This document shows, piece by piece, positions 1 to 64,000 of a stretch of DNA of 64,000 bases (position 1 is the first letter of the stretch; every line of letters starts with the position of its first letter). Origin of the DNA: Pseudogymnoascus verrucosus (taxonomy: Eukaryota); NCBI GenBank assembly GCA_001662655.1, contig KV460284.1, one strand, 5' to 3'. A program made the translations under genes and the position numbers. Below the pieces are notes generated by a model, which did not search any database, was not told the DNA's origin, and saw only the letters and a program-made list of their open reading frames with translations.

Positions 1-13
1 ATCAGTGTTGCCC

Positions 14-125
14 GAGTACTACTCGCTGTGAGTAGTACTCGGCGAATACCCGAGTACTACTCTACTCGGGTGATATTTTTGAGTACTCGGGTATTCGCCG
101 AGTACTACTCTGAATACTCGAGTAC
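14..125. repeat. Left subterminal repeat/palindrome array of the hAT element
   Basis: Perfect 29-bp inverted repeat 30-58 / 82-110; 14-24 is the reverse complement of 30-40; multiple GAGTACT/TACTCG units. Confidence 0.9.
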
Positions 126-212
126 TGCCAAGCCCTTGGCAAAGAGGGGTAATATAGATTGTAGAATAGATAATTGAAGCTTCTACTTGAGCGTTCTGTA
201 TTACTTCCTGTA

Positions 213-2378
213 ATGAGTGACTCTTCGCTGTCGCCGGTGCCGGCTGAGTATCAGTCTGATGCTTTAGAGCTGCCGCCCCTTATTCCAATGCCCCTTATTT
301 CGATGCCGCATATGCCTCTAAGAGTTCAATTACCTGATTCTACATCAATACTCTTTTCCAAAAGACTATTCTACTGTACTTTATTGGATACAGTACCTGC
401 TAGAATCCAATACCAATGCCTTCAAACCAATTGTGGATATACGCCGAGCCAGCCCCTAAAGAACCCAACGACGAGCAATCTATAGAAGCATCTTTAGAAG
501 CAGCACCCATCGGTGCATGCAGAATACAATACAATATCTTCAATTCGAAGCTCATCAACACCCTCTACTTCTGCTTCTGCTTTCTTCCAGCCCCGCCAAG
601 CACCTAGTAATGCACCAAGTTCGTCGAAATATAGAGAGCTTGTTCTCTCTTTTATAGTATTAAATAACCTACCATTACGCCTTATTGAAAGCTAATCCTT
701 CCGGCAATTAGTTCACTATCTAAATCCTATAGTCTTAACAGTTAGTAGAACTACAATTAGACGGGATCTATATCGACTATTCTGCTATTATAAAGCACAG
801 CTTTAAGTAGAATTACAACAGCATATCACAAGCAGTAGACGACTGGCAATAACGACAGATACTTAGTCTGCTCGGAACTATTCTAAGTATGCAGCAGTTA
901 CAGTACACTAGATTAATGATAATTAGCAAATGAGAAATACCATACTCGACGTTATATACCTACAAGAGCCAATCCACTCTAGCGAATACCTTGCTAAACA
1001 GTTGATAAATGTGACGGACGATTACAGTATTACACCTGTAATCTTTACTATTACAAGAGATAACGCCTCTACGAATACAACTATGCTATTAGAATATAAG
1101 AAGCTAGCTTTAGTACAACCTGTTACTCTAAAACAACCATGGGCTTTTACAGCAAAAGTAGGAGACGTACGCTATATTGGGCATATTATCAATATTGCTG
1201 TTCAAGCTACTTTAGCCTCTTTAAAAGCAACACTAGATGAAGGCCTAGAGGCATATCGGCTTGAGATTAGGGCAGCACGAATACCACTTACTTCTGAAAA
1301 TGATATCGTTACTGTTCTTGCTAAGCTCTAGCGTCATATATATGTGTTTCGGAACCGCCGCGGGTAGAAAGACGCCTTAAAGAATTAGTGTAAAGCTGCG
1401 AGTATCAAAGTCTGTCGGTTGACTCTTGATATGCTAGTCTAATGGAGCTCAACTTATCATATGATTGATATAGCTTTAAAGCTTTAGGTTCTAATTACAG
1501 CTTTATGCGCATTACAGCAACTTGATATTAGTATGAGAGATATTGCTTTAACAGCAGTAGACTAGGCTACGCTACATGACTTATTAAAGCTATTCTATAT
1601 CTTCGTCCGCCTAACTAAGAAGTTACAGGGCTCTTCTTATCTATCTCTCAACTACGCTGTTCCGCAGTATATAAGGATGATTAAGAAGCTTGAAGATATG
1701 AGAAGTGAGCTACTAGAACGAAGCCCAATTGCTACTACTACGTCAATTGCGTTAAAGAAGCTTAATGATTACTATACTCTAGCTACAAATCAGCAACAGA
1801 GCTACTCTACAATTGCTACTATCTATGATCCTCAGTATAACTTCAACGTCTTCAATATTATATAGAAAGATAGCACGCACTTAACTAGGAAGAATAGGGC
1901 AAAAGCATAGTGGCAGGACTGCTTCTATCGATATTTAGGCCGCGAGTCTGATATTTAAGCAGCAGACGTTATAAATAGTATTGAAGCTAAGGATCTAGAT
2001 ATAGAGCAAGCTATAAATATCGATATCGACTTAGAAGATAAGCTATACGTATCACAAAGCCGCTATAATATTAAGCTAGAATAGAAGCAATAGATGAAGG
2101 AGCCGACAGTTGGTAGGGATACGGATATTCTTAAGTATTAGCAGAGTAAGCAATACCAATATCCATTGATTGCTTCTATTGCAAGGGATTACCTAGCTAT
2201 TCCAGCTACCTCAGCAGACTCAGAACGAGTATTTAGTGTCGGTGGTGATATTATCACAAAGAAACGGAACTGATTATCGCCTTCTACACTTAGATATCTA
2301 CTTTGCTTACGGAATTGGGGTGTTTTATCACAAGGCGACGACGAAGACAGCGGCGACGATGCAGATAATGAGAGTTAG
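213..2378 (+). pseudogene. hAT transposase pseudogene (722 codons in one frame, many premature stops)
   Basis: ORF fragments 174-485, 513-695, 930-1331 and 1677-1865 share one frame. Motifs: BED-finger-like C-x4-C...TSNL*KHL*KQH, TTDT*S and TRDNAS (catalytic Asp regions), *WSSTYHMI (RWxST), and C-terminal dimerization region DILKY*Q...YPLIASIARDYLAIPATSADSERVFS. Stops fall mostly at expected Trp/Gln codons (TGG>TAG, CAA>TAA). Confidence 0.93.
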
Positions 2379-2415
2379 AATAGTAATATACAGTTTTATA
2401 TCAATATCTATTTTA

Positions 2416-2525
2416 AGCTCGAGTACTACTCGAGGTATTCGAGTACCGGTACTCGAATACCGGTACTCGAGCTTCAATTTTCAGTACTCTACTCGAGGAT
2501 GCTCGAGTAGTACTCGGAGCGGTAT
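2416..2525. repeat. Right subterminal repeat/palindrome array of the hAT element
   Basis: Perfect 28-bp palindrome GGTATTCGAGTACCGGTACTCGAATACC (2434-2461) plus repeated CTCGAG/GAGTAC units. Confidence 0.9.
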
Positions 2526-2839
2526 TCGGGCAACACTGATTCTCATAAAGGTGGTTGAGTTATAAGAACCATTTTATATTATATTCACGACCAGCGGATC
2601 TACGGGAAGGTTGGAACATATTTGTTTATTCTTTTTTTTGAGATCCTTTCTACAACCTTTTCTATCATACATACTAGTATACTATTCTTCCCTGCCGGAG
2701 AGCAGCCGTTCCATAAACGGACCGATCCGTGGGAATCTATCATTATTCGCAAAACACCCCGCTTTCAACCAGCGGACGACCCGCGCCTATCATATCGCAC
2801 AGCCGTCCATAACAAAACATCACATATCATACAAAACCG

Positions 2840-5800
2840 CTACCTCTCCCTTCTATTACGTTGGCGGTGCTCCTTTCCTCGTTTCGCACGGCTCTTCTCC
2901 TTGGGCAGTTCAAGCGGCGTATCCTTCACTAGCTCCATCATAAGCCCAAGCATATACTCATCAATCGACCCCACTGGGCGTCCCCATGCATCGCGCTCCT
3001 CCTCCGACACCACCACGCCATTAACCATAATCTCCGGCGCGGGCGTCGCCCCCGTGGCCGGCGTGCCAATGTCATCCATGGGCGTGTCTGGTCCCGAGGC
3101 TCGCGGCGTCGGCGCAGCAGTGACAGCCTTCTCTGCGAAATCCTCAACGTCAGCCTGCGTCTCCTGCGCCGCGGCCTTGGCGGCAACGACATCCTCGGTG
3201 TCTTCTGCTGCCTCAAGCACGCGCTGCACATTGGTGCTGTTATCCGGGCCACCAAGGACGCGGTCCATAGCTGCGCTGGCGGCCGCGTCGGCGTCTAGGA
3301 GAGACGTGTCGGTGACGACTTCTTCCGCGGGCTTGGTGAAGTAGTCTGTTGTGAAGGCGCCCTCTTGGATGACGACGTCGTCGAGCATGCGCTTCTGGTT
3401 CGCTTTGCGCAGGATATTGGCTTCGATGGTGTGCTCGCTCACGAGACGGTAAATGTGCACGTCGCGCGTCTGGCCGATACGATGGGCGCGGTCCTGACAC
3501 TGCTTGTCCATTGCGGGATTCCAGTCGAGGTCATAGAAGATGACGGTATCGGCACCTGTAAGGTTGATACCGAGACCACCCGAACGAGAAGACAGGATGA
3601 AGGCGAGAATACGCGTGTCGTTGTTGAAGCGATCGGTAAGAATCTGACGCTGCTCGATCTTGGTAGCGCCGTCAAGGCGGAGATAACGATGGCCGTGGAT
3701 GTTGAGGAATTGCTCAAGAATATCGAGGACTTTGGTCATCTGTGTGAAGATGAGAGCGCGGTGACCGCCAGCTTGGAGACGGCGCAGCAACTTGTCTAGG
3801 GCTTGTAGCTTGCCGCAATCGTACTGCAAGAGTCGCTTGTCGGGGAACTGGACGGAAAGTCGCATGCGTGCTTCGTGGAAGGGATCGGGCTTGTCGCGGT
3901 GAGGCGCAGTCTGGAAGTACTCCACGCCGCGGCGGGAGAGTAGCACTGGAAGTGCGTCGGGTGCAACAATGGGAGGCGTGATACATGCGAACTTTTGGAT
4001 ATAGGGTTCGAGTTCCTCAGAGCGTTGCTCTAGCGTTAGAACCATGTCTTTCAACACGCTCGACGACTTCCAGATCCACTCAAGCACCTGGTCTCGTCGG
4101 GTGGGCCGCTTTTCGAACAATCGAGGGTTAACCCCGAGATCAAAGCGTTTGACAAGGCCCTTGCCATACATCGGTTTTGCTTGTCGCCGTAGAGCATTGA
4201 GATATACGATGTGCTGTAGCTCTTCAAACCGACTCCATCGCGATGCGCTTTCTAGGAAAACAAGGTTGGATTTGACAGTGGACGGATCCATATTTGTCAT
4301 GCCATATTGAGCACGGAGACGTTGGGCCTCACGCATGTCCATCAGAACTCGCTGCGCCGTCAACATGTTGCTGCGCTCGTTAACAGCCAGGGATAAATGC
4401 TCGTTCCTTGTAGGCACTAGATTTAAAAAGCCCAAGCTGACTGTGCTCATCGGATCTTGCCATAGAAGTTTGCTACGGACCATCAAGTCTGTGGCCTGAA
4501 AGCTAGCAACAGCCGACTTCTTCATAGGAAACGAGCTAAGAATAGGCCGTTCTAGGAAGAGATCCGGGTGGTTGCAAACTTTCCTCAGTTGCATCAGACA
4601 GTTGATAATCGACAGGTAGTTTCCCGACGCGAGAGTTTCGCGGGTACCAGACCTGCTCAAAAATCCGTCGTATAGCTCCCTTTGTCGCCTAGATAGTCGA
4701 CAGTACTCGACATGCTCATACTTGGCTGGCATTTGCTTCTCGACGTCCGCCTTCATCCTCCTAAGAAGATACGGTCGAAGAACTTTGTGCAGCTTGGTGA
4801 TGATAGCGCGAGCCTCGTCATCCATTGTTTCACGCCCATTCTCAAGGATCTGCTCTTGCGGTTTCTTGAACCATTCAGAAAACTCTTTTAGGTCTGCAAA
4901 CCCGCCGATACCCTGCTCCGTGCCGTCAGACGGCATCAGGAAGAAGAGCAACGACCAAAGCTCAGTGAGGTTGTTCTGGAGCGGAGTTCCGGTGAGAAGG
5001 AGCCGTGCTCGTGTGTTAAACGTAAGAAGGGTCTGCCACCTCTGGGAGCGGAAATTCTTGATGTTATGGGCTTCATCTAGAATCATGTAATGCCATTTCC
5101 GACGTTTGAAGACCTGTTGATCTTGTAGGACGAGTTGATACGACGTAATACAAACATTCCAGGTGTCCACATCATTCCAGCCCTGACGCTTCCGTTTCCT
5201 TTCTTCTTGAGTGCCGTAATATGCGAGAATTTTGAACCCAGGACACCACTTCTTAAACTCCATCTCCCAGTTCAGCATGACACTTGTCGGGACAATAACC
5301 AAATGAGGGCCCCAGACATGATGCTCGCACGCCAAATGGGCCAGTAGTGCGATGGTTTGGATGGTCTTGCCGAGACCCATCTCATCTGCAAGAATTCCGT
5401 TCGTATTATTTGCATACAGCCCCGCAAGCCAATCTAAACCATAGTGTTGATATTCTCTCAGAGTTCCCCTTAGTAAGAATGGTACTGGAGTTTTCAAGTT
5501 CGATGGTGTTTGGGGAGCTACGGTGGGCGTAACTGGACCGCTTGTCTGCTCTATGGACGAAGCTGACTCGGCATCTGAGGGTTTCGTCACAGAAGTCCTT
5601 GGGGTGAGCTGAGTGCTGTGATCTGCGCTGGCAGCTTCGCCTTCGGCCTCGGAGGCAGCATCGACGTTCATGACTTCGGATAGGGGGTGTTGTGGATTGT
5701 CATCTATCTCCGCACTCGCCTTCTCCTCCACATCGGTAGCAGGAGCAAGAGATGATTGGGGATGAGACGCGTCTGGAATTAACGACACCTCATCATCCTC

Positions 5801-7869
5801 GTCGAGCATATCTTCATCTTCCGCCGCAGCTGATGGCGTAGATGGCGTTTTATCCACGCCCATCTCTGCAAGATCCGAAGGTGCAAGGAATCCCAAGAGA
5901 CTGGCATCTCCTTGATCGTCACCGTCTTCTTCCGATTCATCCTCCTCTTCCTCATCGCTGTCTCGTTCTTCATCACTGGATCCCATATCGTCATCCATAT
6001 CGACTGATTCGTCCGTTTCATCTGCTTCGGTTTCACCGTTGATATTGCTGGCCGTGTCTAATAATACATCTACGTCGGATCCTTCTTCGTTTTCTTCGTC
6101 GACTTCCATGCTCACAGGGGTTTCCGGGAGACTAGAGTACTTCTGTTTCAATTCTTCCAGCGTCAAGTGCTCATCGCCCCCTTTGTCCTCGACGTCGCGT
6201 TCCTCGTCAGCTTCCGACTCTGATGATGACATATTACTGTCACTTTCGCTGTGATTTTCATCGGTTTGATCTTCTGCCGATAGATCATCATCTTCGTCTC
6301 CCTCTTCTTCGGAACTGGGCACATCGGAGTCCTGGTGAGCTCGCCGCGCCTCAAGCTTTTGTGTGGATAGGTCGACAGCCTCGTTCAGAGCTTTGCGCAC
6401 TCTGACCTGCTCCTCCGCCTCCCATTGTTTGAGACGCCTCTTATTCACCTCGGCCTTGACATTGTCCCAGGTTATTTGCATTGCCCTCACAACCGACCTA
6501 TATCGTAATTCGACTGCCTTTTGCGCCTCTGCCTCCATTTCTTCGAGAGACTTAGGTTGGTTCCTGTGCCACTCATCCCTGCAAGCTTCGGCAAGGCGCT
6601 TCGCATTGCGCTTGTGTTTCTTGTGCTCCTCAACCATTAGTATCCTGAATTCCGTCACAGCACGGACTAAGTGGTCTTGGTGAGAGTACTGTCTTGGTAT
6701 GCGCTTGGTGCTTTCTTGCTCTTCCGGCCTGTATGCGGATGAAACTTCTTCACTCAGGACACCACCCGGCAAGGCCGCGTCTTCCATTCTAAGAATTAAC
6801 CTGGCTTCTCTCAATGCCATCTCATCTGTATACCCCACATCATCTTCCGCAGAAAAGAGACCCCCTTCCTCAATAGGTTGGTTGAACGCTTTTTGTATGT
6901 ATTCCTCAAAAGTCGGATATTGTTTCGGTCTTCGAAGAACTAAATCGGGGTGTACGAGCGGCAGAGTCGGCGGCTTAACCTTAAATCGTATACGGGGCGA
7001 TTTCGTCTTGGACTCGGGGCTATAGCCTTCTATCGCATCCTCGTCATTCGGCGTCTCCTTCGAACGGATATCCGACGCCCTCGCAGATCGGCGTATTGTC
7101 GTTGGCGTGCCCCCGGGTTGAGACATGCGTTTCTTGTACGCTCTCTTGACACGTACGGGAGGTGGCGACTGTTCATTTTCGCTGGCCTCCGGTTGCGACG
7201 CCCGTTTCTTGTATGCTCTTTTTACAGGAGCTGGTGACTCCTCATTGTCGCTGACCTCAGGCTGAGGCACTCGTCTGTTATAGGCTCTCTTGATACGGGC
7301 AGGAGGCGATCCCTCATTGTCGCTCAAGGCGTGTTGTGACCCCGTTTTCGCTGGCGATTTATGCGCGTGGCCTTTCCCTGGCGAGCTTCCCAACTTGTTA
7401 TTCGACATATTTGTATCATGCTTGCTATTCGCCGGTAGCGATTGCCTCCCCTTGCTGAGCTTGTCCGCGAAAGAAGTTGTCTGCGAGGCGTGTCGAGTCT
7501 GGCGTTTGTTTGATGGAGGTTGCAAAGTGAGAGGTAACTGGTTTGTCCGACCGGATTTTCGTTTTCCATCCTGAGTGAAGGACGAGGGGCCCTCTGCAAC
7601 TATCTTTTTCCAAGGTGGCGAGTTGTCCTTTTTACGCGTTAAGCTTGATGGCGTGCCTTCACTGACTCTGCGCCTCTTGGGAGGTGGTTCGTTCTGAGGG
7701 GCGCTTTCACCGTGTCCATTCGTATTCGGCGTCGTTTCATCATCGGGCGGAATATCTAATGTAGCCTGTTAAAATGTTTGTGCTTTGTGGTTATTATACT
7801 TTCGTTGATGTGGAAATGCATACCAGAAATTGCTTGATGTTCCGTCGTCTCAGACGCGATCCCCGGCAT
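2840..7869 (-). CDS. SWR1: SWR1 chromatin-remodelling ATPase (SNF2 family, H2A.Z deposition); exons 7869-7824 and 7755-2840
   Basis: Split SNF2 ATPase: LADEMGLGKT, DEAH, LLTGTPLQN, a long insertion, then helicase-C (DWNPAMDKQCQDRAHRIGQTRDV). HSA-like helical region and acidic tract upstream. The frame extends 5' past the listed ORF to a TAG acceptor at 7756; GTATGC donor at 7823 joins in frame to ATG 7869 (MPGIASETTEHQAISD...). Confidence 0.95.
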
Positions 7870-8240
7870 TTCTACGTGGCGTGCGCTCGACACTACCGTG
7901 TACAGAGCGAACCATGCATTTGTAGCGCCAAAACTGGCATCAAACGATGCAGATGACCTCAAATATTCTTCATACAAAGTCTGAGTATGCACAGGGCAAA
8001 ATGTCGGTTGTTGTTGCCTTCAAGGTGATTATTTGACGATTATGGACGCGAGAGAAATCTAAATGGGGATGAAGTAAGCCGCAGATCGGGATTTAGCGAA
8101 TCTAAGCTAATCGCGGACGACGACATTACCACCACTCATCGAATAGCCCAGAAAGGTGCAAATCGCAACAGCCTTCAGTCCCACAACAGTACGTCCACGC
8201 GCCATTGGACTTAGCTATCCATTGCTAACAGCTTGAATAG

Positions 8241-8820
8241 ATGCTCTCACGACGCATTGGTCGCATCCAACGCCTTGGGGCTGTCGCCCAGGTAGCTCGC
8301 CCTGCGGGCGCGATCCAAAAGCGATGCCTCTCCCAGGCCGACGTTGAGGATCCGAACATGGTCAGTCCACTCGGAACGATGAGTTGCATGGTATTTCTAG
8401 TATTGAGACTGATTTTTCATCTGCAGAACGGAGGCTACGTGAACCCACCGGCTATCAAGCGCCAATTCCGCGACCCCCATGGAGACTGGTGGGATAAACA
8501 ACAGCGTCGTAACTACGGCGAGCCAGTACATGAAGACGATGATATTCTCGGCCTGTTCTCTCCAGAGGAATATACGCACACCAAACCGGCTACTGCCTTC
8601 TTCCAGATCGGCTGCTTCATCACCGCAGTGTTTGGACTTTGCGGCGTAGTCTACGTCCTCTACCCGGACAAGCAATCATACCCGAAGGAGTATGAAGGAG
8701 GATTGGAGAAGGAGCTCGGTGGGCCAGGAGTTGTTAGGGTAAGTCGAATGCTCAATGCGATGTTGAATACGATAACTAACTTTAGTATAGGCACGAAAGG
8801 CAGGAGATCCATACGAGTGA
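8241..8820 (+). CDS. NDUFB8: NADH:ubiquinone oxidoreductase accessory subunit NDUFB8/ASHI (fungal ~20 kDa subunit); exons 8241-8360, 8427-8738, 8791-8820
   Basis: Arg-rich mitochondrial presequence; DPNMNGGY...RDP..DWWDKQQRRNYGEPVHEDDD motif; one TM helix; GGLEKELGG tail; canonical GT-AG introns. Confidence 0.88.
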
Positions 8821-9679
8821 TTTAGGACTTGAGTGGGACCGAATGTATATACACCACACCAATGCAATTATCAATTACCAATATCACCAGGCTTTTGTTG
8901 CGTGCTTTGAAGAAGGAGATACATACGTATAATGTGAATGGCTTTCCGCGGCGCCTTTGCATCAAGTGGGTGGTTGCAGTTCTGACATGAATGGATATGG
9001 TGAGAGCCCAGTTTGCAAATCGCTGTTCGCAGAGAGCTGTTCCACGGGAGAATTTTGCCAGCACGGATGAACTGCCCTAATATCTTCAAGAAGTCAAGCG
9101 CTTGTGAAAGAAGTATTGGTTGTTTAATTGGGCTTGCTAAATCAGTAGTAGAGTGCCTGCGATTCCATTGTGCCTCTCAAATGCCTCGAGATGGACTGTA
9201 CATGACAGCAGTGTTCATTGCAATTCTGATTTAAGTAAAGTCGTTTAATCACTGGGGCTACAGTCAATAAGCTAGCTACTCACCGATGGAACCAGGGAGA
9301 CAAATATCCACGAGTCAGAATTTCGTATCAATCCTGAGCTACACTGTCCGTCTTCATATTTTTAGAGTTTTCCATCACTTGGAGCTACGCATATACTGCT
9401 AGGGCGAAGGTCAGAGTGCTCCTTCCTCGCCCTACATGGCATGAAAGCGGAAGGAGCGAGGGGAGATTCGTGCCTTCCCTTAGTTATAATGTGTGACGCC
9501 TTCAACGATAAGCTGGCTCATCTTGATCGACGATATCCTTTTCTATCTTCAGTTACATGAGCATCTCCACTGATGTTACTTTTACTGTCTCGATTTTACT
9601 TCCTTTTGTTTGACTAGACCTCGCGGAAAGCTGCATTCATCATTCTGACCAGTGCCTCTGCTGCTGAACACAGTACACC

Positions 9680-11464
9680 ATGCGCTACCAGAACTGGGAC
9701 GTCCTCCTGTTCTCAGACAAATCGAAGGTTCCGATTCAAGAGTTCAAGACTACGTGCCATGTTATCCAAGATTCAGGTAAGGCAGTTGATGGTGTAGCAT
9801 CTTTACTCGTGGATTTTACACTCCCACCACGAAGGGAAGAAGACATGGCTAACCGCCTCAATGCAGAATACCTCCCAACACAAGGCACTCTGCCATTGCT
9901 TCCAACGGTCACTTCATTCGTGCCGGCTCTAGGACAGGGCCAGAATTTTCGACTATCGATTCACTCATGGGAGGCACCGGAACCGAGTCGCTTTGCGCTA
10001 AACTTCACCAAGGATCCAGGTCTCATCATGTTTGAAGCCAGGGTATTTATTGACGGACGACTGGCGGGGTGAGCCACATCGTTGCGAGTATAGACCTACA
10101 GGGCTGACAAAGATGGCTACAGACACAGGTATTTTGGACGAGACGGCCCATGGCCAACAATCATTGAAACGGGGATAAGTGAGTGCTTACCATCCATCCC
10201 GCCATCGAGATCTATTACCTCACTTTTGAAATGAACAAACTGACCCTGCTAACTATCTAGACGTTAATAAGAACGGGGATCTCGAGCCCTTAAGATTTCC
10301 TGAATTCCATCAAGAGCTTCTTTCCCAGAACTATTGGAATGCAGGCGACGACCTTGGCCGAATCAAGGTCGTTATTGCGGAAGGCTTGCACCGGGAGTCG
10401 CCAGCAATGCCATTTGACCGCATCAAAAATATTGTGGCTTTTTCGTTCCAGCACGCGCCTTTGGGTATGTGAGCATTCCCAGATGAGTGGCACTCTGCAT
10501 CCCACAGAGTGTCACTTTGTACCATCCATTTAGCTGACTTGATACTTTTCAAGAGGTTCTCGAATCTTCAAGTATTGCGTGGCCAAATGCAGAAATGTGG
10601 CGCCACATTTCATTTGTTGCAGGAATGTTACCAGGTGGTAACGTTCCAAGAAAGCCCAGCGAGGGCGCTGTTGAAGCCCATAGCCACTCTCCACGACGTA
10701 GATCCATTTCCTTGGCTCGGCCACAGAGACCTCCCCCAGCGATGGGTATGATGCTCCCTCCTGGGTTGCCAGTTTTCCCTCACCCTGCCAATTTCGATCC
10801 ATTCACGGAGCCCCGAGCCACTCAGTGGAGGCAACCATCGTCAGCAGACGTGTCCATGCCTGATTATTCCAGCTCAGTCTCGCTGGCAAGCCACAGCCGT
10901 CAGTTCACGGATCCTATCTCCAGCAACAAACCAGAGCCGCAGAGGTTTCAGTCTTTGGAAAGTATCGGTGCTTTCGAAGGCCTCTGTGAAGCACTGAAGC
11001 CAAGCAATGTCACCAAAAAGAGCGTTTTAGGAGACTCGGATGACGTCAGACTTGCTCAGAATAAAGCACCTAAAGTGCCAGATGACCATCAGTCTAGTAA
11101 GTTTGACACTCTTTGTCTCGATATAATTGCTGAAACAAAAGTAGTCAGGAGCATAGCTGGCCAGACCACACCTGCCACAGCGCCCGAATCTGGTATTTCC
11201 GGAAGTGTCAAGAGCAGAAAAGAGAATGCCCAAGATTCCCCGCTTCCAAGAGAAGCTCTATCCGAGGGAAACAACTTCACTTTGGGCGCCTCGCAGCCAT
11301 CGTCGGCGATTAGCGCGGCGGGGCACAAGAGGCAGCACGTCGTCACGCCTGCATCGGTAAAGGCTATCGATCAGGAAGATGAACCGAAGAACTCGATAAT
11401 GAGGAAGATCTCTCAAGGATCGGCAGGGCGACGTGCTCTTGGTGAGCTGCCGAATGCCCTGTGA
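9680..11464 (+). CDS. Conserved fungal hypothetical protein; exons 9680-9776, 9867-10068, 10123-10178, 10261-10464, 10554-11464
   Basis: Four GT-AG introns with branch sites join into one frame: MRYQNWDVLLF...FEARVFIDG...LRFPEFHQELL...GRIKVVIAEG...FSFQHAPL...IAWPN, followed by a low-complexity Ser/Pro-rich C-terminus. Function not recognisable. Confidence 0.8.
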
Positions 11465-13155
11465 TTCCTTCATCAACACTACTCAACGCTACTCGACTGG
11501 TAAGGCTGCAATGCAGCCCACGGGTATTCGGCCTGGTTAGCGCTAAGTTCGATAAGGAAAACGATCAAAATTAGAGATGTGGGCTTTATTAAGGAAGAGG
11601 GGAGACGGTGTAGTCTCTCCTGATTACAGTGGGGTGTTTTCGGAGGGCGGGTTGCACTACTTTGCGGTAAAATTCTTCGTTATTTGTATTTCTTATTGCC
11701 TCGCTCTATATCGCTCTCTCTGGGAGGTATCATAGGGACCCGATCCTTGTCGATCGGTCCGCGTCCACAAAAACAAAAATCGTTTCTATTCTTACACAAA
11801 GTTTCATTCATTCAGAACCGCGCGCAGCTTGACCCCCACACCCCATCCACATCCACCACCACGGTCGGGGACCCCCACCTCCCTAGCCGCCCCTCTCACT
11901 GATTGACGACCGCCCTGCGCTGCTCTCTCTCCCTTTGCTCTGTGCTGCTTGCTGCCTGTCCGCTCCTTGCTCGTGATCATTGCTTGAAAATGATCCCGGG
12001 GGGTGGGGGGACTTCTATCATCGCCGCCTTGAGGGATGGAAAATGGATGGATGGTTTTGCGTAGTATTGAAAAAAAGGATTTGTGTGTGGGTGATTTGAC
12101 ACTCCCTTTTTTTGAGGGGATCTTCTTTCTTTCTCTTTGGACTTTGCTGCTGCTGTGGGGGCCTCTTTTTCGCTCGCTCCCCCCGAACGCTCGCTCAAAA
12201 AACACACACACGTACGGTCTATAATCGTCGTGTTTCCCTTGCCTTTCGCCCTTTCATTCTCCGCTCCTCCGTTCCTGCAATTCCTTGCCCCCCCTATTTC
12301 CTCCCGTCCTTGCTCACTATTCCTCCTTATCCTCGTCCCCTTTCCCTCTCTCCCCTACGTAACGTAACAGAATCGAATGTTCGAAAGTAAAACCAGAAGT
12401 GTGTAAGAAGTTCACAAAAAAACAACAGCAAAAAATATGGAGGCCGGAAAAAAGGAGGGGAACCGGGAATATAAAAAAAAGAGAAGCAAGATGTTAACAG
12501 GTAACGCCGCGCCCTTGGAACAGAACAGAAAAAACGTAAAAATCAAAAATGTGTTGATCCCTCCTCCCCCGTTTCCTCCCATAATGCAAGAGAAGCCACA
12601 AAGGGGGTGCTGTAAAGGAAAAAAAATATATATATGTTGCTTGTTCATGGTGGTTGCCCCATTTGGTATGCGCCGTTTGCAATGCTTTCGAATTCCTGAC
12701 GTTTGACGGAAGGGTATGGTGGTAGTAGTGGCGTTATGAGTGTAGTAAGGATCGGTTTGAATTGTAGGGTATTTGTTTGGATGTAGAAATGGAGTTGGGT
12801 TCGAGTTTATTGACTCGTTTATTCGGCCGTCACGTTCGTTACGCCTCGTTCGTCTCGTTGTCGGACTTCTTGCCTGCCTGTACGCCTGTCCATCTTCCTC
12901 GGCACCTGTCTGTCTGTCTGTTCCGCGGCTGCTGTGTATGTATGTGGGCCTGTACCCCCCGAATTTTTGTTCCCCTGCGCGAACGCGAAAATGGCTGGGT
13001 TTGCGTGTATATATATAAATGTGTGGAGTTTTTGATATTATCGCGTTCCGGCGGGGGGGAAAATGGGTGGTATCAGGGCATCATGGCAGGGAGGCGGCAG
13101 GCCAGGCTGGGCCGGGACAGGTCTAGGCAGGCAAAAGCGACAACGTCTACGCCTC

Positions 13156-13790
13156 CTACTTCTTCCTGTTTCCAGAGCCAGTAGCGGTGATCTTGGAGGT
13201 GGACATGAGGTCGCCGATGTACTTTTGGAGGAACTTGTTGTTCGAGTCGAGCTTGTCGTGCTCTTCCTTGACCGCCTCTATGCGGTTGTAGATCTCGAGA
13301 AGGGACTCTTGGAGGAGCTTCGCGTGTCTAAATTGGGAACCAGGGGTTAGTGTGTATTTTTGGAGTTTTGTGGAAAGGGTGACAAAAATATAAATTCTGC
13401 GGCGGGGGAGGCAAGGGGCAGGGCAGAGAGCGGCAGGGCAAGGACTGACTGTGAAAGCTGTGCTCTAGCCTCTTGGCTCATCTTCTCCAGATCCTCGCTG
13501 TTCCTCCTCGGGCTCATGGCCCTAGCATCGTCCTCATCGAACACCTCCTCACCCTTCTTCAGCTCGACGTTCGGTGCATCGCGCGGCACAATGATAGTCC
13601 CGCTGCTCTTTCTCGTGCCAATCTTGGGTCTGGTTGCTGTGGACGCAGCGTCGCTGTCTGTTGCAGGTGGGGCCCCTTGGGAGAGGCGCCGCGGCGAGGC
13701 GGGAGAGGAGGAGGCGGAGGAGGTAACTGCTGTGTCGGGGGGCTCACGGGCGGTCGTGCTGCTGGTGCTGTGTTGTGTTGTTGTCGTCAT
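13156..13790 (-). CDS. Short coiled-coil protein (SCOC/UNC-69/Slo1-like); exons 13790-13450 and 13327-13156
   Basis: GTCAGT donor (13449) and TAG acceptor (13328) give QHAKLLQESLLEIYNRIEAVKEEHDKLDSNNKFLQKYIGDLMSTS, resembling the SCOC coiled-coil signature. Exon 2 is not in the supplied ORF list. Confidence 0.8.
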
Positions 13791-14620
13791 GCTGGTGCGG
13801 TGACGGATTTAGAGACGGGACGGAGAGAGTGCTTGCGTTGTTGCTGCACAGGGCGTTGGCGTCCGGTCTGTGATATGGGATCGGTGAGGGTTACTCATGT
13901 GTGAGTCTGGGGTGGTTTTGGTGGCCGGGGAGGAGATTTCAGGAGAGTCGGCCAGTTGGGAGGGTGTGTTTGAAGGCCAGTGAATTTTGGGTTCAAGAGG
14001 TTCAAGAGGCGTGATATGAGTTGGGATGGAAGTTGGGCCCAATGTCGGGAGTCGGTGTACCTTTAATGCGGAGGGTATTATTATATCCTTGTATATCTGG
14101 ATGCTGGATGTCTCTGCGTGCTGGCGTGAGTGTCGTATAGGAGTATGTCTCGGCGAAGAGGAGGTCGAGGTGGGATTGCGAGAAGATGTTGGCGTGGGAT
14201 ATTGAAAAGAAGGTTGAAGGTTGGATTGTGGATGAAGGTAGGTAGAGAAGGATGGGAGAAGCAGTTGGGAACAAAGTCTGAGCGATGGTGGCTGCCTTCT
14301 GGCGCACTGGGGGTGTGTGAGTGGAGGGGAGGAGAGGGGCGCGGATGGGGGGGAGAGGCGGGGGGGGGGGGATATGGGTGGTGTGGAGGGGGTACTGAGT
14401 GGATGAAGGCGGATTTTGATGGGTATGGTTTCTGAGAAGTAGTGACGGGTAGTGAAGGGTAGTTGATGGGTACTATATGAGTGTTTTTTTATGTTTTTTG
14501 AGTGTGTTGTGTGTGTGGGAGGTTGTGAGTGGTGGTGTTGATGGGCAATTTTGGGTAGATTTTTGGTTTTTGGGGTGCCTGTCGGTGTGTCTGTTGTTGG
14601 TCGGTGTCTCCTTTGGTGGT

Positions 14621-14664
14621 GGTTGGCGCTGGTTGACGCTGGTTGACGCTGGTTGGTGGTGGTT
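14621..14664. repeat. Short degenerate tandem repeat (GGTTGACGCT)n
   Basis: GGTTGGCGCT-GGTTGACGCT-GGTTGACGCT-GGTTGG read directly. Confidence 0.7.
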
Positions 14665-14799
14665 GAATAGCGGTTGGTAGTGGTGGTGTGGGTGTTTTAG
14701 TGGGAAAGCCGGCGGTGGGTGGGCGGGTGGAGAGACGCGGGAGTGCTGGTTTTTGACTTGTTGGCGTTCTACGACTCAACATCCTTTTTACTGTCTTCA

Positions 14800-14950
14800 G
14801 ACATACATACACATATGCACATATACACACACATCTACGTAGATATCTACATACTTACATGCCTACATACTTACTTACATACATACCTACATGCCTACAT
14901 ACCTACATGCCTACATGCCTCACATATCTACATATATTCATATATCTATA
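14800..14950. repeat. Degenerate TACA/TACATGCC microsatellite-like tract
   Basis: Repeated ACAT/CTACATGC/CTACATAC units. Confidence 0.75.
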
Positions 14951-17900
14951 ACACTACAGAACGGCTTCTACGCTGCTTCACTATGTACAGCACGGCTACT
15001 GACCACTACAAAACGACTACGGGTGCTGGCTCTATAGGTGACAACAGATGACTTCTCAAGTACCTCAAATCTCTCCCTCCTCCATACTGACGGGACTACT
15101 AGAACAGACTACTACTTACAGTACCACGCTACATACCACGCTACGAAGAAAGTACATACCATACAGACCTAAACTACCGCTTCCACCAAAGTACCAGGGG
15201 TATGTCGGATGAGGAACAGCGTGTGGGCGCGCGCGCGTGCAGTGATGCTGAGTGTGGACTGTGTGGACCCTTGGACTCCGGGAGCGCATTGCCTTGGGAG
15301 CGTCATTCGGTAAGGGAAAGAGGGAAAGAGGGAAAAGTTGGGGCGGTGGGGAAAGGGCCTACTCGACTACGCCTTCCCTGCCGAACCTGCACCGTGCAGA
15401 TCACTTACGCCATGGGGTCAGCTAGGAAAGAGAAGGGGGGGAAAAGGGCCAAATGGGTGAAAACAGTCAGTGGCACAGAGCGTGTTCGGCGTGTACTCCA
15501 GCTTGACTGTCAGTTGCTGCGCTGTATACAGGATGGAATGCGGTGGTGGCCACAGTGGCGGCTTCGTTCGTTCGTTCGCCTTTGTTCAATGACGACTCTT
15601 TTGATGGATCCTATTATAGCTGATACGAATTATACGGATGATACGGCTATGGGAGGCGAAAGAAATACTTGAATGGTGGTGGGCCTCGCTCCTTTCCTCG
15701 ATCCTTCTCTCCTCCACCACCATCGGTGTCGGCTTTGATGATCACAACGAAGCTTCACCCGGCATGTCGTGATTTGGCCCTCCCGGGGAAGGCGCGCGTG
15801 GTGATGTGCACTCGCTCCCCAGTCCTCGTCTTGGGACTGGAGATTGCTATACGTACACCCATACAACTATGGATCCAGCTATCGATTGATATACAGCTCT
15901 AGTCGCTATAGGGATATGAGCGAGAGAAACGCTGTGATAACGGCGGGGGGGGGGAAGGGTAGTGGGGGGGAATTCTTAATGATTTCCTCTTCGAATTTCG
16001 AATTTTATTATTCCGTTGATATATTGGATATATTGACGGGTTGATACTACGGCGGTAATTTTGGTAATGGGCGGGCTATACTGGGGCAAGAGAACCACAA
16101 TAGTCTCCCGCACCTATCCAATTCTGGACGACCAGGAGAGCCTTCTTTACCCCTTTTGTCGACACTCCATGCACCTAATTAAAGAGATTTCGACGAGGAA
16201 AGCCCGCTGCGATCTGTCTCTACCACAGAACTGTGACGGCACACACCGTTGTGAAGGGGTTCTTGTACTCGTACGGGTATGCTGGAGTGCTCCACAGAGC
16301 ACTACACAGAGCGCTGTACGGAGCGGTCATGGGCGTGTTGAGTGATACCAAAGCCGTCATCGTTTCTCCTATTGATGCGCGCGTCATACGATCTTGATGT
16401 TTTACTCGGTGCTCAACAACTATGCACAGTTGGCCAGGTGTCGGATTCACCCTGTCGCCGTCCGAACCATCTCACCTGCTACCTACCGAACGAACAAGCA
16501 ACTAGCAGCAAGCTGCTGTCTTAGATCTGTTCCGTACAGTACCGAGTACAGTATGTGTACCTACCGACTACTATAAACAGTATATGTACGTCGGTCGTCA
16601 TACGGGTATGGTAGGAAGTTACCTGAGCCATACAATACAGTATGCGTTCCGATACTGTGCGAGGGGCGGACGACTCTCACTCAAACAACACAACACACGC
16701 CAACACCAGCAACAGCATCACGTCCTGCGCGTGGTTGCCATTCTGAGTAAGGGATAGACACCGATCTGCGGAAGTACCCACTAGTCAAGGTCAGCATCGT
16801 CATCGGAGGTGTGGTTCGGCCAAAGAAGTTGAAAACAGGAGACGAGGTCCCCTGGTACTCCGATCCCTCGTCACTCCACCCCGCCAACCAACAGCTTAAA
16901 CGGCGTCTCCTCAGCAAATCCACCACTCCCGCTACAAACCCAAGTTCCTCCTCCTTGCTAACCGGAATTGGAGAATGGAGATATTTATCTTCCTTCTATT
17001 GGCTCCGCGTGACAGGACAGGAATGGTCGGCGCCAAGCATGCAAGCGTCATACCATACCAGACTTGCTGCATCGCTGCCTCCTGACACAAGCACTCTTGA
17101 CCCATCGCCCGTCGCCGGCCACACACGATCCAGGGACGCTCAAGCGCCGCCGAAGGACGCCATGAAAGTCTTGTTGGGGGCGTCGGTCGGCGCAGGCAGA
17201 TCGTCAGCCTTGACAGGCGCCTGACGATGCACGCAGCGCTGCTTCATCTCAGCCAGAGCGGCCACCGCGATCGCCTTCCGTCCAACCCGTGGAACAGAAA
17301 CACGCAGAGGAACATAATGTGTACCTCGGACGTTGCGGGTTAAGGCAAGGCGGGCGGCCCAAAATAGGCACATGAGTATGGGCTGCCTATTGCTGTACCG
17401 AGAGAGGAGGGTGCGCACATCCAAATCTTAACGGCCTTTCTCGCTGGTGGTGGGTTAATTTCTGAGATTCGAACTACGGAATCACTAAAGGAGCCCGGCT
17501 GTGAACTACGGCTAGTTGTTTTGGGCACCAGACCTGGTGCTGGTTTGGTTGTTGGATGGGGTACGGGCCGGGCAGTACGTACATACAGTACGGCCCAGGG
17601 CAGTTATAGGACGCTGCGCTGGGAGGATTACTTATGTGTGTGTACTATGCCCGTCGACGGATTTGCCCAAAGTGGTATCACGGGGAGTACGGAAGCAATT
17701 AGAGCGTCTTCGCGGTGGGTAGTGGTGGTTCCTAGCCATTGTCACTTTTTAATAACTGCAACATGGCACGAGCGCACGCACTGCACAGGAACCGTGGTAG
17801 GTGGGTACATGAGGCGTCAGCCATCGTTCCCAGGAAGAAATGTTAATTTCTCTGGGCGGTGGAAGCTGCACTGCGGAGTACTGTACATATGTGCCGTGCT

Positions 17901-20037
17901 GTGTGTTCTCTCCAGAGTGCTGAATAGTGCAGTGCAGAGTAAGATGCTCTCCGCTATACAACAGAGTACAGCGTCAACAGCACAGAGGCACGAGCCGAGT
18001 ATGGGCTTGAGTAGGGGTTCACTCCGCAAAATGACGAGTCGTCGGCAGAAGTTTCCTCTGGGGCAGGCCTGTACTATCCATACTCTACTGAAGTACTAAT
18101 TCCTCTAGTGGCAGAATGACCATCCCCTAGCCATCCCCTTGCCCTTGAGGCTCGTACGATTTAGGCAGTGCGAGTGTGTGGGTGGGTGCGGTGGTTGCAG
18201 TAGCGGGAGCCACCGATGGGTCCTCGCTTACCGTACTTCGTTCAACCTTGAGGAAGCCCTCACCTCACCTGACACTTCTGCCCTGGGCGGACAGGGAGAC
18301 AGGGGCACCAGCGATGCAATCACAGGTTTGGAACCCGGGCGGGAGTGAGCGCGGTGATTGGGCCGCGGGCGGATTTGATCCACGTTGATCCGCGCATCGT
18401 CACGATGCTTTGGGATGGAGCGCGATATAGCGTGCTGGACGGACGGAGTAGCGTTGGACTACTGTATGGCACGAATGTTCGGTGTGAGGGTGTGACGGTG
18501 GTCTCCACACCGGTGAGGAAGTGGCAGGGGCTTGCAAGCCCGGTTTTGTGGGAAGGGAGGTGAGGGTGGTGCAGGTGCGGGTGCAGGTGCGGCCTTGGCG
18601 GTCGTCGAATTTACACGGATAAGAGACGGGGGGAGGGAAGGGGCCAAAGAATAGCCGTCTGGGAACGGTGGGATTGTGGGACGGTAGGGGGGCGACGGTG
18701 ATATGTGGAATGTGGTATTGGGAGACATGCACGCCCATGCACATACTTAGCATGCACCATATGCGCTGCAACCTTCCCACCGTCGGTTGGGCGTCAGGGT
18801 GGTGCAGATGGATCCCTCCGGGGACCGGGAACAGGCAAGGTGCAGAAGACCAGAGGGTTAGAGGATCAGAGGATTAGAGTACTTGACTCTCTACCAGTGA
18901 GTTGTCGGTCAGGGGCAGAAAGCGTGGGATCGGGGGTTCAATGAACTGTCTGATGACAGCCAGGTCTGTACGTACGAAGTACAGTAAGATTTTACTCGAG
19001 ATTGAGCACAGCAAATTGCTTAAATCCCACATTCCCCAACCTTCCATTCCTGCCGATCAGCCTCGTCATGCTGCTGCTGCGTGCTGCAGGCCGATGATAA
19101 TACGACGTTGGACGTCGGACGTTAAGACGCTTGCAAGGCTGAGAGACAGAAGGGCACCGACTACGGAGAGTCACAGCGGGAGAGCAAAGCAACACGTCGT
19201 TTTTGTTCATGCCTTGGTTTTATAGTGTTGTGCTGTGTGTGTGTGCTGTACTGTACTGTTACTGTACTGCACAGTACTTGCTCGTACACAGTGAGTGTGC
19301 ACTTGACAGGGAATTAATTCACGATAAAACACAGGTGTAAACAATGCCCCTCCTTATCGATGTTTCTTTTTCTTTTCCTTCTTTTTTCTTTTTTTCTCAC
19401 GCAATATCAACTGCCGGGTGGTGGCCATGAATAGCACGTTCCTTACAGTAGTACCTTAGTGAATGGAACACGATAGCCTCGTACCCATAATATGCAAGCC
19501 GAACCCATTGTTGCTATTATTACCATTATCGGACATTTTGCCCCTCTGTGACGTTTTGTTTGAGAAGAAGTTTGATCCCCCAGCCCACCGGCACCCACCA
19601 AACCCAACCAACCAACCTAACGGCGGCGGCCGCAGCCTCGCTAAACCCAATCTGACCCCTGGCCCTGCTCACAACACCACCACCATGACGAGGCTCTTGC
19701 TTCGCAACTACCCGTATCGTATACCCGCCGCCAAACCTACCCGCCCAGCCGCCGCAACGAGGCTGGACCTGACGCAAACGTAGCAAAGACGAGAGAAACG
19801 TCCCAAACGGGCACCAGAAGAACCACCCATCACAGCTCTGCTCGCGAACGTCGCGCGTGCCTTGCCTCAAACGTATATTTCCTTTTTTCGACACCCCCGG
19901 CCGGTAAACAACAGGCAGCAGCAGGAGCAAACAGACGCCCCAGCCTTCCCCGCGCCCACCCCCCACCACCATCCATCGGCGGACGACACACCACATCCTC
20001 CCCGCTCCCCCTCGGGCCGCCCTCTCCCATCGCAGCG

Positions 20038-23000
20038 ATGTCGACGTCCTCGTCGCGCTCGGCGCGGGGCTCCACGACGCGCCGGCTACCGCGCAACATG
20101 AATGGCTCCCTCTCCGACCGCCTCTCGCGCACCGTCTCGCGCTTCATGCCAAAGGTGGTGACGTACAACGAGAGCTACACGTACGCGCTGCGCGCGGCCT
20201 TCCTGCACCACCTGCTGCAGCCGCGCGCCAAGCGGAAGCAGTACCTTCCTGCGCCGAAGGCGATCAGCCACCGGGCGTCGACGGTTGGGGATCTGGTGAA
20301 GGACTTGTCTGGGGTTGGCTCGGCGAAAAGCGCGAAGCTGCCGCATGGGTTTATGGGGCCGTTGGAGAAGAGAATGACGGGCGTGCTGATGATGAAGGAG
20401 CGCTTGCCGGGGTATAATGATCCAGCGGTTAAGAGGAGCTTTGCGGAGGCGTATACGGCGTTCACGGAGACGACGTTTAGGAGGCGTATGGAGCAGGAGA
20501 GGCGTGTGGAGGATTTGGTGTTGATATTTTATTCGAATGCGGTGAAGTCGCTGCAGAAGGGGAAGCCGCCGGGGGATGACTCGTGGAAGAATCTGCTGGA
20601 TCGACATGTGGCGCTGTTTCTGAGGCTGCTGAGCAATACGATGAAGGATCATGGTTATGATAAGGATAGGCCAGAGCTGATGAGTCGGCTGGCGACGCTA
20701 GAGAAGAAGCTCCTGACGGACGATCAGGACTTGTCGTCTGGTGCGGGCCCTAGCGATTCATATATTGAGGTTGTCAACCCGATCAGCTACGATGTGAAGG
20801 ATATGCCGATGGTGCTGGTTGTGGGACGCATATTCGGGATGAGGAACTCGCAGGTGCAGTCTGATATCGATGCGAATAAGAAGTTCTGGACGGAGGAGGT
20901 GGCCCTGACAGAGCTGAAGTCGTACCAACAGTGTATCAACTCGCAGTCGGCGCGCGTCCTCTCCTCGAATGACTTCGATGTCGATGAGGGGTACCAGGCG
21001 TGGAAGAAGGCGGAGAGTCATGACCTGTCGCAGCTGATGCTGGATATATTACACGTTAAGCCTGAATTGGCCAAATCATCTTCGGCGAGTACTAAGCCTG
21101 CCGCTCCACCGACAACTGGGCCCAACAAGCCGCTACCTACTATTATACCAGTGCAACCGGATGCCGATTATTACAATACTATTTCAAGCCCGACAGAGCG
21201 CACATCTCTGTCATCATTCAGCCAGACGCAACCTGCAGATATGAGCGGCCTGTCATTGAGCGATGAACCGTCTACCCGGCTGTATCTCGAAGAAGTCAGC
21301 TTCGTGTATATCCCTCCAGACCCACGGGCATACTACAGATCCATACTCATGCACGCGGCTACATTCGATCAACTACATACAGAACACAATGCAGAGAGCG
21401 GCGCCCCAGCCCCACCTCTGAGCATGCAATCCCTCGAACTCCTCACCGAGCTCGCGATTAGATGGCGCGTTCCGCAGTTCTCCCGGCTGATCCTCTACCT
21501 CGACGTCTCGGTGCAGCGCTTCAAGGACCGGGAAATCGGGCTCGAGGAGCTCGATGCGGCGTTTGAGATGATTAAGAACCCACCCGCTGAGACCAAGAAG
21601 TCTAGCACGCTTGCACATGCGGGTGGATTGCAGTCCATCGACCGCTCGCACTGGACTATCAATGACATGGCGCTATATCGGCATACGCTTGTCAGTGTCC
21701 ACGATTCACTGCTGCGGGATCTGTATGACGTACTGCAGCACTGCTATGACTCGAAGCCGCCGTCAGTTGGACCGGTAATGGTGATTCTGGAGAGCCATAT
21801 TTATAATGACGAGTGCTTCCAGCAGAGCCCGGAGCAGGTACAGGATTATAGCGAGCAGCTGGATAGGGGGTTAAGAGAGAAAGCAGCAGCGGTTTACCGA
21901 GGATACCTCGAGGCGGAGGTGCCTCAAAACCAGGAGGAATGGCAGTTCTACCACGTCGTGCAGCTAGGCAAGTCGGTGGTGAAGCTGTGCACTCGGATCC
22001 AGAAGCGGTACAAGAAGAACCCCGAGTTCATGGGCGTGAACCCGCTGACGGTTCTGGTGGAGACGATGTTCCCGAGCTTCGAGAACGACGCGGCGGACCT
22101 GATCCAGCGGATCATGAACGTAGCCCACGCGAATAACTCCGAGGTCGACCTCGAGGACGGCTTCGCGCTGTACAAGGAGCTCGTGGAGATCCGGCGCATC
22201 CACCAGCAGGCGCTGCCAGACGTGCCGTTCGCGTTCCACATTGAGGACGCGCTGGCGGACTTTGTGTGGCGCTGGATCAACGTGGCGGACGAGAAGATGG
22301 TGGATCTCGTCGACCAGGCGATCCTTCACGACAAGTTCGAGGTGCGTTCGGAGAACCCGACCGATAATGAGCGACACAGCGTGTCGGCCATCGATGTCTT
22401 CCGGCTGTTCAACGAGACGACGGACCAGATCTTCCAGCTCAACTGGGACGACGACGTGCACCACGCCAAGTTCATGACTGCGCTGTCGAAGTCATTCGGG
22501 GTGGGGCTAGCGCGATACTGCGAAGCTGTCGAGGAGCGCTTCACCAAGGAAATGAACCGGCTGACTCCGGAGCAGGAGGCGGCGGCTAAGCAGTCCAAGC
22601 AGGACCGGTGGATGCAGCTCGCCAAGGACGCGTGGAACAACAAGGAGAAGATGGAGCCGTTCCAGTTCCACCCGCAGTCGCTGGTGAAGCTGAATAACAT
22701 CGAGTTCGCCGTGCAGCAGCTCGATAAGCTCGAGAAGATGATGAATGTCGATGCGTGCGCTGAGGTGCTACAGCGGAATATCACGCCTAAGGAGCAGCAG
22801 CAGATGCGGAAGCCAAATAAATACGTCTTCACCGTCAAGATTGTGGAGGGCGAGGATCTCAAGGCTTGTGACACGAATGGCCTCAGCGACCCGTACGTCA
22901 TCCTCGGCGACGAGTTCAAGAAGCGCTTGATGAAGACGCGGGTCGTGCCTAAGAACCTCAACCCGCGCTGGGACGAGTCAATCGACATCATCGTGTCTGG

Positions 23001-24207
23001 CCCCGTCAACATCGTCGCGACGATCTGGGACTTCGACACCTTCGGCGATGATGACCTGATGGGTCGCACGTCGCTCAAACTCGACCCGTCGCATTTCTCG
23101 GACTACCTTCCTAAGGAGTGCTGGCTCAACCTTGACACTCAGGGGAAACTGCTCCTCCGTATCGGTATGGAGGGCGAGCGCGACGATATTCAGTTCTACT
23201 TCGGTAAGGCCTTCCGACTCCTCAAGCGCACCGAGCGTGATATGATTCGGAAGATCACCGATAAGGTAAGCCCTCCCCTCCCCTCTTTTCCCCTCTTTGT
23301 TACCCCCGCTAACCCACCCCAGCTCTCAACCTACATCAACCTCTCCCTCTCCCCCGACGCCCTGCGCTCCCTCCTCTCCCGCGGCATCTCCATAACCAGC
23401 ATGTGGAAGACCCGGCAATCCCTCCCCCCCCCCCTCCTCCCCATCGACATCGAAAACGCCCTAAAGCCCCTCTTCACCTACTTCGACGACAACTTCGCTA
23501 TCATGCAGCAAACCCTCACCACGGCGTCCATGATCGCCGTCATGACGCGGCTGTGGAAGGAAGTCCTCCTCGCCATCGAGGCGCTGCTCATCCCGCCGCT
23601 GAGCGATAAACCGAGTCCGCAGAAGGCGCTGAGTAGGCAGGAGGCGGATACGGTGTTTATGTGGCTTGAGCTGCTGAGGGCTTTCTTTAATGCGAGGGAT
23701 GAGGAGACGGGGGAGGCGATGGGGGTGCCGGATGATGTGTTGAAGAATGCGAAGTATCATGAACTCAAACAACTGGCGTTCTTCTATTTCGACCCTACGG
23801 ATTCGCTTATTAAGACGTCGGAGCGCATGGCGTCTGCCACAGCAGCTCGAGCCTTGGCACAACGAACATCCCTCTCCCTGCCGCCGGGGAGTCTGGGACC
23901 GTCGCTAGGTGTTGGGTTAGGGAGCGCTACGTCTTTGCGTCGGGGGAAGAGTATCATGTTGTCTAGGAACCTAGGCACGATGCGCCAGGCGAAAGAGGAG
24001 AAGAGGAGAGAGGCACAGGCGGATCCGAGTGATGACGTTATCCTAAGGATTCTACGGATGAGACATGAGGGCGTCGCCGTGGCGTATCTGAGGGATCGGA
24101 GTAGGCAGAGGGAACGCTTAGCGGCAGCGGCGGCGGCGGAGTCGATTGTGAGGCAGAGTCTGGGGGGTGGGGGGAGGTTTGGGGGGGGGAATTTGCCGAG
24201 GAGGTAG
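20038..24207 (+). CDS. Munc13-homology (MUN) plus C2 domain protein (fungal Ync13/YOR296W-like); intron 23266-23322
   Basis: 1389-aa ORF, largely helical, with a C2 domain (FTVKIVEGEDLKACDTNGLSDPYV...KNLNPRWDE...IWDFDTFGDDDLMG) and an MHD2-like region (LFTYFDDNFAIM...RLWKEVL). A 57-nt GTAAGC...GCTAAC...CAG intron lies in frame. Confidence 0.85.
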   Translation: MSTSSSRSARGSTTRRLPRNMNGSLSDRLSRTVSRFMPKVVTYNESYTYALRAAFLHHLLQPRAKRKQYLPAPKAISHRASTVGDLVKDLSGVGSAKSAKLPHGFMGPLEKRMTGVLMMKERLPGYNDPAVKRSFAEAYTAFTETTFRRRMEQERRVEDLVLIFYSNAVKSLQKGKPPGDDSWKNLLDRHVALFLRLLSNTMKDHGYDKDRPELMSRLATLEKKLLTDDQDLSSGAGPSDSYIEVVNPISYDVKDMPMVLVVGRIFGMRNSQVQSDIDANKKFWTEEVALTELKSYQQCINSQSARVLSSNDFDVDEGYQAWKKAESHDLSQLMLDILHVKPELAKSSSASTKPAAPPTTGPNKPLPTIIPVQPDADYYNTISSPTERTSLSSFSQTQPADMSGLSLSDEPSTRLYLEEVSFVYIPPDPRAYYRSILMHAATFDQLHTEHNAESGAPAPPLSMQSLELLTELAIRWRVPQFSRLILYLDVSVQRFKDREIGLEELDAAFEMIKNPPAETKKSSTLAHAGGLQSIDRSHWTINDMALYRHTLVSVHDSLLRDLYDVLQHCYDSKPPSVGPVMVILESHIYNDECFQQSPEQVQDYSEQLDRGLREKAAAVYRGYLEAEVPQNQEEWQFYHVVQLGKSVVKLCTRIQKRYKKNPEFMGVNPLTVLVETMFPSFENDAADLIQRIMNVAHANNSEVDLEDGFALYKELVEIRRIHQQALPDVPFAFHIEDALADFVWRWINVADEKMVDLVDQAILHDKFEVRSENPTDNERHSVSAIDVFRLFNETTDQIFQLNWDDDVHHAKFMTALSKSFGVGLARYCEAVEERFTKEMNRLTPEQEAAAKQSKQDRWMQLAKDAWNNKEKMEPFQFHPQSLVKLNNIEFAVQQLDKLEKMMNVDACAEVLQRNITPKEQQQMRKPNKYVFTVKIVEGEDLKACDTNGLSDPYVILGDEFKKRLMKTRVVPKNLNPRWDESIDIIVSGPVNIVATIWDFDTFGDDDLMGRTSLKLDPSHFSDYLPKECWLNLDTQGKLLLRIGMEGERDDIQFYFGKAFRLLKRTERDMIRKITDKVSPPLPSFPLFVTPANPPQLSTYINLSLSPDALRSLLSRGISITSMWKTRQSLPPPLLPIDIENALKPLFTYFDDNFAIMQQTLTTASMIAVMTRLWKEVLLAIEALLIPPLSDKPSPQKALSRQEADTVFMWLELLRAFFNARDEETGEAMGVPDDVLKNAKYHELKQLAFFYFDPTDSLIKTSERMASATAARALAQRTSLSLPPGSLGPSLGVGLGSATSLRRGKSIMLSRNLGTMRQAKEEKRREAQADPSDDVILRILRMRHEGVAVAYLRDRSRQRERLAAAAAAESIVRQSLGGGGRFGGGNLPRR

Positions 24208-26427
24208 GGGGTAATAGGGGGGGAAGGGATGGGGCGTTTGATTGTTGGGTCAGATGGAAATGTTTAGGGGTCTCATTGCTTGCGGGTTGTCTAGGTGGGG
24301 GGGTTGCGGCGATACCATTGCTCTTTTTTCTTGTGTTCCTTACGGGATGGATGGATGATTAGGAAGGGCCAACGACGTGTGTGCAGCGAGCGTTAAGCGT
24401 GGGTTATAGCTAGCGACTGAACTGAGGTTATTACAATTAGGTAGACGGATGAATGAATGGATGATGTTGAATCTATCAATAACGCGGTCTAGATATTTAT
24501 TTCATTTCTCCTCCGTTGTCGAAGCTGAAATATCGACGCCTCCTACCTCTTTAGCTAATATATAGCCTCTTAGTTTACCTCCCTCCCTGACAAAACATTT
24601 ATATTCACATTTACCTCCCTCAAACCCCCATCTCCCATCCCCACACTACAGCCTCATCCTCCCCTCCTCAACCCCCCCTGAACCTACACCACACCGTGCA
24701 CACCACAGCACGCACCACCAAAAAACCTACCGCTGCCTCGGCTGAAAACGAGCGTCCGTACTCGCGCGCTAGATCCCTCATTACGGGCACGGGGGCTCAG
24801 CACTTAGCCGTCTGTTCGTTTGGTCTACAGCATAGTGTTGGTCGTGTTGGTTGGAGGGAGTGGGGGGTTGGATTGGAGTGAGAGTGAGAGTGGTGAAGTG
24901 AGAGGTCACGTCCAACATGACCTCCCTCCCCTTACTTACTGTATGATATGGATGGTTACCTACCAGCCTTGTGTATGGGATTCCTGGTGACCACCTACCA
25001 TCACCACACGTCCTCCTTGCCTCCCACCACGCCAACCACCAACACCAACAGCCGCCTATCCCTACCCTACCCTACCGCCGTCCCCCGTACCCTGCCTCCC
25101 AACCGTCCCCCGTACCCTCTCCTCCACACCACGCCTCTCTCCCCAGCACCACCCCCCCTGTCCCTTTCCACCCGTTCCAACCCACACCACGCACCAACCC
25201 TCATTAGGCAAGCCTAAGCCACTTCCAACCCACTAACTCCAATTAGGCAAGCCCACGCCCCATCCCACGCACCACACCTCTCTCGTCCTAGCACACTTAA
25301 AAGGGTTTAGATAGTCTTGGAGGGGCATAGCAAGCCTTGGAACGGGACTAGGGGGGGAAGAAGGCGGGCTTTGTGGTGTGGGGAACTGACGTCATGACGG
25401 TGGAGGGTTGGGGTGGATGGATGGGGGATAGTGCGTGCGTTGGGTAGAGTGGGTAGGGTAGGGGAGGGCGGGTGTGGTGGTGGACCCCTGGCTGGTGGTG
25501 GTGGGAGGAGGGATGGATGAGGGTTTTTCTTGGAGGGGGAGGAGGAAGGGCGGTGGGAGGCTGGAGAAGGGAGGAAGGAAGGGGGGAGGCGGTATATGGG
25601 AGTGAGGGGGTGGGAGGAGAGTGTATGGGTGTAGGAATGGTATACTGATATACAAAACTCCACGCGCAGAAACTGGTTATATGTAGAGAGAATACACTCA
25701 CCCCATCACAGTCCACAGAGAACAAAGTATATACACCACACACACCCACCCCCCTTGCCTCTGCCACGAGTACCGTATCCCGTACCCCCCATCCCTAATC
25801 CAGTAATCACCCCTGCCCAGCCGGTGCGCGATTCAAGCTGTTCTTTGTCTTGTCTGTGCCGAGTGTGTGCTGTGCTACTGTGCTAAGAGAGTTGATTTGG
25901 CGCCTTCCATTTTTTTTGGCCCCTTTGCCGCCGTATCCACTGAGCGTGTGTGTATCTACATATCTACGCTACGGTATTCTACGGTGGATGTTTATTGGAA
26001 GTACTGTATAGTACGGCGTGGTGGTGTGTTTCGAAAGTGAGCGGGAAGGTGCATGGATGGACGGTTTGCCCGTTCTGGGTTAAAATAAGGGTCTACTGGT
26101 GTGTATGGATGTCGACAGTAGTTGCCTTCGTCTTACCGGATTAGGGGGGTTGTAGGAGGAGGGGAGGGTAGACTAGAGTACGGCTGTGGAATGGGAATGT
26201 GTAGGCGGCAGAAGCAGCAGGCAGGCAGACATCGCCTATGCACCACGCGGATGGAGATGTGATGTAGCTGCATGTGTGTGTGTATCAGATGGATGGTGCA
26301 TGTACATATATAGTATTGCATACTCGTACTCGAGAGTAGCCTTCCTGTCTCCGCCTTGTAAAGAGACAGTATACGGAGTATGATTTTCGTATAGTAGTAG
26401 AAGAGAGTCAGTTGCATGCTACACCGT

Positions 26428-26616
26428 AGTTGAGTCCTAAGGCAATAACCAAGTTAGTTGGCAAGAGTACAGTTGAATCCTAAGGCAACAACAGACGTTA
26501 AATCACTTCATCCCATCTTTTCACCAGTATGCGATGTTCGTATTGTAGAGAGTTAGGTAGTTAAGTCCTGAGCTATAAGGCAACACCACCTAAATCATTT
26601 CATCCCATCTTTTTCA
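26428..26616. repeat. Degenerate local direct-repeat cluster
   Basis: AGTTGAGTCCTAAGGCAA (26428), AGTTGAATCCTAAGGCAAC (26471) and a diverged third copy near 26560; TAAATCA(C/T)TTCATCCCATCTTTT at about 26499 and 26591. Confidence 0.75.
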
Positions 26617-27480
26617 TCTACCCACACCCACCACACCGACCAGCCACACACCACAGCCGCCTCCTCGTACCCGTCTAACCGTCTACCCGTCAAACCCTAC
26701 CCATCCCATCATCCTATCCCATCCCTAAAGAAAAACCCTGCCCGTTCCCACTCGGCCCTACCGCCGTACCGTACTTTGAGCCTTCCGTAGTGGCTTAGTG
26801 CTTAGTTTAGTGGTGCAGTTAGTGTTTTTTTACTGTGGTTGATAATTCGCATCACTGCAGTTTAGCGCACTGTTAGCCTGCTGTGTCTACCCTAATTCAC
26901 TGTACGGGGTCCTTTTTGCGCCAAAACTTCACCGAGGGCGGAGGGAACAGGTGTACTCGTTACTCGCTGTATAGGACACTTCAACACCACAGTCCGGAGT
27001 TTACAGCCCAGCGTCAATCAATCCTCCCATACACTGCACAGTACTGTACACTCCTCCTGTACGGTACTCTATACACTGTACATCAACCAGTACCTTTTTC
27101 ATGGCACCACAGCATTGGCGCCATCGCGAACAGAGACGACCCTTCAAGCTGGCCGAGTAGACTTGAGGATATTCACAATACCCCCCCGTCTACACCAGCC
27201 TCAGATAGACCCTGTCTCTGTGTCTGTGCTGCGCTGTGCTATACTGTGTTTCCGTTGTGTTGCCCTGCCTTGGCTTGGGGAACTTTGTTGCCTCCAATTC
27301 CCACTCTCCCCTTCGCCAAACAGGCCTGGTCTGCCGCCCGTCCCCCCACCCCCGATTCGGAAAAGGGCATTTCCTCCCGGCAGCCTTGACGACCACCGGC
27401 TCGCGTTCCCTTTGTACAATTCACCCTGCCACAACCGGTGCGCACGCCTGAACACCAGGTGTCCACGACGACGACCCCAC

Positions 27481-27510
27481 GAAGAAGACGAAGAAGAAGA
27501 AGAAGAAGAC
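27481..27510 (+). repeat. (GAA)n microsatellite in the putative NIK1 5' leader
   Basis: GAAGAAGACGAAGAAGAAGAAGAAGAAGAC. Confidence 0.8.
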
Positions 27511-27900
27511 GACCGACCGACGCAGAGACGACGAATCGGCTGCTTTCTTCGCCTCTTGCCATCTACCACCATCGACTAGGCTTGGGCTTCTTCGATCGAA
27601 CTTGTCGATACCAACAACTCGAAAAAGAGAGAGAGAGACTGAGAGAGACCGTAGGGGCCCCTGCTTCCCTGAGGCGAGTGAGCCGGGCGCGGGTACTGAC
27701 ATTCGAGGTGCAGGGTAGAAATACTTGGAACCATCGATCTCCTACGAACAGAGCGGCAAAGGTCGGAAAGACGAACGACTCTCCAAAAAGTACCATCGCG
27801 AAAACAAAGAAACATCTCCCCCCCCGACAGACAACCATATCACTGCAAATTTTGCATCATCGCCTAGCCTTTGTGGCAGGCCATCCATCGTTCGGACATC

Positions 27901-30900
27901 ATGACCGACGATGCGGCACTTGCTGCTGCGACCGCCTACATTCAAAGCCTGGCCACCTCGCCCACAGGTCTTTCAGCCTTGAAAGCATCCCGTAAAGATG
28001 CAGACACTAATGGCATTGAAGAGATCCACCTGCCTGGCTCGTCAACGCCGGCCAAGCACGCCCTGGAGCGCGAGCTGACGTCGCTCGCCAAGCGGGTGCG
28101 CTTCCTGGAGTCCAACGCCGCCGCGTCCTCAAAGGACCACCTCATGCCCGATACCCCTAATGATAGCATCGACTCCTCCCCCGCCGATGACATTATCCCG
28201 ACGGCTTCGACGAGCGCCGCGCGCGAGAAGATCGTGTCGACGCTGCTGGCGTCGCGGGAGAGCCCGGCGGGGCAAAGCACAGTCACCTACACCAAGCTGA
28301 GCAGCGAGCAGCTGGAGGCGCTGCGCGAGCACGTTGACCACCAGTCTGGGCAGCTCGAGAGCCAGAAGCTCGAGCTTGCCAGCGTCAACGCACAGCTGTT
28401 GAGGCAGAAGCAGCTGCAGGAGAAGGCGCTCAAGGCCGTTGAGGTCGAGCGCGTCAATGCCCTCGAGCGCGAGCTCAAGAAGCATCAGCAGGCCAATGAG
28501 GCTTTCCAGAAGGCGTTGCGGGAGATTGGAGAGATTGTTACGGCGGTTGCGAGGGGTGACCTGAGCAAGAAGGTGCAGATTCACTCGGTGGAGATGGACC
28601 CTGAAATCACAACGTTCAAGCGCACTATCAACACTATGATGGACCAGCTGCAGGTCTTCTCCAGCGAGGTGTCTCGTGTGGCGAGGGAGGTCGGAACGGA
28701 GGGTATGCTTGGTGGACAGGCGCAGATTAGCGGCGTGGACGGGACGTGGAAGGAGCTGACGAAGAATGTCAACGTTATGGCGCAGAATCTTACGGATCAA
28801 GTGCGTGAGATTGCCGCGGTCACGACGGCTGTCGCGCATGGAGATCTTACGCAGAAGATTGAGAGGCCCGCGCAGGGAGAGATCTTACAGCTACAGCAGA
28901 CTATCAATACCATGGTGGATCAACTCAGGACGTTCGCAGCAGAGGTTACTCGCGTCGCGCGCGATGTCGGCACGGAGGGTATTCTCGGCGGGCAGGCAGA
29001 GATCGAGGGCGTCAAGGGCATGTGGAATACGCTGACGGTTAATGTGAACGCCATGGCGAACAATCTCACGACGCAGGTGCGCGATATTGCAATGGTTACG
29101 ACGGCTGTCGCCAAGGGTGATCTCACGCAGAAGGTGCAGGCCGAGTGTAAGGGTGAGATTTTCGAGCTCAAGTCTACGATAAATTCCATGGTGGACCAGC
29201 TGCAGCAGTTCGCGCGGGAAGTCACGAAGATTGCGAGAGAGGTCGGAACAGAGGGTAGGCTAGGTGGGCAGGCTACCGTGCATGATGTCGAGGGCACGTG
29301 GAGGGACCTCACCGAAAACGTGAACGGAATGGCCATGAACCTGACGACGCAGGTGAGAGAGATTGCAAAGGTCACGACTGCCGTCGCCAAGGGCGACCTG
29401 ACGGAGAAGATCGGCGTCGAGGTCAGGGGAGAGATTCTGGATCTGAAGATTACTATCAATACCATGGTGGACAAGCTGAGTATATTCGCCTTCGAGGTGA
29501 GCAAGGTGGCGCGAGAGGTCGGCACGGATGGTACGCTGGGCGGCCAGGCCAAGGTCGAGAATGTGGAGGGCAAGTGGAAGGACCTCACCGAGAACGTCAA
29601 CACCATGGCGTCGAATTTAACGTCGCAGGTGAGAGGTATTTCGACCGTTACGCAGGCTATCGCGAACGGCGACATGAGCCAGAAGATTGAGGTCGAGGCC
29701 GCGGGAGAGATCCTGGTGCTCCGTGAGACGATAAATAACATGGTCGACCGTCTGTCGATCTTCAGTAACGAGATCCAGCGCGTGGCGAAGGATGTCGGTG
29801 TTGACGGCAAGATGGGCGGTCAGGCAGATGTGGCGGGCATCGGCGGAAGGTGGAAGGAGATTACAACGGATGTCAACACCATGGCTATGAACTTGACGGC
29901 GCAGGTGAGAGCCTTTGGCGACATCACGAACGCGGCGACGGATGGCGACTTCACGAAGTTGATCACGGTCGAGGCGTCGGGTGAGATGGACGAGCTGAAG
30001 CGCAAGATCAACCAGATGGTGTTTAACCTGAGAGAATCGATTCAGAGGAACACGGCTGCCAGGGAGGCGGCCGAGATGGCCAATAGGACCAAGTCCGAGT
30101 TCTTGGCCAATATGTCCCACGAGATCCGAACGCCCATGAACGGTATCATCGGTATGACGCAGCTTACGCTTGACACGGACCTTACGCAGTATCAGCGTGA
30201 GATGTTGAACATTGTGCACAACCTTGCTAACAGTCTGCTCACAATCATCGATGACATCCTCGATTTGTCGAAGATCGAGGCGAACCGCATGGTGATGGAG
30301 GAGATCCCATACTCGGTGCGAAGCATCGTGTTCAATGCGCTCAAGACGCTCGCCGTCAAGGCCAACGAGAAGTTCCTCGACCTGACCTACCGCGTCGACA
30401 GCTCGGTGCCTGATCACGTCGTCGGAGACTCGTTCCGTCTGCGCCAGGTCATCCTGAACTTGGTCGGTAACGCCATCAAGTTCACCGAGAACGGCGAGGT
30501 CAGCCTGACGATCCGCAAGGCAGACCAGGATAACTGCGAGCACAACGAGTACGCCATCGAGTTCTCGGTGTCGGACACGGGTATCGGTATCCAGGCCGAC
30601 AAGCTGGATCTTATCTTCGACACGTTCCAGCAGGCTGATGGATCGATGACGCGTAAGTTCGGTGGTACGGGACTGGGTCTGTCGATTTCGAAGCGCCTCG
30701 TTAACCTGATGCGTGGTGACGTGTGGGTTAAGAGCACGTACGGCAAGGGCAGTTCCTTCTTCTTCACGTGCACGGTGCGCCTGGCTACGTCGGACATCAG
30801 CTTCATCGAGAAGGCGCTCAAGCCGTATCAAGGCCACCAGGTGCTGTTCATCGACAAGGGCGAGACGGGACACGGCAAGGAGATCAGTTCCATGTTGTCG

Positions 30901-32169
30901 CAGATTGGTCTCGAGCCTGTGGTTGTGGAGTCGGATAGCCACTCGGACCTCATGCAGGCGGGCCGCCCGGCCAACCACCCATCCAACTACGACGTCGTCA
31001 TCGTCGACTCTATCGAGACTGGCCGCAGACTCAGGTCGATCGATGAGTTCAAGTACATCCCTATTGTGCTACTGGCGCCTGTCGTGCATGTTAGCCTCAA
31101 GTCGGCTTTGGATCTGGGTATCACGTCGTACATGACGACGCCTTGCCAGACCATCGATTTGGGTAATGGTATGATTCCTGCGCTGGAGAACCGTGCGATG
31201 CCGTCGTTGGCGGATAATACGAAGAGCTTCGATATTCTGTTGGCTGAAGACAATGTTGTCAACCAACGGTTGGCGGTCAAGATCCTCGAGAAATACCATC
31301 ACGTCGTGACGGTGGTGGGTAATGGACTTGAGGCGCTTGAGGCCATCAAGCTGAAGAGATACGATTGCATCCTTATGGATGTGCAGATGCCTATTATGGT
31401 ATGTCCTCTCTAACCCCTCCCCCTTTCCATCCCATCCACCCTGGCAAAAAAACGATCCCCACCCCCCTCCCCACCCACCACGAAAAACTAACCCTAACCT
31501 TCTCCCCAGGGCGGCTTCGAAGCCACCGCCAAGATCCGCGAATACGAATACAACATCGGCACCACGCGCACCCCCATCATCGCCCTAACCGCGCACGCCA
31601 TGCTCGGCGACCGCGAAAAGTGCATCCAAGCCCAAATGGACGAATACCTCTCCAAACCCCTCAAGCAAAACCACCTCATCCAAACGATCCTCAAATGCGC
31701 CACCCTCGGCGGTCAGCTCCTCGAGAAGGGCCGCGAACCCCGCCAATCCACCAAAGAAGAGAAACCTACCAAGATCGGGCCGCCCGTCAAGGCGCCGCAG
31801 CCACTGAGCCCGCTCAGCCCCGGGGCCAAGAAGAAGGCGGAGATCAAGTCGGGGGGGAAGGGGAATATTCCCCTCGAAAACGGGGGGAGGTCAGCGCGCT
31901 CGCCGGCTGCGGCTGGTGCGAGCGCGAGCCCGGGACCGGGGAAGGGGGAGGAGGGAAGTCCGGCGAAGGAGGGTGATGATCCGCTTGCGAGGGTGAGTAG
32001 CGTTGCCGTTCGCCCCGCCGTGGCTGCCGCAGCTGCCAACGATCGCCGCCGCCGGGAGACGGACGCGGCGGCTCCGTCGGAGGCTGCGTCGGCTGCGAAG
32101 AAGAGGAAGGTTGGCTAATCTCTTGGGGTTGTTTTCTTGTAGTTGTTGATGCGCGCGCATGGTAGTTGA
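27901..32169 (+). CDS. NIK1: Group III hybrid histidine kinase (Nik1/Os-1/Bos1 type); exons 27901-31398, 31510-31992, 32143-32169
   Basis: Six poly-HAMP units at about 92-aa spacing; H-box [17 protein letters not shown]1/F/G2 boxes ([30 protein letters not shown]); degenerate plus intact receiver (LAEDN...LMDVQMP|GGFEAT...KP). The final intron GTGAGT(31993)...GCTAAT...TAG(32142) gives the C-terminus [13 protein letters not shown]. Confidence 0.95.
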
Positions 32170-33364
32170 AAGATGAAAAACTTGAAAACTGAACCCCTCT
32201 TTTGTTTTGGAAAAGGGGGGGGGGATGTTCTTTTTCTTGTTCTTTCTGGTTCGAGCGATTATTTTTCTACGAGCGAACGATACGAGACAACTTGTTATGG
32301 TGGGGGGAGGGGCGTTTTTATTCGAGACGAGGATGGGGAGGTTGATGGGGAGCAGGGCGTGCGTGCATGTCATCTGCGGGCGTTTTTTTGTTTGTCGAAT
32401 TTTCTGGCGGGGAAGGGATGGGGTGCGTGTTTGGTTTTTGAACCCCTTTCGAACAGGGGATATGGGAATGAAACGTTATGGGGTGGGCGGGGACTGGCTA
32501 CGGGGGTGGGGGGGTCTTTCACGCTTGCTATATTTCCCTGTGGTTATTTTTTGTTTGGTGTTAATGTTTTTTTGAACGAGTTTTTGTGCTGTTTGTTTGA
32601 GTGTTGTTCTTGCGTTGATGTTTGTTGTTTTTGTTGTTGTTGCTATTTTTGGATGATGAGGTAATCTAGGGGATGGATGGATGAGGGATGGATTATATAC
32701 CTGATATTAGTTGTGGTTGGCTCGTCTGAAGTGGGGAGGGGGTGGTTGGGATGAGATGAGATGAGATTGGGGATGTGGCATCTGCTTTTCCTAGCTTGAT
32801 GGTTCAAGAGGCTTTATGGCTCTGCGACGGGGAAGGGGCAGACAGATTATTGTACGGATTATTATGGGTTATATGGGTATATGGATGGATAGGGAATATT
32901 GAAATCGTTCCGACTACTTTCTTTTCTTTCTTCCATCCCCCTTTTCATTGTTGTGAAGCTCGTTCGTATCTTTCTCGTACTGTTTATCTAGAAGAGCGTG
33001 CGCGTATACGATCTCACTGCTTCCTTATCTCCACCCACCCACCACCAGCCAGTCAGTCAGTCAGTGTCAGTCAATCAGCCAGCTCTATATAACCCCCCCC
33101 CTCACCCTCCTCGTCTCATACCCCATAAGTGCTTATAGTGCGTGCTCGAATCTTCCAAACGCCATTTCCCCCGCCCCACTCCGCTCGTCCTCCCAAGACG
33201 TGTCAAGACGTGTCACTGCCAATCCCACACACACGGACAAAATCACGGCTCTTCCCTAACACCGACAAAAAAAAACGTGCTCACGTAAGACACCCTGCGA
33301 AAATCTCAAGCTAACCAGATCTGCGCTATTACGGCGTCTACAAGGTTTTCGGCGTGAGTAATAC

Positions 33365-33378
33365 TCGGGAAGTTCCGA
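33365..33378. promoter_or_regulatory. Candidate Zn2Cys6 binding site TCGG-N6-CCGA upstream of the MFS gene
   Basis: TCGGGAAGTTCCGA matches the Ppr1/UaY-type consensus. Further CGG/CCG triplets nearby and an inverted repeat CCGCCGA-G-TCGGCGG at 33732-33746. Confidence 0.4.
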
Positions 33379-34090
33379 AGAAAGCTACCACCGACAGACA
33401 GCTTTCGGAAGTTATTTAAACGTCCGGTGGTGGGTGCGCAAAGTCCACAAAGTCCGAAACCACCACCCACCCACCCAACTGATTTAACCTTTTGACTGCT
33501 GGCAGGTAGACAAGCATTGCTTGTCTGCTACTTAAGTCCGACGGGGCGGGTTTTAGAGGGGCTGTTGTGACAAAGCTTATTAATACCATGGACGATCTCT
33601 GTTGACGCGATTCGGTATCAGCCGGTGGTTGGTTGATGTGGGTGGCGGATTTAAGGAGTACCTGGGTTTTGGCACAGCGAACTGGCGTGTGTGGTGGGTT
33701 TAAGGCTTACTTACTACGTCAGCCGCCATGTCCGCCGAGTCGGCGGTGGTGGTGTTTGTTATCAGATATCCATAATTAATCTCACCGCGTATACCAACCA
33801 GCGCGCGAGGTTTGACAGTAAGTATGTAAGCTGACCGGAGATGGAAGATAGGTTAGGTCCGATGGGTGTTTGGGATTGAATAATCCAAGACCCACGCTGG
33901 GGTTCATATTTCCTTTAATACCTCCCGTGAGATTGTTGTTTGGGTTGTTTGTAGATACTTCACTTATTCCACGCTCACCATTCCGCTAGTATAGGAACAA
34001 TACGAAAGAGGATTCTTACTACTCTACTGTGTTAACTGTTTCTTAATAAGGGATTGGGATTGAGCAAGTCGACTAAAGAGAGATATTATA

Positions 34091-36120
34091 ATGGCTGCTC
34101 TCAAGGCACACGATGACCTGAGGGCAGACGGTTTGGGGTCGGAGGTTAATACGATTGTGGACAACAACGAGCATTACGCTGAGAAAATGGATGGCGATGC
34201 GGAAAACACGGATTTCGAAGCTGAGAAGACAGATGTCGATAGTAGTTCTGGGAATGCAGTCGGAGTTTTACCAGAGGATACCCTCTCACCGAGCGACTAC
34301 CCTGAGGGCCTCCAATTCTTCTTCATCCTCATTGCTCTCATCCTGTCGATCTTCATGGTTGCGCTGGACTTGGTACGTGTTCCTTCTTTCCTTCCCCCCA
34401 TTCTCTTTCTTCTGATAACAAGAGTGCGAGTGCTGATATTTTTAATCCTGCAGACTATCGTAGCAACAGCCATCCCAAAGATCACAGATCAATTCCACAG
34501 CGTTTCGGAGATTGGATGGTACGGCTCGGCCTTCTTCCTCACTGTAGCTTCATTCACCTCGCCCTGGGGCAAGCTCTTCAAGTACTTCCCCCTCAAGTGG
34601 GCATACCTCGTCGCAGTCTTCATCTTCGAATTAGGCAGTCTCATCTGTGGTACGTATCTGCGCATCCCCAAGAGTTGACATACCCCTTAAGCTAACCACC
34701 ACCTCCAGCCGTCGCCCCAAACAGCACTGCCTTAATCGTCGGACGTGCCATTGCTGGTCTCGGCGCTGCCGGTGTTGCGTCTGGCGCATTCATTCTCGTC
34801 GCTTTCCTCGCTCCGCCAGAGAAGCGTCCCGCATATCTAGGTATCATTGGTGCCTCCTACGGTATCTCCGCTGTCATCGGCCCGCTGCTAGGTGGTGTGT
34901 TCACCGAGCGCCTTTCGTGGAGATGGTGTTTCTACATGTAAGAACCCTCTCTCTGCTCCCACAACAAGAACGAACAAAGTCCTAACCCCACCCAGTAACC
35001 TCCCCGTCGGCGGCGTAGCCGCCGCAATCCTCTTCTTCTTCTTCAAGCTCCCCGCCCACGTCAAGCCCGCCGAAGCGACCTTCCGCGAGAAAATGCTCCA
35101 ACTCGACCCCACGGGCATAGTCCTCATCCTCTGCGCCGTGATCTGCTACGTCCTCGCCCTGCAATGGGGCGGCGTCTCCCTGCCCTGGAACGACTCCAAA
35201 GTCATCGGCCTCTTCGTCGGGTTCGCCCTCCTCATGATCGCCTTCGGTTTCAACGAGTGGTGGTTAGGTGAGCGCGCCATGTTGCCGCCGCGGTTGTTGA
35301 AGAATAGGTATATTTGGCAGGGCATGGCGTACTCGTTTACCATCGCGGGGACGTACTTCTTGGTCCTGTATTATTTGCCGATTTACTTCCAGGTCATCGA
35401 TAATGTGTCGCCTATTCAGAGTGGAGTGAGGAATTTGCCGCTGATTCTGGCGATTACGCTTTCGACTATCATTTCGGGGGTGGGAATTACTGTTACGCGA
35501 CGCGCGATGCCGTTTATGGCTGTTGCGGGTGTCTTGACGACTATTGGAGTTGGATTGCTTTACACGCTTGATATCGGCACTGGGTCGTCGAAGTGGATTG
35601 GATACCAGGTCCTCGCTGGTCTCGGTCTTGGGTTGGGCTTCCAGGTTCCTGTCTCTGCTGCTCAGGCGACTTTGCCGCAGATTGACATCCCCTCTGGATC
35701 AGCTATGATTATCTGTAAGTCCCCCAGCGCTCCTCGTTCATAACCTGTATCAGAAGCTCATACTAACACCCCCCAGTCGTCCAAACCATCGGCGGCGCCT
35801 TCCTCGTCTCAGCCGGCCAAAGCGCCTTCGTCGCCAAACTCAGCGAATACCTCCTCCAGTCCGACGCAGCCATCAGCCCGGCCAAGGTCATCGCAACGGG
35901 CGCGACGGTCATCCGGACAACGTTTACCGCTACGGAGGTGCCGATTATCCTGAGGGCGTACGTGAAGGGTATCCAGACCGCGTTTATTGTGTCGATTGCG
36001 TTGGCGGGTGCGTCTACGATTATTGCGTTTGCGGCGAGTTGGGGGACGTTGGAACCGGCGGCGGGAGAGGGGGAGGCGCCGAGGGTGGAGAAGGAGGGGG
36101 AGCCGAAGGAGGTGGTGTAG
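34091..36120 (+). CDS. MFS efflux transporter, 14-TM DHA2 (GliA/AflT-like); exons 34091-34372, 34454-34649, 34709-34937, 34996-35714, 35777-36120
   Basis: [62 protein letters not shown] and YYLPIYFQ motifs. Four canonical introns restore one frame. Confidence 0.92.
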
Positions 36121-36754
36121 GTGTTGGGGTGGTGGTATGCACGGCGGACTTTTGATTTGTGGAAATAGAATGTAGATGGGATTCGGGAAGACACTCTCCT
36201 TATAATATCTTATTAATTTGGCATGGAAGCGGGGTATATACGGGTTTAATAGAATGGAAATGGCATGAGCCGATGATTAGCTATGAGGGACTGCTTTTGA
36301 AACATGGGTGTTCTGTTTTCCTTCGAATATTCGGTGGAGGCTGTTTGAAGAAGGAGAAGTTACACGATGAAAAGGAGGGGTTTGTACGGCAGAAGGAAGC
36401 CGACAAGAGGGGGACGAGAACAATGGAGACAGAGATAACACGTAAAGGAAGCAAATACCATTCACGGCTAAGTGCCTAAAACAAGGGAAAGGTATTAATG
36501 CTCGCAAGGGTTCTCTGGAAATCAACATGGGAAAGTTGAAAACGAGTAATCGGAGAGGTTAATTAAGCTCAAGACAGCCCATAAGGAAGGTCTCATTAGG
36601 ATCAATCGGAAGTAACGCAGTGAGCTTGCCAAGCCGATTGGTCCATTACGGGGGGTGGTGGTACGAAGATCATGGGAACGGCCAGGGCTACGTTGGGGAT
36701 GGTACTGGGGGATGGTTGGGCACAGGGGGCATTACTCAGGCACCTGACATTTTC

Positions 36755-36935
36755 GGACATGCTAGCCGGCGAGGTTTATCAGACTGCCGATCAGAAGTAT
36801 GGGGTAGGGAGCTTGAGGGATATATGTGCGGAGGAAACTCTCCGTGGTTTATGTATGACTGAGATCGAGGTTTGGGTGTGAGGGAGGTTATACCAGGTCT
36901 CTTATGGGAGCGATCCTAGACTGTAGATATTTTAT
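36755..36935 (+). pseudogene. Possible decayed BTB/BACK-like gene fragment
   Basis: Frame reads EVYQTADQKYGVGSLRDICAEETLRGLCMTEIEVWV*GRLYQVSYGSDPRL*IF, resembling the post-BTB helical pattern (vY..ADKY....L......Y.....D..LR). Pattern recognition only. Confidence 0.25.
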
Positions 36936-37825
36936 CCGCAAACCGGATCTCTATGCTGAGAAGAGATATTAAATGGAAAACTCGTCAACACATGCTTGCG
37001 CCTTATCAGTTCCATTTTTCGTGTCTTATTCGGTCCATATCTGTTGTTTCGTGGTGGAGCGGCTCCGATTTCCCCAGGAAGCAAAAGGTTCAATTTGGAG
37101 TCGGCTGGCCTTGCTTGTGTGGCCACGATGCTACGTCGTATAGAGCATGGGTTCAACGTGCCAATATATTTACAGCGTGGCTTCAACGAGGAATCCCTTA
37201 TTACCAGTCTTAACATTGATGTCGCTGTGCCCTGCAGCCTGCTGGCTGAACTCTAGAGCCTTGGCTTTGGTGGATCTGCTCTCAATTGGTTGCAACCACG
37301 GCGATCAACTAACGGCCCGAAGCCGCGAACGGTTATAGATCGCAGATTTAAACGGTGCTAACGTAACGATCACGAATCAGAATAATGTACTTTTACGCTT
37401 TTGTTATTGGATCAACTCTGGGGTGGCTAAGGATCCTATATTAATAGCAATATATTCGGCCCCCGTCGCCCCCGATATACAGGCTGAGTCGCCAAGATGG
37501 GATGCAAGTCAGACTTCCTAAACAAGCTTAGTATTTGGGGCAGAGGTCGAATATGGCCCCATAAGCATACACAGGTATCACCCGAAGTTAGAAATTAATC
37601 TACAGAGGGATGATGGGATTCTTCAGGTTGCACTTATTCCTTACTAAAGCATTTGAAAGCAGTTTAGAGTGTCTTTGGCAGTCGCAGAAGGAAAGCGCTT
37701 GGGGGTCTATATATATTCTTTAGTCTAACGTTACTCAAAAATCGAACACGACATAAAAGTGGCTTCCACAGTTTTAAATCCTTCCATTTCACGAGAACAA
37801 GCAAGTCTTTTTGAGCGTAGCAAGC

Positions 37826-40800
37826 ATGTTTCACGAGTTGGAATCTTTAACTCCTGCCGATCGGGATCTTTTTCATCGTTTTGGTCACGGACCTCGTGTT
37901 GAACCTAGATTCTCGTTGGTTCACAAGGCATTCGAAGATGTCGTTGACTCCCAGCCCTCACTAGTTGCTGCTGAACATGATGGCAACAGCGTTACTTATC
38001 AGGAGCTCGAAAGGTTATCCAATGTCCTGGCTAATGACCTCATTCGGAGTGGCCTTGAGCCACGGCAGCGTGTCTGCCTCGTTCTTCAGCGTTCTATTGA
38101 TATGGTAGTTGCAATTCTTGCCGTAATAAAATGCGGTTGTCAATACGTTCCTCTAGATGGCGGAGTAGTGCCCGACAATGTCATGTCCCACATCTTTGAA
38201 GACACACAAGCACAGTTTGTGCTCTGTCTTGGGAAATTCCATCACAAAGTCCAGCAATGTGCTGGTTCCACGACGACGATCGTCGTATTAGATGCTCCTA
38301 GAGATGAAAAGAGCAGCTCCATTTCCACAGAAAGGCCAGCTGTGAGTCTTAATTCATCAGATGGACTATATATCATTTACACCTCAGGTAATTCTCGTAG
38401 AATCTTATGAGGCAAATTTTCTAACCTTGAAAAGGAACCACAGGAAAACCAAAGGGCGTTGATGTCAGCCATCAGAATGTAACCAACCTGATCTGTCTTC
38501 CTCCTGGGAATCTCGGTATCAGTACAGGCACGAAAGTGCCGCAATTGCTATCGATCTCTTTTGACATGGGCAAGTTCCTTTCCCCCTTGATATCTAGAGC
38601 GAGGTCTGATTTGTTTGGCTTCAGCACAATGGGAAATCCTGGCAACACTCTTAAATGGAGGCACGCTGGTTTTGCGTACTTCGAATTGGAATGATGTTTT
38701 AAAGCAGGTAGGTGCCACAGGTTTTATTCAAAGGTCACTCTGCTCACCTTGTTAGGCCAACACGATTATAGCAACGCCATCAGTTCTTCGAAAGCTGGAT
38801 AGAGCTGAATATCCTAACATTCAGGTGGTGGCTTTGGCTGGAGAGCCGTGTCCAAAATCGTAAGTTTTGAATAAAGCCGAGAAGAGCGTTTCACTGACTT
38901 CTAAAAAGGCTGGCTGATGAATGGGCAAAGGAGGCCACTCTCTATCACTGTTGCGGCCCGACAGAGGTTACGATCGTGAACACTATGCATGTTCACCAGC
39001 CAGGGTATGATATGTCGATCGGGCGGCCTGTACCAAACACTGATGTGTACATTCTTGACGAAAATGAAAATTCCCTTCCAATTGGTAGTATCGGTCTCAT
39101 GTGGGCCGGCGGTCGTTGTGTGTCACGAGGTTATCTGAATCTACCAGAAGAAACGTCAAAGAAGTTCAAACTGAATAAGTTTGTTAATGATGGGTATGAA
39201 GCCAATTCGAAATTATATTTGAATTTGTATACTAATTGCCAGTAATAGGTCTTTTATGTTCAACACTGGTGATCTTGGCCGATGGCGAGACGATGGCACC
39301 TTGGAAACTCTTGGAAGAATCGATGATCAAGTAAAGATTAAAGTGCGTTTATTCATCCTTTTGACACACTGTGATCTTTCCTAACTATCAACAGGGATTC
39401 AGAGTGGAGTTAAGTAGTGTGGCCACTGCAATAGAGGTAAGTCATGTCCACGGCCTGGGCAAAAGCAACATCTTACAAGGTCAACAGCAAACACCCGGTG
39501 TCAGTCGAGCTTGTGCAATTTTGAATAACGAAGTCCTCTGGGGATTCTACTCTGGCCCATCTTATGTCGAAGAGCTTGCTGTAAATGCTGTGGTTAGTAA
39601 ATGTCAGCCATATTATGCCATACCAAGTTCATGGATGTACCGATCCGATCTACCCCTTACTCCAAATGGCAAAATTGACAAGCATGCTCTTTTGGCTTCA
39701 ATACCGGCCAACCAGGAAATGCAGTTAATCGCCCAACCGACTCCAGCAACTCTGAATGACCTAGAGAAATATCCGGTTTCCACGGATGATACAGCTGTCA
39801 CAACTGTTGAGTCAGACACAGGAGTGAATAAAACTGATTCTTCCACTTCGAGTATTCAGGAGAAGCATCCACTTCCACAAAAACTCGGAACCCACGGAGC
39901 TAGAGCGCTGCGTCACCGATTCTTTTCTCTATACCGACGGTTCTTCTCAGTTGTCTTCATAGCCAACACGGTAGCGGTGATTTACATGATCCACCGCTAC
40001 GCAGTCCAAGGACCAGACCTTCCAAGTTTAGGGACCGCAATAGGGGCGAATTTATGTACCGCGGTCTTAATGAGGCAGGACCACGTTGTCAACCTTTTAT
40101 TCACCCTCGCATGCTCTGTCCCCACCTCTGCTCCCCTTTTCATACGGCGCAACTGTGCCAAAGTATATCATATTGGGGGCCTGCACAGCGGTGCAGGCGT
40201 TGCAGCGACTGCCTGGCTTTTGGTTTTCACCATCGCAGCAACAATCGAGTCCGCTCACCCAGCTGTTCTCGCCGTCTCGTACACACTCATAGCGCTGCTT
40301 GTGGGCATAGTCATCTCAGCCCATCCTACATTCCGCGCTCGCTTCCATAATCGGTTCGAGCTGATCCATAGATTTGCCGGATGGACCGCACTGGCGCTGT
40401 TCTGGATACAGACCATCGTGTTGAGCGACAGCTTGCGCGGCACTTCCACATTAGGGAAAGCCCTGATAAACAGTCCAGGCTTCTGGCTCCTCCTCATCGC
40501 TACCAGCAGCGTCGCTCTCCCCTGGCTCAACCTTCGCAAGGTGAACGTTCGACGCGACGTGCTCTCCGGCCACGCAGTCCGTCTCTATTTCGACTACACC
40601 ACCCCAGTCGTAGGCACCGCCGTTCGAATCTCCCAGCGGCCTCTAGTGGAATGGCACGCATTCGCCACAATCGCCAAGCCCAACGAAAAGGGGTTCTCCC
40701 TCCTCGTCTCAAACGCAGGTGACTGGACATTAAACCAGATCCAAAACGGCCCCTCAAAGCTCTGGGTCCGAGGCGTCCCCGCATGCGGCGTTCTTCGAAT

Positions 40801-41155
40801 TGCACCTCTCTTCAAGAAGATAGTGTTGGTCGGCACTGGATCTGGCATCGGCCCCTGTCTGCCTGTCATATACGCCAAGAAAGTTCCATGTCGTATCTTC
40901 TGGTCGACGCCCCATCCGGAGAAGAATTTTGGGCCTGAGATCATCAAGGCTATATATGATGCAGATCCAGACGCAGTGATCCATAATACGAAAACGATGG
41001 GAAGGCCGGATATGGTCGCCATTTCGTATCGTCTTTTGCAGGAGAGCAATGCGGAGGCGGTGTGTGTTATTTCGAATAAGAAGTTGACGCAGATGATCGT
41101 GTATGCTATGGAGAGTAGAGGCATTCCTGCCTTTGGGGCGATTTTTGATTCCTGA
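37826..41155 (+). CDS. tmpL: TmpL/NPS12-like protein: NRPS-type adenylation domain + multi-pass membrane domain + FAD/NAD(P)-binding domain, no thiolation or condensation domain. Introns 38388-38434, 38570-38624 (GC-AG), 38708-38755, 38860-38908, about 39194-39248, 39343-39395, 39437-39487
   Basis: A-domain cores across exons: [64 protein letters not shown]. Then about 6 hydrophobic helices with His residues, EWHAFA, GDWT and GTGSGIGP. The architecture matches the published Alternaria TmpL / Cochliobolus NPS12 class; orthology not verified. Confidence 0.88.
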
Positions 41156-42014
41156 TCGGGGTAGAAAATGCGTGGACGCGTTCGATTCCGTTGGTTGGGA
41201 AAAAACATACTTATGCTACGACTATAAAAATGAGGTGCTAAGGATATCAGCGCTCACGCACCCCAATATATATAACCCCCATTGACATTGTCTTCTCTTA
41301 ACCCGCGAGTGATGGTATCTTCAAAATGGCGCATATCATAGCGAACCCATGCTACGTTTCCTTAGGACCCCGCCTCTCCTCACCTCCCTTCACATCTTGA
41401 CAAGTACTTCAAAATACAGACTCATCGTCAAGAGCCATTCATTAGATTACTCAATTACCAGCGCCTACTAACGCTCTCTCCCCCATCACCCACCCATCCA
41501 TCCACTCAACCCCTCCAGCTCTAACTGTTGAAGACCAGCCATCCCAATCGGCTCATTCAGCCATCTATCTCCCCTCAACCCAACCACCCCAGTTATCAAA
41601 CATCCCATCCCCCTCCATCATGCATCTATCTAAAAACTCCCACGAACCACCCTTCCTCTCTCCCACGAAACCCAGGTCCCCTATTCCTCCACGGTCTGCC
41701 TCTCTATTACAATGCCCACTCAGGGACTGACATGCATCACCACCACCACCATGCCTCCCCACGTCTATACAAAATCCGCTCCAGCGAGACAATTAAGTAT
41801 CCATTCTCTATTACCCCCCCCGCCCCATCAAAACCCTTCCTTCCCCTCATTAAAAAAAACACCAACCTCGCGCCTCGCACCAGCAAAACGTCATCCCCCC
41901 CCCCCCAAAAAAAAATTACAACCCCAAAAATACACTATCATCTGTCCAAAACTCCCCCACTCCACCAGCAGCAGCAAGAAAAAAAGAAGAATTCACAACG
42001 AAGCACACAGCCCC

Positions 42015-44093
42015 TCACACGCTCAGAAACTCCTCCCCACTCACACTCTTCGCCCTCACCCTTCCCACCACCTCCGGCTTGGCACTAACAGCATAAACCA
42101 GCTCCTGCGTCCAGAAGTGGCTAAACTGCGCCTGCAGCGCGGGCACACATCCAAACAGCGGCGCCACCAGGGGCGAGACCGCGTAATCGACCAGGTTGCC
42201 GGGGAACTTGCGGAAGGAGAAGACCATGTGCTCCGCGAGCCCGACGGCGGTCATCTCGGCGAGACGCAGGCCGGCGCCGGTGGCGTGGTAGCTCTCGTAG
42301 AGCATGAGGTAGACGGCTGTGCCGCCGAAGCTGATGATGCGGAGGTAGTTGGTTAGGGCGAAGGTCCAGCCGATGTGTAGGGTGTCGGGCTTGTCGGCGG
42401 TGATACAGGTGTAGAGGGAGGAGGCGAGGACGAGGAGGATCATGTGGGTGGGGAGGAAGTGGGCCTCGAAGAGGCGGTGGAAGAGGTAGAAGATGCGGAT
42501 GTAGTCGGGGGAGCTGACGTCGCCGTGCGTGACGTCGGAGAAGATGCCGTTCTCGGCCTTGCGCTCTTCCATCTTCTCGTCGGGGGTGGGGAGGTAGTCG
42601 GTTTCGGCGTTGAGGGTCGTGTGGAGTGGTCTGTAGGTGTGGACTGTCGTCTTCCTGTTCTTCCACAGCTTGACCATTTGTCTCATCGCATATCCGCTAT
42701 CCAAAGCACCCCACATATGGCGCATAGCCTGTGCGTATCTTGCGCGGATATCCATAACCAAGCCTCGGTGTCCCTTCTGTCCGCTGCACACACTTGTCTG
42801 GCTGACAGGAGACAGAACGGTCCTGCTCGTCAGGTTACCGTTCAAAGCGAAGAAGCACTTCAGATACATGTGCAGATCTTCTCCGATGGCCTCAGGGTCC
42901 GAATCCCAGCCGCCAACGCGGTCTACCAACTCCAGGGGTAGAGAATAGACAGAGGTAGGCGGCCTGATAGACGAACAGGCGTATAGGCCAGACAATCCAG
43001 CTGCGCACCATAGGATATCAGCAACTCGGACAACAGTCGGGACAAGATGGGCGTTTCTGTCGAATAAGATAGGTGCTGAGTATAGGGTGGTTTGTGCCAA
43101 CTCCGGGTATTCGAGATGCATATTAGTAATTAAAGCGGTGTAGTTCGAAGAAAGGTGGCTATCGGCTGTTGAACCTCAGTGTTAGCATATCTGCACCCCT
43201 TGACAATGAAATGAAGGGACATACCATCTATTCCAGTAATAATGACATCTCTGCGCTCCTCAATAGAATATCTCTCGCTGAGCTTCCGCGCCGCCCATGC
43301 GGCGTTGCTACCTTTTCCAGGCGCCTCGCCTGGAATATCACTCGGGTGCATCGTAAAGTAGATAAAACGAAACTTCTTCATATACTCGGAGACCAGGCCC
43401 ATAGCCTTTACTTCTGCGCCAGATTCGCGGGTCTCCATTGCAAGATATACCTATTAAGATCGGTTAGAACCATCGCCATTGATCGTGGGGCTCAGAGGAA
43501 GGGCTACTCACATCATAACTCAATCGTGCCTGAGGATGAGAAGCAAGAACATCCAAGGTCTCGCGCAGCCCGTCGACATCCTCCTTGTAATTAGGGATTA
43601 TAATAGCATGAATAACCTTGTCCTGGTCATACTCAACATCGGTAACGGAGTCGATCATGTCAGAGTCTCCCGCATCACTGGAAGCCGTGGTCGAGGCAAG
43701 GGATGATGTGAGAGTCACATCACTCGCGAGAGACATGAATGAAAGCCTGCGTGTCGGGCCATACTTGAAGCGCTGTAGACTCCTGTTGCGCGAAACAGCT
43801 TTCACACCGCGCGTGAGGCTGCCCACTGCTAAGCATGCTCGGACAGGGAACATGAGGACCATGACATGAATGAGGACGGAGTAGTATGCGAAAGCGAGAG
43901 TCCAGTAGCCTCCATTGGTGATGGGTGCCGTTGTATGCGAGGCATGGCTCGGCGCTTTGGAATCACCGTGTGGCTTTTGGATATTTTGTTTGCGCGTCGA
44001 CCACTCGAGGTATAGTGATATGGACAGCAGGGACGCCAATGTGAGGACTGAGAGGCCTCCCACTCGCCGGGTGGCCCATAGAAATATTGACAT
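42015..44093 (-). CDS. Membrane-bound family 2 glycosyltransferase; exons 44093-43512, 43450-43225, 43165-42015
   Basis: HAIIIPNYKED, GKGSN, DAD (formed across intron 2), GGWD..AIGED and QAMRHMWG (QxxRW-like); N- and C-terminal TM helices; two canonical introns. Confidence 0.88.
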
Positions 44094-46945
44094 TGTGGCG
44101 GAGGTGAGGAGGTGAGAACGGCGTGCACGCCGTGTGAGAAATCTGTGTTCACGATAGGGTGAATAGTTGTCGTCTGGACAGATGTAAAGGTGGAAGGACG
44201 ACTCGAGGGACAGTCTAGTCTGTGAGAGGTGAGAGATTAAGGTTGCCTGCCAAGTGTCTATTAAGCAGGAGAGACAGGTTTATTAGGGAAGCCGCGATTA
44301 AGTGAGAATAAGCCGAAGGAATAAGGTAAGGGGGAGAAAGAGGTAGAATATTTTGGGGAAACGAGATTAGGAGGAGACACGAGCGGGTAAGATAGGGAAC
44401 ATAGGGCAAAGAATATATTTGAGGAGGGGAGCTTTTCATAACCCAATCTGGTATTGCTTATACCGGTGGCTTGGGGTCACACTTTCTCCTCGGGGTCCCC
44501 TTCATCAGGGTCCTCCCCATCTCACACCCCCCACTCACCTCACCGCCGACTACTTCCAGGAGTAGTAAACGGGGGGGACATCAAAAGTTGGCCAGAAGCC
44601 AAGAGTAAACGGACGTGCCTCCAAGGAAATATGCCGGGTCTAGGGAGGATGATCAAGCAAGGAGGCCCAGTATAAAAAAAAATGGTAGAGTAGCACAGAC
44701 AGTACGGCAAGCTGCACTATACCTGTCGTACCAAGACTTACGGGGAAGATTGACAGAGACACCATCGATGCCGGGGGTCTGGATGGTCATTTTTCACGAT
44801 GCAGCCACCCACCTAGCCAACCAACCAAACACTGCTGCGAAGCACGGGCCGTAGCGAGATGATGAGGAAGGCGCAGCTCTCTGTGGTTGCCATCTAAATG
44901 AATGGTAGGAGGATGAAGTTTCTGAGGTGGAAAGTGCAGCAAGGGAAGGAGCAGGCCCGCTTGGGCTAGATCGATGGGGCTCGGCGGAGGGAGTGGAGGG
45001 AAAAGGGCATAATTTGCTCAGATCACCCGTGTTCAGCGGCTGGGTGATAGTCGAGATCTTCCCCACATGTAAATGGCGCATCTGAGGTTGGTTGGGAGGG
45101 AGTGCATCGTGGCTCCCTCTCTGCATTACACGATGTCCCGTATCCAGAGTGTAGCAGGTTTATGCGTAGTAGAATGGAGGGCCTCATCAGGTCCTGCAAT
45201 CTCGGGCCAACGCAGCGGGATGGGATGGCCTATTCCTATGGGTAACTGAGCATAGCCCGTTTCCGTCTCTGGTCAGCCAACATACTGAACCACGGAACCG
45301 CCGCTGGCTGGACCAAGTAAGTCAGTCAGGTACAAGAGTCAGTCAGAGACAATATTGTGATAGCACCCCCCTTGCCGTGTCACCATCTCCACCAGGCACC
45401 AGCGAAAGGTAGAGGAAACGCCAAAATCGAAATCTCACAGAAAGTTTGGCCTTACCGAACCAACCTATCCCCTCCAATAACTCCCCTTTTCTCCCTTGCG
45501 TCCGCCTTCATGCCCCACTACTGCCGCGCCGGGAAAGTGAAGTGACAAGTTTTAGTTTGACAAACAGCCGCCACAAGCCTGCCAAGCTGTCTTATTACGA
45601 TAGACTGGACTAGATCCCTGAGAGACAGTGGCCATAGCATACAATGCTTGGCATGGCGTATATGGCAGCGTTTGACAGGTCTTTGTCATCATTCGGGGAT
45701 GCTAGCTGGTATGTACGACATGCCGTTGGCTGTACGCCGGATCGGAATAATTTATTCTCGTCCCATTTCCACAACACACAACCACCTCGCTTCAAATAAC
45801 TACAGTATGGTACGCAGTCCACTTGATAAAATTTTGATATTCAGATATGCGCTCTTGGGGCCATAGGTACTGTACATCCAACAATATAGCTACGATACTC
45901 TTCATTACCAGACTACCAACCCATCTCCCCCATCCCACACACAAACCCACACACAAGCCTTCCCTAGCGCCTCCCTCCCCCCCCACGTTCCCTCCCCCCT
46001 CCCCCCATTGGCCTCTCACACATCGCCCATCTCCTTTCGCACCCCCCATCCAGCCAATCACGCCTCCACACCCCCCTTCTCCTGTCAAAATTAAACTTTC
46101 CCTCCCCGATCAGATTCCCCCTACTAAACACCCTCTGTGCGCAGCTATTTCTCTTGGCGGACAGCTATAGTAAGTGTTCGCCAAGAGTCAGAGCTGTCCA
46201 CCTGGTCTCCCCCGATCCAGAAACGAACGGAAGGCCCATTTTCTCAGCTATGACCAGCGCTGGGCGTGGGATGGCAGAGGGAGATGGGTGGGTGTCGGGC
46301 GTGGACGGGCTGGATGGGGGGAGGGGCGGGCTGGAGAGGGAGGGAGGGACGGAGGGCGAGACCAATCTGAGGATGGGGGTTATACCACGTGTAGGATGGG
46401 GATGTGTGAGTCTCTATTTAGGGGTGTGCGGTGGTGGTGGTGGTATCGTTTTCCATTTCCAAGGTGTGTTTGCATGTGGAGGGGGACGTTGGTTATCTTC
46501 ATCAAACCGCCGTGGTACGGGCGAATGGCAGGCTGGGTGTTTGCAATGGAGTTTCCAACAGAGTGGGGGGTGGTGAGGGTGTGCTGAAACGTCTTCGTGA
46601 ACCGTGGGTGGTGACATCCCTCAGGGTGACTCTAGACCCTCGGTTGGGAGGAAGAGGAGGGACCGGAGACATCCACGGCATCTCCTGATTACTGAAGGGG
46701 AAAAAATTCTCCCCTGGGTTCCATGGAGAAAGAGGGGGCCAGCCAGGCTTAAGTCGCCGAACGCGGGGGACCCCGTAGGGACGGCGATTTTCCGACGTCC
46801 AGCGGGTATGGTGTACTTACCTTACTTCCCTACGGACAAGGGAGGACAGTATTGGCATGCAGGTAGCCTGTAGCCACGAGAGAAGAGCTGTGATATATCC
46901 CGATCCTTGTAGAGCTTACTGCTTACTCAACCTGACAAGCTTTTG

Positions 46946-46993
46946 GAGGCTACGTACGCTCTCGTGTTCAGAGGCTACGTACGTTCTCGTGTA
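46946..46993. repeat. 25-bp tandem duplication
   Basis: GAGGCTACGTACGCTCTCGTGTTCA followed by GAGGCTACGTACGTTCTCGTGTAAC. Confidence 0.85.
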
Positions 46994-47564
46994 ACAAGGC
47001 TTCAGATTATCCTGAAGCTTCGTATTCACCACCGGCGGTTAAAGGCGACACACCCTCTTTCCTTCTCTACAAGGAAGGCGGGACCGTTTACCAACAGAGC
47101 CAGGTCGGGAAGTTCCATTTCACGGCCTGGATGGAGACGCCCAAGCCACCCTGCCGTCCCAGACCCAATCCATCCCATACCAACAAACACCACCACCCAG
47201 CACCTCCTCATTTAGGGAAAATAAAAACAATCAAAAATCGGCCCTCCTCAATTCTCGACGCACTCGAATATTCCACCCGGCTCCCACCCGGCTCCCTTCC
47301 GGAGGTACAACCCCGCATATCCATATCAGCTTTAGAGACATCCATCTATCCCAAAGCAATCCAAACCGCTTACTCACATCTCACACACCCCCCCAACAGA
47401 AACTCACATACCGTACATCTCACCCGTACAAAAGTCCCCAGCCGCAGACGGACGGAGTAAGTAGTCGGTGCCAATTTCCCAGCCGCGGAGGCGCCGTTGC
47501 ACAGCCCAGTTTGGGTCGATCGGGGAATTTTGTTTTGCCAGAGCAGGTGGGTGGGACGGGTGGG

Positions 47565-47826
47565 TAGGGCGGTTTTTTTTGGAAGCGGCGTGCTGCGCTG
47601 CAGGTGCGATTTCTTTGAGCAAAGGCGTGATGCCCGTGTCGCGTGTGGTGATGGGATTTGTAGGTAAGTTTTGCTGTTTGGAGATGGGGATGAGGGATGG
47701 GACGGGAGGGTAGGGTAGGTTGGAAACGGCGCGCTGCAGGTGGGGGGTTTTTGGGCGAAGGGATGGTGTCTTGTCGCGTGTGGTTACGGGGGTTGTGGAC
47801 TGTTTGGAGATGGGGATGAGGAATGG
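47565..47826. repeat. Degenerate tandem duplication, unit about 130-140 bp
   Basis: Collinear shared blocks GCGCTGCAGGTG, TGTCGCGTGTGGT and CTGTTTGGAGATGGGGATGAGG each occur twice. Confidence 0.75.
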
Positions 47827-48592
47827 CCAGGCGTAGGTATGCGGGTCGTGGACACTGCATTGCTGCTGGACCGGGTCACTCAGGGGGAGGGTTACATTGA
47901 TCTCAAGAGGGCTCACAACGGTACAGTCTTGTATTCCACGTAAACTCGTCACGATATTGTAATTTGAAGGATCCCTCGGGGTATAATATTCCAGCTACCG
48001 AACACCACATCCGTCCTCGAACATGCTACAGACCCCGCAAATCCCACTGCAGCCGTAGCTTATCAATCCGCATCTTCCCCTCGTTCGGGCACGGAACCGG
48101 GTTAGGTATTTGGGATTTCCGATTTCCGAGGCCTCGTGCTACCTCCTCCTGCACTGTGTAACGATGCTGAGATTACGTGTGCGCTGTGGATAACTTGTGG
48201 ATGAGACAACAGGATATGCTCCGACGATGCAGCTGGTGTCTTGTTTTCGTGCTTGGTGGGTTGGTCTTGGGGTGAGCTCTTTTGGTCTCAGCTGCGGGGT
48301 TGGATTTCGTGGGGAGGATGTCGTGTGCTGTGTCGAGGATTGCGTTCTGGTGGTGAATTGCCCGATGCAGAAATTTGGTAGGGGTCTGCGATCAAGTGCT
48401 TCTCCTCTTGTGCTGTATGTCCGGCGCTGCTCTTCTCATTCTTCATGCTCAGCTGCACAGAGGCATATCCAGCCCTCATATCACCATACGACCTCCATCC
48501 CCGCCATCGCACCCACACAAAAGCCTCTCTCCCATCCCACCGCCATCCCCCCCCCCTTTTTCACCACCACCCAAAAAAAACCAAACCCCTTC

Positions 48593-49275
48593 TCAAACCT
48601 TCTCCAACGTCTTCTGAATCGGCTTCGCCGCATCAATAAAATTCTCCAACTGCTTATCCAGACTCGCCAAATCCTCCTTCCTCCTCTTATTATCCGCAAT
48701 CAACCCCTGCTTCATCTTCAAAAGCCCCTGCCTCTGCTGCTCCAGCGCCTCCCTCTCCGCATGCTCATGCTCAATCCGCGCCGCCATCAATGCCTCCTCA
48801 TCCTTCCCAACGTGCTCCGGGAAGAGAGTTAGGAACTCGGATTCGGGGATCAGGGGGAGCTCGAGGTATTTGTGGCTGCCATTTTCGTTAGTAACTAAAC
48901 TTCCAGCCATTGGGGAGGACGGGGGGGGGGGACAAACTCATAAGCCTCACAAGCCGCAATCTCGCCCTGCAAATGCCTCTGCTCGTAATACAGATTCTGC
49001 AACTGCAAGTGCAGCCTATCGACCTCCTGGCGCGCCTCAGCCGTCTGCGCCTTGGTGTCGCGCGCGCCGAAGGTGGCTTGGCGCTGGAGACCGCGCAGCT
49101 GGGCCAGGTAGCCGTTGAGCAGCTTCTGTTGCTTGGAGATCTGGAGGGCGGCGGTGGAGGGGGGGAGGGGCGAGGAGGTCAGGGTGAGGAGGTCGATGGC
49201 TTGTTGGCGGGCTTCGCGGGAGGCGATGAGGACGGCTTTGAGGGAGGGGTCGGTGACGACCGTGTCGATTGCCAT
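48593..49275 (-). CDS. THOC5: THO complex subunit 5 (FMIP/Thoc5 family, short fungal form); exons 49275-48938 and 48875-48593
   Basis: TAEARQEVDRLHLQLQNLYYEQRHLQGEIAAC, LPLIPESEF and MAARIEHEHAER...L motifs; intron with CTAAC branch site. Confidence 0.88.
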
Positions 49276-49440
49276 TGTTGCGATTGTGGGGGAGAGTTAG
49301 GCTTGTGTTTGTTTGTGGAGGTAGGTTCTGTAGAACGGTAGGTGGTTTTGTTTGCTGAGATCGTGGAGAGTTGAGGTCGAGGCTGATAGTTCAGCCTTAC
49401 GTCTTGTCTTGTCTGTCTGTGTTCTCCCTTGTTACCAACG

Positions 49441-49537
49441 ACACATCACATGATAATATATCACGTGATATTTTCTGAATCTTCAATCTTGAATATTTTC
49501 TAGTGGTGGCGGACAAGTCGGTTACACATCACATGAC
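49441..49537. promoter_or_regulatory. Clustered bHLH E-box-like sites in the THOC5/PAQR divergent promoter
   Basis: ATCACATGAT (49445-49454), ATCACGTGAT (49460-49469) and ATCACATGAC (49528-49537); ACACATCACATGA is duplicated. Confidence 0.5.
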
Positions 49538-50083
49538 TTAGTCGGAGTTTTCGTCCCTTCAGTCCGAACCAAGCCGCTCCCACTTGCCTCCTTTTGGCTG
49601 ACTTATGACGGCTCATAGGAGTCTGGGCACGTCTTGGCTGGTTATTCCGCTCAAAATTGCATGTGCCAACAAATACAAACAGGAGGACATATCTGGGAAT
49701 GAATTTCCACTTTCCAAACTCATTACAACTTAATTAAAGATTAAAACATATTCACATTCATTTATATTATATTCATACCAGTACATATATTAAAGATCTT
49801 TGTCCTCCCCACAAGAACCCCACACCCTGTTATCCCCCGACCAAGATTTTAACCGCCGCTGCTCCCCACTAGAACCTCCGCCGGCGGTTTCGAACCTGCA
49901 GTTTATAGTGCTCCTTTAACGACCACAGCCGATTGACGGACCTCCCCCTCTTCAGACTTCAATTTCCAGTCCTCCACGCTGGCTACAAACAAAACAATAG
50001 CATTCATTATATCGCTCGAGATTCACAGCCCGTGAATCAGCGACTAGCTTTCGAAGTGGCATACGCAAACTCCTGAGCCAAAC

Positions 50084-51639
50084 ATGGCTTCGACTACCGC
50101 CCTAGCCGCCGGGGCGGAATGCTCTACAGAAACCATGAGCGCAACGACATCGGGCATTGAGGCTCCAGCAGCGCCCTACAAACGACGCCATTCGTCGTTC
50201 CGTAGTGGGAGGCTATCCATCTCCAGCTTGGACTGGGAGGACGGGCTTCAGTTGAAGGTACATCCCAATTCGAACCCAACGACCATCCAGGGACATTGTT
50301 AACTTTCTCTGTTTAGATTGACCTCTTCCTCGAAGAATTAGAGCGCCGATTAGACTTGATTGAGGAGTACGGCGATATCGACCTCGATGCCAGCATCCAG
50401 CGAGCCTACGCGACTTTACAAGCGGTACGAGCACGATGCTCGCAGGTGTCCGGAGAAGTCCTCGACGCTGGCCGCAGGAGAGCCAAGGTCATGGTGGAGA
50501 CTGTAGAGTCGAGATATCAACACGCGCTGGTAGCGAAGGAGACATTTGCTGAGAAGGCACAGACGGGGCTCATTCTATTAGAAGAGATGCTGTGTGAATA
50601 CGAAGCGCGCGCAATGAAATTCCGGGAGCAGGGCTTCTGCAACGCCGCAAACACGGTCATTGAAGGCGGCCGCAGAATGGTCGACGAGGGTATTGGCAGG
50701 GCCAAGGTGGTGGTAGACGACAGTATCGAACGCGCCATGAAAGCCGCCGAGACCCTGGACATCCGCATAGCGCACGCCGTCTCGCAAGCTAAGAAGCACG
50801 GCCTAATCACCTTCCAAGACCTGCCCGCCCCATGGCAAGTGAACCCTCACATCACGCGGGGCTACCGCTTCTCGGAGTCCAAAGTGCACATCCTGCGCTC
50901 CACACTCACCATCTCCAACGAGCTCGTGAACATCTGGTCGCACGCCATCGGCCTCCTAATCGTCCTCTCCATCGCCTTCTACTTCTACCCCACCTCCGTG
51001 AACTTCTCCCTCTCCACCACAGCCGACAAAGTCATCGCGGCCGTCTTCTTCTTCGCAGCCTGCAAATGCCTCGTCTGCTCCTGCCTCTGGCACACCATGA
51101 ACTGTGTCGCGAACCGCACGCTGCTCGAGCGCTTCGCATGCGTGGATTACACCGGCATCTCCTTACTGATCGCCGCCTCCATCATGACGACGGAGTACAC
51201 GGCGTTCTACTGCGAACCGGTCGCTAGAAGCGTCTACCTCATCGCCACCGCAACCCTCGGCGTCGCCGGCGTCATCCTCCCCTGGCACCCGACCTTCAAC
51301 GCGAAGAACATGGCCTGGGGCCGCGTCGCATTCTACGTCACCCTCGCTGCGACAGGTTTCGTGCCTGTGTTCCAGCTCGTCAAGACGCGTGGCGGGGACT
51401 GGGCGTGGGATTTCTACGCGCCGATCACGAAGAGCATTGCGGTGTACTTCTGCGGCGCGATCGTCTATGCTAGTAAGGTGCCTGAGAAGTGGTATCCCGG
51501 CGCGTTTGACTACGTGGGGGGGAGCCATAACTTGTGGCATTTTGCGGTGCTGGGGGGGATCTTGTTCCATTATCGCGCTATGGAACATCTTTTTGCGGCG
51601 GCGTTTGAGCGCGCGCAGTTGGGCTGCCCTACGTCATGA
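50084..51639 (+). CDS. IZH3: PAQR / haemolysin-III family membrane protein (IZH3-like); exons 50084-50257 and 50317-51639
   Basis: PWQVNPHITRGYRF, NELVNIWSH, SCLWHTM, DYTGIS and PEKWYPGAFDYVGGSHNLWH motifs; 7 TM; long helical N-terminal extension. Confidence 0.88.
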
Positions 51640-52155
51640 ATGATTGGTATTTCAGAGTCAAAAGTACATATATGATTTAGAGCCAGATATGTTGGAGTGG
51701 GGGGTATTGTATATCGAGGAGATGATACATGAAATGAGGTGAGATGCATTGCATATTCCCGTCTGGATGGTGACGGGAACGAAACCTGGCCTTCGGCCGC
51801 AACTTTTTTATTTTATATATATTTCTTGGGAGTAAGGCATGGCGACGGAGTCAAACTTGTTGTGGATGTTTCTTTTTTGGCAAAGCATTTGCATAATAGA
51901 TGGGGCAGAGGAGGAATAATGGTATGAGAAGATTTGCATACCGCATATGAGCCTAGAGAGATCGCGCTGTTGAGCGTTCCATAGACTATAATTTACAGTT
52001 TACATGACACACTCATCGTATATATTCGTGATATCAAAGTTTCATGTCTAACCAAACGGGTATATTGGTCTCTAGTAACTCTTTATGTCATAAGCCACAA
52101 AACCCCCCATCATACTTTGCGCAGCGAAAGCACCCCCCCATACCCCCAATCCCCT

Positions 52156-55100
52156 TCACTCCCCCCTCCGCTTACTCTCCAACAACCACGCCCCTCCCTG
52201 CGGCCCACTCGCATCCAAACTAACCGTCGTCTTAAACGCATCACTAAAAACCCTAACCAGCATCGCCACATTCCCATAATCGCACTCACTCGTCACCCTC
52301 ACCTCCTCCTCCTTCTTCCCCACCTCCCCCTTCTCCCCCTCCTTCTTCCCCTCTCCCTTCTTCTCCCCCACCACCGGCACAGCCTTAACCTCCAAACTAG
52401 GGAACGGCAAGTACCCTTCGCGTAGCGGGATGAGGAGAACGGGGAACCGTAGTGTTGTCGGCGGCGCAGACCCGGAGGCGGGGATCTTGAAACCCCCCTT
52501 GCGACGCCCGCCGAGGAGCCAGGTGTCTGAGGGCGCGCTGAGCTCGTATGTGAATGCCAGTTCTGTGGCGCGGTGGGGGGAGTCGGGGTTGTCCCAGGCG
52601 CGGGTGTGTTTTAGGACTAAGGTGGCTGGGATGGGTTGGTTAGTGACAGCGACGAGCTCGTCGTCGGTGGTAGTCTCCGCGCCGTGGGGAGAGGGGGTGG
52701 TGAGTTGCAAATCCGCGGTGTGGACGACTGTTATAGACGGTACAGCGACAGGGATGGTGATAGAGCGGCTCTGCGCTATAGTATCCGCTGTGATGACCAA
52801 AGGCGGAAGCGGGATGAACGGGTGCGCGGCGTGGAATTCGCGGATCCAAGTCGCTATTTGCGTTATTACGTCGGTGGGTTGCTGGGAGGAGGTGTGCAGA
52901 CCGCCGAAGTAGGGGGACCAGTTTGTGTCCAGCAGGGTGGAGGTGAGGAGTTCGCCGAGGAGGGCGGCGCGCTCGAGGTCGTAGGCGGAGAGGCGGGAGT
53001 GGAGGACGGAGAGGATGGCGGGGATGATGAGGCGGGTGTATTGGTGGAGAGGGGTGGTTTTGAGGGAGGTGGTTAGGGCGGTGGTGATGGCGGAGTCGAT
53101 TTCTTCTTCGAGGCAGATGTAGTGGAGCTTCAGTTGTAGGGAGGAGACTTGCTTTTTCTTGCCGCCGGAGGGGATGATGGGTGTCTTTCTGCGGTTGATT
53201 CGGTAGAGGAGTGACGCGGACTGGCGGGGGTAGATGACTACTGAGTCCATGAATTCGTCTCCACTGCAGGCTTCGTAAATATCTGATTCTGAGAGACTTG
53301 AGCTGAGAAGTCGTAGAGGATTGGTTGTGGCGGATGAGATTGTAAACTTCGAAAAGAGCGCCTTCCGCTTGAATACATCCTGCACATTGACGCCGAGAGG
53401 TAACAGCACCGAGATAGTCGGGCTGCATGCGAGGAAGAAGACTTCCTTGCCCACCGTGTACGACATTTCAACCTTAAGCGCTAGCGTACTTGTCTCCTGC
53501 TCAAGACTAAATGGCAAGCTAAGCTTAACGGTTGAATTCGCAGGTAAAGCCCCAAAGCGAATAACCCCTGGACTCGATTTCTTCATGATCTCAAGTTCGC
53601 CATCGAGCACTTTCGTCTCTGCAGTTTGTAGGCGGAGACCTGCTGTCGCGGCGCGGACATGGATCTCGCCACTAGCGACATCGTTCCAGCCGGATGAGAA
53701 TGTAACCTCGAGAGCCCTTTGGCGGTCCAGGTGCAGATTTTGGGAGGCGGCCATCTTGACGTCAAATGAGTCTGCGCGTTGGTATAGACGGATGCGGGGG
53801 CATTTGAAGAAATCCATGCTCTGTGTCATGGCTGGCGGTGCACTCTCGGTCTCGTAAGACATTACCATCTTTGACGAATATAGCACGAGTTGCTTAACGA
53901 CGTACGTCCCAGGAATAGTAACCTGCGCGAGTGTTAGATGGCATCATAGAGTGGTTGATGGGGATGCTTACGTTGCTCTGGAATTGTAGCCTATTAATCC
54001 CAGGCTTCAAATCCATAGGTTCCTGTAAATCAAGCCATATATCTCGAGCCTGTCCCGCCGTAACTGGTACCAACCGAGCCTTTGCCTTGTCAATATGCAG
54101 GTCATCAGGAAGAAGGTACCGAAGTTTAAGCTGAATAGAGAAGCTATCACGGCCTTCATGGTACCTCGCAGCTCCCTCAACTTCGATGCGAGCAAAGAAG
54201 TACTTCAATGAGACGGCGAAATCATTCTGCAGAGTAGGAACAATCGTCATCAGCTCCGTCAGATATCCATCAACGGATACATCTTCGAGGGCCTGCAGTG
54301 CGTCCTCGTGGCCAAGTTTAACCCCAGATTTTCGGAAATAATCGCTCTTCGCATGACCAGCAGCTTTAGCCAGAAGGTTGATAGCTACCCTGACATACTC
54401 GTCGTTCCGCTTAAGCTCTTTTAAGCACCTGGTATACATCACCAGCATAGACATCTGGATCTGCTCCCATCCCGATTCACCGTAGAATCGCGTTATGCGG
54501 TATAGATATGATGCTGCGCCAGCATAATCATCCAGGTGATATCTCAGAACCGCAAGGTCTGCCATATTCGCCTGCACAGACTGAGTGTGTCCTGCCACTG
54601 AAAAGTGGCGCAGGGCTTTATCCGTTAATATCTCATACAGTCGGTTGAAATCCTCCTGGGTTTCCAGCGCCGTTCGGAGAAGCTTATTGTCAATCCCCTG
54701 AAGGGATGGCGTGCCTTTATCTAACTTGTCCGGGGATTCTTTAGAGTCAGAGTTCAGATCAACCTCTTCCATAGCACCAGTTCCAACGTTTGAAGATTGA
54801 AGCTCCTCCCATCCCACAGACCACTTTCTTTTCTTACCAAGTCGTTCAAGGACAATTCGGCTGAGAAGGTAAATCTGAGCTCTGCCGGCAGCCAAATCTT
54901 CAAGCCCGGCTTTTAAGAACGTGGAGCTGACACTGGCGTTACTATCAACTGCAGCCGAGCTGGCTCTTCGGCCCGGAAATACACCAGGGCTTGTCGCCCT
55001 TGGTGGCGGATTCGTAATGAGTGATGAGGACCTTGCGGGGTGCATCATAGTTTTAGGTTCTGGGATAGTTGCCTTCTCCTGGTCAGGGCCATCCGTTGCA

Positions 55101-56876
55101 TTCATTGGTGCCAAGTTAGAGGCAGGAATTGGCAGCGCCTTCGTTGCTGTCTGAGCCAGTATTTGCTGGGTAACAGAAAACGTAAACGACGATACGACAT
55201 TGTCGATAGCTTGGGCTGTGGCTAGATCCTCCGATGTACTCGACTTTGCGTCAGGGTTTTTCTCTTTCGATATATACAGAGCAGATGTAATGTCGTCGCG
55301 CATGATCCTGCTTATAGATGCCAGGAAGTTAATAGAGCGTCGACAGATCTCGCTCAGAAGAGCGAGGTTCTCTCCCTCTTCGTTCGCCTGGGTCGGTGGA
55401 TGCCGAGCAGCGACTCCGAGAAGGGATGTTTCGCGCTGCTCCTTTAACTTGGCCAGAAGCTCTTCTCTAGATGATACGGCATTTCCCATGCGTAGGAGCA
55501 GGGAGAGCTGTCGAGCGAACAAGTAGCATCGGAAGTCGAATATCGAGATGTTATTCGCCAAGATAAGTTCACGGTACGGCTTCCGGTCTGCACTCAGGAG
55601 GATCTCATCTTGGTCGGCCTTCTGAGCATTATCGGAGCTCTGGAGGTCGACAGTGTCTTCTGAATCCGACGGGTCTACAGCATCCCCGTTCGCGATTCTC
55701 TTCTTGGCCTGCTCAACTTGGCCGAATAAGTCGTCCGTATAAGGCAAAAACGAACCGCCATGTTCAGCCCCCGTCCCAGTCGCAGCTTGCTCCCTAATAA
55801 TCGCATCCAGCCCCACAGCAAGCTCATCATATCCAACCAGCGCATCCTCCACCAAGCCCACACTCTCAAACCCCCTCGCTAGCCCCTCCTTCAGCACAAA
55901 GAACGTGCAAAAGTTCCACCCCGGCAACGCCCTCTGCGCATCCTTCTCCTTAATATCATCCTCATACTGCGTGACCCGCATATCAAACGAGTCCAAAATC
56001 AGCTTCTTAAACTTCGCAATCAGATCCTGCCACGCCGCCTCGTGCTCCTGCGCACTTTCCGTATACGACCCCGGTATCGCGGGTACGACTCGCGGCAGGC
56101 GATCGTATGGCACATCATTAACACCAATCCTGATCTGCGCGACGCGATCCACCGGCGCCTTCGCCGTGCCATTAAAATCCGCTTTCAGCTTCTCATAGAT
56201 GGTATTCCCGCCCTTCGCACTAACGCGCGGCTGCGTCGCCGCGGCCGTGTTCGGCACAATAACATGCAGAATCAGGTACTCAAACGCATCATGATTCTCC
56301 TGCGCGCTAAGCTTCGCCGTGCTCTGCGCCGGCGGCGTATGCGCCTTCACCCACTCGCGAACCTGTTTCCTAGCCTGCGCTTTATAGGTATCATTGTCGT
56401 CGCATCTTACGAGCAGGACTTTGAGGTACGGCGTCTGTCTCAGGCCGGGGATTTGGTGACGCCGCCCTTTCACCGGGACTTGGAGAGGAGCAGGCGTCTT
56501 CCCTTCTTCGCGATCGCGGTCGTTGCTTGATTTCCCGAGGGGCTGCGTGCGGAAGCCGTCGTCGCCGCTGATGGTGGAGTCGTTGGATTTGACGCGCGAG
56601 AGCTCGGGGCTGCTGGCGGAGGAGGGGGGGCGCGCGTCGGCGGCGGGGACGAGGTCGACGTGCAGGGAGCGGATGGATCTTAGGGGGCCGGCGTGGGATT
56701 CCCAGTGTAGTGTTCGGAGGGGGAGTCGAGCCAGGAGGCCGGGGGAGAGAAGCTCGTAGACATTGTAGGGGTCGAAGTACTCAACTGTGGAGTGGAGTTA
56801 GTGGTGTGGTAGGCACGGGGGGTTGGGTTTGGGTTTGCTTACCGGTGACCTTTGAGCTTGAAGATGGCTGTTCCAT
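52156..56876 (-). CDS. TRS130: TRAPPII subunit Trs130/TRAPPC10; exons 56876-56843, 56784-53972, 53922-52156
   Basis: KVTVEYFDP...LPLRTLHW, PGWNFCTFFVLKEGLARGFESVGLVEDALVGYDEL, ISIFDFRCYLFARQ, and C-terminal WLLGGRRKG...LIPLREGYLPFP; two canonical introns join the ORFs. Confidence 0.92.
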
Positions 56877-57464
56877 TGCAGACAGCTATTGGGAGCATCA
56901 GATCATCTTAGAGGCAATCTGTATTCATGGACGGGGGGTTATCAATCGGGGTCCGGCCACATCGCGATACTGCCCTAGTAATAGCTCGGAGTGGTAAGGC
57001 GGTGAGAGCTCAAGCTCCCACTGCCAAGACAATATATCATTCAACTTCCCCTCTTACACTTCACTTTGAATAAGAGTCCAATATTGGTAACAGTTAAATA
57101 AATTTATGTCTGGTCTGTTTCTAGGTTGCATAGTTGCACACGGCGGTTTTATTCCAATTTGTATTGGGACGCTACAGAAATTGTTCTCATTGATAAATAA
57201 TCCTACTAGACTTATAATAAACACATAAAACAATTATTTCTGGTCATGAAAGAGTAAATAATCCTAACTTACAAACTACAATGAAGACGCTAATGCACCA
57301 AAAATACAATAGATAATAAACATAAGAAAACTTGTCATCACACCTTTTCGCTAGAAACCCACAGATTATGCCCTTCGTTCGTCGTATATCGTTATGGATC
57401 GTCAGTCTGTCCCAGTCGTCTCATCAAATACTCACAAACAGTCTCCCCCTCTCCCCTATTGCTG

Positions 57465-58323
57465 TCACCTGTGCATCGCAACCACCTCCCTCTCCCTCCC
57501 AACCTGAAACACCCTACTCATAGCCGGCAAATCCTCCCCCGCATCCATCTCCCTCCTCTCCATCGTCTCCTTCATAATCATCCCCCCCACCTCCGCATTC
57601 TCCATCCAAAACAAATGCGTCTCCTCCCCATGATTCTTCCACAACCTCGCCAACATAAACCCCACCCTCGCAAACACCATCTTCAGCAACACATCATTTG
57701 CACTCAGCCCCGCATGCAACTTTCTACAGCACTCCAGCAGAAGAGGCTGCGCGGCATCCATCCCGGCCGTCTCGAGGTAGTCGATGATGCAGAGCCGTAT
57801 GCAGGACTTGAAATCATCGAGACAGTATCGCTCGGCGCAGATATACACGTCGACGCTGAGTTCATACGCCATCAACCAAGTTCGCATATCCTCCCCATCC
57901 ATCCTCGGTTCCGGCGCCGGATCCACCACCCCCCTATCCCTCGACAACCTCCTCTGATTTCCCCCCCTCGGCCGCGGCGGGCCACGACGATGCATTATCG
58001 CCCCCGGATGAGGAGGATGGACGCCCACAGGTGGCGGCGGTGGAGGGACACCCCAGCCGCCGGGAGGAGCAACGTATCCTGCGTAGGCGCGGCGGGGGGG
58101 AAGGGGACGGTTGGATTGCACGCCGCAGTTCCAGCAGGGCGGGCGCTGGTTGTGGTTGAAGCAGGTGGAACAGTTGCAGCCGAGGCGGTGGCGGCCGGGT
58201 TCTTTGCGGTTGAGGCGGTCGAAGGTGCGCTGTTGGCGGCGTTGGCGGGCTTGGAAGCGGCGTTCGCTTCGCATTCTGGGGAGGGTTGTTAGTGATAGGG
58301 ATAGGGGGTTAGAGGTTGGTGGC

Positions 58324-58357
<34 letters not shown>

Positions 58358-59158
58358 GGAAGGTTGGCCTTACGAGTCGTCACTGCTGCTGTTGCCGATT
58401 TCGCTGCCGCTGCCGCTTTCTGATTCTTCGTTCTCTTCTTCTCCCTCCCTTCCCTTCCCTTTCGGAAGTTCCACAACTAGACCCATCATCAGCATATTGA
58501 TACCCCCCCAGACCGTAAAAACTCACCCAATGCATCAACCGCAGGCTTGATAGGAGAAAATTTCCCCTCATAAAGGTATGCCACCACAAAGCTAAACAAC
58601 GCCGGGTCTTCCTCCGGCAAGTCCACAGCCTGCTCGTCCGCCTCCCTAAACCGCCCATCAAGCGCGTTCCTGAAGAACTCCGATTTCGTGAGGATATCCT
58701 TGTGAACGTAGAACGTCTCCGCTTCAGGCCCGCACCTGACTGGTATAATCGGCGATTGATGGCGCCTAAGAGAGAACATAATGTTAAAACCAATTCCCAC
58801 AAGAAGACCCTTATCAAAACTCCCAACATAGCAACAAACCATCCAACAAAAATCCACACCACCCAACGCCCTCCCTTCCCATCGACCCCTAAACCCCCAT
58901 GCCAAAACCCGCAAAACCGAATAACAAACAAGCAAAATAAGATAAAAAACACACCACTCACCCATCCACAGTCGAAAGCCACAAGTCCTTCTTGACACTA
59001 ACGAACACCCTCCTCGGCACCTCCACATGCGCCTCATCCAGCACCACCACGGCCGGCACCGCCACGCTCGGCTCCCTCATCGCATCCGCCAACGTGCGCT
59101 CCTTTCCCCTCTGCGCCGCAGCCGAGGACTCCGCGCGGGGCGTCGTTATGGTCGACAT
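57465..59158 (-). CDS. BTB/POZ domain protein; exons 59158-58962, 58765-58527, 58476-58374, 58275-57465
   Basis: IIPVRCGPEAETFYVHKDILTKSEFFRNALDGRFREADEQAVDLPEEDPALFSFVVAYLYEG (BTB) and a later VDVYICAERYCL; three canonical introns restore the frame. Confidence 0.85.
58326..58355. repeat. 30-nt G homopolymer (poly-C on the sense strand) inside BTB gene intron 3
   Basis: Read directly; lies within intron 58373-58276. Confidence 0.85.
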
Positions 59159-59490
59159 CCCTCTCTGCTCCCGTCCGGATCGTCTGTCCTAAAACAGCAG
59201 ACAACACTTAAATCCTTATCCTATCGTCCAACTCTGTCTTCTCCGCCTCACTAAACCAGCCTCGATGACAGGGACAGACTGCTGGACGAACTTGCAGATA
59301 ACCCGAGAAAAGAAATGATGAGAAGGCTGCGCTGAACTCAACAAAAGACTCGTCGTCCCCGCAGCAGCCCTCACCACGCAAGCACCCGACGAGGCTCCAG
59401 GCTGCAGCTGCGGCTCTACGGGGGCAGCCAACCAAAGAACGAGGTGTCAGCTCATTCACACCTAGCTGGTATCCAAGCCGGGTGATGGGC

Positions 59491-59520
<30 letters not shown>
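59491..59520. repeat. (GGGTAT)5 hexanucleotide repeat, potential G-quadruplex
   Basis: Five perfect copies, about 330 bp upstream of the BTB ATG. Confidence 0.85.
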
Positions 59521-59523
<3 letters not shown>

Positions 59524-61209
59524 AGGGCTTAGAGGGCCCGCTGGCTGGTGCGGGTCATGCGGATCATGCGATGCGGTTCGTGTCGTGGGAGTGTCCGTTA
59601 GTGACGTATTTGCTTGGGTTACGATATCATGGTACTATCATTTCAGCGGAAGCTCCCGGTATATATGGTACGGGGAGAATAGTGTAGAGTGATTATATTG
59701 GGGATATGGAGGAGCCAGCAGGAAAGGTAGGAAGAGGATGGCGGAGCAGAGGCAAGCATCCGCACAAGGCGGGTATCTGCCTCCTCGCCTTCCACAGGGA
59801 TCGTGGCACCTCTCAAGAGCGTGGAGGCCGTGGTGTGATAGCCGGTTTGGGTGAGTGAGTGGCTGCTTGCGTGTGTGCTGCAGTGATTTGACTGCATGAT
59901 AGCAAGGGGTGCCAATGGATGGGTGGTGGGCGTGGTGTGTAAGCCTTGTTTTCTACTGCAGCTCTATCTTACTATCACTTCTGTGGGGGTGGAGCATCAG
60001 CAACAGGAGCCTAATATGGGGGAAGGAGAGTTGTTGATGGATTTATGGACTGTGGACTGTGTTTTGGATTTTTTATTTTATGCATGATGATCTTTTTGTT
60101 TTGGGCGGGGGGGAAAATAAAATGATAGATGATGGATACGAGGTGAGGGGTGTCTTGGAACGGCGGGTGCGGGGGTGGGGGGGTTGTCAGACATCAAGGT
60201 TGCGATTAGATACGGGATGACGAGTTTTTTTGTTTGGAAGCTTAAAAAGAGGCCTACGTTATTAGAAAGGTGTTTATTGGGGAAATAAAATTGTTGGATT
60301 TTGGGATTGAGTAATTGGCAAGCTGTATATTTTAAATCAATCCCTACCGCCTTCATGGTGCTCCAAAGCAGGAATTATAATCGCAAACGATGCCCCTCCT
60401 CGACAGCGACAGCCAAGACTTCTCAATTCTCCCCTCCCTTCTACACCACTTCTCACCCACCACCCGCCAACATGGCGAAGTAACCGCGCATTAGTCTACA
60501 TATTAACCCACCACCTCCCCACGTCGCATCCTAATAACGGCACCGCAGTCGCAGTCGAAAACGGACAATCCAATCCCCAACACCCCGCGTCTGACCCCCA
60601 GTCTGACAGCTGGACAAGCATACATCACCCATCCGCCGACATCATCTCAGCTCCACAGGGTTCACAAGTCATCATCATAGCGACCGGGAAAGCGATTTCC
60701 CGGTTGATAGCCAGAGATTTCCACCGGGTAGAGGGAGGTTTTAGGAGGGGGAGGTGTGGGATGGAGGAATGCGGGGGTGGGGGGGTTATACGTTTCAGCT
60801 CGTCCGGGTTCTGGGTTTATTATCAATGCATATAGGGCGGACGATGCAACGGTTACAGGTTATGTGGGTGACAATTGCGCGCGAGTCAAGAGGACCGTTT
60901 TAAGTATTCCGTCGCACGCGCGCACCACTCGAAGAGATCTCACAAAACCATCCAAGACAAATAGACAAACAGAGCAAGAGCACAGGATTAGATAAAAACA
61001 GGGAACGAACCCCTCGCCGAAAGCAAGCAAGCAAGTACACACGTACGTTACACTTTATAACAAGATAAGATCCCAATCTCCCCAGCACATAACAAAATTT
61101 TCCGTAAAAATATATCGCTCTAGCATCCCCCATCTTCTCCGCGCGCCAAGCGCCTCACCCCGCAATCCCTCTAATAATCGTCCCTCTCACATCTCTACAT
61201 AAGCACAGC

Positions 61210-62039
61210 TTAGAAGAGCGCGAAGACCATGACCATAGCGCCGAGGAGGCCGCTGCCGACAATGGCGTTGCGGGGCGCAGCGCCGGTGGGGGTAGCGGAT
61301 GGCGGGGTGGTAGGCGCCTCGGTGGAGGTGGGTGGGGTGATGCTGGTCTCGAGGGTGGTGGATGGGGCCTCAGTGGTGCTCGGGGCCTCGGTGGTAGACT
61401 CAGCAGTCGTGGTGGACGCCTCGGTGGAGGTGGTGGATGGGGCTGCCTTGGTAGAGGTGGACGAGGCCTTGGTGGAGGAGGAGGTGGTGGTGGGCTCGGC
61501 AGCGGTGGAGATCTGGGAGACCTTGATGGTGGTGGTTGACTTTCCTTCGGTGGACTCGGCAGTGGAGATGCTGATGGTGCCCTCGCCGGCGCCGGCGGTG
61601 GAACCGCCCTCGCCGCCGGAGATGGTGAATGGGTTGGAGTATTGGAATTGATCGTGGTTGGAGTCGAGCTGGAGCAGGATACCGTAGGCGGCGAAGGGGG
61701 CGGAGGCAGGGACGGTCCAGTCGAAGTGGCCGACGGCGCTGTCAATGGAGCCTGTAGTGGTTGTTAGGTGTGCTGCGCCGCAGGATTGGGGAAGGGGAAC
61801 TTACTGGCGATGGCTTGCTCGGCGATGTCGAGGCTCTGGGCGTCCTTGCCCTGCATCAGGAGGAGGGTGATGGGTGCGGGAGGGTCGCTGGGAGTCCATC
61901 TGATGGTGAAGGTCGAGCCGGCCGGGATGACCTCGTGGCTGGTTGGTGCGGTGAGGACATTGAAGCCGGGGATTTGAGCGAGGACGCTGGTGGTGGTGGC
62001 GAGTGCCAAAAGGCAGGCCTTTGCGAATGAGTACTGCAT
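61210..62039 (-). CDS. GPI-anchored Ser/Thr-rich cell-wall protein with Kre9/Knh1-like N-terminal domain; exons 62039-61805 and 61751-61210
   Basis: Signal peptide MQYSFAKACLLALA...; AGSTFTIRW...LLLMQG...FDWTVP...YGI...QYSNPFTI domain; S/T/E/P-rich stalk; hydrophobic C-terminus (GLLGAMVMVFALF*). Confidence 0.88.
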
Positions 62040-64000
62040 GTTGAAGAATTGAACGCGAGGTCGATCGGTGTAAAGAGTGACTGGTATCCGAGGATACTGA
62101 ATGAGCGACAAAGGGCAGAAATAACAAAAAAATGAAGGTCAGCGGCGCAGTAATGTAAAGTGTAAAAGGTTAAGAAAGCTGAAGGCGGAGGTGTCGCAGA
62201 TGGACATAGGCAGCGAGGGCCAGGCGCCAGTCCAGTGTCAGCCCCCGCAGGGATCCTCTTACCTGAGGGCCTCATTGGAAATTGGGTGTGAAGTCCATCG
62301 AACTGCCCATCTTAGCGGACCAACAGGCAGGTGGATACTCACAGGGAAGAAATTAACGATCATATCGAAGGGTTGGACTGGGGTGTGTCTCCCAAAATAA
62401 ACCATAAGTCTAGCCCAGGGCGGACAAGATGGCGAGAAAGTCTCTCAATATTTCCCCGGAACCTACCTTTTGCAGCTGGATGAGGCGAATCATCAAGTGA
62501 TCTAGGAACGGCAAATGTTCAGCCCCTTGCCTTGATTGCGGCAATGGTGGTAGGTAGACAGACGATGTATTGATTTGAGGCGTTTCTTTGGTTTGTTGGG
62601 GGGGCTCATCGCTGACACGGTAAGGGTCCATGGTTGTAGAGCACCCGCGGCACAGTGTCTGAAAGCCACGAGGTAGGTGCGGCTGGGGGGGAGCAAGAAA
62701 GAGTCCGCAGCACGCAACGAACGCATCCATGCATTGGCCCCATGGGTGTCGGTGTCTCTGTTTGTCACTTCACCTGTGCCTCGACGCATCCAATCAAGGA
62801 TGCGTAGACGGAAAGTGCATTGGGCGGCGCAGCAGCGACAACAGCAGCAGAGTGAATGGACAGTGAGTGGACAGCGAGTGGACCATGGTGGATGACGGTG
62901 GATGGTTGGTGGATTATAGTGGATGACAGTGGATGACAGTGGATCTAAGCCATGGTGCCGCACATTCCGACGTTGACGGGTCTTATTGGATGAATGTGCC
63001 AATGAGGCAGCTGGGGGGAATATTTACCCATGGAGAAGTGGGAATTTAGCAACAGAAGCAACAGTGCGCAATTACGGCTAATCCCCTCTAGTGCCCAAAG
63101 GAGTAAAAAGGAAGCAAGCATGGAGACACCACCACACACCATCAGAACACTAGCGATAGGCAGCGTTAGGCAGTGTGTTGGACTGTGGAGGCAAAAGGGG
63201 ATCAGCAAGATTCTTAAGGGTCTGAAGGTTCTGACCGCCCATGACCGACATCTTAGGCATCTTGCGCATCTCACGGATTTGACCGACCACACCACAACAG
63301 CTTACCTGCTTTGGGGATAGCCGGGTCTAATGGGCCGATCCAGTGAAACTAACGTCAGGAACGGAAGAACTAATCCTCCACATTGCTTATCTTTTTATCT
63401 TTTCTTGTCTCCTGATTGCTGACATCATTTAAGCGAGGTCTCATGTCTTTCGAGTATCGAGTCTGGAGTCTCAGGTCGGGAAGTGGGAACCTCAATCAAG
63501 CCTCACGTCTCACGTTCTCCTTGAAGCAATACAACGCGCGAGTCACATGACACATACATCCCCATCCCAACAACACACCTACCTAACCCTGGCTTATGGG
63601 AATTTCTGAATATGGCAATGCCAAGACAGATATATTGTGCATTATAAGACAATAAACAAACTGCAAATCAACCTCCTACTAACTTCCTTAATAATCAAAG
63701 TCATGTGCTGATTATCTCATTGGACGACAATTGGGAAGGAGCGAGACACCACATCATCATGCCTCGAGTAACCTTAGTAACCTTAGCACCGTTCCTGGCC
63801 TGACAAAGACAGCAATGAGGGGTAAGACACGATATTCAACAGTTTACCTCATAGCTGTCTTAAACACCTATTACTACTCTTCATATTATATTCCATAGTC
63901 CTCTTCTGTCATTATTTAAATCTCCAAAAACCAATGCTATAATGTCTTCGTGAGTGACGACTCTACCCCAGATTCTTCCCTATCGCCTTCCCACTTGGTC

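Follow-up and report, generated by a model that had tools for sequence, protein, structure and literature searches.

A frame-conserved terminal intron in the NIK1 histidine kinase gene of Pseudogymnoascus and a candidate nuclear isoform of the kinase

The last intron of the group III histidine kinase gene NIK1 of Pseudogymnoascus verrucosus can be read as an in-frame continuation of the upstream exon, and across the genus this frame and two clusters of basic residues encoded in it are conserved. The two alternative C-terminal tails, spliced and read through, were both already in GenBank as automated models; the genus-wide conservation of the intron frame is new here. The codon-usage signature of the intron and the cross-species conservation of its frame and motifs lie well beyond chance. 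From comparison of the sequences, we consider that NIK1 probably has a real alternative C-terminal isoform made through intron retention, a judgment that we hold with middling confidence.

Gene identity and the terminal intron

The window analysed here is a 64,000-nucleotide stretch of P. verrucosus DNA (contig KV460284.1). By its sequence, it carries the gene for the group III hybrid histidine kinase NIK1/OS-1, orthologous to Bos1 and TcsC, as the first-pass annotation had called it. The spliced model is identical to the P. verrucosus protein XP_018125372.2 (P0255) at 1335 of 1335 residues. In this one polypeptide, Pfam places an array of HAMP domains N-terminal to the kinase core (HAMP, five stretches, E = 9.8e-43; HAMP_2, five stretches, E = 1.4e-39), together with HisKA (residues 731-794), HATPase_c (842-957) and Response_reg (1112-1226). 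Orthologues recovered by search include N. crassa Nik-1 (Q01309), a Botryotinia fuckeliana histidine kinase and the “histidine kinase osmosensor” of P. destructans, and it is by this orthology that a role in osmosensing and in sensitivity to phenylpyrroles and dicarboximides is predicted for the gene. The exons and introns are arranged as follows.

27901..31398, + strand: NIK1 exon 1, an ORF with its ATG at 27901 (junctions read from the sequence); N-terminal region, HAMP repeats, HisKA, HATPase_c and the first part of REC
31399..31509, + strand: NIK1 intron 1, 111 nt, GTATGT..CAG; ordinary non-coding intron, used as internal control
31510..31992, + strand: NIK1 exon 2, the end of REC and a disordered Pro/Ala/Gly/Lys-rich linker to ..KEGDDPLAR (from the alignment)
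31993..32142, + strand: NIK1 intron 2, the terminal intron, 150 nt, phase 0, 66% G+C, retainable and coding-like
32143..32169, + strand: NIK1 exon 3, LLMRAHGS followed by TGA; the canonical Leotiomycete tail

By its signals and its shared position, the terminal intron is a genuine spliceosomal intron, with GT..AG borders and a branch motif of the CTRAY type, CTAAT, 24 nt from the acceptor. The last codon of exon 2 is AGG (the R of DPLAR), with its final base at 31992. When the donor at 31993, the GCTAAT branch site, the TAG acceptor at 32142 and the splice product LLMRAHGS* were recomputed, all agreed with the first-pass annotation, and direct reading confirmed that the unspliced frame runs for 41 codons, through RRRR and KKRKV, up to a TAA (32116-32118) that overlaps the branch motif. 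The splice signals depart little from consensus. Within the intron we distinguish the following features.

31993..31998, + strand: 5' splice site GTGAGT; read as Val-Ser upon retention, and VS is present in all 18 read-through relatives
31993..32115, + strand: in-frame extension of 41 codons, seen from codon usage and in-frame conservation among relatives
32041..32067, + strand: conserved block DRRRRETDA, the first basic cluster, from the relatives' tails
32098..32115, + strand: conserved block KKRKVG, the second basic cluster, from the relatives' tails; fits K-K/R-x-K/R
32115..32119, + strand: branch-site motif CTAAT within GGCTAAT; branch A at about 32118, 24 nt 5' of the acceptor; contains the TAA at 32116-32118
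32120..32142, + strand: pyrimidine-rich tract and TAG acceptor, from sequence reading

In base composition, the terminal intron (66% G+C) exceeds intron 1 (57%), the coding sequence (58%) and the window (53%). Its length of 150 nt had been described as long for the window; as far as the comparison goes, this holds against intron 1 (111 nt; exactly removed, GT..AG, in an RNA contig of the relative X1) and against the intron at the same site in other Leotiomycetes. For the latter we fetched at least 72 metagenome loci, of which 14 passed the motif filters. In all 14, a gap that starts with GT comes immediately after DP[LI]xR and is followed by LLMRAH.., and the intron in these non-Pseudogymnoascus loci is 47-75 nt long and 32-51% G+C, with a stop usually within a few codons. 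The metagenome loci among the matches listed belong to distant Leotiomycetes or other fungi (at most 62% identity over the full match), and none is from Pseudogymnoascus.

Tails of the type LLMRAH[SG][SGTN] are found in Botrytis and many other Leotiomycetes. The B. fuckeliana protein (P0126) ends in DPLARLLMRAHSS, so that the likeness of LLMRAHGS to the end of Botrytis Bos1, as stated in the first-pass annotation, is correct. Short basic read-through tails also occur elsewhere in the class (VSRKKRKL, VSPATKRRRQR and VRKRRRRTSNVDS; 3 of 82, vs approximately 0.27 expected), which hints at more than one origin of such tails. The environmental ORFs that lack intron 1 comprise six in which intron 2 is spliced out and two (P0037 and P0052) that read through it; since some species may simply lack intron 1, such ORFs are not countable as RNA evidence.

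Conservation of the intron frame in Pseudogymnoascus

All 18 unspliced records of the Pseudogymnoascus clade that continue beyond DPLAR do so in frame to KKRK[VI]G, with no early stop and no shifted tail, and the read-through relatives all end directly after ..[VI]G. This is protein-level evidence, from ORFs and gene models whose very existence presupposes an open frame. Three blocks of the tail are near-invariant in the alignment: VSSVxV, DRRRRET[DN] and KKRKVG. DRRRRET is present in each of the 15 full tails from Pseudogymnoascus that differ from one another, with ETN instead of ETD in one, and KKRKVG stands at the extreme C-terminus in 17 of the 18 read-through records, the model of P0249 ending at KKRK. 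The more distant P0009 (67% identity) is without DRRRRET, yet it ends in ..KKRKIG. Part of this block conservation is explained by splicing itself, as VS corresponds to the donor and the final G with the stop to the branch site. In the same 15 tails the first spacer takes eight lengths (6, 7, 9, 10, 11, 12, 13 and 14 amino acids) and the second takes seven (7, 8, 9, 10, 11, 12 and 16 amino acids). There are at least 13 changes of tail length, and every one is a multiple of three.

Sequencing runs of relatives (X20, X1, X23 and X24) were aligned to the window at 80% likeness. In a DNA contig of X24 that covers 31927-32173 the net change is +12 nt, and the contig is alignable past the mini-exon to 32173. 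The controls behave otherwise: in intron 1 all nine listed indels are of 1, 2 or 4 nt (DNA of X20), in the 3'UTR both indels (2 and 4 nt) are non-multiples of three (X1), and where P0001, P0004 and P0251 read through intron 1, their frame is shifted against that of the window. The true coding linker just 5' of the intron is highly variable, unlike the blocks of the tail. ORF searches found no broken-frame ORF among close relatives, and no P. destructans ORF was found through its own C-terminal words. An alignment of the orthologous introns for frame and basic motifs had been proposed in the first-pass annotation as a check; both are kept in 18/18 unspliced clade records, vs the non-3n indels of the intron-1 and 3'UTR controls. 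At the protein level, the frame and its motifs appear to be under purifying selection across species.

The open frame in itself has little meaning and is not beyond chance. From the base composition of the intron, the probability of 41 open codons is approximately 0.36, and each of the two remaining frames is interrupted by a single stop; in a G+C-rich intron of low complexity, open frames are cheap. The codon usage is a different matter. The log-likelihood of intron frame 0 is 13.0 nats above that of the best off-frame, where real coding windows score 9.8 +/- 7.2 (n = 208) and none of 87 non-coding windows reaches 13.0 as the best of three frames. The frequency of A at third positions is 0.02, akin to that in exon 1 (0.06). 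The intron is both GC-rich and codon-like, as had been claimed.

Could the conservation have other causes? RNA structure was considered and rejected, the minimum free energy of -63.9 kcal/mol equalling that of shuffled sequences (-63.9 +/- 4.1; z = 0.00). Rfam gave no known RNA family in the intron (four chance-level matches, E = 0.62-0.93, all lie elsewhere), and Pfam gave no family in the 41-residue tail. A scan for bacterial-type promoters and terminators, irrelevant to a fungus, returned 0 sites. TRF found no triplet microsatellite. It did find a weak repeat (12 nt x 2.2) at 32066-32092, in the second spacer, which is too little to account for all of the in-frame indels; slippage may contribute. 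Ala/Val-rich tracts of GCN type may gain or lose triplets by slippage without selection.

These observations bear on the possibility that this is an ordinary, efficiently spliced intron whose blocks serve splicing or another non-coding role (an extended donor, branch context or an intronic enhancer), whose frame comes from triplet slippage and ascertainment, and whose retained transcripts are noise, giving no functional second protein. Two of the three conserved blocks do adjoin the donor and the branch site, but DRRRRETDA lies in mid-intron, far from the splice signals, and is invariant between spacers that change, and a signal of RNA structure is absent. The near-consensus splice signals favour efficient splicing, which counts against retention, and the RefSeq models are spliced. 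Against an ordinary intron, 47-75 nt suffice at the 14 other Leotiomycete loci. An open frame is expected by composition, with the other frames nearly open, whereas the codon signature is above that of the average real coding window and is equalled by none of the non-coding ones. The relatives came to light as ORFs or gene models, for which an open frame is a prerequisite, and the second spacer has its repeat of 12-nt period; yet the length changes of the tail are 3n throughout, against none of nine in intron 1 and none of two in the 3'UTR, and close relatives yield no broken-frame ORF. We regard an ordinary intron as a rather unlikely explanation.

Two C-termini and a candidate nuclear signal

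The read-through model has been deposited for at least nine strains or species (VKM F-103, WSF 3629, 03VT05, 05NY08, F-4517, 23342-1-I1, F-4519, P. australis and the ENA record P0254), and the spliced model for three (P. destructans, P. verrucosus and VKM F-4516), the first two of which are RefSeq. All three spliced models end in LLMRAHGS or LLMRATSS. No RNA run was listed as containing the stretch; every entry was a relative, with a share of at most 0.47. The RNA of X1 gave no contig with at least 31 nt on both sides of the junction 31992|32143, and none that covers 31840-32141. One 165-nt X1 contig aligns from the acceptor at 32142, with an upstream side of four letters, too short for a junction.

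With automated pipelines having picked the read-through for so many strains, and with a coding-like constraint on the intron that is the same evidence as for a retention isoform, the KKRKVG protein could be the main or only product in Pseudogymnoascus, the LLMRAHGS mini-exon a rarely used leftover, and homology the source of the spliced RefSeq models. However, the window shows no damage to the donor, the branch site, the pyrimidine tract, the acceptor or the 8-codon exon and its stop, the mini-exon peptide is kept in the three Pseudogymnoascus models and across Leotiomycetes, and the DNA of X24 remains alignable through it to 32173; the start of the X1 RNA alignment at the acceptor is a weak hint in the same direction. 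We find this reading improbable.

In the read-through tail, which is predicted from its composition to be disordered, KKRK occupies residues -6 to -3, fits the monopartite consensus K-K/R-x-K/R and is kept in 18/18 records. As a motif match, KKRK(VG) is a candidate classical importin-alpha nuclear localisation signal (NLS). The constitutive Pseudogymnoascus protein has as basic motifs only KRVR (64), KRK (700), RRLR (1042) and KKK (1273), and among 110 orthologues of at least 900 amino acids a C-terminal basic cluster is found in the Pseudogymnoascus read-through models only. The monopartite NLS of SV40 large-T antigen is PKKKRKV; it has KKRKV in common with the end of the tail, A-KKRKV-G, a resemblance of sequence only.

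It is also conceivable, though improbable in our estimate, that the tail is translated and its basic clusters serve not import but nucleolar or nucleic-acid binding, association with acidic lipids or membranes, recognition by a protease or the degradation machinery, or autoinhibition of the adjacent receiver domain: conservation supports translation and is silent on the motif's job, and the RRRR..KKRK spacer, acidic or Ala-rich and of 7-16 amino acids, is not of strict bipartite geometry, but an exposed C-terminal KKRK agrees with the classical monopartite consensus as used for TcsC, itself a precedent for a nuclear group III kinase (both as described in PMC11253588).

For the retention isoform, we propose the following. 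The gene would be the single group III kinase gene of P. verrucosus, and its last intron would have been inherited from a Leotiomycete ancestor. In the Pseudogymnoascus lineage the body of the intron would have gained approximately 100 nt of G+C-rich sequence, constrained as coding sequence in the frame that the upstream exon sets. Most transcripts would be spliced and end in LLMRAHGS, and a fraction would retain the terminal intron. The retained mRNA would escape nonsense-mediated decay and be translated; as the intron is terminal and of phase 0, with the read-through stop 51 nt 5' of the normal one, there is no downstream exon junction and escape is expected. The last eight residues would be swapped for a disordered tail of 35-45 residues bearing RRRR and a C-terminal KKRKVG, which would most likely direct nuclear import through importin-alpha as a classical and possibly bipartite signal, and one gene would supply nuclear and cytoplasmic pools of the kinase. 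The sequences themselves show the anatomy of the locus, its gene identity, the conserved frame and motifs and the coding-like use of codons; we infer the existence and translation of the retained mRNA, its escape from decay, import driven by the motif and any regulation.

In filamentous fungi, the HOG pathway is described as modulating splicing efficiency via SRK1 and SRP1 (PMC12232718). Because HOG acts on splicing, the switch could be a feedback loop in which the pathway's output re-localises its own sensor. It is tempting, if speculative, to suppose that in Pseudogymnoascus and the relative P0009 the terminal intron is a cassette maintained by selection, that splicing sets the nuclear:cytoplasmic ratio of the sole group III kinase, and that HOG possibly feeds back on its own sensor; we offer this extension tentatively.

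Searches found no literature linking intron retention to the NIK1 histidine kinase, and among the matches listed for alternative splicing in Pseudogymnoascus nothing was related by title and abstract. The words “histidine kinase” are absent from the main text of a paper on alternative splicing in Sclerotinia (PMC7749757). If the isoform is real, group III kinases would have a second way of residing in the nucleus, distinct in mechanism from the first, and the gene would be a rare case of fungal intron retention that yields a functional protein isoform and not noise. GenBank has two incompatible C-termini for orthologues within one genus, and some of these models probably describe a two-isoform locus only in part. 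Should the conservation be non-coding, the finding shrinks to an inconsistency of annotation.

Comparison with known systems

Phenylpyrrole and dicarboximide fungicides kill by way of group III kinases, which are also candidate targets for antifungals. The gene described here shares with Botrytis cinerea Bos1 and other Leotiomycete NIK1/OS-1 genes its domain architecture, a phase-0 terminal intron after DPLAR and a last exon of eight residues (..DPLAR-LLMRAHSS). Unlike the introns of the 14 non-Pseudogymnoascus loci, the one in P. verrucosus is 150 nt long, 66% G+C, coding-like and conserved in frame, and it encodes two basic clusters.

A parallel in the same kinase group is Aspergillus fumigatus TcsC, reported in 2024 as the first nuclear group III kinase; the question of localisation is a recent one (PMC11253588, PMC13452588). 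TcsC is described as nuclear by way of a basic N-terminal motif, to which the consensus K-K/R-x-K/R has also been applied, and the single change R129D makes it cytoplasmic (PMC11253588). A 2026 review asks if other group III members behave like TcsC (PMC13452588). The two systems have in common a short basic K/R motif on a group III kinase, which in TcsC sets nuclear vs cytoplasmic residence, with dynamic localisation; the TcsC signal, however, is described as constitutive and N-terminal (residues 127-137), whereas the candidate signal here is C-terminal and would be present only upon intron retention (PMC11253588).

Splice isoforms have been described in the same phosphorelay. The Ypd1 phosphorelay protein is alternatively spliced in Magnaporthe oryzae (Jacob et al. 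2015, as cited in PMC13452588) and, like the isoforms proposed here, belongs to the HOG multistep phosphorelay. It is a different protein, and what the review says of it carries no targeting-signal logic (PMC13452588).

Gain of a cryptic C-terminal targeting signal by alternative splicing in fungi is alluded to in the Sclerotinia paper (PMC7749757). The splicing logic proposed for NIK1 has a parallel in fungal metabolism. Freitag and colleagues reportedly described, in 2012, peroxisomal isoforms of fungal GAPDH and PGK that acquire cryptic C-terminal signals by alternative splicing. There, as proposed here, one gene has two C-termini through alternative splicing at its 3' end, and the extra tail bears a targeting signal (here a candidate one). 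In the GAPDH and PGK case the signal is a peroxisomal PTS1 on metabolic enzymes, whereas in Pseudogymnoascus it would be a nuclear signal on a signalling kinase, brought in by simple retention of a terminal intron.

The NIK1 locus and its terminal intron

The gene at 27901-32169 encodes a hybrid histidine kinase of group III (NIK1/OS-1/Bos1), because its product matches the Pfam families HAMP (five stretches), HAMP_2 (five stretches), HisKA, HATPase_c and the receiver domain, and its spliced translation of 1335 amino acids is identical at 1335/1335 positions to RefSeq XP_018125372.2/OBT91639.2 (P0255 in our protein search).

Features of NIK1
27901-31398, + strand: exon 1
31510-31992, + strand: exon 2, ending DPLAR
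from 31993, + strand: terminal intron donor GTGAGT
32115-32119, + strand: terminal intron branch motif CTAAT
32116-32118, + strand: read-through stop TAA, inside the branch motif
ending at 32142, + strand: terminal intron acceptor TAG
32143-32169, + strand: exon 3, LLMRAHGS and TGA
32170-32420, + strand: 3'UTR stretch with long G runs and T runs

On reading the sequence, every element of the first-pass annotation (DPLAR, GTGAGT, branch site, TAG, LLMRAHGS) lies where that annotation had placed it. The likeness to the Botrytis Bos1 C-terminus, which it had noted, is correct: Botrytis protein P0126 ends DPLARLLMRAHSS. The terminal intron (150 nt, 66% G+C, phase 0) holds 41 sense codons ending ..RRRR..KKRKVG before the TAA.

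How old is this intron? A metagenome scan for loci encoding relatives (at least 72 fetched; no Pseudogymnoascus DNA among the matches listed) supplied 14 comparator loci, namely those where our script could place the DP[LI]xR motif as well as an LLMRAH exon downstream. Each of the 14 carries an intron beginning with GT, exactly at the NIK1 terminal-intron position; these introns are 47-75 nt long (median 53) with 32-51% G+C, and a stop mostly occurs within a few codons. Since they share the position but not the length, the Pseudogymnoascus intron is the ancestral one with about 100 extra nt, its position old and its content new.

Constraint on the intron frame

The open frame of the intron alone is no evidence, because 41 stop-free codons are expected with P ~0.36 from its composition and the other two frames have one stop each. 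In codon usage, frame 0 is ahead of the best off-frame by 13.0 nats, with a table trained on 12 long window ORFs, one of them a source of noise as an antisense ORF of NIK1 itself. Genuine coding 41-codon windows average 9.8 ± 7.2 on this score (n = 208), and 0/87 non-coding windows reach 13.0, with the best of three frames counted. Third-position A is 0.02 in frame 0 of the intron and 0.06 in exon 1. The antisense ORF (29620-31068, - strand, 483 stop-free codons opposite exon 1) most likely arises from the sense gene's codon bias.

We searched a large protein collection with ORF 31510-32115, retrieving annotated proteins and ORFs called on relatives' DNA. Frame and KKRK, the features by which the first-pass annotation proposed to judge orthologous introns, are both kept: the 18 Pseudogymnoascus-clade records that read past DPLAR unspliced (P0001-P0009, P0121-P0123, P0125, P0242, P0243, P0245, P0249, P0254) are all in frame through to KKRK[VI]G, the P0249 model ending two residues short, and 0/18 has an early stop or shifted tail. 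We kept 15 distinct full tails, leaving out P0242 (same as P0002), P0249 (truncated model) and P0009 (without RRRR). The layout VSSVxV - spacer 1 - DRRRRET[D/N] - spacer 2 - KKRKVG is found in 15/15, while spacer 1 comes in eight lengths (6-14 aa) and spacer 2 in seven (7-16 aa). Each of the at least 13 length changes is a multiple of three; the naive one-in-three expectation for this, ~6e-7, is too optimistic because slippage in the Ala/Val tracts is triplet-biased. The more distant P0009 (67% exon identity, linker otherwise unalignable) still ends ..ASKKRKIG. In the protein alignment the intron-encoded blocks are conserved at least as well as the adjoining bona fide coding linker, itself highly variable. 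A DNA contig from a relative (run X24) over 31927-32173 is net +12 nt relative to the window, 3 of these being a CCC insertion in the exon.

Other parts of the same gene served as controls. In intron 1, the nine indels listed for X20, another relative's DNA, are 1, 2, 1, 1, 1, 4, 2, +1 and +1 nt. In P0001, P0004 and P0251, reading through intron 1 leads into a frame shifted against the window's; P0254 happens to stay open there. In the 3'UTR, a contig of X1, a relative's RNA run, departs from the window by just 3 substitutions and a pair of small deletions (2 and 4 nt) over 32142-32308. Judged at the protein level, with these internal controls included, coding-type constraint on the terminal intron is well supported.

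Could the conservation be non-coding or neutral in origin? Splicing signals account for part of it, VS being the donor and G-stop the branch site. The DRRRRETDA block lies mid-intron, distant from every splice signal; folding of the intron was no better than that of shuffles (z 0.00), Rfam gave no match, and Tandem Repeats Finder reported nothing beyond a weak 12-nt x 2.2 repeat. We consider such explanations rather unlikely.

Transcripts, gene models and tails in other fungi

The sequencing runs listed for the window included no RNA of P. verrucosus. In X1, intron 1 is cleanly skipped and no contig covers 31840-32141. A 165-nt X1 contig aligns from exactly 32142 onward and has four unaligned letters ahead of that point, compatible with a spliced junction though far below the 31-nt rule. 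GenBank NIK1 models within Pseudogymnoascus (P0121-P0125, P0241-P0250, P0255) have incompatible C-termini, at least nine reading through to ..KKRKVG versus three spliced (P. destructans L8GBS5 and P. verrucosus to LLMRAHGS, VKM F-4516 to LLMRATSS). The VKM F-4514 model has an aberrant end, that of VKM F-103 has 38 residues fewer than the window's model, and several other clade records are partial. Seven Pseudogymnoascus genomes were annotated by a single RNA-seq-assisted pipeline, as an extract of Palmer et al. (2018; PMC5750222) describes; despite such assistance, deposited models vary between read-through and spliced. Both tails are already in GenBank, as unremarked automated models. The model count would favor the read-through form as the main product, and the X1 alignment start fits splicing; we think it improbable that read-through predominates.

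Four consecutive K/R residues occur in 3/82 distinct read-through tails versus ~0.27 expected (crude shuffle, 14 comparator introns); basic tails encoded by this intron when retained may recur. The three are short read-throughs of the same intron in other Leotiomycetes (P0270, P0257, P0332) that end in basic clusters, VSRKKRKL, VSPATKRRRQR and VRKRRRRTSNVDS, each before a stop. In two environmental ORFs, P0037 (JGI) and P0052 (source 'merc'), the junction at intron 1 is closed and the terminal intron is read through (VSPQLQL and VSRFI, then a stop); these ORFs could represent terminal-intron retention in other species' transcripts, or DNA of species without intron 1. Six comparable environmental ORFs have both introns spliced. 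Sordariomycete orthologues (N. crassa Nik-1; P0205, P0167, P0199, P0232, etc.) end ..DPLSR-ARxSLSEPNIHxxx, not LLMRAHSS, and therefore the motif past DPL[AS]R varies by class. P0112 and P0116, two unnamed ORFs of Sordariomycete type, end ..PAGQKRKR.

A candidate nuclear isoform

Splicing of the terminal intron would give the canonical kinase; retention would swap LLMRAHGS for a disordered 35-45-residue tail with two basic clusters. The retained mRNA, with no exon junction downstream and an almost unchanged 3'UTR, should escape NMD, because this is the last intron and its stop lies 51 nt upstream of the normal one. By sequence, the KKRK found at the tail's extreme C-terminus matches the classical monopartite consensus K-K/R-x-K/R, and in combination with RRRR, which lies 7-16 residues upstream, could form a bipartite signal. 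Weak basic motifs are all that the constitutive protein offers (KRVR at 64, KRK at 700, RRLR at 1042, KKK at 1273). Among 110 orthologues of at least 900 aa, a basic-cluster C-terminus is confined to Pseudogymnoascus read-through models. Frame constraint would equally suit a translated tail with a function other than nuclear import, a reading we consider quite improbable.

The first-pass annotation had proposed a splice-switched nuclear isoform. That interpretation is supported in part: coding-type constraint on the intron holds, at the protein level and against internal controls, and we put about an even chance on NIK1 truly being a locus of two isoforms, one of them ending in an NLS-type tail. 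Functional intron retention and C-terminal targeting signals gained by 3' alternative splicing are already-known categories. No paper on an alternatively spliced group III kinase turned up in our literature search; excerpts of a 2026 review mention alternative splicing of M. oryzae Ypd1 (PMC13452588). According to part of another paper (PMC12232718), HOG MAP kinase signalling adjusts how efficiently introns are spliced, via SRK1 and SRP1, so feedback onto the NIK1 intron is conceivable, as pure speculation. In excerpts of a 2024 report, A. fumigatus TcsC is the first group III kinase described as nuclear, targeted by a basic N-terminal motif in which the single exchange R129D makes it cytoplasmic (PMC11253588). 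Whether other kinases of the family act like TcsC is a question raised in the excerpted review (PMC13452588).
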